Both the position numbers and the translations under genes were made by a program. Positions 1 through 64,000 of a stretch of 64,000 nt of DNA are shown one piece after another. Each line of letters begins with the position of its first letter. Within the stretch, counting starts at the first letter, position 1. This DNA is from Pseudomonas phage sp. 30-2, in sequence record LC727697.1. One strand, 5' to 3'. Below the pieces are notes generated by a model. The model was not told where the DNA came from. It saw only the letters and a program-made list of their open reading frames with translations, and made no database searches.

Positions 1-336
1 TTTTACTGTTACATCTTTAGGATTTCCGGATTCGGGATTGGCAATTGTAAGTTTATCACCAGTTTTTAATTTCTTAAAATTAGGAGTATCTTTTAAATTA
101 GTTAAATCAGCAGCAGTAATTTTTTGTTGTTGACTTGGTGCAATTGAAGTATCCCTTACAGCAGAATAACTATTATCTAATGATTCTACTATATGTTTTA
201 TAATGTCAGAATCTATGTGGTCTTGACTCTCAGTTAATGCCACAAAATCCTTAAATGAAATATATTTCATAAATGAACGTAATTCTAGTTCGTTTAAACC
301 AAATTGTTCTTTTAATATTTGTTCTAATTTTATTTT
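1..336 (-). CDS. hypothetical protein, partial (start codon at 336, continues beyond the left edge)
   Basis: Minus-strand ORF starting at ATG 336..334, immediately after the stop of the 339..803 ORF. Translation begins MNKIKLEQILKEQFGLNELELRSF. It is not in the ORF track because it is incomplete. Confidence 0.4.
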
Positions 337-338
337 AT

Positions 339-803
339 TCATATTAATGAAGATCTCACAAATTCTATGTTTAAACCCGACCCATATGTTCTTATAATGG
401 TACCTGACGGCAATATAATACCATCTAGTTCGTCTACTAATAACCCAGTTGTTCCGGGTGTACCATATGGGTTATAATTAGTAAACACTTCCGGCATTTC
501 ACATGCGAATTTCCATACAAATCCTTCGCCAATTAATGTAGGGGCACCATATGCAGCTAAATTAGCAACAGGAACAGGATTATTCATTATAACTGGCATA
601 GCTCTGAGACCTATACTTTGAAGAAGTATTTCGAAATTCTTTTGGCTTATATCATGTATATTATTTGTTACTAAGATGTTTATCCCTTCTGCGTTTTCGG
701 GATCAGTATATGCCTTATCGGATTGCGCATATACTATAAAATAGGGTACATCGGCAGTTAGATTTTGTTGGGCACTACTAGTACCATGAATTTTTTGTGT
801 CAT
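339..803 (-). CDS. hypothetical protein (154 aa)
   Basis: Complete ORF in a tightly packed minus-strand gene array. No recognisable motif. Confidence 0.4.
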   Translation of the reverse strand: MTQKIHGTSSAQQNLTADVPYFIVYAQSDKAYTDPENAEGINILVTNNIHDISQKNFEILLQSIGLRAMPVIMNNPVPVANLAAYGAPTLIGEGFVWKFACEMPEVFTNYNPYGTPGTTGLLVDELDGIILPSGTIIRTYGSGLNIEFVRSSLI

Positions 804-921
804 TGCTATTACCTATACACATATTATATAGGTATTTATCGCATATGTAAAGTTTTTTCTACACACTAAGAACAAGAAAGGGCTTAATAAGCCCTTTCAA
901 GTTTTATTTAAGTTAACTATA

Positions 922-1224
922 TTAAACTACAGTAAACTTACCTACAGTAACAGTACCAGTCAAACCAGCAGCAGTTAATGCAGCTTCTAGGTCTGCCTTG
1001 GTCCAGCCGTCGCCAGCATTTTCTACAGCAACATGCATTACACCGGCATCGAATTCTATAATAACTAGAGTCGATTTTAAAGAAACAGTGCGATATACTT
1101 GTTCTGCTACGCTGTTAGGTAATTGCGGGTTTACGTCAACGCTAGCAACTTCGATTTTTAGATATTGCAGATGACCAGTTAAGTTAGTACCTGCTAAGAT
1201 GCCGCCATGTACTTTTTGTACCAT
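922..1224 (-). CDS. hypothetical protein (100 aa)
   Basis: Complete ORF. Gly/Thr/Val-rich C-terminus. Confidence 0.4.
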   Translation of the reverse strand: MVQKVHGGILAGTNLTGHLQYLKIEVASVDVNPQLPNSVAEQVYRTVSLKSTLVIIEFDAGVMHVAVENAGDGWTKADLEAALTAAGLTGTVTVGKFTVV

Positions 1225-1290
1225 GTTAAATATTCTCCATTAATTAATTTATACAAAGTTTCCTTTGTAGCTATAGTTATTTATCTTTTT

Positions 1291-1764
1291 CTATTGTTTA
1301 TTAGTTTTTTCCGGAAATTTTGTAGAGTATTCTGCCGGAATAAGAGTTATTTCATATGCATTTCCATCCGTTGTACTAACTAACGCAACTATGCCGTTGG
1401 CTGTAGATTTTATAGAAACTATATCTTTTATAAAATCACACTTTCCTATACTAGAAATAAGGTCTATTAATCTAGTAGGTCTACTTTCTTGCAAAGATAC
1501 CCTCTCTTCTAGACCGGGATACGGAAGTGACTTAATTACATTGCCGTGTTTATAGTAAAATTTTCCGCCAAAGTTGTACCCAAATATAACTTCGCCTTTG
1601 TGCTTTCTATGAAATTCTGCTTGAGTTCCATTGTTTTTTATGTCATCCCAGTCTACTTTTATATTAGTTGTATTGTCTATAGACGACATAATTTTGTCAA
1701 AACGTGATTGATAACTAGACATAAAAATCCTAAATATATTTTTGTATTTCTGTAGGAAATACAA
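1291..1764 (-). CDS. hypothetical protein (start possibly at an internal Met)
   Basis: ORF overlaps the upstream gene by 35 nt. The internal Met (MSSYQSRFDKIM) is more likely the true start. Confidence 0.3.
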   Translation of the reverse strand: MYFLQKYKNIFRIFMSSYQSRFDKIMSSIDNTTNIKVDWDDIKNNGTQAEFHRKHKGEVIFGYNFGGKFYYKHGNVIKSLPYPGLEERVSLQESRPTRLIDLISSIGKCDFIKDIVSIKSTANGIVALVSTTDGNAYEITLIPAEYSTKFPEKTNKQ

Positions 1765-2443
1765 AACCGTCCACTATATTAGCATTTTTAAAATTATTTG
1801 CTATAGCAGAATACGTCGCTTCTGGATCTCCTTCATAATACGGAATAAAATTATATAAATCCTCTAAAGAATTTATATTAGCCCCTAGTACATATTTTAT
1901 TAAAGTAGGATGGGTAGTTTGCGATATAGTAACATCAGGTATAGATGTATCGTAATATCGATTTATTCGTACCATACCCCTAACAGGCGACCATATATAT
2001 CTAGAAACATAATCAGTAGTGGGATCCAAGAATTGTGTTTGGAAAATTCCAGAAATTGCTAAATTTCTATGAGATCCTTTATATGCTGAGTTTTCATCTC
2101 TAAAATAATATAATTTTAGCCAATTAACTTCCCCGTGCATAAAATCTACCTGATAATATTTAGTATCGGTGTGCTGATATTTAACAGAGAAAGATGGCTG
2201 TCCGCCATGTTGGATTACATTTTCTTGACCAAACGAAGATAATAATAAAGATTTAAAATCAGATAACGTTATATAATCTTTATCTATTGCTAAATCTATA
2301 TCACCTGTTACTGGAAATTTTCCAGTAGATCCTAAATAGTTATTCGATAAAGATAAACTAAGAATACTTTCTAACGACAACACTATATCTGGTAATACCG
2401 ATAAGCTCACCGGTTCTAATTGACCAAATGCATTTCCGCTCAT
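1730..2443 (-). CDS. Pol-beta superfamily nucleotidyltransferase-fold protein
   Basis: Motif LGSTGKFPVTGDIDLAID matches the hG[GS]x9-13 Dh[DE]h signature of minimal nucleotidyltransferases. 237 aa. Confidence 0.5.
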   Translation of the reverse strand: MSGNAFGQLEPVSLSVLPDIVLSLESILSLSLSNNYLGSTGKFPVTGDIDLAIDKDYITLSDFKSLLLSSFGQENVIQHGGQPSFSVKYQHTDTKYYQVDFMHGEVNWLKLYYFRDENSAYKGSHRNLAISGIFQTQFLDPTTDYVSRYIWSPVRGMVRINRYYDTSIPDVTISQTTHPTLIKYVLGANINSLEDLYNFIPYYEGDPEATYSAIANNFKNANIVDGFVFPTEIQKYI

Positions 2444-2688
2444 TATTTTAATACGTCCGATATTGATAGATTTATTTTGCTCAAATCTGCATTATAACCT
2501 TGCGCAATGCGATCGCCTGTTTTCCAACGTTTTATTACAGATCGCTTCGCTGCGCCTGCGCCGAGGTCGCCTAATTTAATTCTCTTATTAATTATTTTAA
2601 TGACCTTTTGATATAAACTCTTATCGAAAGCTATATCCTTAGTAATATCGGATACAGGAGTTTTACTTTGTATTTCATCTAATCGCAT
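2443..2688 (-). CDS. small basic hypothetical protein (81 aa)
   Basis: Complete ORF whose start overlaps the neighbouring stop (ATGA overlap) in a minus-strand operon. Confidence 0.35.
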   Translation of the reverse strand: MRLDEIQSKTPVSDITKDIAFDKSLYQKVIKIINKRIKLGDLGAGAAKRSVIKRWKTGDRIAQGYNADLSKINLSISDVLK

Positions 2689-3698
2689 TGTAAACCCTTA
2701 TTAATTATTGTTGCGTTCCTTGGCATTTGGGATTTCTTATAAACTTCTATCCGTCTGTTAGGCTCGGATTGACTAGTAAATAAGCTAGGATATCCAAATG
2801 TATCTACATCAATATATGTTAGTGTCTGGTCATTTGACCGTCGCCTAATCCTAATATATAATTCTTCCGAATTTATTAAATCAGAAACAGTTAAAAATTT
2901 ACCATTAAATGTAATTACATTATCTGTAACAGAATATTTTACATCCATGGGACCTATGTATAGATAATCTATGGGTCCTCCCATTTCTTTTGTACCTTTT
3001 ACTATCTTAGTAGCAACAGAAACTGGAATTTTATAAAATACATCCGCTGGGTCATTTTTAGAAAATTCGTGACCCTGTTTATATCCTTTGTTTTTAAAGT
3101 ATTCTATAGCACATTGCAACGGTTCGTTCATAAATCCGGGTGCTATTACGTTTATGCCTGCTAGGCCACCACCTGCTATAGACGGTGACGTAACACCTTT
3201 CATACTTATATTGTAGCACGCTCCGTTAACTGTATTAAGAACAACATCAGTGTACGGTTCTTTTCCTAAACTGTTTCTCCCACTATATTTATATGCATTT
3301 GTAACATTTTCTATTTTTAAATTAGCATTAATAGTGACAGGGCAACTACTTGTTTCATTATTTATTATAGATACAAAGGAATGCTCTTGCCTTTCTAATA
3401 ACTGTTTACTTCCAGGTTTTCCGCCAAATTCACTAGATTTTAATATTTCAGAAAGGGCTACAGTATCACTACCGGACGGGAATACAATTTTATTCCCATT
3501 TTTTAACGATTCTAGCGACTTCTCTAAACCCGAAGAACGTAAAAATTTAACAAATTTAGAATTAGCTACAGTAGACTTATATCCTAATTTTATTTTACTA
3601 CCATTTACTAGTGTAAAATACTCTCTATTTTCTATTTTATTAAGAAATATATCCCAATTATTTCTTTTTAATAGTTGAGTTTTACTTAAATGTGCCAT
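2679..3698 (-). CDS. hypothetical protein (339 aa)
   Basis: Complete ORF directly downstream of the ligase gene. No motif recognised. Confidence 0.4.
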   Translation of the reverse strand: MAHLSKTQLLKRNNWDIFLNKIENREYFTLVNGSKIKLGYKSTVANSKFVKFLRSSGLEKSLESLKNGNKIVFPSGSDTVALSEILKSSEFGGKPGSKQLLERQEHSFVSIINNETSSCPVTINANLKIENVTNAYKYSGRNSLGKEPYTDVVLNTVNGACYNISMKGVTSPSIAGGGLAGINVIAPGFMNEPLQCAIEYFKNKGYKQGHEFSKNDPADVFYKIPVSVATKIVKGTKEMGGPIDYLYIGPMDVKYSVTDNVITFNGKFLTVSDLINSEELYIRIRRRSNDQTLTYIDVDTFGYPSLFTSQSEPNRRIEVYKKSQMPRNATIINKGLQCD

Positions 3699-5039
3699 CT
3701 ATATAGACGCCAACTTATTAAATAATTCTTTTACAGAACTAGAATTACTAACTATTTCTTTCGCATTATACAATCTATTCCTAAGATTAGAAATTGCTTC
3801 TAATGTTTTTGTATGAACAGAATCGTTATATCTAAATGTATATTTCATATACGATATATATACTACTTTTTCCATATCTTTATATCTGTTTAAATAAGAT
3901 TTAGTAAAAGTGTCTAGCTCGTTTATAGATTCAGATAGTATTCCTAATATTACATTTTTATCTATATTATTTAGAATTCTATCATCAATGTTTACTTGTT
4001 TGCGCCTAACTGTGCCTAGATTTTTATTGCCGAGGACTTTGCCTACTTTTATAAAAGTTTCACTAAATAGAGAAGTTTGTCCGGAGATATTATCATTCGT
4101 TGCCAATCTACAAAGTGCATTACTGTACATATGATAAAATTCATTTACTTCAGTAAATAAAGTCTTATCTACAATTTTTACTTGCATACTAGGTGTACGT
4201 ATTACATATCCTTCTACAAAAGTAGCACCGAAATTAGATTTTAAAGATATATCATTTAATATACGTTCTTTTAACTTAGAAGAAAACTCTTTTGTTTTGT
4301 TGAAAATATACTCTCTATTATCTTTAATGAGTTGTTTGCTATCTTCAGTAACTTTCTCGCTATTTAACCTACTGGTCACTTTAAGTTCAATTGATTTTAA
4401 ATTAGTCATCCCTTCTATTTTAGAAGGAGAACTAGCAAAGTCTACTATATCTTTTAAAATTGTATCTAATTGAAGATTAACATTAGATAGTTTTATACTT
4501 TCTAATTTAGAAAATTCCCATTCTGTTATACTCGTCTCTTCAGTAAAACCTACACCATTGTCATTTACCACAGGTATAGACAACTCAACACAATCTCTTA
4601 TGTTATTCATTGCTGTAGATACACAATCAAACGAATTGCCGTTTAAATTTCTTAAAAACACAATTCGATTAATGCCGTCATATTCAATTACGTTGGGTAT
4701 CTTCCCGTATAATACTTCAATTTCATATATATCTCCAACTGATAATCCACTTTTAATTAAAATGTCTTTATTTTGTTCTAACAGGGTGTGGGCTATTATA
4801 TGGTATACATTCTTAAATGTCTTTTCTAATGCAGAAATATTATAAATTCTAGTTCCACCCTTACCTTCCCTGGATGTAAATAGACCTATATTATCTAACC
4901 CCATACATAAATAGTAACCGTCTATTTTTTCTGTTATAGTAGCTTCATGCATGGAATTAACAAATGATACTAATTCTGTGAGTGTTAAGTTATCTAAATG
5001 TTTAATCCCTTTGTGTTTTTGTATTTCTGCAATATTCAT
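3699..5039 (-). CDS. ATP-dependent nucleic-acid ligase (RNA-ligase-like nucleotidyltransferase)
   Basis: TEKIDGYYL matches ligase motif I (KxDG, lysine adenylation site), comparable to T4 Rnl1 KEDGSL. 446 aa. Confidence 0.5.
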   Translation of the reverse strand: MNIAEIQKHKGIKHLDNLTLTELVSFVNSMHEATITEKIDGYYLCMGLDNIGLFTSREGKGGTRIYNISALEKTFKNVYHIIAHTLLEQNKDILIKSGLSVGDIYEIEVLYGKIPNVIEYDGINRIVFLRNLNGNSFDCVSTAMNNIRDCVELSIPVVNDNGVGFTEETSITEWEFSKLESIKLSNVNLQLDTILKDIVDFASSPSKIEGMTNLKSIELKVTSRLNSEKVTEDSKQLIKDNREYIFNKTKEFSSKLKERILNDISLKSNFGATFVEGYVIRTPSMQVKIVDKTLFTEVNEFYHMYSNALCRLATNDNISGQTSLFSETFIKVGKVLGNKNLGTVRRKQVNIDDRILNNIDKNVILGILSESINELDTFTKSYLNRYKDMEKVVYISYMKYTFRYNDSVHTKTLEAISNLRNRLYNAKEIVSNSSSVKELFNKLASI

Positions 5040-5071
5040 ACTATTACCTTATTATTCGAAGTTATAATAGC

Positions 5072-5110
5072 AAAAATCCCGTTATTGCGTCAAGCAGTAA
5101 CGGGATTTTT
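5072..5110. terminator. bidirectional intrinsic terminator hairpin
   Basis: AAAAATCCCGTTA-loop-TAACGGGATTTTT: 9-bp GC-containing stem flanked by A5/T5, between convergent gene ends. Confidence 0.6.
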
Positions 5111-5123
5111 ATAGAAAATAATA

Positions 5124-6323
5124 TTACCGATGTTTTCTATTTAACCGTTTAGATTCATTATCTGGATCGAGTTCATTGGTATCTCGGTGTTCAGTCTCAG
5201 AAGTTAATTGAGTAATAATATCTAAAACATCTTTGTCAGATAAAGTAGACTTTTCCATTATAGGAGATTCGATACTTTCAGGAAGAAGTTTATACAATCT
5301 AGATTGGTTTCTTTTTAGCCATGATAGTACGGGCGCTCGCAACCCTGCTTTCTTAATAAGAGATGCTACCCTAACCAATTCTTCGTTATAATCTTCTTCT
5401 TTTGTAATTCCTGCTTCTTTGAATATATTTTTGATTTCTCTATCACTAAATTTAAAATCTTTGAGAATTTGCTCTATATCTGCACTATCAGTAGAACCGT
5501 GATATTTATTCTTCCATACTCGTTTTAGTATATCTGCATCAACTTCGCCGCGACCGCCATTTAGACCTAATTGTCCCTTTAATACATCTAGCTTATTAGA
5601 TGCATTTTGTCCTACATTTGAATTGCCGATAGTGTCTGTGACTCTAGACCAAGCCCTCGATAAAAAATCCAATGGTCCTTCGTTTATAATAGATTCATTT
5701 GTAGAGGAAGTATCATCTAATTCTTTATTGACTTTATCTAATGCAAATGATAACATCGCAAATATTTCGTTTGCTACTGTTCCTTTTTTAGCAGATTCTG
5801 CGGCGGCAGATAAAGTAGATGATATAAATGCAGCGGCGGCAGAATTAGATAGCTGTCTCATTAAATAATCTACCATTTTATTAACATCTGCTGCTCGTCT
5901 TTGGCCAGATAATGCAGTCTTTATATCTACTTTATCTTTTATTGCCTGTTTATTAAGTTTACGCTGAGCTTCTTCGGCAGTTTCTTTATCATCTGACTGA
6001 ACTTCATGTGATATTTCAGTTTGTTCTGCCTGATCATATATTTGGTCTATTACGGGCTCTATTCGCTGTTTAACTTGATTGGCAGCATTTGATGCACTTC
6101 TGTTATCAGAGGTAAAGGATCCTAAAAATCCTTTACCAGATCCTCTTTTCTTAGAAGCAATGTTGAATATATTTACTATTTCTCCCGGAGAAATAAATGC
6201 CTCTATGATTGTAGTAAACTCCGAAATATCGTTACGCACAGATTCATAGAGACGGTTTAGATCTTTTAATTCCTGTTTAGATTTTTCTGTAGATAAAAAT
6301 CTTTTAAAAGTTTTATTAGTCAT
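5124..6323 (-). CDS. hypothetical protein (399 aa)
   Basis: Complete ORF. Ala/Ser-rich central region. Confidence 0.4.
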   Translation of the reverse strand: MTNKTFKRFLSTEKSKQELKDLNRLYESVRNDISEFTTIIEAFISPGEIVNIFNIASKKRGSGKGFLGSFTSDNRSASNAANQVKQRIEPVIDQIYDQAEQTEISHEVQSDDKETAEEAQRKLNKQAIKDKVDIKTALSGQRRAADVNKMVDYLMRQLSNSAAAAFISSTLSAAAESAKKGTVANEIFAMLSFALDKVNKELDDTSSTNESIINEGPLDFLSRAWSRVTDTIGNSNVGQNASNKLDVLKGQLGLNGGRGEVDADILKRVWKNKYHGSTDSADIEQILKDFKFSDREIKNIFKEAGITKEEDYNEELVRVASLIKKAGLRAPVLSWLKRNQSRLYKLLPESIESPIMEKSTLSDKDVLDIITQLTSETEHRDTNELDPDNESKRLNRKHR

Positions 6324-6927
6324 CGTTTTCTAATTCTCGTATTAGCGTAAGAAGTTGTCTTTTATTTAACACACCTGATGTTACAAATCTTTGAATACGC
6401 TCCATGTCTTCCTGTTGTTCTGGAGTCAATTCAAATGTATTAGCTTTAGTGTAGGAGTTAAGTTCGCCTGCTATGTCAGGTCTTGGCTCGGGAGCGCGGG
6501 TGGTCGCTGGTCGTTGTGTTTGTTTAGGTTGTTCAGGTTTTGTTTCTAGTTTTTGTGTATCTGGAATAATTTCAGGTATTTTTGTTTGGACTTTTAATTT
6601 ACCTTGAATTATATCTTGCACCTGCTCTTCCGGATATCCTAAACCTATAAGAAACTGCTTTACATATTCTGGATCAGTTTCTTTTTTTTCTGGACCTACT
6701 TTTGCATTATCTTCACTTGCTTTTTTAACAAATTGTTTAACGACTTCTTTAGTAGTACGTTTAGTAGGCGCTTTTTTATTAGGTTGTTTAGAAGCTATCT
6801 TCTTTTTAGAAGAAGATTCTGCATCAGATACATCCGGTGCTTCATGCATATAGCTGCTCTGTTGTGCTACCGGACTGTTTAACCCAATGAAATCGTCAAA
6901 TGTACTAGCTTCGAATACTTTTTTCAT
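6316..6927 (-). CDS. hypothetical protein (203 aa, Lys/Pro/Glu-rich)
   Basis: Complete ORF with low-complexity charged sequence. Confidence 0.35.
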   Translation of the reverse strand: MKKVFEASTFDDFIGLNSPVAQQSSYMHEAPDVSDAESSSKKKIASKQPNKKAPTKRTTKEVVKQFVKKASEDNAKVGPEKKETDPEYVKQFLIGLGYPEEQVQDIIQGKLKVQTKIPEIIPDTQKLETKPEQPKQTQRPATTRAPEPRPDIAGELNSYTKANTFELTPEQQEDMERIQRFVTSGVLNKRQLLTLIRELENDD

Positions 6928-6929
6928 TA

Positions 6930-7169
6930 TTATTCCTTAAGTTTTCTCACTGACTTACTAAATCGTTTAGCATCCTTGTATTTGATACTACTAAGTAATT
7001 TTTTTTCTAATTGCTCTGCGTCTGCATCAGAGTAATTAGATTCGATATACTCAATTAGATGAATTGCAGATTGTATTATATGTTCTGCTCTATATTCTAT
7101 CAATTCTTCTTTGCTCTTAGAAGGAACATAATTATTAAGTTCTTCTAAAATACTACGTCTAGTACTCAC
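6930..7169 (-). CDS. hypothetical protein (79 aa)
   Basis: Complete small ORF in the operon. Confidence 0.3.
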   Translation of the reverse strand: MSTRRSILEELNNYVPSKSKEELIEYRAEHIIQSAIHLIEYIESNYSDADAEQLEKKLLSSIKYKDAKRFSKSVRKLKE

Positions 7170-7209
7170 ATCAGTATCCCCTATTCGTTATATTTATCTA
7201 CTATTACTA

Positions 7210-8649
7210 TTATCTGTTGCCGCTAAGTAGATTACGAAGCCGGGCACTTTTTTCTACCATAGATTCTGCCGGTTTTTGTTCAATAACAGGTGTCTTTTGT
7301 ACATGAGTATCTTTATTATTAGGTGTGTCTAATGACCTATCTGCGCGGAGTTTATCAATAACACTCCTTGTATTCTCGGATAATGCGCTAGCTTGTTCTG
7401 GATCTAAATCAGATAATCTTAGTGTTCTTTGATCAAACGCAAGATCTACTTTCTGCCCGACGCCCGACGACGAACGTGTTTTAAGAAATTGAATTTGATA
7501 TCTTCCATTTTCTCTCATAGCTTGCGTTGTAAAAATAGCTATTACATTATCGGCAGTATTAATCTTAGAAATACCCCCAGAAATGTGTTCATGTCCAAAA
7601 TCTACAGATTCGTGTGAATTTCTGTTTAACTGCGATGCAGTGACTAATAGAATTTGAAGCTCAACTGCTAAGTTCCTTAATTCTTCAGAAACGTATTTGT
7701 CTTTAACAAACAGATCCGATGGACTTACCTTTTTACTTATAGGCATACACAAATCCAAATAGTCTAACATTATTGCATCTACTTTTAATCCTGTTTGAAT
7801 TTCGTATTCTTTTATATAAGAACGTATATCGTTGGCTGTACAACCATTGGGTAATTGCTTAATTCGAAGGGAGCCCTTAGTTTTCTTTTTAGATTCAATA
7901 ACTTTTATAGCTACGTCATCTACCCTGCGTAAAACTTCTTTTGTATCAATACCTGTGTTCATAGAATCTATGCGCATAGAACATAAGTTTTCGCTCAATT
8001 CTAAACTAAGGTAAACTACGTTAAGTCCTGCTATAGCCCAATTTAACCCTATATTTTGTAGGAATATAGATTTGCCAGCGCCCGATTGTCCTGCAAAAAT
8101 ATTTAGAGCGCCGCGCTCAAAACCACCGTACAGTTTTGCATCTAAATCTTTCATGCCAGTTGACACTAACGATTTTCTGTCTTTAATGGCATTAAGTCTA
8201 GACAGTGGATCTCCAAAATAATCAGTACCTAAATCTTTAACTAATGCAATAGAAACTGCATTCTTAACTTTTTGTTCAACTTCTCCGTACCGACCGGTAA
8301 CTAATAAATCAGGAGACTCTAATATCACATTCTCTAGTTGTTTATGCCTAGCAAATGTTTCGTATTCTTCTAAAAACCAATTTTTGTGGCTATCATGTAT
8401 GTTATCTAATAACTCAAATGATTTTCCTGTTATGGCAGATACTTGTTCTACAGTAGGAAGAGTACTATGTTTATCTGCATGTTCATTTAGAAAATCTATA
8501 ACTTTTTGGTTAATCTTATCCGAATAGTGGTCTCGTTGTATTATAGATCGGCATCTAATAAACAATTCTGGGTCAGTTAAGAAAAATTTTATAAACAAAT
8601 CTTCTACGCCAGTATTATAATCCTTTACTACGTCTTTGTTTTGTTTCAC
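7210..8649 (-). CDS. 41: DnaB-family replicative DNA helicase (T4 gp41-like)
   Basis: Walker A AGQSGAGKS followed by NVVYLSLELSENLCSMRIDSM aligns with T4 gp41 AGVNVGKSL...NVLYISMEMAEEVCAKRIDAN. Length 479 aa vs 475 aa for gp41. Confidence 0.85.
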   Translation of the reverse strand: MKQNKDVVKDYNTGVEDLFIKFFLTDPELFIRCRSIIQRDHYSDKINQKVIDFLNEHADKHSTLPTVEQVSAITGKSFELLDNIHDSHKNWFLEEYETFARHKQLENVILESPDLLVTGRYGEVEQKVKNAVSIALVKDLGTDYFGDPLSRLNAIKDRKSLVSTGMKDLDAKLYGGFERGALNIFAGQSGAGKSIFLQNIGLNWAIAGLNVVYLSLELSENLCSMRIDSMNTGIDTKEVLRRVDDVAIKVIESKKKTKGSLRIKQLPNGCTANDIRSYIKEYEIQTGLKVDAIMLDYLDLCMPISKKVSPSDLFVKDKYVSEELRNLAVELQILLVTASQLNRNSHESVDFGHEHISGGISKINTADNVIAIFTTQAMRENGRYQIQFLKTRSSSGVGQKVDLAFDQRTLRLSDLDPEQASALSENTRSVIDKLRADRSLDTPNNKDTHVQKTPVIEQKPAESMVEKSARLRNLLSGNR

Positions 8650-8650
8650 A

Positions 8651-9679
8651 CTATATTCCTTTTATTTTTCTTTTAATTCGTATGGCAGTAGAATTCCGTT
8701 CGATACCGTATATAATACTCTGAACTGTAAGTAATCTTCCATATTTTTGGGATGCTTCACTAGCATCTTTTATATTATTATCCCAATTAGGAAATGATAC
8801 ATACCAGTTATATTCTAAAGCAGAATCTACTAAATGACTGCCGTTACTATCAAAATCAGGCAATACTATTATTTCTTTGCCTAGCGAGTTTATTATATTT
8901 GCTTGATGTTTACTTACAGAACCCATGGTAGATACTCCATCTACCATTATAGCATCTATTACTCCTTCCGTTAGTATAACATATTTTCTATTGTAGGATC
9001 TTTGGGAATCTAACCCATACACAAAATGTTCGGGGAATCTATTTTCATATCTTCTTATTTCTAATTCATTTGGTTGTTCTTCAAAATATCTTCCGCAATA
9101 TCCTACAACTTTTCCATTATATGTGAACGGAAGTATTATTCGTTTATTCCATAAAAATTTCTGAGAGGGTGACCAGTATATATTAGACATATCCGGAAAT
9201 CCTCTAGATAAGGCATACATTGCACATTTAAGAAGATTGGGATCATTAGGAGATATTTCTAACCATTCTAATATAGGTTTAGAATTTTTAGGAAGACTAG
9301 TAGTAGTCCAATTAGTTTTAATACTTAATTCTAGTTCGGGAGTTTTAAATATGTCTCCTGCTTCTTTCTCTCTAAATGCCTGGAATTTAAGTTTACGAAT
9401 ATCATCATCGGATGTACCTATATGTCGTAGAAGGAACTCTATTTTCTCTCCTATCAGAGCCCCCGGAGTCCATTTTGTTACAAATGTACAGTTAAAGCAA
9501 TGGACCCCTATTGTTCCATCCGATTCAAACATAACACCGAACCGTTTTCGCTTATCAGCAGTTGTACCCATAGCGACACACAAAGGACAATTACAAACTA
9601 ACCATCCTTTGTTTCCTGGCTTTAAATACGGAAGTCTAGAAGTTATTTCTTGTTTTAAAAGTTCGCTAATCACGCGCAC
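8651..9679 (-). CDS. 61: DNA primase (T4 gp61-like; Zn-ribbon + TOPRIM)
   Basis: CNCPLC...HCFNC zinc ribbon like gp61 CPVCGD...HCYNC. TOPRIM-like ILTEGVIDAIM. 342 aa, identical in length to T4 gp61. Confidence 0.85.
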   Translation of the reverse strand: MRVISELLKQEITSRLPYLKPGNKGWLVCNCPLCVAMGTTADKRKRFGVMFESDGTIGVHCFNCTFVTKWTPGALIGEKIEFLLRHIGTSDDDIRKLKFQAFREKEAGDIFKTPELELSIKTNWTTTSLPKNSKPILEWLEISPNDPNLLKCAMYALSRGFPDMSNIYWSPSQKFLWNKRIILPFTYNGKVVGYCGRYFEEQPNELEIRRYENRFPEHFVYGLDSQRSYNRKYVILTEGVIDAIMVDGVSTMGSVSKHQANIINSLGKEIIVLPDFDSNGSHLVDSALEYNWYVSFPNWDNNIKDASEASQKYGRLLTVQSIIYGIERNSTAIRIKRKIKGI

Positions 9680-9708
9680 ATTATAGCATGCACGTTTTTC
9701 GTTGTCAA

Positions 9709-10578
9709 TTAACTTCTTAACATTACTTTAGAAATTTCTCCATTGTTTGGGATTGTCGAATCCGGATACCAACGGAATTTTAACCAAAGAACATTTGCTT
9801 GAAAAGTGTATGGCATTATTCCAGTGAAATTATTAAACTGAATATAATCAAACATAGATCTTAAATTAATCGGAAACCAAGAACTAAATTCATCTTCTAG
9901 CGAAGGAATTTGGTCTAATGTACCATATACTTCAAATTTACCTGTGAAATTTTCTGCATATATTGCAATAGTATGCACACCCGATCTATAATTTTTTACT
10001 CTATTAGATGGAAATGGACCTGCATTGTAATAATTAAAAGTATAATCAGTGTTTATTACTTTTCGCCATTCAGTAGCAACTATAGTGTCTATGGGCGCCT
10101 TTTCTAAACTATCTCTAACTTCTGCATACAGTTGTATATCAGATGATGTATTTGTATAAAACGGCGTACTAATTACAGGGAGTCCGTCTATATTAGATAT
10201 GCCGGGAATAAATTCTTCTTGTCCTATTATACTCAAAGTGTAATATCCATTAGGCACATTTATTAGATCTCCTTCTAATATAGACAATATAAAAATTCCA
10301 GGAGACTGCTCATATATATCACACTGTTTTACTAGCACTCGTTCTTTATTTTCTGTATTAATTAAACTAGCAAACACAGAAAGTCCATGAATATTTACTA
10401 ATCGTCTATCAGGATTATAAACCCTAAATTTTACTTGATTATCTACACCTTTGTATAGTTTTATTGTTTGTGAATGCATAGGTCTATTATCCAATAATTT
10501 ACAATTGCAAGAAAGTATACCGTTATCATATAACAGTTCTACAAAATTATCATATTTATATAATGTATGGAATGTCAT
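9709..10578 (-). CDS. hypothetical protein (289 aa)
   Basis: Complete ORF. Confidence 0.4.
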   Translation of the reverse strand: MTFHTLYKYDNFVELLYDNGILSCNCKLLDNRPMHSQTIKLYKGVDNQVKFRVYNPDRRLVNIHGLSVFASLINTENKERVLVKQCDIYEQSPGIFILSILEGDLINVPNGYYTLSIIGQEEFIPGISNIDGLPVISTPFYTNTSSDIQLYAEVRDSLEKAPIDTIVATEWRKVINTDYTFNYYNAGPFPSNRVKNYRSGVHTIAIYAENFTGKFEVYGTLDQIPSLEDEFSSWFPINLRSMFDYIQFNNFTGIMPYTFQANVLWLKFRWYPDSTIPNNGEISKVMLRS

Positions 10579-10640
10579 ACACGTATTTATATTAAAACGG
10601 TTAGTGTTAAAGGAATAAATAATACAGAGAGAAGAAAATC

Positions 10641-11039
10641 ATGGACAACACAAATAATAATACAATAGATCAAGAGTTAGCAGAATTATCTGAAAAATTT
10701 CCATTTTTGAGTGGCATACAACACTTAGAAAATTTCTATATAGGAATTATTCAAAATTCGGATGACAAATATATAAGTTTTTATGATTTTAAATCATTAA
10801 AAAACAGTCAACACAAAGATATATTTCTTCAATGCGGTGACTGTTGGTGGTGGGAATCTTCTAGGATATTACCAATAAATATATTCATGCCAAACGAAAT
10901 GGCAGAATTTAGATATTGCCTAAAAACCCTAGTAAACAAAGATATAAAAATAGTTTTCGGACCATGTACTTCTCTTAACAATATGCTCAAAAAGAGAATA
11001 AAAAGACGACAAGTATCTTTAATCAGGAAAATAACTTAA
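10641..11039 (+). CDS. hypothetical protein (132 aa), the only plus-strand gene in the first 45 kb
   Basis: Fills a gap between minus-strand genes. Cys/Trp-containing (CGDCWWWE). Confidence 0.3.
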   Translation: MDNTNNNTIDQELAELSEKFPFLSGIQHLENFYIGIIQNSDDKYISFYDFKSLKNSQHKDIFLQCGDCWWWESSRILPINIFMPNEMAEFRYCLKTLVNKDIKIVFGPCTSLNNMLKKRIKRRQVSLIRKIT

Positions 11040-11625
11040 ATGGATCGGGTTCTTGTTCTGCTTCTTCTTCTAATAAATTCAACTGAACAACAATTGCAAG
11101 TGCATAACTAATGGCATGTGCTTTTTTAAAATGATATGATCCGTCGCTGGGCTTATCCCACACAGTTTTGGCAATAATATCCCAAGGTTTATATTGTAAA
11201 TGATACTTACTCGGACGTATAACAGCCAGCAACATTGCTAACTGTTCTACACTTTTCGGTTTCATTCCTACTGCTAGATCAGCATAATTTCCTAAATGAA
11301 ATAAATTTTGAACTATCTGTTTATGTTCAAAATAAGACCAGTTAGGTTCTTTATCTATTAATTTCTTTAGATGTTCCTCTGATCTAACTTGTTCGTATAT
11401 ACTTACGTTAAGAAGATCAATCTTCATGTAGCCTAATTCTTCTGCAACTTTATAATCTATGTTGCTCATATTTTGTTCCGGATCAAACGGAATAGGTTGA
11501 AAATATACACCAGATAAATGTTTCTTTCCTACTCCGTCTAATTTAGCAGATATGTGTTGTAGTCCAGACAAAACTGTTAACCTATCTGCTACGTCAATAT
11601 CAACATCAGTAACTACTTTTGCCAT
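11023..11625 (-). CDS. hypothetical protein with DNA polymerase III alpha (DnaE)-like sequence motifs
   Basis: GYMKIDLLNV, LAMLLAVIRPS and FKKAHAISYALAIVVQ resemble DnaE KMDFLGL, MIALVALFRPGP and FNKSHSAAYALVSYQ in the same order. At 200 aa it is far too short to be a polymerase. Confidence 0.3.
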   Translation of the reverse strand: MAKVVTDVDIDVADRLTVLSGLQHISAKLDGVGKKHLSGVYFQPIPFDPEQNMSNIDYKVAEELGYMKIDLLNVSIYEQVRSEEHLKKLIDKEPNWSYFEHKQIVQNLFHLGNYADLAVGMKPKSVEQLAMLLAVIRPSKYHLQYKPWDIIAKTVWDKPSDGSYHFKKAHAISYALAIVVQLNLLEEEAEQEPDPFKLFS

Positions 11626-11626
11626 A

Positions 11627-12334
11627 TTACAACTTAGCCTCTGTCAATACAGACACTATAAAGTCAACATCATCTTTATTTGCAATAAATTTCTTTTGCC
11701 ACCAGTCAAAATCTACAGCAGTTTGAATAAATTTTTCTTGTTCTTCATTTATTCTAACCCACAATTTATCAGAAGAAGATGCCAGATATAATACCCACGG
11801 ACTAAGCTTTCCTGATTTAATAAGATATACTGCCTCTACTGTATTAACTTTTTCAAAAAAATCTACAATATCTACATTATTTTCAGTACACCAAGTGCCC
11901 ATCTCGATTATAGTTCGTTCCAGTGCTTTTTGTGCAGGTTCTTTCTGAGTATATTCTTTAAGATATCTTACATATACATAGTCTTTTTTCCAATCAGACA
12001 GCGGTATAGCGTTCTTTATTATGAAATCTATGTATTCATCTGTGTTAATAGGATTAATATCTATTAGGTGTCTTCCAAATTTAACAAAATCTATATAAAA
12101 TTTACTATCAATAAATTCTCTAAAAGATTTAGGCGTTTTAGAAGAAGTAGTTAGTTCGTAGAATCGCTGAAATACCCTAAATCCCAGTCTAGACCCAACT
12201 GTGTCTTTTTCTGCAAACCTCTTCTTTTTAACACACAAATGAGCAGCTATTGTTCGTTCTGACTTAAATTCTTTACTACAAAACTCGCACTTTGCCATCG
12301 ATGTTGCCTTTTTATTTTTCTTAGATGCTTGCAT
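11627..12334 (-). CDS. zinc-finger-containing hypothetical protein (235 aa)
   Basis: N-terminal CEFCSKEFKSERTIAAHLC is C2HC/C2H2-like. Confidence 0.4.
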   Translation of the reverse strand: MQASKKNKKATSMAKCEFCSKEFKSERTIAAHLCVKKKRFAEKDTVGSRLGFRVFQRFYELTTSSKTPKSFREFIDSKFYIDFVKFGRHLIDINPINTDEYIDFIIKNAIPLSDWKKDYVYVRYLKEYTQKEPAQKALERTIIEMGTWCTENNVDIVDFFEKVNTVEAVYLIKSGKLSPWVLYLASSSDKLWVRINEEQEKFIQTAVDFDWWQKKFIANKDDVDFIVSVLTEAKL

Positions 12335-12347
12335 ATACTTACTAGAA

Positions 12348-12815
12348 TTATTTCTTCTTTAAAATATCTTTTATTTCTTTATCTTCATATCCGTAGGATA
12401 ACATAATATCCTTTAATTCTGCATCAGTGTACAAATCTGCAAGCATATCAATTTCATCATCTTTTGCGTTTGGATGAATTTTAAAAATAAATTCTTTCCT
12501 CGGATTCTTTTTTTTCTTTTTATTCGGGGCAATCCATTTACGTTGTTCTTTTCTTCCAGTTCCACACAACGACAATAGCATCCATTGCAATTTAGGATGC
12601 TTGTACATTAATGAAAAATCCACATTTACAATATCATTGGTCATTATAAGACCCCAATCTGCATTATCACCGATTATATTACTAGAATATCTCATTATAA
12701 TCCACGATGAAAATACTTTCTTCTGTTCATCAGTTAACTTGTCATAAAAATCTCTATCATTATAATCTAATGCTTGCAATTCCATCCAAAGCGGTAAAAT
12801 GCTTTCTTCTGCCAT
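12348..12815 (-). CDS. hypothetical protein (155 aa)
   Basis: Complete ORF with a lysine-rich patch. Confidence 0.35.
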   Translation of the reverse strand: MAEESILPLWMELQALDYNDRDFYDKLTDEQKKVFSSWIIMRYSSNIIGDNADWGLIMTNDIVNVDFSLMYKHPKLQWMLLSLCGTGRKEQRKWIAPNKKKKKNPRKEFIFKIHPNAKDDEIDMLADLYTDAELKDIMLSYGYEDKEIKDILKKK

Positions 12816-13318
12816 TATTTAAATAACTCTGCGATATCTATAGGATCAGGAATTTTATTCCCTTCTTTTACAAACAATGCACAATTCGGATTAGGTCCGT
12901 CTTCTAAAGGAATAACTAGGACAGCACCACTTTTTAATTTAGGGAAATACCACTTTACTTCAGTAAATACACTAGTTATTGTTATTTCAGAAGGAACAGG
13001 CACCATGTGTTTTAGTGGATTAAATACTATTGTATGAAACCCCCTGTCATTTAGACTAGTAAGAGGTACTACTTCCAAATCAGAATATTCTTCGTCGCAT
13101 ACTAGTATAGACCAATCTAACGGCATTTGTATACTGTACTTTCCTATCTTGAGTACAACTGCGGGAGAATAAAAACTTTCTAAAAATATAAGAGGCAAAA
13201 AGTAAAAATCTACATTAGATTTATCATTACAATCTAATATACAATACCGTATATCCTCTATGTCGTCTGGGACTCTATCTAATTCGTATGATTCATTTTC
13301 GGTTAATAAAATTTTCAA
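12815..13318 (-). CDS. hypothetical protein (167 aa)
   Basis: Complete ORF, translationally coupled to its neighbours. Confidence 0.35.
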   Translation of the reverse strand: MKILLTENESYELDRVPDDIEDIRYCILDCNDKSNVDFYFLPLIFLESFYSPAVVLKIGKYSIQMPLDWSILVCDEEYSDLEVVPLTSLNDRGFHTIVFNPLKHMVPVPSEITITSVFTEVKWYFPKLKSGAVLVIPLEDGPNPNCALFVKEGNKIPDPIDIAELFK

Positions 13319-13328
13319 AATTACACCT

Positions 13329-13580
13329 TTATTTGTATTTTTCTATTATAGCACAAAATTTTTCTTTGTCAAAGTCTCCGCTAATAATATTAAGAAATAC
13401 AGTTTCTAATGAACCGACATATACTACCCCTAACATGGTTTTACCATTTTTGATATATCTATAAAAATCAGGGGTAGGATACGAATGTACATATAATTCT
13501 GATTTTAATTTAAATAAGTTCGATTGTTCATTTAAATCTGCATCTAATTTTATATAAATTCCGTCTTGATAAAAATTCAT
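13329..13580 (-). CDS. hypothetical protein (83 aa)
   Basis: Complete ORF. Confidence 0.3.
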   Translation of the reverse strand: MNFYQDGIYIKLDADLNEQSNLFKLKSELYVHSYPTPDFYRYIKNGKTMLGVVYVGSLETVFLNIISGDFDKEKFCAIIEKYK

Positions 13581-13581
13581 A

Positions 13582-15033
13582 TTAATAATCTATTTTTTTC
13601 ACAGAAAATGGATATTCTGCTTCTTTATAGAATTTTTTCCTTTTAGTTAAATGCCTTGCAGAATATTTTGCAACAGAAGTAATATCAAATACAGATACAT
13701 AGTCTTTTCCGGGTGCCTTGCGTAGACCGCGACCGATAGACTGAATTACCCTAATAAAAGACTTTCCTGGTTCTAATAAATATACATTATGTATGTATGG
13801 TATATCAATACCAGTAGATGCAACCCCAAAGGTTGCTATAATAATTTTATCTGTATCTGATGTAACTGATTTATATTCAGTTCTTCTGTCTTTACTTTTT
13901 AAATCACCTTTAACAAAAGCAGCATTGGGTATATGCTTAAGAAGTTCTTCTCCGCTCGACAGCCTATCAACTAATACTAACGTATTACCTTCTTGAGATT
14001 TTATATGTTCGGCTAGCCATTTTAAACGAGTAGGGTCTGTAGTAAGAAATTTTAATTCGGCTGCATAGTTCGGATGCGAAGTATGATAATCGTTTAATTG
14101 TAGGACTTCTATGTGCAATTCACTAAGTATTCCTGCTTCTTGCAATTCTTTTGCTTTCACAGTTTTTGTAACAGGACCTATGCATGCAATAAGGGCAGCA
14201 GCGGCATGTTCCTCTTCCGGTATGGTTCCTGTCATAGCCCATCGAATGGGAACATTAGCAAATGTAGAAGTTAAATGTTCTTTTAATGATTGACCCTTAA
14301 TAGTATGTGCTTCATCGACTACTACTGCTACTACCCCTTCAATGAATTCTTCTAATGTTAATGCATTTTCGTCTGCTTTACTTTGTTTATAAATAGCTTC
14401 AATACTTTGCCAGGTAACTATAGTGTGAGTTTTGCCTAATTCTTTTCTATCTCCGAAATAAACGCCAGTATCTAATCCGAAGTTTTTAAAATCCCGTTCT
14501 GTTTGGGTAACTAAGTCTTTAGATGGAACAATTGTTATTGTTCTTCCATACTTTTCTACTTTATGTGCTAATGCAGCAGTAACTAATGTTTTTCCAAAAC
14601 CAGTAGGCAATGTTGCTATACTCTGTGTATTAGCTAAGTAATTATTCACTGCCTCTACTTGATAATCCCGTAGAACAATATTCTGCCCTTCATATTGATG
14701 TCCTACAGGCCAAGTAATATGAGAATATGAGTTAGCATCTATTGGTTCAAAATTACACGAAAACGGTTGTCTATTATCTTCTATGGTTATATAATAACCA
14801 CTATTTTCTACAATAGGAATAAGTATATCTAAAAAATTAAGATACGAACGTCCGGCTATATCACAATATCTAATACATCCATCCCATCTACCTAACTTGT
14901 ATGCAGGTTGGTGTCTTGCATGAGGTAAAAAGAATTTTAACGAATCAGATAGTTTTCTACGAGTGTTTATATCAAGTCCAGTAAATGCAATATTTACTTC
15001 ATCTTTTATTACTAATTTGCAATCCTTTGCCAT
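13582..15033 (-). CDS. uvsW: SF2 DNA helicase UvsW
   Basis: GRWDGCIRY, RDYQVEAV, LPTGFGKT (Walker A) and VVDEAH (DEAH box) align with T4 UvsW GNWDGRIRLL / HWYQKDAV / LPTSAGKS. Confidence 0.8.
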   Translation of the reverse strand: MAKDCKLVIKDEVNIAFTGLDINTRRKLSDSLKFFLPHARHQPAYKLGRWDGCIRYCDIAGRSYLNFLDILIPIVENSGYYITIEDNRQPFSCNFEPIDANSYSHITWPVGHQYEGQNIVLRDYQVEAVNNYLANTQSIATLPTGFGKTLVTAALAHKVEKYGRTITIVPSKDLVTQTERDFKNFGLDTGVYFGDRKELGKTHTIVTWQSIEAIYKQSKADENALTLEEFIEGVVAVVVDEAHTIKGQSLKEHLTSTFANVPIRWAMTGTIPEEEHAAAALIACIGPVTKTVKAKELQEAGILSELHIEVLQLNDYHTSHPNYAAELKFLTTDPTRLKWLAEHIKSQEGNTLVLVDRLSSGEELLKHIPNAAFVKGDLKSKDRRTEYKSVTSDTDKIIIATFGVASTGIDIPYIHNVYLLEPGKSFIRVIQSIGRGLRKAPGKDYVSVFDITSVAKYSARHLTKRKKFYKEAEYPFSVKKIDY

Positions 15034-15045
15034 TACGAATCCTAT

Positions 15046-15531
15046 TTAAATTTGTGCGTCGTCTAGTCCTGCACAACGAAGTTTAACTATGTGGCCTACC
15101 ATCCAATTCTTAGAATCTAAACCCTTCATTAGCGAAAGATATTTGTTTCTTAGCAATGCAACTTCATTAACTAATATTGCCCTGTTTACTACAAGTGGAT
15201 CTCCTTCTGCATATTTCTCTGCATCCCTAGAAGAAAGTGCTTTAGGAAACTGCTGTAGATAAAATTTGAATCTGTCGCTTTTTTCTTGTTTATACTGAAT
15301 ATTAAGTAATTCTAGTACAGCTTCAATTTCTTGAAGCTGTGCAAATCTATTCTCTACTATACCCGGCAACTCTGCGCAATGTTTCTCTAACGTTTTACCC
15401 TTTAAAGACATTTCTGTAGACTTAGAAATATCTATTTCCTTTTCGAAAAAAGAAATGAAATCGGGTATCTTAGATAAATCTGCATAGACAATGTTATACC
15501 AATTGTTCATTTTCTTTTCCAGCAAGTGCAA
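15046..15531 (-). CDS. uvsY: probable recombination mediator UvsY-like protein
   Basis: Adjacent to uvsW as in T4. C-terminal GLDSKNWMVGHIVKLR resembles UvsY GALDAIKSRGFAIKHIQDMR. 161 aa vs 137 aa. Confidence 0.4.
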   Translation of the reverse strand: MHLLEKKMNNWYNIVYADLSKIPDFISFFEKEIDISKSTEMSLKGKTLEKHCAELPGIVENRFAQLQEIEAVLELLNIQYKQEKSDRFKFYLQQFPKALSSRDAEKYAEGDPLVVNRAILVNEVALLRNKYLSLMKGLDSKNWMVGHIVKLRCAGLDDAQI

Positions 15532-15829
15532 TCCTAATTACTTTTAAAAATAAATGAGCTCGTTGAGATTTTGACGGTATTCTTCGTTTTAGTCTAAATT
15601 GACTAATAGGAATATTAAATGAATCGGAACATAGTATATGTAGGTTATTAATATTTTCAGGTTGTATTACCCATATAACCGCATTCATATCTTTTGTTAC
15701 CATATCTAACAATTTGTCTAATTGTTCTATGACAGCATCTTTATTTTTGGATGTTATATTGGCTTTCAACGACGATACAGTTGATAGAAATTCGTCACTA
15801 AATTCTAAATTAGTCGTCATCTGCTTCAC
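15494..15829 (-). CDS. hypothetical protein (111 aa)
   Basis: Complete ORF. Confidence 0.3.
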   Translation of the reverse strand: MKQMTTNLEFSDEFLSTVSSLKANITSKNKDAVIEQLDKLLDMVTKDMNAVIWVIQPENINNLHILCSDSFNIPISQFRLKRRIPSKSQRAHLFLKVIRIALAGKENEQLV

Positions 15830-16010
15830 CTAAATGTGTTTTTGCTGCTATTTTAAGTTCTTTTTCAAACATTTGAATATCTACATCAAGCATTCCGTAT
15901 TCATCTAAAACTTCTATAAACGCATCCGCTGCATGAATGCGCTCAGATGACTTAATATATGGTCGCACGGCAGCCCAAATTTCATTTATTGCTTCAACAT
16001 CTGTAATCAT
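15810..16010 (-). CDS. hypothetical protein (66 aa, acidic)
   Basis: Complete small ORF overlapping its neighbours. Confidence 0.3.
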   Translation of the reverse strand: MITDVEAINEIWAAVRPYIKSSERIHAADAFIEVLDEYGMLDVDIQMFEKELKIAAKTHLGEADDD

Positions 16011-17842
16011 TTATTAACCTTATATTGCAATTTTAAATGGCCAGCATCGTATACTCGATAAAATCCATTATTTTTCATATTCTCTTCTTCTGTTAATGAT
16101 TTATCGAAATCTGATAAAATGTTTTTCAACTTGTGTTTCATAAATTTTTGCCTATTAAGCCTTTTTGAAAAATCCTCTTTACTCACATAAGTGTAATTAA
16201 AATCAGTCTCATACAGTATATCAAACCCATTGTTTACATATACATTATTTGTCGGATTCGACCATCTGAGATCAGCATATGTGTTTATAACATCTATTTT
16301 GTTATTATTAATACAATATTTCAACAACTTAGAAAATCCGCCGATCACGTGCATAGAAGATGCATATCTAACTAGTTCTGTACATTTCTTCTTTTTAAGA
16401 AAAGACATAGCACAAACTAATTCATTATCATAATATAATCCATATGCATACGAGGATGCAGAATCTTCTTGTATGTGATATTTTTTAAAGAAATTTCGTT
16501 TGTCTGCTACCGATATTTCTTTAACTATACAATTCCTTGCATAACATTTATTATTAGATTTTCCTAAAATGTGCGCTAATTTTCTCTTTACTAGTTCTTT
16601 CTTATGAATAAATTCATCTTCAAAAATTTGTATTAAACGAATACCTTTTTGTTTACATATGCTATATTTTTCTCTATGCTTTGTTACATTTCCTTCTGTT
16701 CGTGTGCTATGAAAATATAATCCGTTGTATTCTATTCCTATGTTAAGTTCGGGAATAAAAATATCAATTTCTCGCGGAAATATAATAGTACGATCATTGT
16801 CGATTACATTAAATCCCAATGAACGCACATATTCAGATATTTCTGCATGACCAGAAGAAATATTTCCCTTTGTATATTTTATACCTTCTTCTATTAACTT
16901 TTCAGTAATAGATGTTATTTCGTATTTTTCACATAAAGCAGCTAATGTATAACCGTTGTCTATTAATTTAACAACTTCTTCTTTTATATCATTCCAAATC
17001 AAATCAATTTTTTTAATCGGTTCTCGTGTTTTCCATCCGTTATCTGCCATTATTTTCCATATGGTGTATTGACATACTCCCAATTTTTCTGCTATTTGGT
17101 ATGTAGTCATACATTCATCATAATACATCCGATAAATTTCTGATTCTTTACCACTTAATATAGAATGTTTCGGTTTTGTAAAATACTGTATATTGTATTC
17201 TTTTATAACGCTTTCTACATAAGTTCTAGAAATTCCGTATTCATTTATTATATCAACAATAGATTTAATTTTTAATTCTTCTGCTAGAGTTTCTCTAGAT
17301 ATTTTATCTTGTTGATGTTTTACAGCAGGTGGCAACGAATTAGTATAATCGATTTTTAAATGTGTTAAATGATGTTTTAGTTCTTCAAAATTAAAGTTAT
17401 AATTATTTTTTATCCAACTAATTGTTCGTCTTTCGTTATATACTAAGTGTTCGAAAAAGTCTTTAGTAAAATCTTCAGGCTTTTTTGTTTTACGCTTCTT
17501 GTTAGTAGCAGTATATAGACACTTTTCGATTGGTATTCCGTAATCATTAAACACTTGTTTTAAATGAAGTTCATTAATCTTATAAGTCTTTCTTATTTCA
17601 TTAAATGATTGTTTTTTAATTACATGTAAGTCAAATAACAACTCCTTTGAAACAAGTTTTTTAAATTTCAAAATTTTTATATCAGTTTCTTGCAACGGTA
17701 GACGATTCGTTTCATCTCTTATGATGGTTTTAATGACATCATAAGAGACTCCGTATATTTGCTTTAATTCAGATACAGATTTTAAATCATCGAAGTGTAA
17801 TTTGATAATATTAATACGATCTGTTTCGCATAATTTATTCAT
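16007..17842 (-). CDS. putative homing endonuclease, Vsr/DUF559-like nuclease family (paralog A: six N-terminal HTH-like repeats)
   Basis: Nuclease core LNIGIEYNGLYFHS...KGIRLIQIFEDEF plus a shared C-terminal domain (KCYARNCIVKEI...GLYYDNELV...YADLRWS). Paralogous to 32599..34215 and to the C-terminus of 19110..20543. N-terminus has six ~35-aa HTH-like repeats. The ORF overlaps the uvsX C-fragment start by 8 nt. Confidence 0.6.
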   Translation of the reverse strand: MNKLCETDRINIIKLHFDDLKSVSELKQIYGVSYDVIKTIIRDETNRLPLQETDIKILKFKKLVSKELLFDLHVIKKQSFNEIRKTYKINELHLKQVFNDYGIPIEKCLYTATNKKRKTKKPEDFTKDFFEHLVYNERRTISWIKNNYNFNFEELKHHLTHLKIDYTNSLPPAVKHQQDKISRETLAEELKIKSIVDIINEYGISRTYVESVIKEYNIQYFTKPKHSILSGKESEIYRMYYDECMTTYQIAEKLGVCQYTIWKIMADNGWKTREPIKKIDLIWNDIKEEVVKLIDNGYTLAALCEKYEITSITEKLIEEGIKYTKGNISSGHAEISEYVRSLGFNVIDNDRTIIFPREIDIFIPELNIGIEYNGLYFHSTRTEGNVTKHREKYSICKQKGIRLIQIFEDEFIHKKELVKRKLAHILGKSNNKCYARNCIVKEISVADKRNFFKKYHIQEDSASSYAYGLYYDNELVCAMSFLKKKKCTELVRYASSMHVIGGFSKLLKYCINNNKIDVINTYADLRWSNPTNNVYVNNGFDILYETDFNYTYVSKEDFSKRLNRQKFMKHKLKNILSDFDKSLTEEENMKNNGFYRVYDAGHLKLQYKVNK

Positions 17843-19106
17843 CGAACTCTTCTAAATGACCCTCTTCCACTTCTACGACATTGCCTAGGTCTTCGTCTGT
17901 AAATTCATTCATAATTACTTTTAGTTTATCGTAATCATTCCATTCTTTCCTATAATACAGCATTTCGGTACCATCTTTGGTTATGTACTTATATCTATTG
18001 CCTTGTTTTACAAGTTTACCTGTTTTTTCAAACAAGTCAAATAGACCCGATATTGGACTCATACCTGTATCATATGGAATATTTACTTTTACTGTCTCAA
18101 ACGGCTTTGCATATCGAGATTTCACAACTTTACATACTGCACGAATGCCAGCTACTTCAGAAATTTTATTACCTGCTTCGTCTTCTTTTAATTTTAACTT
18201 TTGCATTGCCACTACAATTGACGCCGCATAGACTGCGCCGCTGCCACCCGAAATTACAGCGTCAGGCTGAAATAAATCTTGAGATGCATATGTATGGTTA
18301 GTACAAACAAGGCCTATGTCTAAGTTGCCGAACATATTTGTACAGTTAGAAATCAATGCTTTTAATTGTTTTGCTTTCCTGCCCATATCTCCTTTCATAT
18401 CACCATTTTGAAATTGTGCAGTTTCCGTTGGTGTCAATAACATTCCGAGCGAGTCAATAACAAAAAGCACCTTTGGTCGATCATTGTTAGGTAGTTCGGC
18501 ATAATTAGTCTTGTAATCTTTAACAAAATCACTAATAATTTTTGCTACATCATCTATCATCGATACAGAGATGCGTAACATTTTTTCCGGTCCGGTGTCT
18601 ACACCTAGTGCATGTAGCCAAGATTCGTCGAGTGCATTTTCTGAATCAAGTAATACAACAAAAATTCCCTTTTCTTGTGCATCTTTTACAATGTTTCCTG
18701 ATACTATATACGATTTGCCACTATTGTGAGAAGAGAATCCATCACCATAGTAACGATGATTTTCGTGGAGTATTTCGAAATCGAAACATTCTTCGATGCC
18801 ACTTTCAGTTACAGAACTAATTGTTGAGACACCGTTTACAGTAAGCACTTGTTGGCCTTCGTACAAGTCTTTTGCAAGTGTCCAAAAAGTTTCCGATCCG
18901 TCTACCACTTCGATCATATGGTTTACTGCACATCTAGTAACTAACCCATCCTGCGTTTCTACCGTCACCATACTAAGAGGGCCTTTATCGAACCAAGATC
19001 CCAGTTTTTGCCAGCCATCTGGTGTGTCTAACTCAATTTCGTATTCATTACTACTGTAGAGAGACTTCAGTTCACTAACTGTTACTTCCTTTTCGATGTA
19101 TTCCAT
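17835..19106 (-). CDS. uvsX: UvsX recombinase C-terminal fragment: intein C-fragment (128 aa) + C-extein (RecA core, 295 aa)
   Basis: First 128 aa end in intein block F/G (ECFDFEILHENHRYYGDGFSSHN), followed by +1 Ser (SGKSYIV). The remainder aligns with T4 UvsX (VCTNHTYASQDLF...GGSGAVYAASIVV vs INHTYETQEMF...GGTGPMYSADTVF). Confidence 0.8.
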   Translation of the reverse strand: MEYIEKEVTVSELKSLYSSNEYEIELDTPDGWQKLGSWFDKGPLSMVTVETQDGLVTRCAVNHMIEVVDGSETFWTLAKDLYEGQQVLTVNGVSTISSVTESGIEECFDFEILHENHRYYGDGFSSHNSGKSYIVSGNIVKDAQEKGIFVVLLDSENALDESWLHALGVDTGPEKMLRISVSMIDDVAKIISDFVKDYKTNYAELPNNDRPKVLFVIDSLGMLLTPTETAQFQNGDMKGDMGRKAKQLKALISNCTNMFGNLDIGLVCTNHTYASQDLFQPDAVISGGSGAVYAASIVVAMQKLKLKEDEAGNKISEVAGIRAVCKVVKSRYAKPFETVKVNIPYDTGMSPISGLFDLFEKTGKLVKQGNRYKYITKDGTEMLYYRKEWNDYDKLKVIMNEFTDEDLGNVVEVEEGHLEEFDE

Positions 19107-28333: not shown

Positions 28334-28936
28334 TTATCTTTTATTTCTATAATCATTAGTACCTATAACAGCATTGTTATTAGGAACTACAACTTCTTTA
28401 TTGTTTATTTTATCTAGTTTTTGCGCCGGAATTAGATTGTTAGTTACATAACTATCTTCTTTTGCAGGAGCTGCCGCTAGTGCTTCTTTAACTGATTCGT
28501 CGCCATATGGTGCTTCAGTTTTCCATATTTCTTCCGAACCTAATACTGGTTTATAATTATCTTTATATTCTTTACTTTGTCTGTACACGAATTCTTTTGC
28601 GTCTTCTAATCTAGGATCTTCAGAAGTAAATACCAGAACATTGCTTTCTTTTATACAGAGTGCTTTAGATATATAATTTCTTAATAAATCCGGTGTAGCT
28701 GGATATACCATCTCTATTTCTGCTATGAATACTTTAGAACAAGGTATATTAGGAAAATCTAACGGATTTAATTGATAAGGAGTTTCTTTAAAATTAGAAA
28801 ACGAAAGTATATCATATTTTACTAAACTAGATTCTAATACAGATTTTTGTTCAGAATTTATTTCGTCTGTAGCTATTTTAATTACAAACGAATATTTGCG
28901 TTTTGACGCATCGTAATAATCTCTGAAAGATTTCAT
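28334..28936 (-). CDS. hypothetical protein (200 aa)
   Basis: Complete ORF. Confidence 0.35.
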   Translation of the reverse strand: MKSFRDYYDASKRKYSFVIKIATDEINSEQKSVLESSLVKYDILSFSNFKETPYQLNPLDFPNIPCSKVFIAEIEMVYPATPDLLRNYISKALCIKESNVLVFTSEDPRLEDAKEFVYRQSKEYKDNYKPVLGSEEIWKTEAPYGDESVKEALAAAPAKEDSYVTNNLIPAQKLDKINNKEVVVPNNNAVIGTNDYRNKR

Positions 28937-28960
28937 TTATATCTTCCTTTATAGTTTATT

Positions 28961-29467
28961 TTATTTATCTGCAGAGTTATCATTATCTTTATTTAAAAGA
29001 AGACCTATTAGCTCATTTCTATCAAAATATACACCATTAGATCCGGCAGGGGCATCAGTGGACGTTTTTTTATGAGTCATTTCCCAATCCAATCTTGCTT
29101 TTTTAATTTGTAACTCTACCATTTTTAATTTTCTATAATTTTTTGCTTCCTTGGCGTCCTGGGCAGTTTTAAGCATATTATGTGCCACTTCTAACACTTT
29201 ACCTACCTGGGCATCATGTATGTTTTGACTTATATCCCACAAATCGCGGTATGCATCCATTGCAGTTTTTGCAATTTCATCCATATCTCTGTCATGACTA
29301 TCTAATTGAGTTACACCAACTAATGCTGCATCAATTTTATCCGATTGAGAATTTATGTCTACTATTTGGCCAGAAACATCCTCTTCGTTAGCAGTTTCTA
29401 TAATTTCTGCTGGCGCTTCTTCGTCAAACGAAGCAAAATCAAATACTTCTTCTAATCTTTTAGTCAT
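28961..29467 (-). CDS. hypothetical protein (168 aa, acidic N-terminus)
   Basis: Complete ORF. Confidence 0.35.
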   Translation of the reverse strand: MTKRLEEVFDFASFDEEAPAEIIETANEEDVSGQIVDINSQSDKIDAALVGVTQLDSHDRDMDEIAKTAMDAYRDLWDISQNIHDAQVGKVLEVAHNMLKTAQDAKEAKNYRKLKMVELQIKKARLDWEMTHKKTSTDAPAGSNGVYFDRNELIGLLLNKDNDNSADK

Positions 29468-29468
29468 G

Positions 29469-29897
29469 TTATTTAGGATTCCTATAAATATGGTCTTCGT
29501 TAATTACTCTAAATCTTATACCCCGTGCAGAGCAAAACTTGGCGGCCGCTTGCCATTTTGCTGCATTCATTGCTAACCGATATTTATCTTGTTTAGTTTT
29601 AGCATGTTCTAAAAATGTTTCTTTTCTCGGTTTTATTTCGACTATTTCGGTGTGTTTGTTGCCCTTACTATCAACGTATACCATTAAAAAATCTGGCACA
29701 TATAACGATTGTTTGTTTGTAACTGGATTAAAATAAGGAATAGAAATGGGTTCGCTGGCCCATTCAATTACAGCCATATTTTCGTCAACTGTCTGCATAA
29801 ATTTATATTCCCATGCAGATCTATAGTATGGTAATTTTTTTCCTATATATTTTCCAGGATTCTTCGGAATATACGTTCCTTGCTTGTAACTACCCAT
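29469..29897 (-). CDS. PD-(D/E)xK-fold nuclease-like protein (possible head-completion nuclease, gp4-like)
   Basis: YVPDF...EIVEIKP matches the PD-(D/E)xK arrangement. 142 aa, within the packaging/structural block. Confidence 0.4.
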   Translation of the reverse strand: MGSYKQGTYIPKNPGKYIGKKLPYYRSAWEYKFMQTVDENMAVIEWASEPISIPYFNPVTNKQSLYVPDFLMVYVDSKGNKHTEIVEIKPRKETFLEHAKTKQDKYRLAMNAAKWQAAAKFCSARGIRFRVINEDHIYRNPK

Positions 29898-30352
29898 TAT
29901 AATTTGACGTTCCTTCCTCTGAATTTCCCAGAATTATCGTTTATTATTAATAGATTTTGCTTTTCGCCGGCAGGTCTTAAAAAATTTAATACAGTATATG
30001 TGTCATTTCCTAACATTAATTGTCCCGTACTTGCCACTTCTTCTGCTAATGTCATCGGTGGTTTATTTAGTAACTTGGCTGCATCTAACATCATCAATGC
30101 TAGGGTTTCTGCGTTAGGTAAAGAAGTATGTTTACTTACAAAGAATGATCGTAGAGCAAAAAACATATTCGAATTAACGGCGCCGACTGAAGAATTTCCG
30201 TAATTGTCTAGAATAAGACTAGTAGCATCCAAAGCATTATCAAAGCCAGATCCATTTTCAAATGTGTTAACTAAAGACGAACCCGTTTGTATTACTTTCT
30301 TAGAAGCTCCTCTACGCTTCAACATGTCTATACTAAATCTATCAAGTGCCAT
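29897..30352 (-). CDS. hypothetical structural-module protein (151 aa)
   Basis: Complete ORF, translationally coupled to its neighbours. Confidence 0.35.
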   Translation of the reverse strand: MALDRFSIDMLKRRGASKKVIQTGSSLVNTFENGSGFDNALDATSLILDNYGNSSVGAVNSNMFFALRSFFVSKHTSLPNAETLALMMLDAAKLLNKPPMTLAEEVASTGQLMLGNDTYTVLNFLRPAGEKQNLLIINDNSGKFRGRNVKL

Positions 30353-31860
30353 TATAATCCAACACTCCTGTTAGATACGTTTGTATTTCTAGATCCCCTA
30401 GGATTATCTATAATTTTTCCTGCGCCATTTAAAACACCAGTTATAGCAGTATTTACACCAGTTTCAAATGTTCTTCGTATAGTTCCAGTAGTTTCTGATT
30501 TTGCTTGATCTAATATTTTTCTCATAGAACCTTTCGGATCTACCGGGAATTCTACTTCTCCTGTAAATATACTTTCACCTACTGCCCTGGCTGCATTTTC
30601 AGGAAAAGTAGTAACATAGTCTGTTACATTTCGCTCAATATTTCCTAATACGCTATTAGCAGCGCTTCCTAATACTGCGCCTACTCCTATATTATCTAAC
30701 ACACCATTTACACCAGTTGCATCTAAAACTGTAGATACACCAGACCGAATTCCGCCGAATATATCCCCCGTAATATCACCCAATACATTACCTAATCCAG
30801 ACGAAGATCTGCCGAAACCGCCCTCAGTACTGTCGTTTCTTACCCTAACACTAACTGGCGGACGGGCAGGTTGATAATCTAATTCTAAATTATTAGCATT
30901 ATCATAAAATTCAAGTTCAGTTTCAGCCAATGGCCTAACAAAGTTATCATACACTACATCTTCGTATTCAAATGTAAATGTTAATTCCATTAAATCGCTA
31001 GAATTGTCATATGCTAATGCATCATGTCTAAAATCTGTTATTCTGGGATTTACTAATCTTGCTCTAGAATATGATTGTCCGTGAACCTGATATATATCAA
31101 TAGAGTCAAACAAATATCTACTATATTTTCCTATAAACGAAGTTGTATTAAACACTTGAGTATCTAACCTAAATCCAAAATCTCGTTTAAAAACACCTTC
31201 TTTAGAGATAATATCATTATAAAACTCAGATACGTTTAACTCGCCCCTTCTTAATGTATTTCTAATGGGATCAAAATTACTTATAGAATCTGATGTTTTC
31301 TTGGCGTAAACACCATCATTAAAATAATATTCATAATACATTTCCCAAAAACGTAATGTTTTTCCATCTACTACATCGTGTAACACCATTGTAATAGGCT
31401 GGAATTTTATCTTTGTTTGAGAAATACGCCATTTATTATATTGATTTAATTTTTCTGTATCTATTTGCATAGATGGCATATCGATACGTTTTATTAGAGG
31501 AACTATCATATCTTGTTCATCTCTATTTAAATAAGTATCAACAAACGATTTTACCGGATCTATAGTATTATAGTTTATTTTTACAAGATATTGAAACTTA
31601 GACCTAGGATAGTTCTGTTGTATATACGAACCCCTAAGACCAAAATTATATGTTGCATGTCTACCATCTCTTAGATATGCGCCATGCCCGTCGCCAATTA
31701 AACCGCCTAAAAATTTCTTAGCAGACCGGGTAGCAACAGAAGACAAAATATTTCCTGCTTCTCCCACTGTTGCCCCAAATATATCACCAGCAGCGCCGGC
31801 TATTGTACCGAATATATCATCAAATGCCATATATAAATCCAATAAAAAGAATAACTGCAA
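30352..31860 (-). CDS. putative baseplate/tail structural protein with glycine-zipper repeats (502 aa)
   Basis: N- and C-terminal repeats DIFGTIAGAAGDIFGATVGEAGNIL and GNVLGDITGDIFGGIRSG...GVLDNIGVGAVLGSAANSVLGNI. Located next to the tail tube gene. Confidence 0.35.
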   Translation of the reverse strand: MQLFFLLDLYMAFDDIFGTIAGAAGDIFGATVGEAGNILSSVATRSAKKFLGGLIGDGHGAYLRDGRHATYNFGLRGSYIQQNYPRSKFQYLVKINYNTIDPVKSFVDTYLNRDEQDMIVPLIKRIDMPSMQIDTEKLNQYNKWRISQTKIKFQPITMVLHDVVDGKTLRFWEMYYEYYFNDGVYAKKTSDSISNFDPIRNTLRRGELNVSEFYNDIISKEGVFKRDFGFRLDTQVFNTTSFIGKYSRYLFDSIDIYQVHGQSYSRARLVNPRITDFRHDALAYDNSSDLMELTFTFEYEDVVYDNFVRPLAETELEFYDNANNLELDYQPARPPVSVRVRNDSTEGGFGRSSSGLGNVLGDITGDIFGGIRSGVSTVLDATGVNGVLDNIGVGAVLGSAANSVLGNIERNVTDYVTTFPENAARAVGESIFTGEVEFPVDPKGSMRKILDQAKSETTGTIRRTFETGVNTAITGVLNGAGKIIDNPRGSRNTNVSNRSVGL

Positions 31861-31889
31861 GCTAAGTAAAATAGCTTGCAGATTTCTTA

Positions 31890-32567
31890 TTAGTTTACAC
31901 GAGCACCAGGTGCACCGCGTAATCCGGCATCGTCGTCAGTAAACGGATCGCCGCCGAGTGCAACTTCGTTGCCGCCTGCATGATGAGTATAGTTATCTGC
32001 ACGAACAGTAAGGGTTATTAAGGTAAGTTCAGAGCTATCATATGCACGAGAACCATAGTTTACATCAAGTAAAAAACAACCTTCTGCATCCCAGTATTCT
32101 AATGGTGCAGTATTGTTGTTTCCGTCTAGAGATTCTATTCTCATAGTAAATTTATAGTTTCTACCAGCTACTGGGCTAGATTGTTCAAAATGGTTCATTT
32201 GTTTCTGCAATTGTTTACCAACTACATTAACAACTGAGTTTTGAATATCGTCACGCAATACAATTTCGATAGTTTGCCATTCGTGTTTCCCCATAGCATA
32301 TGCTACAGAGTTATACGAATGAACAGCAGTCGACGCATGGTTTATTTTCGGTCTTTCGACAGAAACTACGCTCTGGGTTAACTGGCGAGAATTAGATCCA
32401 TCGCCAAAACCATCAAAACTCACGCGAAACTTGTACTGGAGCTTGGGTTGCAAAATACCGCGTTCTGAACCTGCCGAACTTGGTACCCCAAATTTGTCTA
32501 ATGTTGCCATACATTCTCCTATTAATGTCTCGTTATTACGATAAACATATTTATCAGTAACTAACAA
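31890..32567 (-). CDS. 19: tail tube protein (T4 gp19-like)
   Basis: Position next to the sheath gene. C-terminal region resembles gp19 (LEYWDAEG... vs QLDWDSNN...LALDYWE). Confidence 0.55.
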   Translation of the reverse strand: MLVTDKYVYRNNETLIGECMATLDKFGVPSSAGSERGILQPKLQYKFRVSFDGFGDGSNSRQLTQSVVSVERPKINHASTAVHSYNSVAYAMGKHEWQTIEIVLRDDIQNSVVNVVGKQLQKQMNHFEQSSPVAGRNYKFTMRIESLDGNNNTAPLEYWDAEGCFLLDVNYGSRAYDSSELTLITLTVRADNYTHHAGGNEVALGGDPFTDDDAGLRGAPGARVN

Positions 32568-32590
32568 TTTTTCATTATAGGATACAAATA

Positions 32591-32611
32591 AAGGGGCATT
32601 ATGCCCCTTTA
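32591..32611. terminator. palindromic hairpin/terminator
   Basis: AAAGGGGCAT-T-ATGCCCCTTT overlapping the stop codon of the 538-aa endonuclease gene. Confidence 0.45.
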
Positions 32612-34215
32612 TTTGTCCAAACCCATTTAGTAGATCCCGAATCCCATATTCTATTCCATCCCAAACTATCCATATATTCTTTTTCTGTTAGTAAAGTTTC
32701 GGGCAACTTATCTTTTCTAAAATTGTATCTATGATATCTTTTAAGATCATTATCTTTTATATACCAGTAATTAGGGAGTGTCTGTTTATCTAATTTAAAT
32801 CCTAGCTGTTCATATAAATTACCGTCAGACCAGCGAGAATCTGCATACGAAATAACACTAGATGGATTATAGTTATTTATATAGTAAGCAAATAATTTTC
32901 CCGCGGCGCCGGGGATAGATGTATTATGTTTTACACTAAAACGATTTATCTGACAGCTCGATGTTTTATTAGTAATATCTTTATTTAAAAATGTCATTAC
33001 AGAAACTAGTTCATTGTTATAATACAACCCCAATCTTACATTTGCTCTACCTTTACCTTGTAAATGTGTTTTTTCTACAAAATCATTTGCAACTTTAGAA
33101 TTTATTTCTTTAACAGTACATTTCCTTGCATATATTTTGTGTTCTGTTTTTCCTAATATAGCTCTTATTCTACTCTTTACTATATCTTGCTTTAAGTCCC
33201 ACTCATCTTCAAATATTTGAATTAATCTAATTCCTTTATCTCTAAAAAATATTTTCTTTTCGTAATCTTTTGTTTTACTGTACCCAGAATACTCTAACAC
33301 ATCCTCACTATGCCAGTATAATCCGTTAAATTCAAATCCAATATTTAATTCTTTACAAAATATATCTATTTCTTTATTGTTTATACGTGCAGAATTTATA
33401 CATGAAATACCTAAACTTGTTATAAAATATTCTAATTCTTTTTCTTTTTCAGATCTATTACTATTTCTAGGATAACACACAGGACATAATTCTATTTTAA
33501 ATTTACTAGCTCTAAAATATTGTTTTGTAAAAGAACATTCATTATTACATATATTACACCTTAACACTAAGCTGTTTTCATTTATGTCATTTAATAATGT
33601 TAGATTTGCAAGAGATATATTACTTTCTATTTGTTTATTAGATTCAGCTATTTTAGAAGCCCTATAATTGTTTAATGTTTGTATAGCTATTTCTTTATGT
33701 GATTTGGTTAACTTATATCCTTTTCGTATTTGCACTAACCCCAACGTTTTCTTTGTACTATATGTATCTTTTGCTTTAGCACTTCTCTGTTTTACTTCTT
33801 CTTTATTTTCTGCAGCATACTTCTTCACACTATCAGAAATTTTTTTATTTATTTCTACAGTTCTGACATATGATTTCCTAGTTAGTATCCCTTCTTTGTA
33901 CTTTAGTTCTCTCTGTTCTGCAGATTTCACGTACATAGTAGTATCGTGTAACTCTATGCCTTTATTCCACGGAATAGTTCCGGATTTTTTATTAGACATA
34001 GATTCTTTCATGCTATCTGACCATTTATTTCCATAATTAGGATTATTAATGCCAGATGACTGTTCTGACCGCTTTGATCTATATTCATCTGATACAAGAG
34101 AATATTTTCCATAAAGATCTTTGTATTCTGCAGTAGTGATGTTATGTGTTTTTAGATGTGTACTTGTAATCATACTAGGAAATGATTTATTACAAATTTT
34201 ACATACAATAGACAT
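32599..34215 (-). CDS. putative homing endonuclease, Vsr/DUF559-like nuclease family (paralog B: N-terminal C2H2-like zinc finger), inserted between the tube and sheath genes
   Basis: CKICNKSFPSMITSTHLKTH is a C2H2 finger. A second CxxC...CxxC ribbon follows. Nuclease core LNIGFEFNGLYWHSE...KGIRLIQIFEDEW and C-terminal domain KIYARKCTVKEI...GLYYNNELV...YADSRWS are paralogous to 16007..17842. Confidence 0.6.
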   Translation of the reverse strand: MSIVCKICNKSFPSMITSTHLKTHNITTAEYKDLYGKYSLVSDEYRSKRSEQSSGINNPNYGNKWSDSMKESMSNKKSGTIPWNKGIELHDTTMYVKSAEQRELKYKEGILTRKSYVRTVEINKKISDSVKKYAAENKEEVKQRSAKAKDTYSTKKTLGLVQIRKGYKLTKSHKEIAIQTLNNYRASKIAESNKQIESNISLANLTLLNDINENSLVLRCNICNNECSFTKQYFRASKFKIELCPVCYPRNSNRSEKEKELEYFITSLGISCINSARINNKEIDIFCKELNIGFEFNGLYWHSEDVLEYSGYSKTKDYEKKIFFRDKGIRLIQIFEDEWDLKQDIVKSRIRAILGKTEHKIYARKCTVKEINSKVANDFVEKTHLQGKGRANVRLGLYYNNELVSVMTFLNKDITNKTSSCQINRFSVKHNTSIPGAAGKLFAYYINNYNPSSVISYADSRWSDGNLYEQLGFKLDKQTLPNYWYIKDNDLKRYHRYNFRKDKLPETLLTEKEYMDSLGWNRIWDSGSTKWVWTNKGA

Positions 34216-34272
34216 AAAAGCAATCCTTAATTTTAAACAATAGTATACTATAGATATAATTTATAGTCAAAT

Positions 34273-34295
34273 AAAAAGGCACTAAGTGCCTTTTT
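34273..34295. terminator. terminator hairpin after the sheath gene
   Basis: AAAAAGGCACT-AAG-TGCCTTTTT. Confidence 0.55.
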
Positions 34296-34316
34296 ATTTT
34301 GCATTACTAATTTATG

Positions 34317-36956
34317 TTAAGATCCAGTATTTTGCAAACGAATCGGAACATAAATAAATTCAACTGCACGGGTGGGCACTATTGCAACGTCAACCCACAA
34401 TTCGTTTCTATCTATACGATCCGGAGTATTATTAGAATCAGAACAGTCTACAACGAAATCAGTGATACCGCGTAATGTTACTATTTCGCTTAAGAAAGCC
34501 TCTACTGCTACCTGTACTGCTTGACGAGTACGTGAATCGTTTGGCTCGAATACAAACGGTTTTAGCAACAAATCTAATTGATATCTAACATAGTTTACCA
34601 ATCTTGCTACATTAACTCTATCCAATGACGAAGTAACTGGATTTCTAGATTTTTGACCCCATACCACTATACCTCTATTAGGCACTTGCGATATTGGGTT
34701 AACATTATTAGTATACAGAGTATCCCGCTGCCCTTCATTTAACGAAACTGCAACGAATTCACCTTCGCTGTTTATATAACCTACCGAAGTTGCGTTAGAC
34801 ACTATACCGCGTTGATATCCTGCTGGAGCGAACCACGGATATGCAACCTGGTCATTATACGCAATAGTACGAAGTAACATATGACTAGGAGGAACAACTA
34901 CATTATTACCATTTAGATCTGTACTTAGCCCGGACGGATAATATACACCTAAATACGGATCAGCAGTAACTAATCCATCTGAACCGTTTTCTGTTGCTAA
35001 TTTAGAATTAGAAGACCATTCTTGTAAATTAGTACCAGTTGCACTCAAAGTAAATGGCGAATCGCCTATAACAAATGCAGTTTGTTTTCTATCAACGTTT
35101 AATGCTACTAACTCGTCTATTAATTCAGGATAGCCAGGCGCAGCAATTAGGTTATAAAACACGTTTTCAGAACGAATATCTTCATTAGCCTGTATTGTGC
35201 TAGCAATAGAACGAACGACTACTTGTTTAACTGCTTCACCACCAGTGTATAAAGAACCATCCGATCTTAAACCACTAACAGATACCCATCTATCTCCTAT
35301 AACGTTACCTTCAAAGGTATAATTATTGTTCCATTGTTTAACGTTACGTGTGGAATAGCGAGTGTTAAATAGCAAGATTCCTTGCGGATATGCAAGTGCG
35401 TCTGGAGCGTCTGCATCTAATGCTCCGGAATTTACAGGTCTTGCATCAGCAAATATTACACCGTTAGGTGTTGTTTGATCAGTATTATCTACTAATCTCC
35501 ACTGGTTATTTACCCTACGATATATAACTGGATAATTGCCTGCAGACGAAGTGCTTACCCATACATCGCCGTCAGCTACGTTAGTAGTAGGTTCAGCACT
35601 TTGTACAAATAAACTGCCAGCTAAATCAGTCCATGCTCCTACGCCATCATTAACTAGAATGTCAACTTTATAATCTGTGCTGTACCACAATGTACCGTTA
35701 TCTAATTGACCGGACGGTTGTTTTACAGCAGAACTATATTCTAGTGGAACCCAATTAGAATATATGCCGGCACTAAACATAGTAGATGATGTAACTATTA
35801 TATCTTTTCCACTATCGTTAACTAACGCTACCATTCTAGAGGCAGTATTGTAATTAACTGAAATATCAGTAACACCGTTAGAAACTAAAGCTTGTCCTAA
35901 CGATTGAGCAAATGCCTCTACGCTAGAACCAGATGCGTTAACTGTCACTGATGTTCCGTTATAGCGTCCTAATACTAATGTATCGCTATAAGGACCAGTT
36001 GCTGCTAAGGTTACAGAAACAGCAGTGAAAGTGTTACCGTTGTGTATTTTTACCTTATGTTGTAGTTCAGTTACTGCAGGATTAACTGCACTAGATAATG
36101 TTCCTTTTGCATTATATTGCACAAACACCGAGCCCTGGCGTAGTGTAGTTCCGAAACCGTCGGTAGCATCATCGCTTGTTTTGTACAAAGGAGTAGATAC
36201 AGATACAAAACTTCCTACATTTGCATCGAATCTAGACAATGCATATGAAGTTTCCCTTAGGTTTACCCATAGATTCCCTACAGCACCTACTACAGGATAT
36301 ACCTTATTATATACAACTGTATTATCGTTAGCAGTAATTAAAACCCAGGCGCCGGATATATTGCGTCTATATATTGCATTTTCTACGTTAGGAGCAGCTT
36401 GTCCTACTGACATTGCATATTTGTAACTAGACGGAACATTTGCTGGGCGACCAGCTGCGTCAAATTCAGTTGCATAGAATACATTTGCTTTTACCCAGTC
36501 AGTGCCGTTAGACTCATACAACCCCGACACAACTTTTGTAGGGTTTAACCAATAGGTGTTGTCTGCAGGATTAGCAGTGGGCTCAGTATCAGACGGTTCT
36601 AACTGAGATGTGTCTACATCTGCCCGCACAACATATGCTCTATTAGATATTCCTAAATACGAATGTGCTGCTAACAATCCATATTCATTTAGTTCATATC
36701 CGTGTAATGCAGTTCCGCCGACTGTTTTAAAAGTCGGGACACCAAACGTTTGTAGTAGTTCTCTTTGAGAACTAATTAGCCATAGTCTACCTGCATTTTG
36801 TCTAGTGGTTCCCGGTGCAATTCCAGTACCGGCACTATCAGTTTTATCTTGAGCAGTTGCTATGATTATAAGCGGTACAGTTCCCGGACCAGACGATGCA
36901 TAAAAAGATTCGTCTGTTATAGTTACACTTACACCCGGAGAAATGAGAGTTGCCAT
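34317..36956 (-). CDS. 18: tail sheath protein (T4 gp18-like)
   Basis: N-terminus MATLISPGVSVTITDES vs gp18 MTLLSPGIELKETTVQS. 879 aa. Confidence 0.8.
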   Translation of the reverse strand: MATLISPGVSVTITDESFYASSGPGTVPLIIIATAQDKTDSAGTGIAPGTTRQNAGRLWLISSQRELLQTFGVPTFKTVGGTALHGYELNEYGLLAAHSYLGISNRAYVVRADVDTSQLEPSDTEPTANPADNTYWLNPTKVVSGLYESNGTDWVKANVFYATEFDAAGRPANVPSSYKYAMSVGQAAPNVENAIYRRNISGAWVLITANDNTVVYNKVYPVVGAVGNLWVNLRETSYALSRFDANVGSFVSVSTPLYKTSDDATDGFGTTLRQGSVFVQYNAKGTLSSAVNPAVTELQHKVKIHNGNTFTAVSVTLAATGPYSDTLVLGRYNGTSVTVNASGSSVEAFAQSLGQALVSNGVTDISVNYNTASRMVALVNDSGKDIIVTSSTMFSAGIYSNWVPLEYSSAVKQPSGQLDNGTLWYSTDYKVDILVNDGVGAWTDLAGSLFVQSAEPTTNVADGDVWVSTSSAGNYPVIYRRVNNQWRLVDNTDQTTPNGVIFADARPVNSGALDADAPDALAYPQGILLFNTRYSTRNVKQWNNNYTFEGNVIGDRWVSVSGLRSDGSLYTGGEAVKQVVVRSIASTIQANEDIRSENVFYNLIAAPGYPELIDELVALNVDRKQTAFVIGDSPFTLSATGTNLQEWSSNSKLATENGSDGLVTADPYLGVYYPSGLSTDLNGNNVVVPPSHMLLRTIAYNDQVAYPWFAPAGYQRGIVSNATSVGYINSEGEFVAVSLNEGQRDTLYTNNVNPISQVPNRGIVVWGQKSRNPVTSSLDRVNVARLVNYVRYQLDLLLKPFVFEPNDSRTRQAVQVAVEAFLSEIVTLRGITDFVVDCSDSNNTPDRIDRNELWVDVAIVPTRAVEFIYVPIRLQNTGS

Positions 36957-37046
36957 TGTGTTATAATCTCCCTTTATGAATTATACAGTATTACGATATC
37001 AGTATTTATCGCATACTTAATAATCATTGCAGATATAACACTCAAT

Positions 37047-37069
37047 AAAATAGGGGCATTGCCCCTATT
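37047..37069. terminator. terminator hairpin
   Basis: AAATAGGGGCA-TTG-CCCCTATTT. Confidence 0.5.
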
Positions 37070-37073
37070 TATA

Positions 37074-37745
37074 TTATTTATTAATAATACTATCTACAGT
37101 TAGAAACAGTTCTTCCAGTGTACTATTATTAATAATTTTTTCATCGTAACCCAATCCTACCCAGTCCCATTCAGATATATGGACACCGTTTAATGACGAA
37201 TTCTCGATAATATTTTGTTTTTCTTTATCAGTATAATCTGATGTATTTAAGTCTAATGCAATATTATACCATTCCGGGATAATGTTTTCTACATATATGA
37301 ACTTTGTACCATATTGCTTTAGCATATTATATTCATTTTTAAATCTTACATCTGATACTACTACATTCTTATTATTTTGTATAAATGATTCTAATCGCTT
37401 TTCTAATGTTAATATCCATAAATTATCATTAAAATGCATCCGTAATACATCAGTTCCTATATATTGCATTGCATACCTAGGAGTAAAATTAGGTATACCT
37501 AACTTTGTCGCCCACCATGTATCTGTAGTTTCTCTCCAACGCCTAGATTCCGGTGTAGTACCTTCTAATAACGTTCTATCCCAACTAAAAGTAGATGACA
37601 GTAAATCCTTTAACGCTGCCGCAAAACTATCCTGTATAAAATTATGATTTTCAACTAAATATTTTGCTACAGTATTTTTTCCTGACCCAATAAATCCTAA
37701 CGTCCCTATAATCATCCATTTATCCAATAATGAATGGCATACCAA
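37074..37745 (-). CDS. 1: deoxynucleoside monophosphate kinase (T4 gp1-like)
   Basis: P-loop GFIGSGKNT vs gp1 SGVKRSGKDT. C-terminal STLEELFLTVDSI vs GSLEELFSKIKNT. Confidence 0.7.
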   Translation of the reverse strand: MVCHSLLDKWMIIGTLGFIGSGKNTVAKYLVENHNFIQDSFAAALKDLLSSTFSWDRTLLEGTTPESRRWRETTDTWWATKLGIPNFTPRYAMQYIGTDVLRMHFNDNLWILTLEKRLESFIQNNKNVVVSDVRFKNEYNMLKQYGTKFIYVENIIPEWYNIALDLNTSDYTDKEKQNIIENSSLNGVHISEWDWVGLGYDEKIINNSTLEELFLTVDSIINK

Positions 37746-38472
37746 ACGATGTTCCGGTTGTATAATTTATAATTTCGTTTTCTAAACGTTCCATTTCGGC
37801 AAATGCTTCTTGTTTTAACTGATCGCCGTTTAACGTAACACTACCGTTCGGTCCTGGTAAGCCATTAGTAAATTTACTACGTGCTTCACCTAACATATAT
37901 TTAGACTGGGCAATAGCATAATCTCTTAACCACGGTCTACTATATACATCAGTCAAAAGCACATCTTCAGATTTTGCTACCCACACAACTACCAATACTG
38001 TTTCGGCACCTTGGAATTTTCGCATGATAGTAAGTTTTCTATCTGCATAGTTCCATGTAAAGTTTATTTCAGATCCAAATATTCTTCCTAAGGTTTCTTG
38101 GTATTCGGAAAATAGATGCCATGTTGCTAGACCGCCAGTTCGACCTGCTTGTAAAAAGAATATATTCGAAAATGCAGATTCAAACGGATCAAAGTTAGTA
38201 CCGCCAGATGTTCCCGATCCAACAGATCTGCGATATAGTCGTCTTACTTCTTGAACTTCAGTAGGTAAAGTGTATTCAGTTTCATCTCTTTGCAGAGTTA
38301 TAAACAGCATACTTTCCATGCAAGCATTTTCGGCGCGCTGGCGGTATCTATCTATTGCAAAATCTATTGCTAAATCTAAATCTTCTGGGTCTAGTTCTAC
38401 ATCAGTCATACTATTTCCCAGTCTTCGCATTATTTGTTTCTTTATTTCTGTTCTTGCTGTACTTGTAGCCAT
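37720..38472 (-). CDS. putative neck/tail-completion structural protein (250 aa)
   Basis: Position next to gp1 and the sheath gene. No direct sequence match recalled. Confidence 0.3.
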   Translation of the reverse strand: MATSTARTEIKKQIMRRLGNSMTDVELDPEDLDLAIDFAIDRYRQRAENACMESMLFITLQRDETEYTLPTEVQEVRRLYRRSVGSGTSGGTNFDPFESAFSNIFFLQAGRTGGLATWHLFSEYQETLGRIFGSEINFTWNYADRKLTIMRKFQGAETVLVVVWVAKSEDVLLTDVYSRPWLRDYAIAQSKYMLGEARSKFTNGLPGPNGSVTLNGDQLKQEAFAEMERLENEIINYTTGTSFGMPFIIG

Positions 38473-38507
38473 TTTTATAAAGTGCCTCTATATATAGATA
38501 ACACTAT

Positions 38508-39668
38508 TTATTTTATAACCTCAAGAATGATACAATGCTCGTTTGTTCTTCCTTTTAGTTTAGTTTCGACAGATTTAGTATCTACAAATAATTTTTCTTT
38601 TGCCTTTTTAGAAATTTTCTTAATATTTTTAAAATATTCTTCTGGTTTACGAATAGTTTTTTCTATACTTTTTTCGGAAAAATTAGTTATAGTAGTTCCT
38701 TTTATTGATAGACCTGTAGTGTCTAAAGCAATATATTTTCCTAACTTTCTACTTTTTGTATTAAACACCCATACTTCTTTTGCACCAACAATATGGACAG
38801 GATTAATACTTTCTAAGTTAAGATCTGTGCTTTTTTCTAAATATTTAAATGATTTAACTAATTTAGAAATATCCAATGGCTTTTGTTTTTTAGCTCGTTT
38901 TTTAACAGTAACTATTTTACTACTAGACGCAGTTTCTATAATTAAATTAAATAGCTTTATGGCTTTGTTTATATCCCGTTTAGTTAAAAAATTATAACCT
39001 TCGTTTAACTGTTCGGATTTTCCTGCCGAAAGCTCCTCTAATTCTTTTTTATTGGTGCTATATATTTCGGTAATATATTTTACATGATGGGATTTTATTT
39101 CTGATTTTTTAAATAAGGATTCTATTTCTTGTTGGGATACTACAAACTCACTAGGATTACTATAAAATTGATCTATTAATCCTTCAATTTCTCCGCAAGC
39201 TTTATATGCCTGGCTCTTAATTCTATCCTGTATACTTATTTTTTTAACTTTGCAGCTATCATGCTCTATTTTAGGTTCTGGTTCTTCGACAATTTCTGTA
39301 ATTTCTTCTTTTTTGATAGATTGAAATATCTTTTCTATGTGTGATTCGACGAAATTAGCATGACTAGGAAGTTGTCCGCCGGCATTTAGTATAGTACAAT
39401 ATTTTCCGATAATAGAAAAATCAGAATCACTCAACGAAGATAAATCTTTTACATCATAAGATGTATTATTTTTAATCCATTTTAGTGTTGCAGATTTAAG
39501 AGTAGCAGCAGATGCTTCATAATGCAAATACCAAATTGCATTCCTATAATCCTTAGTATATGTCTTAGAATCTAATTTTAAAAGAGAATAATCTGGAACT
39601 TTAAAAATATGTTTCGTTTTTGCCACAATAACACTCCTTGTTATGCATATTGTATATTCCAAATACAA
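38508..39668 (-). CDS. hypothetical protein (386 aa)
   Basis: Complete ORF. Confidence 0.4.
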   Translation of the reverse strand: MYLEYTICITRSVIVAKTKHIFKVPDYSLLKLDSKTYTKDYRNAIWYLHYEASAATLKSATLKWIKNNTSYDVKDLSSLSDSDFSIIGKYCTILNAGGQLPSHANFVESHIEKIFQSIKKEEITEIVEEPEPKIEHDSCKVKKISIQDRIKSQAYKACGEIEGLIDQFYSNPSEFVVSQQEIESLFKKSEIKSHHVKYITEIYSTNKKELEELSAGKSEQLNEGYNFLTKRDINKAIKLFNLIIETASSSKIVTVKKRAKKQKPLDISKLVKSFKYLEKSTDLNLESINPVHIVGAKEVWVFNTKSRKLGKYIALDTTGLSIKGTTITNFSEKSIEKTIRKPEEYFKNIKKISKKAKEKLFVDTKSVETKLKGRTNEHCIILEVIK

Positions 39669-39823
39669 TATCTGTCAATATATTATACATAAAAAATCAG
39701 GACTATTCCTAGTCCTGTGTTTTTGTTTCCTAGAGTATTTTGTCTTGTCTTTTTCTACTTTAGGTTTGTTAAATGTGTTTACATGATGTGCAACTGGATT
39801 GCGTTCGATTGGGTTTTTCTTTT

Positions 39824-40015
39824 TCATAATCCTATACCTGTACCTATACCCGGTGTTCTAGAAATGTTTCCTGTAAGTGGAATACTGTCGTTCGCTACAT
39901 TGCTTTTGTTTGTATCGATGGTGTTTTTAGGCTCATTAAATGTTGTCGGTTTACAAATAAACACAACTAATATGGCAAATATTACTATAAACATAGAGGC
40001 ATAATCGCTATTCAT
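39824..40015 (-). CDS. small hypothetical membrane protein (63 aa)
   Basis: Hydrophobic segment FIVIFAILVVFICK. Confidence 0.25.
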   Translation of the reverse strand: MNSDYASMFIVIFAILVVFICKPTTFNEPKNTIDTNKSNVANDSIPLTGNISRTPGIGTGIGL

Positions 40016-40043
40016 ATACTTTACTCCTGTATATATAAAAATA

Positions 40044-40062
40044 GGAGACGTTTTAAGTCTCC
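40044..40062. terminator. terminator hairpin
   Basis: GGAGAC-GTTTTAA-GTCTCC, with a T-run on the minus strand. Confidence 0.45.
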
Positions 40063-40151
40063 TAGCTGCTTATGCTTTTGTGGTAGCGAATCACTAAGCT
40101 CCGATACAGCACCGGTGCGCCTTAAGCCAAAACATTTGGCGGTCCTAAGGG

Positions 40152-40448
40152 CTAATTCTGTTTACAATAATGAAGTAACCGTTCTATAGCGTATTTAGTA
40201 GTACAATTATATTTAGTTACATACCACACTATAAAATCTTTATTACTTCCACCCTGTTCTATAGGGTTATTAAAAAATTCAGTATCACCTATAAGAGCTT
40301 CCATAATAGATTCTGCTTTTGTCTTTTTAGATTCAATATCTATTAAAGCCATTTGAGATACTATCCAATCTATAGCATCGGGGTATTTATTTATGTTTTC
40401 ATCAATTAGCTTAGAAAGTTGTTCCTTAAAAGATAAATGAATGTTCAT
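40152..40448 (-). CDS. hypothetical protein (98 aa)
   Basis: Complete ORF. Confidence 0.35.
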   Translation of the reverse strand: MNIHLSFKEQLSKLIDENINKYPDAIDWIVSQMALIDIESKKTKAESIMEALIGDTEFFNNPIEQGGSNKDFIVWYVTKYNCTTKYAIERLLHYCKQN

Positions 40449-40595
40449 TATTTTATCCCTTACTATAATAAAGCAATTATACAGTGTTTACAGTTGCTTG
40501 TCTAGGCTATTTTTATGGGGTTTTTGTGCTATAAAATGCAACAAAAGCCAAATAGCATAGCGTTACATAGCTTTTTATATATGCAGCAAAATTTA

Positions 40596-42617
40596 TTATT
40601 TTTTGCTATTCTGCAATCCCCTAACTATTAGCAGAGATTCTGGGTCAGGATCTCTACCCATTAATGTTCTATACATTACATCAAAGTCATTAATAGAACC
40701 TGCATATAGAATATCTTTTTTAATTTTATTAGCAAATTCTATATTATACATTCCTTTATTTTTAAATTCTAAATAAACATCACTTGACATAATTTCTGCC
40801 CACAAATAGCTATAATAACCTGCTGTATATCCTCCGGAAAATATATGAGAAAACGAATATAAAAACAAATGCATAAACGGATTATCTTCTGTGTTTAATT
40901 TTAAATCTTTTGCTACTTCATTAAAAATTTCTATACAATCTTTATCTGTCTTTGCATTGCTATTAAAAATTTTCATATCTACTAATGAATATAATAACTG
41001 TGTTCTTAACGAAGACGCAGCCATATAATTATCTATAGCCAACCAGTTATCAATTATATATTCTGGAATTTTTTCTTTTGTAGAATAATGAGACGACATT
41101 TCAATTAAAAGCTCTTTATCATTAATCCAATTTTCCAATAATTGGCTCGGCAATTCTACTGCATCCCATTCTACAGAAATTCCATTATAATTAGGAAATT
41201 CTATTTTAGTAAGTACATGGTGTAATGCATGACCAAATTCATGCAAGAGTGTACGTACATCATCTAACGTAATAGATGTTTTTGACAGATTAGTCACTAT
41301 TACTGCAACCGGTAGAGTAGTATTATAAGCAAAATCCCTTTTAATAATACCATTCATCCATGCCCCGGATTGTTTTCCGTTCCTAGAAAACGGATCTATA
41401 AAAATATATGCAATATGCTTGCTATCTTCGAATACCTTATAGCATTTAACATCTTCATGCCACACAGATGCATTAGGGTCTTCTACAAATGTAACATCAA
41501 AAAGTTTTTTTATAACACCATATATACAAGGAAGAACACCGGCATATGTATAATACTCTTCTATAACCTTTTTGTCTAAATTATATTCTTCTTTTAATCT
41601 CATAGTAGAATAATAATTTCTGTCAGCGGCGCGGACAGAAGGTCGTTGGTATCCTTTAGATTTAGCGAAAGTTAAAAGTTCTTTTTCTTCTTCTAATGCT
41701 TTATCTACTACTAAGTCTTTCAATTTATTTAATACAGAAAATACATTATCGGGTGTTTTTGCCATTTTATGCTTTAATGATTTTTCTGCAAACGTACTAA
41801 ACCCAAACAATTTTGCTATTTCGGATTTAATAGATACAATATCTGTTATATTAGTTGTATTGCTATATTCGCCGTTACTAGCTACATAAAAAGCTTCTAA
41901 CATTGTTTTTCTAGTATACTCGTACGAACAATATTGCATTATAGCTGTGTAGATGTAGTGTTCAGTTGTAGCTACATATCCAGATTCATGACCGTCTGCC
42001 CTTGCATTCTCCCGCATTATATCTTTTATGTTATCTGGTATACCTTCAACTTGGAAATCGTGTTCAAAGTAATACCTGTTTTTTGCAGTATGTTTTATTA
42101 TATTATTAGAAAAATTCTGCTGTGCTTTATTAAGTTTTGAATATAAAGATGATAGGTATATTTTTGTATCATGCGAGAAATTAATATCAGATTCTTCTTC
42201 GTAATATTCTATGGCATCAATCACATATTTTTGTTCATAATATTTTAGACTTGAAAAATACGATTCATTATTTTTTATATTTTTATATGCATTGTATTCT
42301 CTTTCAGAATATGCGATTCTAGAATTATTATAGTATTCTGTGCAAATAGTATCACACTCATCTGCAATATTTTCTAACTCAGTAGTAGAGCAGGTATTCA
42401 ATAGATTATGCAAAATGCTATTAATAAATGCTAATCGACTGGCATCTTCGGATACTACCAAATCATTAAACAAAATAGTTTCTTTTTGAAGTGTTACGCC
42501 TGTGTTATAAAATAATCTAGTTGTTAATTCTTTTATTGCAGGAACAAAATCGTGTATATCTAGTTTAGTATAATCTACATTAGAATTGACAGGTACAGTT
42601 AACAAATAATTTTTCAT
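40596..42617 (-). CDS. M3-family zinc metallo-oligopeptidase (oligopeptidase A / Dcp-like)
   Basis: [41 protein letters not shown] vs E. coli OpdA LFHEFGHTLHGMLTRIE...[20 protein letters not shown]. 673 aa vs ~680 aa. Confidence 0.85.
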   Translation of the reverse strand: [673 protein letters not shown]

Positions 42618-42660
42618 ATTTTATACCATTAAAGGATAGTAACATATTTTATAATAAAAT

Positions 42661-42687
42661 AAAAAGGGATGCATTGCATCCCTTTTT
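42661..42687. terminator. terminator hairpin
   Basis: AAAAAGGGATGCA-TTGCATCCCTTTTT. Confidence 0.55.
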
Positions 42688-42700
42688 ATGTACAGTTTTA

Positions 42701-43444
42701 TTAACTGTGAACTGGCTTGTTAGATGCAATATCTTCAAACGCATCTTCTAACGACAGCTCAGATATTACTTCGTATTTACAAGTACGCATTTTAGAAAAA
42801 TTATAATCCTTAGGAACAGACACCACATCTTTAGGATTTACTTTTACTAATATTACCTTTTCACCACTAAAATGTTGTAGATATTCTCGCGAACATACAT
42901 GCAATCCAGGAGCGCAAGTAATATTGCTGTTATCTTGTACTTCATTTCTTGGCATAGAAACAACTTTACCTACGCTGTTATCTATTGTGCCAGTTCTTAC
43001 ATCAGTATAATCTTCACGAATTCGTTTGTATGCTAAAAAGAATCCGTCAGTAGTAATAGGAAGATTATTTGTTTCTAAGAAATCATACAAACCATTAACC
43101 GCAGTAAAACTAGGATTTTCCATTAAATTTACAAGGAAATTAATCATAGGGTCTACTGGAAAACCGTCAGAATGCATTTGCATAATCCGTTTAGTTAAGG
43201 AATTATGAATTACCTGACCATTATACTCAAACCGACCGCGGACTACTTTAATTTTACCATTCAGGAATTCAGAAATATGATTTTTAACATCAATTAATTT
43301 CTTTAATTCATCCCACTGTTCGGCTTTTATAAATTTAATTGCTTTTTTATATTTTTTATCAGATTCCCTTATGATATACGGAGTATCAGTTAATACCACC
43401 GTTACACTATCTTTTCTAATAATATATGGAATTGCATTAGTCAT
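42701..43444 (-). CDS. rIIB: rIIB-like protein
   Basis: GKVVSMPRNEVQDNSNITCAPGLHVCSREYLQHF...KVNPKDVVSVPKDYNFSKMRTCKYEV vs T4 rIIB GKVVKMPRTRVNDDDTQTCSRGLHVCSKSYIRHF...KVHPRDVVSIPIDYNDAKMRTCQYEV. Confidence 0.85.
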   Translation of the reverse strand: MTNAIPYIIRKDSVTVVLTDTPYIIRESDKKYKKAIKFIKAEQWDELKKLIDVKNHISEFLNGKIKVVRGRFEYNGQVIHNSLTKRIMQMHSDGFPVDPMINFLVNLMENPSFTAVNGLYDFLETNNLPITTDGFFLAYKRIREDYTDVRTGTIDNSVGKVVSMPRNEVQDNSNITCAPGLHVCSREYLQHFSGEKVILVKVNPKDVVSVPKDYNFSKMRTCKYEVISELSLEDAFEDIASNKPVHS

Positions 43445-45689
43445 TTTTAGATTCTCCGTTGTTATCTATCATATTCATATAATTCACTACGTGTATTATA
43501 CCTACTTTACTTAAATTGACGTGTTCAATAAGCGGATACTTAGATAGAATATTTTCGTACCGGCTGGCGCGTTTATGTATTATTTTTAATTGATTATCTA
43601 GTTTTTCTGTATCTAAATGTCGTATGATATTTTTAATCGACGACTCACTAATCGGTTTATAAGTATTTTTGTATTTTTCATATTCTTTTATTTCAGTATT
43701 TGTTAATGAGTCCTTTAAGTTTGCAGAATTTATATAATAAAGCAATTTGTCTACATCGGAATAAGTAGAATCTGGTCTACACTGTTTTATAACATCCTTA
43801 ACATTATTATACATTTCATCTATTACATGATCAGTAATAGGAATAAAATGTTTATTTTTCTTGACTTGTTCTAAGGTTATCTTTCTTACCCCGTATATCG
43901 GTTTAGAATGATATAATGTAAGTGCAGTAATATCCGAATCAGGCAAATCAGTAGTCATATTCCATCCAGAAAATTCTACATAATAGCAATCATCCTTTAT
44001 ATCAGACAGCTTTACTATCGATTCTTTCCATATATTAAAACTTCTGCATAACAAAATACATTCTTCATCTTCTTTTTTGATTCTGTTATTTTGCTTAGGA
44101 ATAACAGGAATATTTAGATCAGACGAAAATATAATTTGCGATTTAGAAATATAATATTTTCTTGCGAAATTATATATATCGTTTCTTTTTATTTTTCCAT
44201 TTTTATTTTTACAAATTATAACTTTACACCGTGCTCTGTAAATATTCGATATATAGTCTCTTATTGCTCTTGTCGATGTATTATCATCTATTATAAAATA
44301 TTTTACAGTATTACTATCGTCAATTGCTATATTATCAGAAATATATGTTATACCTTCGTATGAGGCACTGGAAGTATAATTTCTATATCTTTTTATTTCA
44401 CCTGTACTTAGATGTTTATAGTATGTAACTAAAAATCTTGCCTTCCTAAAAATACCATAATCCAGTGTATAACAGTTAACATTGGTAAACAATGCTTTTA
44501 CTTCAGATATCGGTATATATACTTGACCTATCTCTACAGAATCCGAAATATTGGCATATATGATATTGGTTAATGTTTTTATATCAGGAACAAATATATT
44601 AAATGATTTCTGTTTATAATCATATAACACTTTTGTTTTCGTTACTGCGTCTATATTCGAATTTATATCATCTGTGATAGCTTTAGTAAAGGAACATACG
44701 AAATCAATTAATGCAGTAGATAAATTTTTCTGAGTTAACGGAATATAAGATAATTCTTCCCTAGATGCAGATACATCTAATTCTCCTATACTAAAATCTA
44801 TTACAACAAAATATGAATAAAAGTTTCTATTATCTAATTTACGGACATAGCTATCATCAAGATATTCTTCGGATATAGATTCTATATCAATTGGATATAA
44901 TACTCCGCCTTGTCTTGCGTATAGTTTATGTGATTCGTTAGTGCCTTTATATATTGTAGCTCTGTTTGTTACAGATAGAAAAACTTCTGGGGTTTTTAAT
45001 ACATGGTGGCCATTTACTTCTACTGGCAACACATTCATCCACGAATATACATCTACACAGTTTTTATCAAAAATTTTGTAATCAGCCCGATTTGATACAG
45101 GAATCTTTACTTCAACTCCGTTGGGCTCATTTGTTTTCATTTCGCTTAGCATAAGCATATCCGGAACACCGGATTCACTTATAAATGCAGCGAAAGTTCT
45201 TGTTATTCCATCTTTTGTAGAAATTATAGAAAAATTATCTACATAGGAAAACGGTGACTTTGATCCGAGCCCAAAAGCACCAATAAAATCATTTGATTGT
45301 GTTTTTGTAGAATCAAAATAAGTAGTATAAATATTCATTACTTCGTTGTAATCTAAACCTACACCGAAGTCTTTTATGCTAAAAAACGGCTCTAAATCAG
45401 TAGGAACATGATATTCAAAAGGAACATCACATTTATTTGCTGCAACATGACTATCTCGTGCATTACACCCAATTTCTCTTACAATTGCACGAATTTTATC
45501 TTTATATAACCCGTTAGATAGAATAGAAAAGGCTTTCGGACTATTTTTAATAGTGAAAGATTTTCCACCTACCATGTTTGTAGATTCTATTGTTACAGAA
45601 TTATCCGATTCTAATTTCACGCTACACTCCCAAACTGAATTATACGTGTTTATTTGCAATATTTTAAAATATTCAATGTATTTCGTCAA
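43437..45689 (-). CDS. rIIA: rIIA-like protein (GHKL ATPase fold)
   Basis: FSILSNGLYKDKIRAIVREI...DFGVG...NDFIGAFGLGSKSPFSY vs T4 rIIA [20 protein letters not shown]...DFGPG...NDFIGGFGLGSKSPFSY. Bergerat N, G1 and G2 boxes present. Confidence 0.85.
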   Translation of the reverse strand: MTKYIEYFKILQINTYNSVWECSVKLESDNSVTIESTNMVGGKSFTIKNSPKAFSILSNGLYKDKIRAIVREIGCNARDSHVAANKCDVPFEYHVPTDLEPFFSIKDFGVGLDYNEVMNIYTTYFDSTKTQSNDFIGAFGLGSKSPFSYVDNFSIISTKDGITRTFAAFISESGVPDMLMLSEMKTNEPNGVEVKIPVSNRADYKIFDKNCVDVYSWMNVLPVEVNGHHVLKTPEVFLSVTNRATIYKGTNESHKLYARQGGVLYPIDIESISEEYLDDSYVRKLDNRNFYSYFVVIDFSIGELDVSASREELSYIPLTQKNLSTALIDFVCSFTKAITDDINSNIDAVTKTKVLYDYKQKSFNIFVPDIKTLTNIIYANISDSVEIGQVYIPISEVKALFTNVNCYTLDYGIFRKARFLVTYYKHLSTGEIKRYRNYTSSASYEGITYISDNIAIDDSNTVKYFIIDDNTSTRAIRDYISNIYRARCKVIICKNKNGKIKRNDIYNFARKYYISKSQIIFSSDLNIPVIPKQNNRIKKEDEECILLCRSFNIWKESIVKLSDIKDDCYYVEFSGWNMTTDLPDSDITALTLYHSKPIYGVRKITLEQVKKNKHFIPITDHVIDEMYNNVKDVIKQCRPDSTYSDVDKLLYYINSANLKDSLTNTEIKEYEKYKNTYKPISESSIKNIIRHLDTEKLDNQLKIIHKRASRYENILSKYPLIEHVNLSKVGIIHVVNYMNMIDNNGESKND

Positions 45690-45731
45690 ATGTATTAGCA
45701 GATAAATATTAAATAAACTTAGGAGAAGATT

Positions 45732-46160
45732 ATGATATTTCTTAATAAAGTAAAATTTTTTGCCAAAGTTCCTTATGAACCTGCAGGAAAAGCAACAATA
45801 TTATCCCAAATCAGCAATAGAAAATTTAATGTAGAGGTAGGTAAATGCACCGGAAGATGTGTGTTAACTAATCAAACCGATCCTTCGCTCTTAAAGGAGT
45901 TTGAAATTTGCGGCTTAGTAGAAATAGATGGTGTAGTATATCCTACTTTAAAAATCGAAGAAGTAAGAGTAGTTGTATACGATGGTCCTGCACATTTTAA
46001 AGAATTTGAATGGGATGCATGTAAAGATTTTTCTAAAATAGAAGAGAAACCGACAAATAAAGCAATTGTTTCTAATGAAACTACATTTAATAACGAATCC
46101 AAAACAGAACATACAGCAGACGAAATAAAACCTGTAGCATCTAAGAAAAGAAAGAAATAA
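45732..46160 (+). CDS. hypothetical protein (142 aa)
   Basis: Complete plus-strand ORF with a Lys-rich C-terminus. Confidence 0.35.
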   Translation: MIFLNKVKFFAKVPYEPAGKATILSQISNRKFNVEVGKCTGRCVLTNQTDPSLLKEFEICGLVEIDGVVYPTLKIEEVRVVVYDGPAHFKEFEWDACKDFSKIEEKPTNKAIVSNETTFNNESKTEHTADEIKPVASKKRKK

Positions 46161-46162
46161 TA

Positions 46163-46450
46163 TTATCTATTATTTCTAAATATAGAAATAATAGTAGATT
46201 CTATTAATCTTCTTGCATTTCCCCTAAAGGTAGATTTAATTTGTTCGCCATACATTTTATATGTGTCGTGGGGTTTTGCAGGAAATTCATCGGTATTTAA
46301 TACATATCGGTTTGCAATGTTTCTGCTTATTGTTTCTGGTGTTTCTACTGTTACATAACGAGTTGCATTATTGACTATATTGTTTTCGTATGGATTAGAA
46401 CTGCAACCATATAAAACACACAATGGTATCAATAATGCAACTCGTTTCAT
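46163..46450 (-). CDS. small lipoprotein (95 aa)
   Basis: Signal peptide plus lipobox LIPLCVLYGCSS. Confidence 0.5.
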   Translation of the reverse strand: MKRVALLIPLCVLYGCSSNPYENNIVNNATRYVTVETPETISRNIANRYVLNTDEFPAKPHDTYKMYGEQIKSTFRGNARRLIESTIISIFRNNR

Positions 46451-46609
46451 TTTAGAAGTTCCTCAATTTCTTTTTTAGAAATAGGTGTTCCATCTTTATA
46501 ATACTGGTCTCCTATTAATGTAAAAATACCAATATTAGTCTTTAAGTACCAGCCAGAAAATTCTAGTATGGTTATATTAATGCTCTTCTTTTCTATCAAT
46601 TCTTTTATA

Positions 46610-47140
46610 TCAGTTAAACTGCTCATTAATAAACTCTTCCAATTCTGCTAGTTCCAATAAAGAATCTTTAATTACTAAAACATCTGAATCTACTCTGTGT
46701 TGTTGAGTTAATTTATAATTCTTTCTCTTAAATTCTAAAAATTTTTCATTATAAAACCGTTTCGGATACTGCGGCATTAGATTGTTAGTATCTAATACTC
46801 TAAAATTCTGCCCGCAGTTTCCTGCAGAAAATAATGCACGCAACCACTTATTATCATTTTGTGCGCAATCAGAATATACAGTCTTTCCGCATAACGACTC
46901 ATTTAACCATGTGCAAGCATTCCTGACACTTATTCCGTGCGAGCTAAGCATATTCTTAGAAATTTTATGGACTTTTCTTTCTGCTCTATAGTCCCAAGAT
47001 AACCAAGAATGGTGTCTTCTTATTAAATTAGATTCTATTTTGCCCGAACTAGTTATAAATCCAATCTCTATAGGATACGATCCACTAGCTTCCACATCGA
47101 TAATTATTATATCTTTTAACTTACTATATATGCTAGACAT
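46610..47140 (-). CDS. DEDD-family 3'-5' exonuclease (DnaQ-like)
   Basis: Exo I motif IIIDVEASG. Confidence 0.5.
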   Translation of the reverse strand: MSSIYSKLKDIIIIDVEASGSYPIEIGFITSSGKIESNLIRRHHSWLSWDYRAERKVHKISKNMLSSHGISVRNACTWLNESLCGKTVYSDCAQNDNKWLRALFSAGNCGQNFRVLDTNNLMPQYPKRFYNEKFLEFKRKNYKLTQQHRVDSDVLVIKDSLLELAELEEFINEQFN

Positions 47141-47290
47141 ATAATAACCAAATATCTATATAAATTTTAAAGAAATTTTTACAAAATGTTTCTAACAAGA
47201 CCTTTATGTTTATTGAATTAGAAAATTTTTAAAATTTAACCGATAAAACGAAGTATTACATCTTTACACAAAAACATACAATAGTTTTAT

Positions 47291-47578
47291 TTACATATTC
47301 CTTGCTGCATCTAATGCACAATGAAACTGAGTATATCCCCCCACATGTTGATTATCGATAAAAATTTGAGGAACAGATTTCGGTCTAGTTCCTATGCGAT
47401 TAGTTAATTCTGTTATTAATTCCGGTCCGGTTTCTTGATCACTAACATCGTAATAATGGTATTCTAATCCCCTCATTTCACATAACTGAACTGCATTTTT
47501 ACAATGCGGACAATTTTCTTTACCGTAAATTTCTACTTTCATATTTTTATTCCTTAAATTTTTTACATAGTAAAACAC
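47291..47578 (-). CDS. glutaredoxin (NrdH/NrdC-like)
   Basis: Redox motif CPHC near the N-terminus. Thioredoxin-fold signatures TRPKSVPQIFI and GGYT. Confidence 0.75.
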   Translation of the reverse strand: MFYYVKNLRNKNMKVEIYGKENCPHCKNAVQLCEMRGLEYHYYDVSDQETGPELITELTNRIGTRPKSVPQIFIDNQHVGGYTQFHCALDAARNM

Positions 47579-47613
47579 AATTAAAATATAACGTCAATAG
47601 TTATATATGATTA

Positions 47614-48177
47614 TTAAATAAGCCTATTATCTAGCAATAATTCTTTTATATCGTCATCAATTGTTATAGTAGTAGAATTGTTTAACGATAAAATCTTTTC
47701 ATCAATTTCGTCTAAACGTGCTTTTAATGAATTTTTTTCTAATAAGTATTTTGATTTTAAATTAGAATTTATAATAGAAACAGGAACTACAGTAGTTTTC
47801 TTACCCATAGATTCATTGAGTTTTCGTTCTGCTTCTATTATATCACATGCAATACAATCTTCTACAGTATCATTAAGTAACATAGTTTGCAGAAGAACTA
47901 TTTGTTCTTTTATGTGCTCTCTCTGGGTAATAAGATTATCGATGCCTACGTTGTGATTATTTTTACCAATTAGTTCTCTTATTTTAAATCTAGCAGATAT
48001 TAGTTTTCTTTTATTTTCTAATTCAGTTTCAAATTTTACCCTAGATACATGTAGTGTTTCTATGATTTGTTCACTATTAGAATTTACCCTAATCTGTGCT
48101 TTATAATTTGCAGATTCATTTAAAAAATTCTTTAATTTAATTTCTAATTTTCTAGCGCGGCGCAAGGAAATATTCAT
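47614..48177 (-). CDS. hypothetical protein (187 aa)
   Basis: Complete ORF. Confidence 0.35.
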   Translation of the reverse strand: MNISLRRARKLEIKLKNFLNESANYKAQIRVNSNSEQIIETLHVSRVKFETELENKRKLISARFKIRELIGKNNHNVGIDNLITQREHIKEQIVLLQTMLLNDTVEDCIACDIIEAERKLNESMGKKTTVVPVSIINSNLKSKYLLEKNSLKARLDEIDEKILSLNNSTTITIDDDIKELLLDNRLI

Positions 48178-48192
48178 GTTTTACCCCTATTA

Positions 48193-48747
48193 TTAATACC
48201 AATTTTTCCTGGTTACTACAGCGTATTCTTCTAATTCCTTACGAATTTCGGAATCATTAACTATATTTCCATTTTCATCCACTACGTTATTAATAAATTT
48301 TTTGTCTATTAAGTTTATATTTAATAGTTGAAATTGTTGTTGATTAGAATTACCACAAAATGTGTGTATACCTATTACATTTTCAAGTATAGCCCAAGCA
48401 GATGGCCAACCTTTATATCTACCAATACATAGCACTTCGCCGTGAGCAGGGCGACCAGTTGCAGACTTAATAGAAAAAAGTAAATGTTTTGTTTTAGTAA
48501 TTTTCATTGCATTTAACAATAATTTTGTATTTTTTTTCCTATAAAAATTAATTATCCGTTCGACGTATTCTAATTCTTCAGAATACGTTGTTTCTAATAA
48601 CAGATCGGATTCTATTTTTGATTTGTTTATTTCATTTACACATCTGTTATACGAATCAGATACTAACTTAACTATATCGTCAAATTCTATCTGTTGAGAA
48701 TTATTTTTTATATTTTTTACACCAGTTTTTATTAAATGAGATCCCAT
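48193..48747 (-). CDS. hypothetical protein (184 aa)
   Basis: Complete ORF. Confidence 0.35.
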   Translation of the reverse strand: MGSHLIKTGVKNIKNNSQQIEFDDIVKLVSDSYNRCVNEINKSKIESDLLLETTYSEELEYVERIINFYRKKNTKLLLNAMKITKTKHLLFSIKSATGRPAHGEVLCIGRYKGWPSAWAILENVIGIHTFCGNSNQQQFQLLNINLIDKKFINNVVDENGNIVNDSEIRKELEEYAVVTRKNWY

Positions 48748-49017
48748 TTAATTTTCCTCAGTAAACAATTTAGCTTTAATGCACTCTAATGGATATACAT
48801 GATGATTACATACACCTATATCTGTATTTTGTACAAATGAAAACACAGTTATACATGCAACAGGATAAATTATATCTTTCATATTTAGAGAAACATTAGA
48901 AGATTTATCAAATATAAAATGTTTAGATATTTTTACAGGAAAATTAGTATCAGACGCCTTTAATAATCTCTTGAATTCTTGTTCAGAATTTATAAGGTTT
49001 ATTATTTCGTTATACAT
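48748..49017 (-). CDS. hypothetical protein (89 aa)
   Basis: Complete ORF. Confidence 0.3.
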   Translation of the reverse strand: MYNEIINLINSEQEFKRLLKASDTNFPVKISKHFIFDKSSNVSLNMKDIIYPVACITVFSFVQNTDIGVCNHHVYPLECIKAKLFTEEN

Positions 49018-49255
49018 TGTTTTCTTTTATTGCCTTTAAATATCCACGAACAGTAATAATCAAAAAGAATATCTCCAGAATTACAGATCCTAAATTAAAA
49101 TTAACAATCAAACTAGCTAACAAAAATAACGCGCCGATTCCATTAATTAAATAATATTTTTTAGTTTTATTTGTCCATTTACCTTCTGCTATCATCCAAT
49201 AACAGAATAATACACATACTGTACCTACAACCCCTAAAATATGAAAAAATATCAT
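49010..49255 (-). CDS. small membrane protein (81 aa, two TM segments)
   Basis: Hydrophobic stretches VCVLFCYWMIA and ALFLLASLIVNF. Confidence 0.35.
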   Translation of the reverse strand: MIFFHILGVVGTVCVLFCYWMIAEGKWTNKTKKYYLINGIGALFLLASLIVNFNLGSVILEIFFLIITVRGYLKAIKENNV

Positions 49256-49722
49256 TTTTTAACATATTCCTTAACAATTATATCAGATGTTATATTATAT
49301 TCGTTAAAAACATTCCAGTTATTTAGATCTATTGGAAAATAAGTATCTGCAGACGATATATACTTATCCGGTATATGTGTTATTACAAGTTTAGTTGCTA
49401 TACCTTCAAATTGTTTATAGATGCTGGCGCCGCCGATCACTGCAATTCCTTTGTCTTTTATCATTGCTGTATCTAACGCATCTTTAACCGATCTTACGTT
49501 GCATACGCCTGTGTAAATTTCATTAGTAGACATCACAATGTTAGTACGACCAGACAGAGGTATTTTATTTAAACTCTCGAACGTCGTCTTACCCATTATA
49601 ACACATTTCCCTATTGTGTGTTTTTTAAAATGAGCCATATCCTCCGATATGTAATTCCATGGCAATCGTCCATTGAGTCCTATTTCTAATTTAGGTCCAA
49701 TTGCTGCTATTATTTCTATCAT
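49252..49722 (-). CDS. frd: dihydrofolate reductase
   Basis: IAAIGPKLEIGLNGRLPW...MGKTTFESL...RTNIVMS are classical DHFR motifs. 156 aa. Confidence 0.8.
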   Translation of the reverse strand: MIEIIAAIGPKLEIGLNGRLPWNYISEDMAHFKKHTIGKCVIMGKTTFESLNKIPLSGRTNIVMSTNEIYTGVCNVRSVKDALDTAMIKDKGIAVIGGASIYKQFEGIATKLVITHIPDKYISSADTYFPIDLNNWNVFNEYNITSDIIVKEYVKK

Positions 49723-49961
49723 TATCCTACAACTTTATTAATTTGATATTTGTTTCTTATATTTGCAACAAAATACGCCCCTGCAGAAGGAGCTATATTC
49801 CATTCAAGCCACACGTCATCTGGAACTCGTTTTATAAGATATGTATATCCAGACTTTGTCTGCAATATAACATCATTGTCTTTTCTTTCTACAAATTCTA
49901 TCCAACTAGATTCTGCCATTTCTAAAATTTTCACACTAAACTCCCTGCATACACGTATCAA
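49722..49961 (-). CDS. hypothetical protein (79 aa)
   Basis: Complete ORF. Confidence 0.3.
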   Translation of the reverse strand: MIRVCREFSVKILEMAESSWIEFVERKDNDVILQTKSGYTYLIKRVPDDVWLEWNIAPSAGAYFVANIRNKYQINKVVG

Positions 49962-50367
49962 TTATTTCTTTTGCCATTCTACCTTCATATTTTCCTGAAT
50001 GATTTTGTCGTAAATACTGCATAACAGACGAAATAGTAAAATCAGGATTATTATTTATATATTTAGATATAATCTCAGTTAATTTATCTTTTGTATATTG
50101 TTCGGGTAGATAAGAAACTAAGATAGCTAATTCTTCTTGTAATACGCAAAGAATATCTTTGCTAGCATTTTCTTGTGCTATTTTGTTATTCTTGATAAAC
50201 GAATTAATTACACTTATTACTTCGTTATCTGTAGATTCTCTCTTTCCGTCATTTATGCCGGGTTGAGATGCTTCTGAAAGTAGTGTAGTAAGGAGAGATG
50301 TAGCTATTTTATTTTTACATTTACGAGCAGAAAGTTGATCTGCTTTTATTTGCGAAATAAGTGTCAT
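49936..50367 (-). CDS. GatB/YqeY-domain protein
   Basis: LSARKCKNKIATSLLTTL...EELAILVSYLPEQYTKDKLTEII...MQYLRQNHSGKYEGRMAKEII parallels YqeY MKAKDKVRLSTIRML...AELAVLEEYLPQQLSEEE...MGALMPKLKGRADGKLVNQIV. Confidence 0.5.
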   Translation of the reverse strand: MTLISQIKADQLSARKCKNKIATSLLTTLLSEASQPGINDGKRESTDNEVISVINSFIKNNKIAQENASKDILCVLQEELAILVSYLPEQYTKDKLTEIISKYINNNPDFTISSVMQYLRQNHSGKYEGRMAKEIIDTCMQGV

Positions 50368-50487
50368 ATATACTCCAACGGTTTATGTTATAAAAACAGT
50401 ATATAGCATAATGCTACTATTGCAAAGCTGCCGTTATACATATAGTTGACATATATGTTAACACGTTTTATTTTATAAAGGATTAGT

Positions 50488-51003
50488 ATGGATAATAATA
50501 TTAGAAAAAAATTAATTGCAATGGGATTATCCGGTGCAATTGCACTAGGAGGAGCACTATTGGCTCCGTTTGAAGGTAAAGTAAACAAGGTATATGTAGA
50601 TCCAGTAGGAATTTTAACATCTTGCTACGGTCACACTGGACCTGAGCTAAAAAAAGGACAACAATTTACAGACAGCCAATGTTTGGATCAATTAGCAAAA
50701 GATCTTTTAGAACATAATAAAATCTTAACAAATGTAGTAAAGGTAGAATTAACGCCATACGAACATGCTGCGTTTCTTTCGTTCTTATATAACGTAGGAC
50801 CAGGGAAAAAAGGGGTTAAAGACGGATTTGTCACATTAAAAAATGGAAATCAATCCACAATGCTTAGAAAATTAAATGCAGGCGATAAAGTAGGAGCATG
50901 CAACGAATTGCTAAAATGGACTAAAGCAGGAGGAGTTGTTTTAAAAGGATTAGTAAAACGAAGAACTGAAGAGAGGAATGTATGTTTAGGAAACTTAAAT
51001 TAA
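50488..51003 (+). CDS. endolysin, GH24 lysozyme with N-terminal signal-anchor-release (SAR) domain
   Basis: Gly/Ala-rich weakly hydrophobic N-terminal TM (LIAMGLSGAIALGGALLAPF) followed by the catalytic E...D...T arrangement (FEGKVNKVYVDPVGILTSCYGHTG). Confidence 0.75.
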   Translation: MDNNIRKKLIAMGLSGAIALGGALLAPFEGKVNKVYVDPVGILTSCYGHTGPELKKGQQFTDSQCLDQLAKDLLEHNKILTNVVKVELTPYEHAAFLSFLYNVGPGKKGVKDGFVTLKNGNQSTMLRKLNAGDKVGACNELLKWTKAGGVVLKGLVKRRTEERNVCLGNLN

Positions 51004-51245
51004 CAGATAATTGGACTAAAATATATAAAAGATATTCTTATATTTTCCATGTAGTGAATTTATTAATGGCTATTGCACAATACGGTGTTCCAGCAATTAT
51101 TGGATTTAGTTCTTTGATAGAAACTCACGTATTTATAGGATTAGTATGTTTGTTTAGTATACTAGGTATTGCAGGAAGTTATATAAAACAGAATATAAAA
51201 GATAAAATAAACCCATGCGACTCGGACAATAAAAAAGCAGCTTAA
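50982..51245 (+). CDS. small two-TM membrane protein (possible holin/pinholin)
   Basis: Two TM helices. Overlaps the endolysin 3' end. Unusually placed downstream of the endolysin. Confidence 0.35.
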   Translation: MFRKLKLTDNWTKIYKRYSYIFHVVNLLMAIAQYGVPAIIGFSSLIETHVFIGLVCLFSILGIAGSYIKQNIKDKINPCDSDNKKAA

Positions 51246-51258
51246 GGCTGCTTTTTTG
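51232..51258. terminator. bidirectional terminator hairpin
   Basis: AAAAGCAGC-TTAAG-GCTGCTTTTTT with the stop codon in the loop. Lies between convergent genes. Confidence 0.6.
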
Positions 51259-51571
51259 TTTCTAAGTCATTCGCAGTAGGATATAGTTTTTTAACTTCAG
51301 ATTTCCAAAGTTCTATATCTTTCATATTTTTATTACAAGAATTTTTAATTATAGATTTTAGTTTTTTAACCGAACCTACCGCTTCGCCATACGTATCGGG
51401 ATTTTCATTTTCGTAACAATATACTATAAGAGAATCTGGCGGAAGAACAGGAACTATTTCCTTTTCTATCACTACAGATTTAACTGGTTTAGTTTGCGAG
51501 CATCCAGTTGCGTAAAGCAGGATCAATCCTGACAGTAGAGCATAACACACTTTGATCATTTGGTGCCTCAT
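51242..51571 (-). CDS. o-spanin (outer-membrane lipoprotein, Rz1-like)
   Basis: Lipobox LLYATGCS. Pro-rich mature segment. Start overlaps the i-spanin 3' end in a different frame. Confidence 0.6.
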   Translation of the reverse strand: MRHQMIKVCYALLSGLILLYATGCSQTKPVKSVVIEKEIVPVLPPDSLIVYCYENENPDTYGEAVGSVKKLKSIIKNSCNKNMKDIELWKSEVKKLYPTANDLETKKQP

Positions 51572-51908
51572 TCTTTCTACGTTCTATTAATTCATTTAAC
51601 TGAGATTTAGTATCTTGTAATTGTTTTTCTAAAGCAGCATGTGATTCTGCTTTTTGTTTGGCTATAGATTCTTCATATAATCTAAGTTGAATATATGTTT
51701 CAATCTTTTTATTTTGTTCAGAAATAGTTAACTGCAATGAATTATTATCATTAGTTAACGTTTCTATAGATTGTTCAAGAGATTTATTTACACTAATAAG
51801 CTTTTGATATTTTTGATATGAGAGCGTTATTGCTAACGATATTATACCTATGCAAACTACATAAGCAAATACTCTCGAAGTTAAAATAGTTTCTATCATT
51901 ATTATCAC
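51489..51908 (-). CDS. i-spanin (Rz-like; N-terminal TM + coiled coil)
   Basis: TM VFAYVVCIGIISLAITLSY followed by a long coiled-coil region. Overlapped architecture with the o-spanin. Confidence 0.6.
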   Translation of the reverse strand: MIIMIETILTSRVFAYVVCIGIISLAITLSYQKYQKLISVNKSLEQSIETLTNDNNSLQLTISEQNKKIETYIQLRLYEESIAKQKAESHAALEKQLQDTKSQLNELIERRKNEAPNDQSVLCSTVRIDPALRNWMLAN

Positions 51909-52687
51909 CGTAGTAAATGATAATAATATTTACTATTTAATTATCATTATTATAGCGGTTGGTAATTTTACCAAACGGCTTATAATCAGTATTATTTTTT
52001 TTAGGTTCAGATTTCTTATTATTTAACCTGTCACCGGTTTCTTCATCTCTATAATCTTCTCTATCTTCGTATGTATCTAACGATTTTTTATTAAATTTAG
52101 TCATCAGTTAATTCCTTAATTTGCATATTTTATTGTTAACTAAACAAGTTAAACATACATGTTTATGTAGGGCTAATTATATAGCATATATAATACATTA
52201 ATTAAACCCAAGGTTTTAACGCAATTACTTTTAGAAACAGTTTTAGAAAAGAACCTCGTCTTTAATCACATTTATTTCTTTTACACAATAACTCTATAAT
52301 AAAAATGCACTGGGCACCACCCCCGGCCATCAACAAAACTTAAAGATATCAGCAGTTGCAAACTAAAAATGCTGACGGCGGCGTATGTCTAAAATATGAT
52401 ATCGTTATTTCGAACATACACATCCACTACTATCCGTGCCAGATAGCCTTACCTCGGCGTAAGGGACCTATTTCAGATCATACTAGATCAATGTCGGCAC
52501 TACGATTGCCCATCGCTGTATGCGACTCACCATACAGTGCTTGGTATATATGCAAATGTATTGCATACACTACAAATTATATTACACCCAGTTAAATTAA
52601 ACAACTATATTTTATGTTTTATAAAAGAAAATAAATATAATTTCATAAATTTACCTAAAATTACTATGATAAATATCATAAAGAATA

Positions 52688-55063
52688 TTGAGCATTGTCA
52701 TGGGTTACGAATTACGTTTATCAAATAATTATTACCAAAATAGAGAACTAACTTCTTTTCCTAGTTACCAAGAAGTTGTTTCCGATTGGTCAAAAGCTAC
52801 ATCAGTTAACTTGTATGATGCATGGGAAGGAAAAGCAATAGGCGGCGTCACTGCAGGATGGTCAGCTACTTCTATTCTTTCCTACACAAGAACTCCTGAT
52901 CCTATATCAACCAATGCAGCATCGTTATATAGCTATGCGCTATACATGGATCAAGTTAGTGATTTTAATATTACAATAAAAATATCTAGTAGTTCTATAA
53001 GAAATAACAGGTTAGGTTTGTGTGTTGCTGGACAAAAAGGAAAATATATATCTGCTGTCCGGTCATTAGGTAACACATCTAGTAGCGGATCTGGAAGGAA
53101 TTGGGAACTAATTTTAGATAACAATAAAACTAGAACGATTCTTTCTAGTAAAACAATAGGAATTAATAGTCCTGCTGGGGCTACTTCTACATCATCTACA
53201 GGGTATCTCGGTTGGTCAAATAGATATACAATTATTAATGTAATTAGAGAAAATAATAAAATAACAGCTAAGTGTTCCGACTGGAATTCTAACGTAATAT
53301 TAGATAACTCGGCGTTTACTATAGATCTAAACGATGATACACTAACTGATTTTAAAACATCTGCATTATTTGGATTTGTATCAGGTAATCAGGATTTATG
53401 TACTTTCGAGGTATTATCTTTTTCTGCAAAGTGCTATAACAAGATTCCAGGATTAAATGTACCCGATAACTATATTTCTTCTAACTTACTTTCTATATCT
53501 ATGCCAGGATATAATTCGGCAGGTTACGAAAAAGCATTTAGTGAATCCATGATATGGATGGTAGAAAACTTTGCTAGTTCTTCTCCTCCCCAAAATGCTA
53601 TAAAAGGACAACTATGGTATAAAACAGAAGGACCCGGTACACAAGGATCATTTTATGTATATGTAGGAGAACCTGGCGAATTTACAAATCTAGCAAAATG
53701 GCATCCATTAACTCAGGGCACATTAGATTTACTTAGTGCTCACATTAATGATAAAAACGACCCTCATCGAGTTACAAAAGAACAGATAGGGCTAGGGTTA
53801 GTAGATAACGTAAATACATTCGATAAAACACTGAACCTAGCAGATGTTTTAAATAAGGCAGCCGCTAGAAATAATTTATCTATATATGGTAAAAACGAAA
53901 CATACAATTCCCAAGAATATAATAATCTATTTGTAGATAAATCAAATAGTTCTTCTCCAGATTCAGAATTACTAGGCGGGTTAGATAGCACAGCTTACGT
54001 TAAAAAACAAACACCGTTTGTTACTTCGTCTATAACTTCATCTGTTACATCAGGAGATGTAATAGTAATGAATGATAATAGTTTCAGATTAGCATATAAA
54101 CCTAATTATGGAACTAGTCTAATACTAGGCGGTACTGTTACAGATATTCATTCTCAAAATAATACTACTGCTGTTAGTATGAATATGGTTACTAACAATA
54201 CATTAGATAACGGAATACAGTTTGTCTTCTATGATGCTGGTGCAATAAATACACCATTAGTAGCAAATAGTATCATATCATTTAAAGCAGACAATCTATA
54301 TATAGGTTCTGGTAATTTAGCATTCCACGACAGACGGCCACCGACCGCTGCCGAAGTAGGAGCATTGGCGTGGAACGGTACTGCCGTAGATTCATATTTA
54401 CTTAACGGTAAAATAAATTCAACTAGTCCGGGTGCCAACACAATAGCAGTAAGATATACGCCTTCTAATCTTCCTGATGCAAACGGCGGGTATCTATCTG
54501 CATCTTCATTTAGTATGACATACACTAATGCAGACCCTATGTCAGTGAATGCCCAAGTAACATTTAGAAACAATAATACTAATGACAATTATGTTCGTTT
54601 TGCTAGCAGGGACCAATTAGTAACTTATTTAGGATATGACTGGAAAGTAGAAATAGATATGCCAAAAGGTCTAGCATCATTCTCAGACACAAATCTTACT
54701 GGCGGCTCCTTCTTTGTAATAAACACTTTAAACTTATCTATAACAAAATTAGGAACAGGATTATATAGATTCTATTTTACTACTTTGCGTCCAACAAATA
54801 CAAATTATGCTGTTATGACACAATGTATGTCAGAGGGGCATGTAGGTGCCATAGAGGGAGATGTTGTTAACTATTCTAAAGCATTTAGAGCAGTGTCTAT
54901 ATATTGCTATAACAAAACATTATCATACTTTGACGTTGCTAGTACATTAAACAGTAACTTTAATAACAACGACGGAACCGGTTATCAAGATTATTCGAGG
55001 GAATATGACGATCCGGGATTAGCATCATTACAAGTATATTTTTCATCCTGGGTAAATCTATAA
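52688..55063 (+). CDS. tail fibre protein, paralog 1 (791 aa)
   Basis: Conserved fibre motifs GQLWYKTEG and NDPHRVTKEQIGLGLVDNVNTFDKTLNLADVLN are shared with the next two genes. Ser/Thr/Asn-rich. Confidence 0.7.
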   Translation: MSIVMGYELRLSNNYYQNRELTSFPSYQEVVSDWSKATSVNLYDAWEGKAIGGVTAGWSATSILSYTRTPDPISTNAASLYSYALYMDQVSDFNITIKISSSSIRNNRLGLCVAGQKGKYISAVRSLGNTSSSGSGRNWELILDNNKTRTILSSKTIGINSPAGATSTSSTGYLGWSNRYTIINVIRENNKITAKCSDWNSNVILDNSAFTIDLNDDTLTDFKTSALFGFVSGNQDLCTFEVLSFSAKCYNKIPGLNVPDNYISSNLLSISMPGYNSAGYEKAFSESMIWMVENFASSSPPQNAIKGQLWYKTEGPGTQGSFYVYVGEPGEFTNLAKWHPLTQGTLDLLSAHINDKNDPHRVTKEQIGLGLVDNVNTFDKTLNLADVLNKAAARNNLSIYGKNETYNSQEYNNLFVDKSNSSSPDSELLGGLDSTAYVKKQTPFVTSSITSSVTSGDVIVMNDNSFRLAYKPNYGTSLILGGTVTDIHSQNNTTAVSMNMVTNNTLDNGIQFVFYDAGAINTPLVANSIISFKADNLYIGSGNLAFHDRRPPTAAEVGALAWNGTAVDSYLLNGKINSTSPGANTIAVRYTPSNLPDANGGYLSASSFSMTYTNADPMSVNAQVTFRNNNTNDNYVRFASRDQLVTYLGYDWKVEIDMPKGLASFSDTNLTGGSFFVINTLNLSITKLGTGLYRFYFTTLRPTNTNYAVMTQCMSEGHVGAIEGDVVNYSKAFRAVSIYCYNKTLSYFDVASTLNSNFNNNDGTGYQDYSREYDDPGLASLQVYFSSWVNL

Positions 55064-56661
55064 TGCCTTACACTATTAAACGTTATTCATCTGTCAACGG
55101 CGGCTCTTCTAAACCAAATAAAACCGTTAACGATATACAAATAGACAATACGTACTCTTCTATTGGACTAATAGGATCGTATAATGAATCTTACAAAAGT
55201 CAGTTCTTCCAGAATATGCTATGGAAGATGGAAAATTTTAGTCACACTATTGCTCCGTTAAATCCGATAGAAGGTCAATTATGGTTTAATCCAGATGAAA
55301 AAAGTGTTAAAGTTTACATAAGTAATGATAAACCTACGTCTGTTTCTTCCGATTGGAAAAATCTAGGATCTACTATTTTAAATGAACTAACAGATCACGA
55401 ATCAAGAACAGGCATTAACGATCCCCACGAGACAACAAAAGAACAAGTGGGATTGGGAAATGTTCCTAATGTTTACACATTCAATAAAACATTAAATCTT
55501 GCAGATGTATTAGATGCATCTATATGCAGATCTAATTTAGAAGTATACGGGACTTCAGAAACTTACAATAAAACTACTGTAAACAATCTTTTTATGACAA
55601 AAGGTGGTACAGTAAATAATACTGACAGATTAGATGGCTTAACTAGTGCTGATTTTGTCCTTGTAGACAACCCTGTTGTTTATAGAACATTTGATACAAC
55701 CAGTATAATAACTAATACTGCGTTAACGTATAATAACTCTAAAGGTTCTATAGTAGTTAACACAGGTGCAGGAAATATAGAGTTGCTGTCCGGAATAAGA
55801 TCAGACGGAAGAATTGCATCTGCAAACGATACTGGTGCTATGTTATCGTTTATTAACGATAATAGTGATCCTATGGTTACCATGGTTGTATTTAATCGTG
55901 CTACTGCAAACAATCAAACAGCACAACCAGTAAGATCATATAGATTTACAAAAACTAATTTAATAATAGACTACGATACTAATCCTAGTGAAATGTATCA
56001 TACAGGGAGAATACCGTCTAACGCTGCTGTTGGTTCACTTCCACTAAACGGAAAGGCTGTCAATACATTATTATTAAATGGCATGTATCAATCTAGCAGT
56101 CCAAATGACAATGCAGTTGCATTAAGAGATGGTGCAGGAGATGTACATGTTAGACACATTCAAGTTTCTAATCCAGACGAAAATATAGAAACAGGAAATT
56201 TAATTCTATTTAGAAATTCAAATACAAGCGATAACTATGTTAGACGAGCAAATGTCTCTTCATTCCAGTCATGGTTTAGGGCTAACGAACCGAAAGGTGT
56301 AGTTAAAGCTTGGATACAATTTAACGGAATAACAGGTTCTACTTATAAGTCACACAACTGTACACTAACTAAACTAGGTACAGGGAAATATAGAATATAT
56401 TACAATTCATTTTCTACGCCTGCTGCGGGTTCTGTTGTTCCGTTTGTAGGAGTTACTAGTGACGGTCAAATATCTACCGGTATGGCTGCTGGCACTGGGA
56501 GACTTAGCTACAATTCATCATTGGTATATTTAAGAAGCACTACTTATACAGATTTAGAATTCTTCAGAACATACAATATTAATTATAATAACTATTCTTT
56601 AGATTCGTTTACTAATGTATACGCAGATGCTAACAACATAACATTTACATGGTTCTTCTAA
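55063..56661 (+). CDS. tail fibre protein, paralog 2 (532 aa)
   Basis: GQLWFNPDE and NDPHETTKEQVGLGNVPNVYTFNKTLNLADVLD. ATGA-coupled to paralog 1. Confidence 0.7.
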   Translation: MPYTIKRYSSVNGGSSKPNKTVNDIQIDNTYSSIGLIGSYNESYKSQFFQNMLWKMENFSHTIAPLNPIEGQLWFNPDEKSVKVYISNDKPTSVSSDWKNLGSTILNELTDHESRTGINDPHETTKEQVGLGNVPNVYTFNKTLNLADVLDASICRSNLEVYGTSETYNKTTVNNLFMTKGGTVNNTDRLDGLTSADFVLVDNPVVYRTFDTTSIITNTALTYNNSKGSIVVNTGAGNIELLSGIRSDGRIASANDTGAMLSFINDNSDPMVTMVVFNRATANNQTAQPVRSYRFTKTNLIIDYDTNPSEMYHTGRIPSNAAVGSLPLNGKAVNTLLLNGMYQSSSPNDNAVALRDGAGDVHVRHIQVSNPDENIETGNLILFRNSNTSDNYVRRANVSSFQSWFRANEPKGVVKAWIQFNGITGSTYKSHNCTLTKLGTGKYRIYYNSFSTPAAGSVVPFVGVTSDGQISTGMAAGTGRLSYNSSLVYLRSTTYTDLEFFRTYNINYNNYSLDSFTNVYADANNITFTWFF

Positions 56662-56662
56662 T

Positions 56663-58198
56663 ATGAATTACAGAGTAAAACATTATCGATATAGATTAAT
56701 CGACGGCGGTTATTTAGTCAGAGATTTAAAAAAAAATACAGAAACTTCATTAGTATTTACAGGAACTTATGTAAAATCATATGTACAAGATGTTGGTGAG
56801 AATTTAATTAATATATTAAATAATTTCTCATATCATCTTCCACCGGTATCTGCCGTAACAGGGCAGTTATGGTGGAAAGAAAATACAAGGCAAATGTACA
56901 TATTCCCTGGACCAAATGGATTAGATAGTACAAATATAAATAACTGGGTTCCTATTACTAAATTCGAAGAAGATGCAGTATGGGCTCATATTACTAACTA
57001 TAATAACCCTCACTTAGTAGACAAATATTCAGTAAAACTAGATAAATTAGAAAATTACCCTATATTCGATAAATCTAAAAATTTTGCAGACGTATTAAAC
57101 GCAAGTTCTGCTAGAACAAATTTAGGTGTTTTCGGTAAGGATGTTACTTACACTAAAGCAGAAGCAGATGCTTTATTTCTAAAGAAAACAGATAAAGCAG
57201 CAAACTCGAATAATTTAAACGGAATACCTGCTGCAAAATTTATGAAGGTTGCTGCTCCTGTGGCAAATGCAGCCATCAATGTAACACCTTCTGACGGATT
57301 AATGTCGTTTAGATCAGGAAAATCATACTTAGAATCCAGGGGTATTTCTAACGGTCTATCTATTAATAATACAATAGCTACTAACAATTCATCAGCTACT
57401 ATATTAGAATTAAATAATACTACTCTTAGTACATCATCTGTTTTTATTAAACTGTATAATAGAGGCTCACTTAATACAGCTCCTGTTCTAGCATTACAAT
57501 ATAGATTATCTCCAAATCAACTATACATCGGAAATAATCAAGTATTTCATTTGGGATATAGACCGACGCCTGCACAAATAGGGGCTCTTCCTGTTAACGG
57601 TAAAGCATCAGATTCTGCTGCATTAGACGGTAGAATAAACTCTACACTTGCTACTCCGGGCACTGTAGTAGAGCGAGATTCCTCAGGTGCCATCACTGGT
57701 AGATTGTTAAGATCTACGGGCAACAATACTAGTGATCAATTTACTAGAAATAGCAAAATAGGTTTTGTAAGAAGTAATTCAAACAATACTATGAGATTTA
57801 CTCCGGCGCAAGCATTAAATGAATGGGCCGGATATAACACATTAATAAAAAAATCAAAAGGATGGATATCTTGGTCCGGTCCTACTGGCAGTAGACTAGA
57901 TTCCTGGAATTTAACAGTTAGTAAATTAGCATCGGGTCGATATAGAGTATATCTATCTGTGCCTGCGCCAGATACAAATTATGTAGTTGTATTAGGAAAC
58001 GCTGATGCAATGGTATGGAATAATCAACTAAATATAACTGAACAATGGGTAACAACAAAAACTACCACATATTTTGATGTTAACTGTAAAATAACAAAAG
58101 CAGATCACATAATAAATTACAATCCATCGGGTTGGACTAACAGATTCGGCGAAGATTATTTCGATGCACCGTTCTTCTCACTTGTAATATACTACTAA
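56663..58198 (+). CDS. tail fibre protein, paralog 3 (511 aa)
   Basis: GQLWWKENT and NNPHLVDKYSVKLDKLENYPIFDKSKNFADVLN. C-terminal region is divergent. Confidence 0.65.
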   Translation: MNYRVKHYRYRLIDGGYLVRDLKKNTETSLVFTGTYVKSYVQDVGENLINILNNFSYHLPPVSAVTGQLWWKENTRQMYIFPGPNGLDSTNINNWVPITKFEEDAVWAHITNYNNPHLVDKYSVKLDKLENYPIFDKSKNFADVLNASSARTNLGVFGKDVTYTKAEADALFLKKTDKAANSNNLNGIPAAKFMKVAAPVANAAINVTPSDGLMSFRSGKSYLESRGISNGLSINNTIATNNSSATILELNNTTLSTSSVFIKLYNRGSLNTAPVLALQYRLSPNQLYIGNNQVFHLGYRPTPAQIGALPVNGKASDSAALDGRINSTLATPGTVVERDSSGAITGRLLRSTGNNTSDQFTRNSKIGFVRSNSNNTMRFTPAQALNEWAGYNTLIKKSKGWISWSGPTGSRLDSWNLTVSKLASGRYRVYLSVPAPDTNYVVVLGNADAMVWNNQLNITEQWVTTKTTTYFDVNCKITKADHIINYNPSGWTNRFGEDYFDAPFFSLVIYY

Positions 58199-58211
58199 AG
58201 GATAGATACAC

Positions 58212-58709
58212 ATGAAAACCATCTTTTATACAAACCCTATCGACGAAACAAGGGTTGCTAAATTAATAACAGACAAATCTACAGAAGAATTATATACGCT
58301 GGGTATATTTAACGAAAATACCCAATATGTTATATACGATAAACTTCCCGACACTTTAGAACAACAATTTTTCGATTCATTAAAATTTGATAAAATACAA
58401 AATCCAACTAAAGTAGTAATAGATTTAGATTCTGCTGCAAATAAAACATTAAAAAATATAAGAACTGAAAGAAATATGGTTTTGGCTTCCCTCGACAGAG
58501 AAGCAGTTAAGTACATAACTAACCCCGATATATTATCTATTATAGAAAAAGATAAAGATATTTTACGAGACTTACCAGAAAAAATAGATTTTTCTAAAAT
58601 AAAAAAAGCACAAGATTTATTAAAAATAGAATTCCCCGAACTATCGGTTAATTATGAAAAAAAATACAACGATTTAAGAAAAAAGCAAAGAGAAAAAAAA
58701 GCAACCTAA
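58212..58709 (+). CDS. hypothetical protein (165 aa) downstream of the fibre genes (possible fibre assembly factor)
   Basis: The call rests on position alone. Followed by a strong terminator. Confidence 0.3.
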   Translation: MKTIFYTNPIDETRVAKLITDKSTEELYTLGIFNENTQYVIYDKLPDTLEQQFFDSLKFDKIQNPTKVVIDLDSAANKTLKNIRTERNMVLASLDREAVKYITNPDILSIIEKDKDILRDLPEKIDFSKIKKAQDLLKIEFPELSVNYEKKYNDLRKKQREKKAT

Positions 58710-58721
58710 GGTTGCTTTTTT
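58693..58721. terminator. intrinsic terminator
   Basis: AAAAAAAAGCAACC-TAA-GGTTGCTTTTTT. Confidence 0.65.
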
Positions 58722-58775
58722 ATTGAGATATTTTTGTTTATTTTATCAGATAAATACCTATAACTAGGAGTTTAT

Positions 58776-59867
58776 ATGGCACGGTTATCACTTTGGAATC
58801 CTAACAAAGGAAAAGACTATAGTTTCGTAGACAGAACTGTAAAAGATTTTGTCGAAATGGGCGGTACTGGAATTATAGTTCACAAATATGTAGGGACAGG
58901 TAAAGGCGACGAAACTACAATAGAAGATATTTTATTTTTAGAAAATAGAAATAGAAAATATGATAGTAGTTTGTTTGACTTAAGGGGGTGTTATCAGCCG
59001 CAAAATTCTGAATTCGATTTATCACAGTTCGGTATATTTTTAACAAACGATACCATTTTCATAACATTTCATTATAATTCTATGCTAAATCAAATAGGTA
59101 GAAAATTAATGTCCGGTGATGTATTAGAATTACCGCATTTAAGAGATCCCGATACACTAGATATTAACGATCCTATATTAAATAGATATTATGTAATTCA
59201 AGATGCTACTCATTCTGCAGAAGGATATGGTCCGGGCTGGTGGTCTCATTTATGGAGAGTAAAAGCTCAACAACTAAAAGGCGGTCAAGAATACGAAGAT
59301 ATTATAGGAACCGACGGAACAGCAATAGGTCCCAACGGAGAAGAAATAGGTCCTGCCGGATGTTATGATGATAATAAATGCCCTATAACAAACGACGACA
59401 AATATCAGGACATAACAGACGGTATAATAGAAGAAGCAAGAAAAAATGTTATGTTCGATCCTACATGGTCAGATGCTGCACATCTCTGGATGGCAGAAAA
59501 AGAAAACGGTTCGTTCGAATTATTACTATGGACTGGAACTGGTGTGCCGCCAAATGCATACAAACTAAAAGGGTCTGGTACAGAATTTCCAGATGATATG
59601 CAAGAGGGAGAATTCTTTTTAAGAACAGACTTCAAGCCAGACAGATTATTTAGAAAAGTAGGAAATCGCTATATAAAAATAGAAGATGATGCTAGGAGAA
59701 AATGGACTCCTGTAAATATGCTATTAGATACATTCATTGATAACACAAACATTGTTACAAATAATGATTGTACTACAGCACCAGAAAAACAAGCACTATC
59801 TAAAGCAGTAAAAGCCAGAGTAAATCTAAACGAAGATAAACTCAACGAAATATACGGTAAAAAATAA
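58776..59867 (+). CDS. 8: baseplate wedge protein (T4 gp8-like)
   Basis: TIFITF and GPGWWSHLWRV resemble gp8 NTIFITFGRSEPW / GAGWLVYRCL. 363 aa vs 334 aa. Confidence 0.5.
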   Translation: MARLSLWNPNKGKDYSFVDRTVKDFVEMGGTGIIVHKYVGTGKGDETTIEDILFLENRNRKYDSSLFDLRGCYQPQNSEFDLSQFGIFLTNDTIFITFHYNSMLNQIGRKLMSGDVLELPHLRDPDTLDINDPILNRYYVIQDATHSAEGYGPGWWSHLWRVKAQQLKGGQEYEDIIGTDGTAIGPNGEEIGPAGCYDDNKCPITNDDKYQDITDGIIEEARKNVMFDPTWSDAAHLWMAEKENGSFELLLWTGTGVPPNAYKLKGSGTEFPDDMQEGEFFLRTDFKPDRLFRKVGNRYIKIEDDARRKWTPVNMLLDTFIDNTNIVTNNDCTTAPEKQALSKAVKARVNLNEDKLNEIYGKK

Positions 59868-61237
59868 TGAACTATTTTTACGACGAGCAGTTAAGACGAT
59901 ATCTTTTACAGTTTCTACGAGTTTTTTCAGATATAAACATAAGAACTGCACCTGACGATAACGGCGTATCTATTCAAAAAAGAGTCCCAGTTATATACGG
60001 AGATATGTCTAGACAAGTTGCATCTATTATTAACGGAAATAATCAAAATACAGTAATACCTGTGCCTATTATGGCAGGTTATATCACTGGTTTAGATTTG
60101 GCACCAGATTATCGGGTTGATACACAAGGGGTAAAAGTATCTAATGTTACGGAATTAGCTACAGATGCAAATGGTAGTTATATTAACAAACCCGGAAATA
60201 GATACACAGTTGAAGCATATATGCCTGTGCCTTATAAACTAACAACACGATTAGATATATTGACTTCTAATACAGATAATAAATTACAAATTTTAGAACA
60301 AATATTAGTATTATTTAACCCTAGTATACAGCTAGAACAAAATCAAAACCCCTTAGATTGGTCTAGAATATTTGAATTAGAATTAAAAGAAACACAATGG
60401 TCTAACAGGACTATACCTGTAGGGACATCTACTGACTACGATATATCGTCTCTTATATTTCAAATGATTGTATATATAAATCCACCAGCTAAAGTTAAAA
60501 AACAAAAGATAATCAATACAATCATAAGTAACATTTATACAGATAGTTTTTCTGATATAAAAAGTACGACCGATTTCTTTAATGTAACTCCCGGTACAGT
60601 TAAAGAACAGTTATGTGTGACACCCGGAAACTATGGTCTAAGAGTAATTGATAACAAACTAACATTACTTAATACATACGGAGATGTATCATCCGATTCG
60701 TGGGACAAATTACTTAATATATACGGTTCAGTTGAACAAAATGTTACTACAGTTAAACTCATTCAGGGAAATATAGATAATCCCGATATAGAAATAATAG
60801 GATATATAGAACCTTCGTCTACAAATACAACTACATTTACCCCAATAGACGAAACTTTGCCTTCTGCTACTATTCCGCCTATAAATAGAATTATAGATCC
60901 ATCTAAAATGTTTCCTGGAAATAAATTACCAGAAGCACAAATAGGCCAAAGATACATGGTACTAAATTCGTTAACTAAAGGAGAAGAACCTGCAATAAAA
61001 AATTCATACCCATGGGGTAATAGTTTTGTTGCATACGATTCTGATATAATAGAATATACAGGAACACAATGGGTAGTTACATTTAATGCAAGAGTAACAA
61101 ATAATAGTCCTGTGTATGTTAGAAATTTATACGATAAAGAATTATACAAATTTAAAGATAGAGAATGGCAATATGGATACGCAGGGGATTATAAAGCAGG
61201 ATATTGGCGCGTCGATAACATCTGCTCAATTAGCTAA
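59867..61237 (+). CDS. baseplate-associated structural protein (456 aa)
   Basis: ATGA-coupled to the gp8-like gene. No direct match recalled. Confidence 0.35.
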   Translation: MNYFYDEQLRRYLLQFLRVFSDINIRTAPDDNGVSIQKRVPVIYGDMSRQVASIINGNNQNTVIPVPIMAGYITGLDLAPDYRVDTQGVKVSNVTELATDANGSYINKPGNRYTVEAYMPVPYKLTTRLDILTSNTDNKLQILEQILVLFNPSIQLEQNQNPLDWSRIFELELKETQWSNRTIPVGTSTDYDISSLIFQMIVYINPPAKVKKQKIINTIISNIYTDSFSDIKSTTDFFNVTPGTVKEQLCVTPGNYGLRVIDNKLTLLNTYGDVSSDSWDKLLNIYGSVEQNVTTVKLIQGNIDNPDIEIIGYIEPSSTNTTTFTPIDETLPSATIPPINRIIDPSKMFPGNKLPEAQIGQRYMVLNSLTKGEEPAIKNSYPWGNSFVAYDSDIIEYTGTQWVVTFNARVTNNSPVYVRNLYDKELYKFKDREWQYGYAGDYKAGYWRVDNICSIS

Positions 61238-61664
61238 AAAGATAGCTGTGGGGACTCTTTTTATTTCATGCAAAACTAATAGAATTCTATATAATTTGCG
61301 TGCAGAGCACAAGACATATAGTCTTACATGGAGTTTATGGGGAGGTATGTTAGAAAATAACGAATTACCGAAGGATGGACTTCTAAGAGAACTTCAAGAA
61401 GAAATGGGTTTTGTACCCAATATAGATAAAATTTATCCGTTTGATATTTACGAAAGTAAAGATAAAAATTTTAGATATTACAGTTTTGTTTGTGTTGTAG
61501 AAGACGAATTCATTCCTATACTTAATTCGGAATCGTCAGGATATGCTTGGGTTTCATTGGGTACTTGGCCGAATCCTATGCACTATGGTGCAAAGCAAAG
61601 TTTTAAATCTGCTAAAAGTATCGATAAACTTAAATTAATATTGTCAAACCATAAAGAAGTATAA
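61116..61664 (+). CDS. Nudix hydrolase (true start uncertain)
   Basis: Nudix box GGMLENNELPKDGLLRELQEEMGF fits GX5EX7REUXEEXGU. The ORF overlaps the upstream gene by ~120 nt in another frame. Confidence 0.7.
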   Translation: MLEIYTIKNYTNLKIENGNMDTQGIIKQDIGASITSAQLAKKIAVGTLFISCKTNRILYNLRAEHKTYSLTWSLWGGMLENNELPKDGLLRELQEEMGFVPNIDKIYPFDIYESKDKNFRYYSFVCVVEDEFIPILNSESSGYAWVSLGTWPNPMHYGAKQSFKSAKSIDKLKLILSNHKEV

Positions 61665-61666
61665 AA

Positions 61667-62275
61667 ATGGTACACAATGAAGTAACTAATTTAATTGAAT
61701 TTAAATATAAAAAATATTTAAACATATATAATAAAACCGGTATAATAAACAAAGAATTATATAATAATAAAGGTATTAATTCTAATATAAAAAATCTTTG
61801 CACAAAAGAATTATATAAAAAATTAGAATTAGATATAGCAACTAAAATTGCGTTAAATTATTATAACGAAACTATAAAATTCGATTCAGAATTATGTACA
61901 TTATATAACACGCTAGAAACAGAAACATCTAAATATAAATACCCTGCCATACTTGCTAATTATAAAAAGAATATAAATCCCGTTTATAGTATACATCAAG
62001 AGTTACAGGCAGCATTGTTGTCTGATTTAGTTACTCTAAAAACATCGTGGATTATATCCACATTCTATACAGAATATTTTTTATTATCTGTAATTTCAGA
62101 TATAAACTGCGATTTAAATAAAATATGTGTTTTTAAATCAAAATATAATAAAGATTACAAATATTTTAATAAAAATATAAAAGAATTAAATAAAATAAGA
62201 GATAAACTAGAATACTGCTTAAATGATTTTAGCTTAATGCTATTAGGAATTTCAGAAAAAAGGGACTTAGGTTAG
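61667..62275 (+). CDS. hypothetical protein (202 aa, Asn/Lys/Tyr-rich)
   Basis: Complete ORF with very AT-rich codons. Confidence 0.35.
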   Translation: MVHNEVTNLIEFKYKKYLNIYNKTGIINKELYNNKGINSNIKNLCTKELYKKLELDIATKIALNYYNETIKFDSELCTLYNTLETETSKYKYPAILANYKKNINPVYSIHQELQAALLSDLVTLKTSWIISTFYTEYFLLSVISDINCDLNKICVFKSKYNKDYKYFNKNIKELNKIRDKLEYCLNDFSLMLLGISEKRDLG

Positions 62276-62287
62276 TCCCTTTTTTTG
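62256..62287. terminator. bidirectional terminator hairpin
   Basis: AAAAAGGGACT-TAGGT-TAGTCCCTTTTTT between convergent genes. Confidence 0.6.
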
Positions 62288-64000
62288 TAAGAAAGTTGTT
62301 GTTTTAATTCTTCTATTTCTTTAGAAAGTTCATTAACTGCACTAACTAACAGTGCAATTATTCCATTATGGTTTACAGTTTTTATACCGTCTACTTCTCT
62401 TACACTTTCAGGTTGTATCGTTTCAACTTCCTGCGCAATAATACCGGTTTGTTTTTCGTTATTACAATCATTTCTAGTATAGGTATATCCTGAAATTTTG
62501 CTAAGAAGTTCTACTGGATTTTTAATAGGCTGTATATTATCTTTTAATTTTATATCAGATGTATTAAAAACAGCATTTCCTGTTACCGACAATGCACCAG
62601 ATATAGTTGTATTTCCCGTTATAGTATTTCCGTTATTAGAAATATTCGATAAACCTACTTGAGCAGGAGTATGTGTATGTGATATATTAGCTTTTGTCGT
62701 TGCTAAGTCATATGCAGTTTTTACCGAATTAGGTGTAGCAGCAGTAGATATAGATGTACTGGCAACTGAATCTAACAGAGTTACTATACCATATACAGTA
62801 GTCGAGGCAAACGGTAATCTAGCATTCGCAATAACACCAGACGTAATATTAGATGCATCATGGGTGTGAGAAACATTAGCTTTTGTCGTTGCCAAATCAT
62901 ATGCAGTTTTCACTGAATTAGGCGTAGCAGCAGTAGTTGTAGATGTGCTGGCAACACCGTCAGTAAGCTGAACTATACCTTGTGCAGTAGTAGACGAAAC
63001 CGGAAGTCTGGCTACAGCAATAGTACCAGTAGTAATATTAGATGCATCATGAGTATGTGATATATTAGCTTTTGTCGTTGCTAAGTCATATGCAGTTTTT
63101 ACCGAATTAGGTGTAGCGGCAGTAGTTGTAGATGTGCTAGCAACACCATCTGTTAACTGTAAAATACCTTGTGCTGTTGTGCTTCCAACTGGCAGTCTAG
63201 CATTCGCAATAACACCAGACGTAATATTAGATGCATCATGTGTATGTGATGCAGCAGCATACCATGTATCAGTTAATGTTCTATTAACCGACAACGTAAT
63301 ATTACTAGATAAATTTCCTCCGCCAGATAGACCAGTTCCTGCAGATACTGTTCTACTAACAGGTACAGCATTAGTAATATTAGATACATCCAATATGCCG
63401 TTTGTCCATTTATTTGTAGACGCATTCCATATTAAAGTATTCCCAGCAGCAGGCGTTGTAACAGCAGCATCTTCTAGATTAGATAGTGTTGCTGAACCAG
63501 CAGAAGCTACAGTAGATTTACCAGATATAACTGATATATCTATCGTAGTAGCATATGTTACTTGAGTTCCAGCGGCGTTCCATCTAAGATATCCTAATGG
63601 CACAGATGTGCTTGCAGTATCACTTAACCCAACTAGTTGATAATTAGCAGAAGTTGGTTGACCTGTTAAATCGGAATAAGCAAGTCTAGTGTTTACCCAT
63701 TTAGATGAAGTAGTATCGTATCGCAATGTATTACTAGCGCCAGGTGACGATATAGTTACATCACTAAGAAAACTTAGAGCCCCTTGTCCTGCTTTAGCAA
63801 CAGAAGATAACCCAGTTAACTGTGCATAATCTATAGTGGATTGATATACTATCTGTGTTCCGGTGGGATTCCATCGTAAATAACCACCCGAAAGTGCAGT
63901 ATCATTAGTATCATTTAACCCAATAAAACTATACGAATTGTTAGTAGGGGTATTAGAAAGATCAGTATATGATAATACTTGGTTTACCCAATCAGTTCCG
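62272..64000 (-). CDS. tail fibre protein with tandem repeats and a C-terminal self-cleaving intramolecular chaperone (peptidase S74-like) domain; partial, 5' end beyond the window
   Basis: The reading frame stays open upstream of Met 63726 to the window edge. Three tandem 63-aa repeats (HTHDASNIT...TAYDLATTKANIS). C-terminal NTSDIKLKDNIQPI matches the S-D-x-x-L-K-x-N-I autocleavage site. Confidence 0.7.
   Translation of the reverse strand, partial: GTDWVNQVLSYTDLSNTPTNNSYSFIGLNDTNDTALSGGYLRWNPTGTQIVYQSTIDYAQLTGLSSVAKAGQGALSFLSDVTISSPGASNTLRYDTTSSKWVNTRLAYSDLTGQPTSANYQLVGLSDTASTSVPLGYLRWNAAGTQVTYATTIDISVISGKSTVASAGSATLSNLEDAAVTTPAAGNTLIWNASTNKWTNGILDVSNITNAVPVSRTVSAGTGLSGGGNLSSNITLSVNRTLTDTWYAAASHTHDASNITSGVIANARLPVGSTTAQGILQLTDGVASTSTTTAATPNSVKTAYDLATTKANISHTHDASNITTGTIAVARLPVSSTTAQGIVQLTDGVASTSTTTAATPNSVKTAYDLATTKANVSHTHDASNITSGVIANARLPFASTTVYGIVTLLDSVASTSISTAATPNSVKTAYDLATTKANISHTHTPAQVGLSNISNNGNTITGNTTISGALSVTGNAVFNTSDIKLKDNIQPIKNPVELLSKISGYTYTRNDCNNEKQTGIIAQEVETIQPESVREVDGIKTVNHNGIIALLVSAVNELSKEIEELKQQLSYKKRD
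62680..63246 (-). repeat. three in-frame tandem ~189-bp coding repeats within the tail fibre gene
   Basis: Near-identical DNA blocks visible at ~62680-62868, 62869-63057 and 63058-63246. Confidence 0.7.

Follow-up and report, generated by a model that had tools for sequence, protein, structure and literature searches.

Three putative homing endonuclease genes of the Vsr-like EDxHD superfamily in a PA5oct-like Pseudomonas phage, one of them between the halves of a predicted split uvsX intein

In this work, we address the nature and origin of three open reading frames, ORF1, ORF2 and ORF3, of Pseudomonas phage sp. 30-2 (LC727697.1), which a first-pass annotation had proposed to be a locally expanded family of free-standing homing endonucleases. 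The analysed window, 64,000 nucleotides in length, is 99% identical to PA5oct-like Pseudomonas jumbo phages. The three frames are present as proposed, all on the minus strand (Table 1), and contain the nuclease core motifs attributed to them (IGIEYNGLYFHS and KGIRLIQIFEDEF in ORF1, VIEFYGNFWHADS and DFIVVWEKDF in ORF2, IGFEFNGLYWHSE and KGIRLIQIFEDEW in ORF3), along with the C-terminal motifs K[CI]YAR.C.VKEI, GLYY[DN]NELV and YAD.RWS of ORF1 and ORF3, all of which were found; no further copies of the family occur elsewhere within the window. ORF1 is labelled 'Hef-like homing endonuclease' in the GenBank records of PA5oct and PAC2, ORF3 carries the same label in PA5oct, and ORF2 is annotated as "hypothetical".

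Table 1. Coordinates of the three ORFs, of the uvsX fragments and of the predicted domains and signals
Feature	Coordinates	Strand	Remarks
ORF1	16007..17842	-	611 aa, Hef-like homing endonuclease
ORF1 N-terminal HTH array	16868-17842	-	aa 1-325; Pfam HTH_28, Sigma70_r4, HTH_7
ORF1 EDxHD/Vsr-like nuclease core	16553-16867	-	aa 326-430
ORF1 Mom-like GNAT domain	16010-16552	-	aa 431-611
uvsX C-terminal fragment	17835..19106	-	423 aa; Pfam RecA E 2e-10, phrog_97 UvsX-like
C-extein	17835-18722	-	starts SGKSYIVSGN
C-intein	18723-19106	-	aa 1-128, ends ...GDGFSSHN
ORF2	19110..20543	-	477 aa, free-standing Vsr-like (EDxHD-type) endonuclease gene between split-intein halves
ORF2 nuclease domain	19113-19493	-	aa 351-477
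ORF2 all-helical N-terminal region	19494-20543	-	aa 1-350
RNA hairpin, uvsX-N/ORF2 spacer	20547..20586	-	-22.8 kcal/mol, z -4.2
uvsX N-terminal fragment	20596..20841	-	81 aa; phrog_97 UvsX-like E 3e-13
N-intein	20599-20649	-	17 aa
uvsX N-extein	20650-20841	-	aa 1-64, ends ...MFAGESG
Terminator-like hairpin over ORF3 stop codon, before tail tube gene	32590..32609	-	consensus scan: 6-bp stem, then T-rich tail
ORF3	32599..34215	-	538 aa, Hef-like homing endonuclease
ORF3 Mom-like GNAT domain	32602-33150	-	aa 356-538
ORF3 EDxHD nuclease core	33151-33465	-	aa 251-355
ORF3 C2H2 finger + NUMOD3 + CxxC..CxxC ribbon	33466-34215	-	aa 1-250
Candidate sigma-70-type ORF3 promoter	34242-34270	-	TTGACT-N17-TATACT, 10/12 match
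Terminator-like hairpin 3' of sheath gene	34269-34299	-	-16.1 kcal/mol, z -6.1

ORF1 and ORF3 are 40% identical across their C-terminal 290 aa (BLASTP E 2e-50); ORF2 has no significant BLASTP similarity to either (E 0.16-0.25). By hhalign profile-profile comparison, the nuclease domain of the ORF2 family matches the Hef-like core with a probability of 97.3% (E 2.4e-11, 103 columns), so that the shared nuclease signature reflects homology rather than chance; the alignment pairs D391, E402, H409, D432 and E453 of ORF2 with D284, E295, H302, D317 and E338 of ORF3. Conserved core residues D, E, H, D/H and E are found in all three ORFs, and in family alignments these catalytic-type residues show little or no variation: each of the ORF1 positions (D360, E371, H378, H389, E410) is kept by 117-119 of 119 relatives, the fourth one being His in 117 of 119 ORF1 relatives and Asp in 59 of 62 ORF3 relatives. 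The ORF3-family (Hef-like) profile matches the catalytic domain of I-Bth0305I (3r3p, E 7.6e-5) and the DNA-binding domain of I-TevI (1i3j, E 6.2e-5). Both ORF1 and ORF3 match phrog_3339, 'homing endonuclease' (E 4e-95 and 4e-98, respectively), ORF1 has a weak Pfam match to MTES_1575, and the match of ORF2 to Vsr is only slightly better than that to I-Bth0305I. Judging from these similarities, the three cores are Vsr-fold nuclease domains of the EDxHD superfamily, in agreement with the Vsr/DUF559-type restriction-endonuclease fold initially suggested.

The family itself is not new, contrary to what had been implied. ORF1 and ORF3 are members of the EDxHD family, whose type enzyme, I-Bth0305I, is an active, group I intron-encoded homing endonuclease of 30.9 kDa (Taylor 2011, PMC3239194); Hef-type enzymes (Sandegren et al. 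2005) have been placed in the same family (PMC3239194), which is also present in T-even relatives of T4, in the gap between nrdA and nrdB. Both the EDxHD/Hef-like family and its gene arrangements have already been described, and the finding is correct and largely ordinary. As in other family members (PMC2677866, PMC3239194), a Vsr-fold nuclease with conserved acidic and His residues follows an N-terminal DNA-binding region of NUMOD/HTH-type modules, and the home is in phage recombinase (recA/uvsX) and other DNA-metabolism genes. I-Bth0305I, however, ends with the nuclease, while ORF1 and ORF3 carry behind it a Mom-like GNAT domain of about 180 aa; moreover, the fourth conserved position is His, not Asp, in the ORF1 subfamily, and ORF2 is intein-associated, with a far longer helical N-terminus. 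With the Hef and Hef-like enzymes of T-even and other phages, ORF1 and ORF3 share annotation, phrog_3339 and the nuclease+GNAT module, which separates nrdA from nrdB in Tequatrovirus vB_Eco_F26 and is present in multiple copies in many phages (1031 places in 419 phage records; five copies in total per PA5oct-type genome and a maximum of 12, in Campylobacter phages); they differ in their N-terminal DNA-binding modules and insertion sites. To our knowledge, the Hef of phage U5 is the only Hef to have been tested.

Among relatives, the N-terminal modules are shuffled (DUF7487, DUF4379/DUF723, ROS_MUCR, NUMOD3, HTH). For ORF1, six HTH-like repeats had been claimed: three or four are recognized by Pfam (aa 191-218, 229-264, 288-310), while the other three N-terminal units are alike by eye only, and went undetected by a small HMM made from the last three units. 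The C2H2 finger and the CxxC ribbon of ORF3 were recovered, the former being of the ROS/MucR type in homologues and the CxxC...CxxC ribbon being conserved; NUMOD3 is additionally found in this region. The shared C-terminal domain, regarded at first as of unknown function, is instead a Mom-like GNAT domain. The AF2 model of ORF3 aa 245-538 (pLDDT 92) has Mom of phage Mu as its best Foldseek match (8bv8, E 1e-7), and Pfam Mom is matched by 17 of 58 family members; for ORF3 the match has E 1e-4 and 22.5 bits, below the gathering threshold of 27.1 bits. Across about 180 family members, the counterparts of Mom H58, R111, D149, R151 and Y159 vary little or not at all; Ser124, essential in Mom (PMC13219725), is replaced by Gly in ORF3. 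Mom is a GNAT-fold protein responsible for tRNA-dependent DNA adenine modification, with an essential HTH-like insertion (PMC13219725): the ORF1/ORF3 domain shares its fold, but is only 13-22% identical and is fused to a nuclease, whereas Mom stands alone under Com control.

ORF2 had been placed inside the uvsX intein. The insertion site in uvsX stands, but ORF2 is a separate gene rather than a domain within the intein: a predicted split intein breaks uvsX in the Walker A loop, with ORF2 free-standing between its halves. When aligned with the RecA-like protein of Klebsiella phage Muenster, which is intact, uvsX-C matches from exactly SGKS onwards and uvsX-N up to the Walker A loop G, with an exact extein junction. 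The block B His, blocks F and G, the terminal Asn and the +1 Ser are conserved in four of four loci. An ORF2 homologue lies between the intein halves in three metagenomic relatives too, and the N-intein motif CLPE(T/Y)..V.IR is common to them. The spacer between uvsX-N and ORF2 folds into an RNA hairpin, with no equally good fold in 200 shuffles, containing the GGAG Shine-Dalgarno sequence of ORF2 within its 3' arm and GATAAATA in the loop; hairpins of comparable kind lie over the Shine-Dalgarno sequence or the AUG at three related loci.

This is a fractured-gene arrangement with an unusually short N-intein of 17 residues (CLPETAKVKIRLSKKQS), the length being 13-18 aa over the four loci. One VidaL intein is likewise found in a uvsX gene. 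Very short N-inteins are known from VidaL (16 aa), PolB16 OarG (15 aa) and AceL-TerL (25 aa) (PMC13014065) and, like these atypically split inteins, the uvsX intein is split directly after the first beta-strands and has Cys1 and a Ser/Cys-type +1 nucleophile; splicing is predicted. Fractured genes with the same endonuclease type are known from marine metagenomes (Dassa et al. 2009, PMC2677866), and the order found here (uvsX-N with N-intein, hairpin, Vsr-like endonuclease gene, C-intein with uvsX-C) is alike. Differently from those, the host gene is uvsX, outside the eight enzyme types listed there and present in that work merely as a neighbouring gene; the split is atypical, lying right behind the first ~11-17 residues rather than where endonucleases are canonically inserted; and the phages with this locus are in culture and have a tractable host. 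Lineages keeping an ORF2 relative and the split intein are only 41-59% identical in uvsX; long vertical co-inheritance of the two fits as well as repeated homing.

The three insertion sites (uvsX for ORF2, the uvsX-uvsY gap for ORF1, the sheath-tube gap for ORF3) are confirmed, and insertion into otherwise conserved gene modules, with differing DNA-binding modules, gives these genes the look of mobile free-standing endonucleases, as first noticed. Element-free sites come from distant phages only: uvsX is intact in Muenster, sheath and tube genes adjoin in Pectobacterium phage CBB, and no Hef-like gene lies between uvsX and uvsY in the three metagenomic relatives. All three genes are kept in 10 of 10 sequenced PA5oct-like genomes, at 98.7% identity at least, and presence/absence polymorphism is therefore absent in the genus. 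The term "locally expanded" could not be retained: ORF1 and ORF3, at only 40% identity, represent separate subfamilies with His or Asp at the fourth position, full-length relatives of ORF3 found elsewhere are 47-49% identical, and ORF2 is a third, more Vsr-like lineage. Since the ORF1 and ORF3 subfamilies differ, and closer relatives of each occur elsewhere, independent acquisition fits better than local expansion, and duplication in place is the less likely origin. GC content is 0.273 in ORF1 vs 0.34-0.38 in the adjoining genes, and 0.285 in ORF3 vs 0.40-0.41 in the sheath and tube genes. The start codon of ORF1 and the uvsX-C stop overlap by 8 nt, and ORF1 is translationally coupled to uvsX.

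We consider it likely that all three are free-standing homing endonuclease genes (HEGs) of the Vsr-like EDxHD superfamily, which most likely entered the PA5oct-type genome independently. Behaviour as selfish elements is suggested by the many copies, the shuffled N-terminal modules, the low GC of ORF1 and ORF3, the predicted cassette of ORF3 described below and the nrdA-nrdB module. We infer that the all-helical N-terminal region of ORF2 binds DNA, and that its Vsr-fold domain cuts the element-free uvsX allele of a co-infecting related phage; repair of the break by recombination would then carry the HEG into that allele along with the intein halves. UvsX function would come back after translation, once the 17-aa N-intein and the 128-aa C-intein had paired and spliced in trans to restore GESG-SGKS. 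Where uvsX transcripts read through into ORF2, its translation is probably reduced or postponed by the hairpin, which buries the ribosome-binding site. In both ORF1 and ORF3, an EDxHD nuclease core lies between a DNA-reading N-terminal module, which varies, and a Mom-like GNAT domain; the two enzymes would cut the matching empty uvsX-uvsY and sheath-tube sites in phages related to this one. Their GNAT domain, keeping most Mom active-site residues, may modify DNA adenine, possibly for self-protection, or act as a DNA-binding module.

The nuclease-Mom fusion in PA5oct had already been reported by Iyer et al. 2021 (PMC7824862), who saw in these proteins modification-restriction fusions instead of homing enzymes: ORF1 and ORF3 would be single-chain weapons, the Mom-like domain hypermodifying phage adenines and the nuclease degrading unmodified DNA of the host or of superinfecting phages. 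This would agree with Mom being the top structural match, with the near-invariance of the Mom active-site equivalents, which argues for a working active site, and with retention of every copy in the 10 PA5oct-like genomes. A system for genome-wide protection, however, would not be expected to have five diverged copies per genome with differing sequence-reading N-termini, to be inserted next to or between conserved genes that are essential, to be low in GC, or to reach 12 copies in the small phages of Campylobacter; for HEGs, all of this is typical. In addition, the nuclease core is closest to that of a proven homing enzyme, I-Bth0305I, the module occupies the classic mobE/Hef slot of a T4-like phage, ORF3 is devoid of the Ser essential in Mom, and PADLOC defence models gave no match. 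We hold a purely defensive role to be unlikely, bearing in mind that the two functions are not mutually exclusive.

It may also be asked whether the three genes are decayed or domesticated HEG remnants, immobile, and persisting as neutral passengers or as DNA-binding or regulatory proteins. Near-identity and fixation in all PA5oct-like genomes, the coupling of ORF1 to uvsX, the Gly of ORF3 at the Ser124 position and the stable tie of ORF2 to the split intein across diverged lineages would be compatible with such a fate. The earliest signs of decay are usually frameshifts or lost catalytic residues. Here, the three frames are all full length and the catalytic-type positions are intact in each of them, the His of ORF1 being the norm of its subfamily. 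We regard such a remnant state as decidedly unlikely. A role of ORF2 as a Vsr-type very-short-patch repair nickase, acting in T:G mismatch repair of the phage, is evoked by its retained Vsr FWH motif and by two homologues named very-short-patch repair proteins by their sources (automatic annotation), and is extremely improbable: Vsr has no counterpart of the 350-aa N-terminal helical extension, ORF2-type genes lie exactly between split-intein halves at four independent loci, the match to I-Bth0305I is nearly as good as that to Vsr, and ORF2 has an extra invariant Glu, E402, which marks the homing lineage vs Vsr (PMC2677866).

As to transcription, ORF3 is predicted to form its own terminator-promoter-terminator cassette, with a control region at 34242..34299 on the minus strand; its promoter candidate fits the TTGAC/TATAATA promoter type of PA5oct (PMC7318152).

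The regions 15000-22000 and 31800-36000 of the window, in which the three nuclease genes lie, are 98.7-99.6% identical to ten P. aeruginosa jumbo phages of the PA5oct group (genus Wroclawvirus, Arenbergviridae), a set that includes PA5oct, MIJ3, Callisto, Paride, Cassandra, Deifobo, Ettore, PAC2 and 30-3. In the records of this group ORF1 and ORF3 are labelled "Hef-like homing endonuclease" or "homing endonuclease", ORF2 is a "hypothetical protein", and the uvsX pieces on either side of it are separate CDSs, named "UvsX-like recombinase" or "RecA-like protein". A first-pass annotation, made from the sequence alone, had described a local expansion of three Vsr/DUF559-like homing endonucleases. 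All three ORFs, and every motif quoted for them, were found in the sequence, and the interpretation largely stood; the novelty did not, the family being known and two of the three genes already annotated.

Over the final 290 residues ORF1 and ORF3 are 40% identical (E 2e-50), and both belong to the Hef-like group, matching phrog_3339 over their full length (E 4e-95 and 4e-98, respectively). ORF2 shows no significant pairwise similarity to either, and scans of Pfam, PHROG, NCBIfam and PADLOC returned no match for it, so that it is not a phrog_3339 member. In an alignment of 22 ORF2 relatives D391, E402, G405 and H409 are invariant, and W408, D432, R435, W452 and E453 nearly so. The nuclease profile of this family, compared with that of the ORF3-type core (62 sequences), gave an hhalign probability of 97.3% (E 2.4e-11, 103 columns), with ORF2 D391/E402/H409/D432/E453 paired to ORF3 D284/E295/H302/D317/E338; the signature common to the three ORFs therefore reflects homology.

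At the family level, Pfam MTES_1575 is found in 10 of the 22 ORF2 relatives and DUF559 in 4, while among 58 members of the ORF1/ORF3 family 12 match MTES_1575 and one matches Vsr. The profile of the latter family matches the catalytic domain of I-Bth0305I (PDB 3r3p, E 7.6e-5) and, in its N-terminal part, the DNA-binding domain of I-TevI (E 6.2e-5). The report that characterised I-Bth0305I, the prototype of the EDxHD homing endonucleases, also assigned the bacteriophage Hef-type enzymes to that family (PMC3239194), which had first been predicted from metagenomic "fractured genes" (PMC2677866). Taken together, these matches and the published assignment confirm the family proposed for the three genes. 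The ORF1/ORF3 family, and the ORF2 family through its link to it, are thus predicted to adopt the Vsr (restriction-endonuclease-like) fold, and the composite E, D, H, D active site is recognizable. In ORF1, D360, E371 and H378 are followed by H389 instead of the last Asp, a change which raised the possibility of a catalytically degenerate copy; this was discarded, because His is the rule throughout the ORF1 subfamily (117 of 119 relatives, against Asp in 59 of 62 relatives of ORF3) and is thus a conserved variant.

The description of the family as locally expanded could not be maintained. ORF1 and ORF3, merely 40% identical, fall into two subfamilies, and closer relatives are found outside this genome, ORF3 having metagenomic full-length relatives at 47-49% identity; local gene duplication was rejected on these grounds. 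A third lineage, which lacks the C-terminal GNAT domain of the other two, contains ORF2. More than 3400 relatives of ORF3 were found at E <= 1e-3 among the candidates examined, and 1143 of ORF2, 42 of them at E <= 1e-30, when 1.84 billion representative proteins were searched. Separate acquisition accounts for the three genes better than duplication within the genome. The two Hef-like subtypes can also be told apart by the loop after the WHS motif, longer where the fourth position is Asp and shorter where it is His, this residue being about 95-98% conserved within each subtype.

As is typical of the EDxHD family, an N-terminal DNA-binding region of the NUMOD or HTH kind lies ahead of the nuclease. 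Of the six HTH-like repeats proposed for ORF1, the presence of HTH modules is supported by Pfam (HTH_28, Sigma70_r4 and HTH_7), but the first three putative repeats were missed by a three-unit HMM. Within the ORF3 family, N-termini match NUMOD3 in 32 and ROS_MUCR in 20 of 58 members. The N-terminus of ORF2 is all-helical, with repeated W-x2-KG-[YF]-[SD] motifs, and may bind DNA. Relatives of ORF1 match its C-terminal 45% only, and carry DUF7487, DUF4379 with DUF723, ROS_MUCR or NUMOD3 at their N-termini. DUF7487 in particular, but also ROS/MucR zinc fingers, precede both GNAT-bearing Hef-like and GNAT-less ORF2-type nucleases, and DNA-binding modules have therefore been exchanged between the two lineages.

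The C-terminal domain shared by ORF1 and ORF3, considered at first to be of unknown function, is indeed shared, but it is not of unknown kind, as follows from a structural match to Mom, Pfam matches and conserved residues. A model of ORF3 residues 245-538 (pLDDT 92, pTM 0.89) was compared with the PDB by Foldseek. The top match is the Mu Mom crystal structure (8bv8, E 1e-7), and dozens of GNAT acetyltransferases rank below it and dominate the list; the predicted fold is thus a GNAT fold nearest to Mom. The Pfam Mom family (PF25680, GNAT superfamily) is matched at E <= 0.01 by 17 of 58 family members, the best at E 3e-8. No Pfam Mom match is listed for full-length ORF1 and ORF3, and the C-terminal half of ORF3 scores 22.5 bits (E 1e-4), under the gathering threshold of 27.1 bits, which two homologues exceed (P0026, 31.9 bits, and P0078, 28.0 bits).

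Mom, an enzyme with the GNAT fold, uses Gly-tRNA as donor of the glycine that it attaches to N6 of DNA adenines; in the Mu protein the essential residues are R111, S124, D149 and R151, with H58, Y59 and Y159 important as well (PMC13219725). The local profile alignment to Mu Mom is weak (E 0.013, 148 columns), and the mapping of residues rests on it and on motif inspection. On this basis family-invariant residues fall at R111, D149, R151 and Y159, with an invariant His near H58, placed by eye; these R, D, R, Y and H equivalents are kept in all 62 members of one subfamily and in 115-119 of the 119 members of the other. At the position of Ser124 ORF1 has Ser and ORF3 Gly, Ser being found in 55 of 62 and 91 of 119 members. 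This is the least conserved Mom active-site position across the family, with Gly in about 5-16% of members; in Mom, S124A is catalytically dead. The domain may either modify adenine or only bind DNA.

The region around ORF2 proved to be a fractured uvsX gene. The N-terminal uvsX ORF (81 aa) reads ...MFAGESG, continues with the short N-intein and ends at a stop codon; in the C-terminal ORF (423 aa), the first 128 residues end in ...NHRYYGDGFSSHN and are followed by SGKSYIVSGN. In an alignment with the intact protein of the distantly related Klebsiella phage Muenster (...SGQSGSGKSFIASGN...), one extein ends precisely where the other begins, within the Walker A loop, and the junction GESG/C...HN/SGKS corresponds to the unbroken GQSGSGKS. 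The host gene thus consists of two ORFs, each with its half of the intein at the breakpoint, and a free-standing gene of the Vsr-like type separates them; Dassa et al. (2009) called such an arrangement a "fractured gene", and the same layout was found in three metagenomic relatives of the locus (L007, L009 and L011). ORF2 had been placed inside the uvsX intein; it sits between split-intein halves, while the slots given for ORF1 (between uvsX and uvsY) and ORF3 (between the tail tube and sheath genes) were correct. In all four loci the residues needed for splicing are conserved (Cys1, the block B His, blocks F and G, the terminal Asn and the +1 Ser), in the form C1, ...CA.NH... and NHRY[YW]GDGFSSHN/S; the canonical -3 position of block B does not hold the usual Thr.

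The uvsX intein is split at an atypical site just past its first strands, as are the VidaL and PolB16 inteins, whose natural N-inteins measure 16 and 15 aa (summarised in PMC13014065). The N-intein of 17 residues in the window compares with 18, 15 and 13 in the metagenomic loci, and the shortest natural N-intein with splicing activity could belong to this family. The 13-aa fragment of L011 (CLPETAKVKIRIK) would, if active, be shorter than the shortest natural N-inteins cited (15-16 aa, PMC13014065). The split intein described in the MIJ3 paper is another one, located in PolB together with an HNH gene; it is not in the window, and the paper does not mention that of uvsX. Inteins and homing endonucleases are both absent from the PA5oct omics paper, and in the papers searchable here no mention of a uvsX split intein in PA5oct or MIJ3 was found. 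A fractured uvsX with a Vsr-like gene and an ultra-short N-intein thus appears to be new for these cultured phages. The kinds are known: earlier publications cover the EDxHD/Hef family, fractured genes, inteins with an atypical split and, by Iyer et al. (2021), the fusion of nuclease and Mom domain in PA5oct.

Coordinates of the genes, signals and residues discussed (window positions, unless a related locus is named)
Feature	Position	Strand	Remarks
ORF1	16007-17842	-	611 aa, Hef-like
ORF1 aa 389, fourth nuclease position	~16676-16678		
uvsX fractured by split intein	17835-20841	-	N-intein 17 aa (CLPETAKVKIRLSKKQS), C-intein 128 aa
uvsX C-fragment	17835-19106		
ORF2	19110-20543	-	477 aa, Vsr-like, between uvsX-N and uvsX-C
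Hairpin in spacer ahead of ORF2	20547-20586	-	
gp32-like ssDNA-binding protein	20948-21934		
Second terminator, overlapping ORF3 stop codon	32590-32609	-	predicted
ORF3	32599-34215	-	538 aa, Hef-like
ORF3 aa 439, Ser124 position of Mom	~32899-32901		Gly
ORF3 aa 317, fourth nuclease position	~33265-33267		
Terminator-like hairpin and TTGACT-N17-TATACT promoter ahead of ORF3	34242-34299	-	hairpin z -6.1 (strong)
Hairpins in relatives	L007:3947-3995; L009:3647-3710; L011:3938-4005 approx.		cover Shine-Dalgarno or start codon
ORF in the uvsX-uvsY gap of L009	L009:6401-7105		234 aa

Comparison with distant phages reveals empty sites. The syntenic module of Muenster consists of gp32, an unbroken RecA-like gene, one hypothetical gene and uvsY, and in Pectobacterium phage CBB the tail tube gene directly follows the tail sheath gene. 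The three metagenomic loci share the order gp32, uvsX-N, ORF2 homologue, uvsX-C, small ORFs and uvsY, and have no Hef-like gene at the uvsX-uvsY locus; in L009 the gap, which is the ORF1 slot in PA5oct, is filled by an ORF with no Pfam hit on record, possibly another mobile gene that occupies this slot. The GC content of ORF1 and ORF3 is 27-28%, versus 34-41% for their neighbours, and values as low occur in just 6.6% of 1.7-kb windows. The start codon of ORF1 overlaps the uvsX stop codon; ORF3, with its own predicted promoter and terminators, appears to be a self-contained, insulated expression cassette between the sheath and tube genes. No further nuclease copies lie within the window, and tblastn finds five copies of the nuclease-Mom module per PA5oct-type genome. 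Nuclease and GNAT domain are associated at 1031 places in 419 phage records, with up to 12 copies in each of some Campylobacter phage genomes, and the T4-like Tequatrovirus F26 carries the module between nrdA and nrdB (92% of the query covered). Insertion sites, low GC, the ORF3 cassette and the spread of the module are typical of free-standing homing endonuclease genes.

The spacer ahead of ORF2 is predicted to fold into a hairpin of -22.8 kcal/mol (z -4.2), with a GGAG ribosome-binding site in its 3' arm, and comparable hairpins lie over the Shine-Dalgarno sequence or AUG in the three related loci (z -6.0, -3.7 and -2.65), where the loops contain (T/G/C)ATAAATA-like motifs. The T4 intron endonuclease genes are a model for translation restricted by a hairpin. 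By analogy with them, translation of ORF2 may be limited to transcripts starting inside the hairpin. The TATAAATA-like motif in the stable hairpin loops of the four loci is reminiscent of the T4 late promoters within hairpins upstream of those genes.

What is documented here is homology and fold, residue conservation, architecture, regulatory hairpins, and sites that are empty in distant relatives; on this basis the three are probably homing endonuclease genes. Each protein would bind a specific sequence through its N-terminal module and, in a co-infecting phage, cut the allele without the gene. The gene would be copied into the cut allele by recombinational repair, and the UvsX recombinase would be rebuilt by protein trans-splicing. 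No presence/absence variation of the three genes was found among the ten PA5oct-like genomes, which counts against current mobility; that they are domesticated or inactive remnants is nevertheless improbable, the active-site positions being conserved within each lineage. For ORF2, whose core is Vsr-like, a repair role of the Vsr type can be given hardly any credit; the gene lies between intein halves in all four loci.

Annotation traditions are in conflict over the same Hef-like proteins, named "homing endonuclease" in one and "momylating restriction-modification enzyme" in the other. A pure modification-restriction function, which overlaps with homing, finds an argument in the Mom-like domain, and the mobile-gene traits speak for homing; we regard the pure modification-restriction function as rather unlikely, though a little less so than inactivity. 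If the Mom-like domain modifies adenine, the two readings merge. It is a tentative idea, with the odds against it, that the GNAT domain of the Hef-like proteins is active and hypermodifies adenine in or beside its own target, so that the cassette cuts the naive allele and immunises its carrier chemically. Were this true, the cassettes would be a hybrid of homing endonuclease and restriction-modification system, and PA5oct, with its five cassettes, would bear site-specific N6-aminoacyl or carbamoylmethyl adenines.

For annotation, the "hypothetical protein" label of ORF2 is corrected, and the two "UvsX/RecA-like" CDSs of PA5oct-type genomes become parts of a single recombinase gene, which is interrupted by a split intein and the gene of a Vsr-like endonuclease. 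Cultured phages of P. aeruginosa PAO1 are thereby shown to have a fractured gene whose N-intein is ultra-short, and in them homing and trans-splicing are genetically testable; short N-inteins are sought for protein semisynthesis. In the GenBank record the uvsX C-fragment and the gp32-like ssDNA-binding protein (PA5oct gp274 and gp277) are flagged as detected by ESI-MS/MS in the PA5oct proteome, and existing PA5oct spectra can therefore be re-searched for the tryptic peptide spanning the spliced junction, VTMFAGESGSGK.
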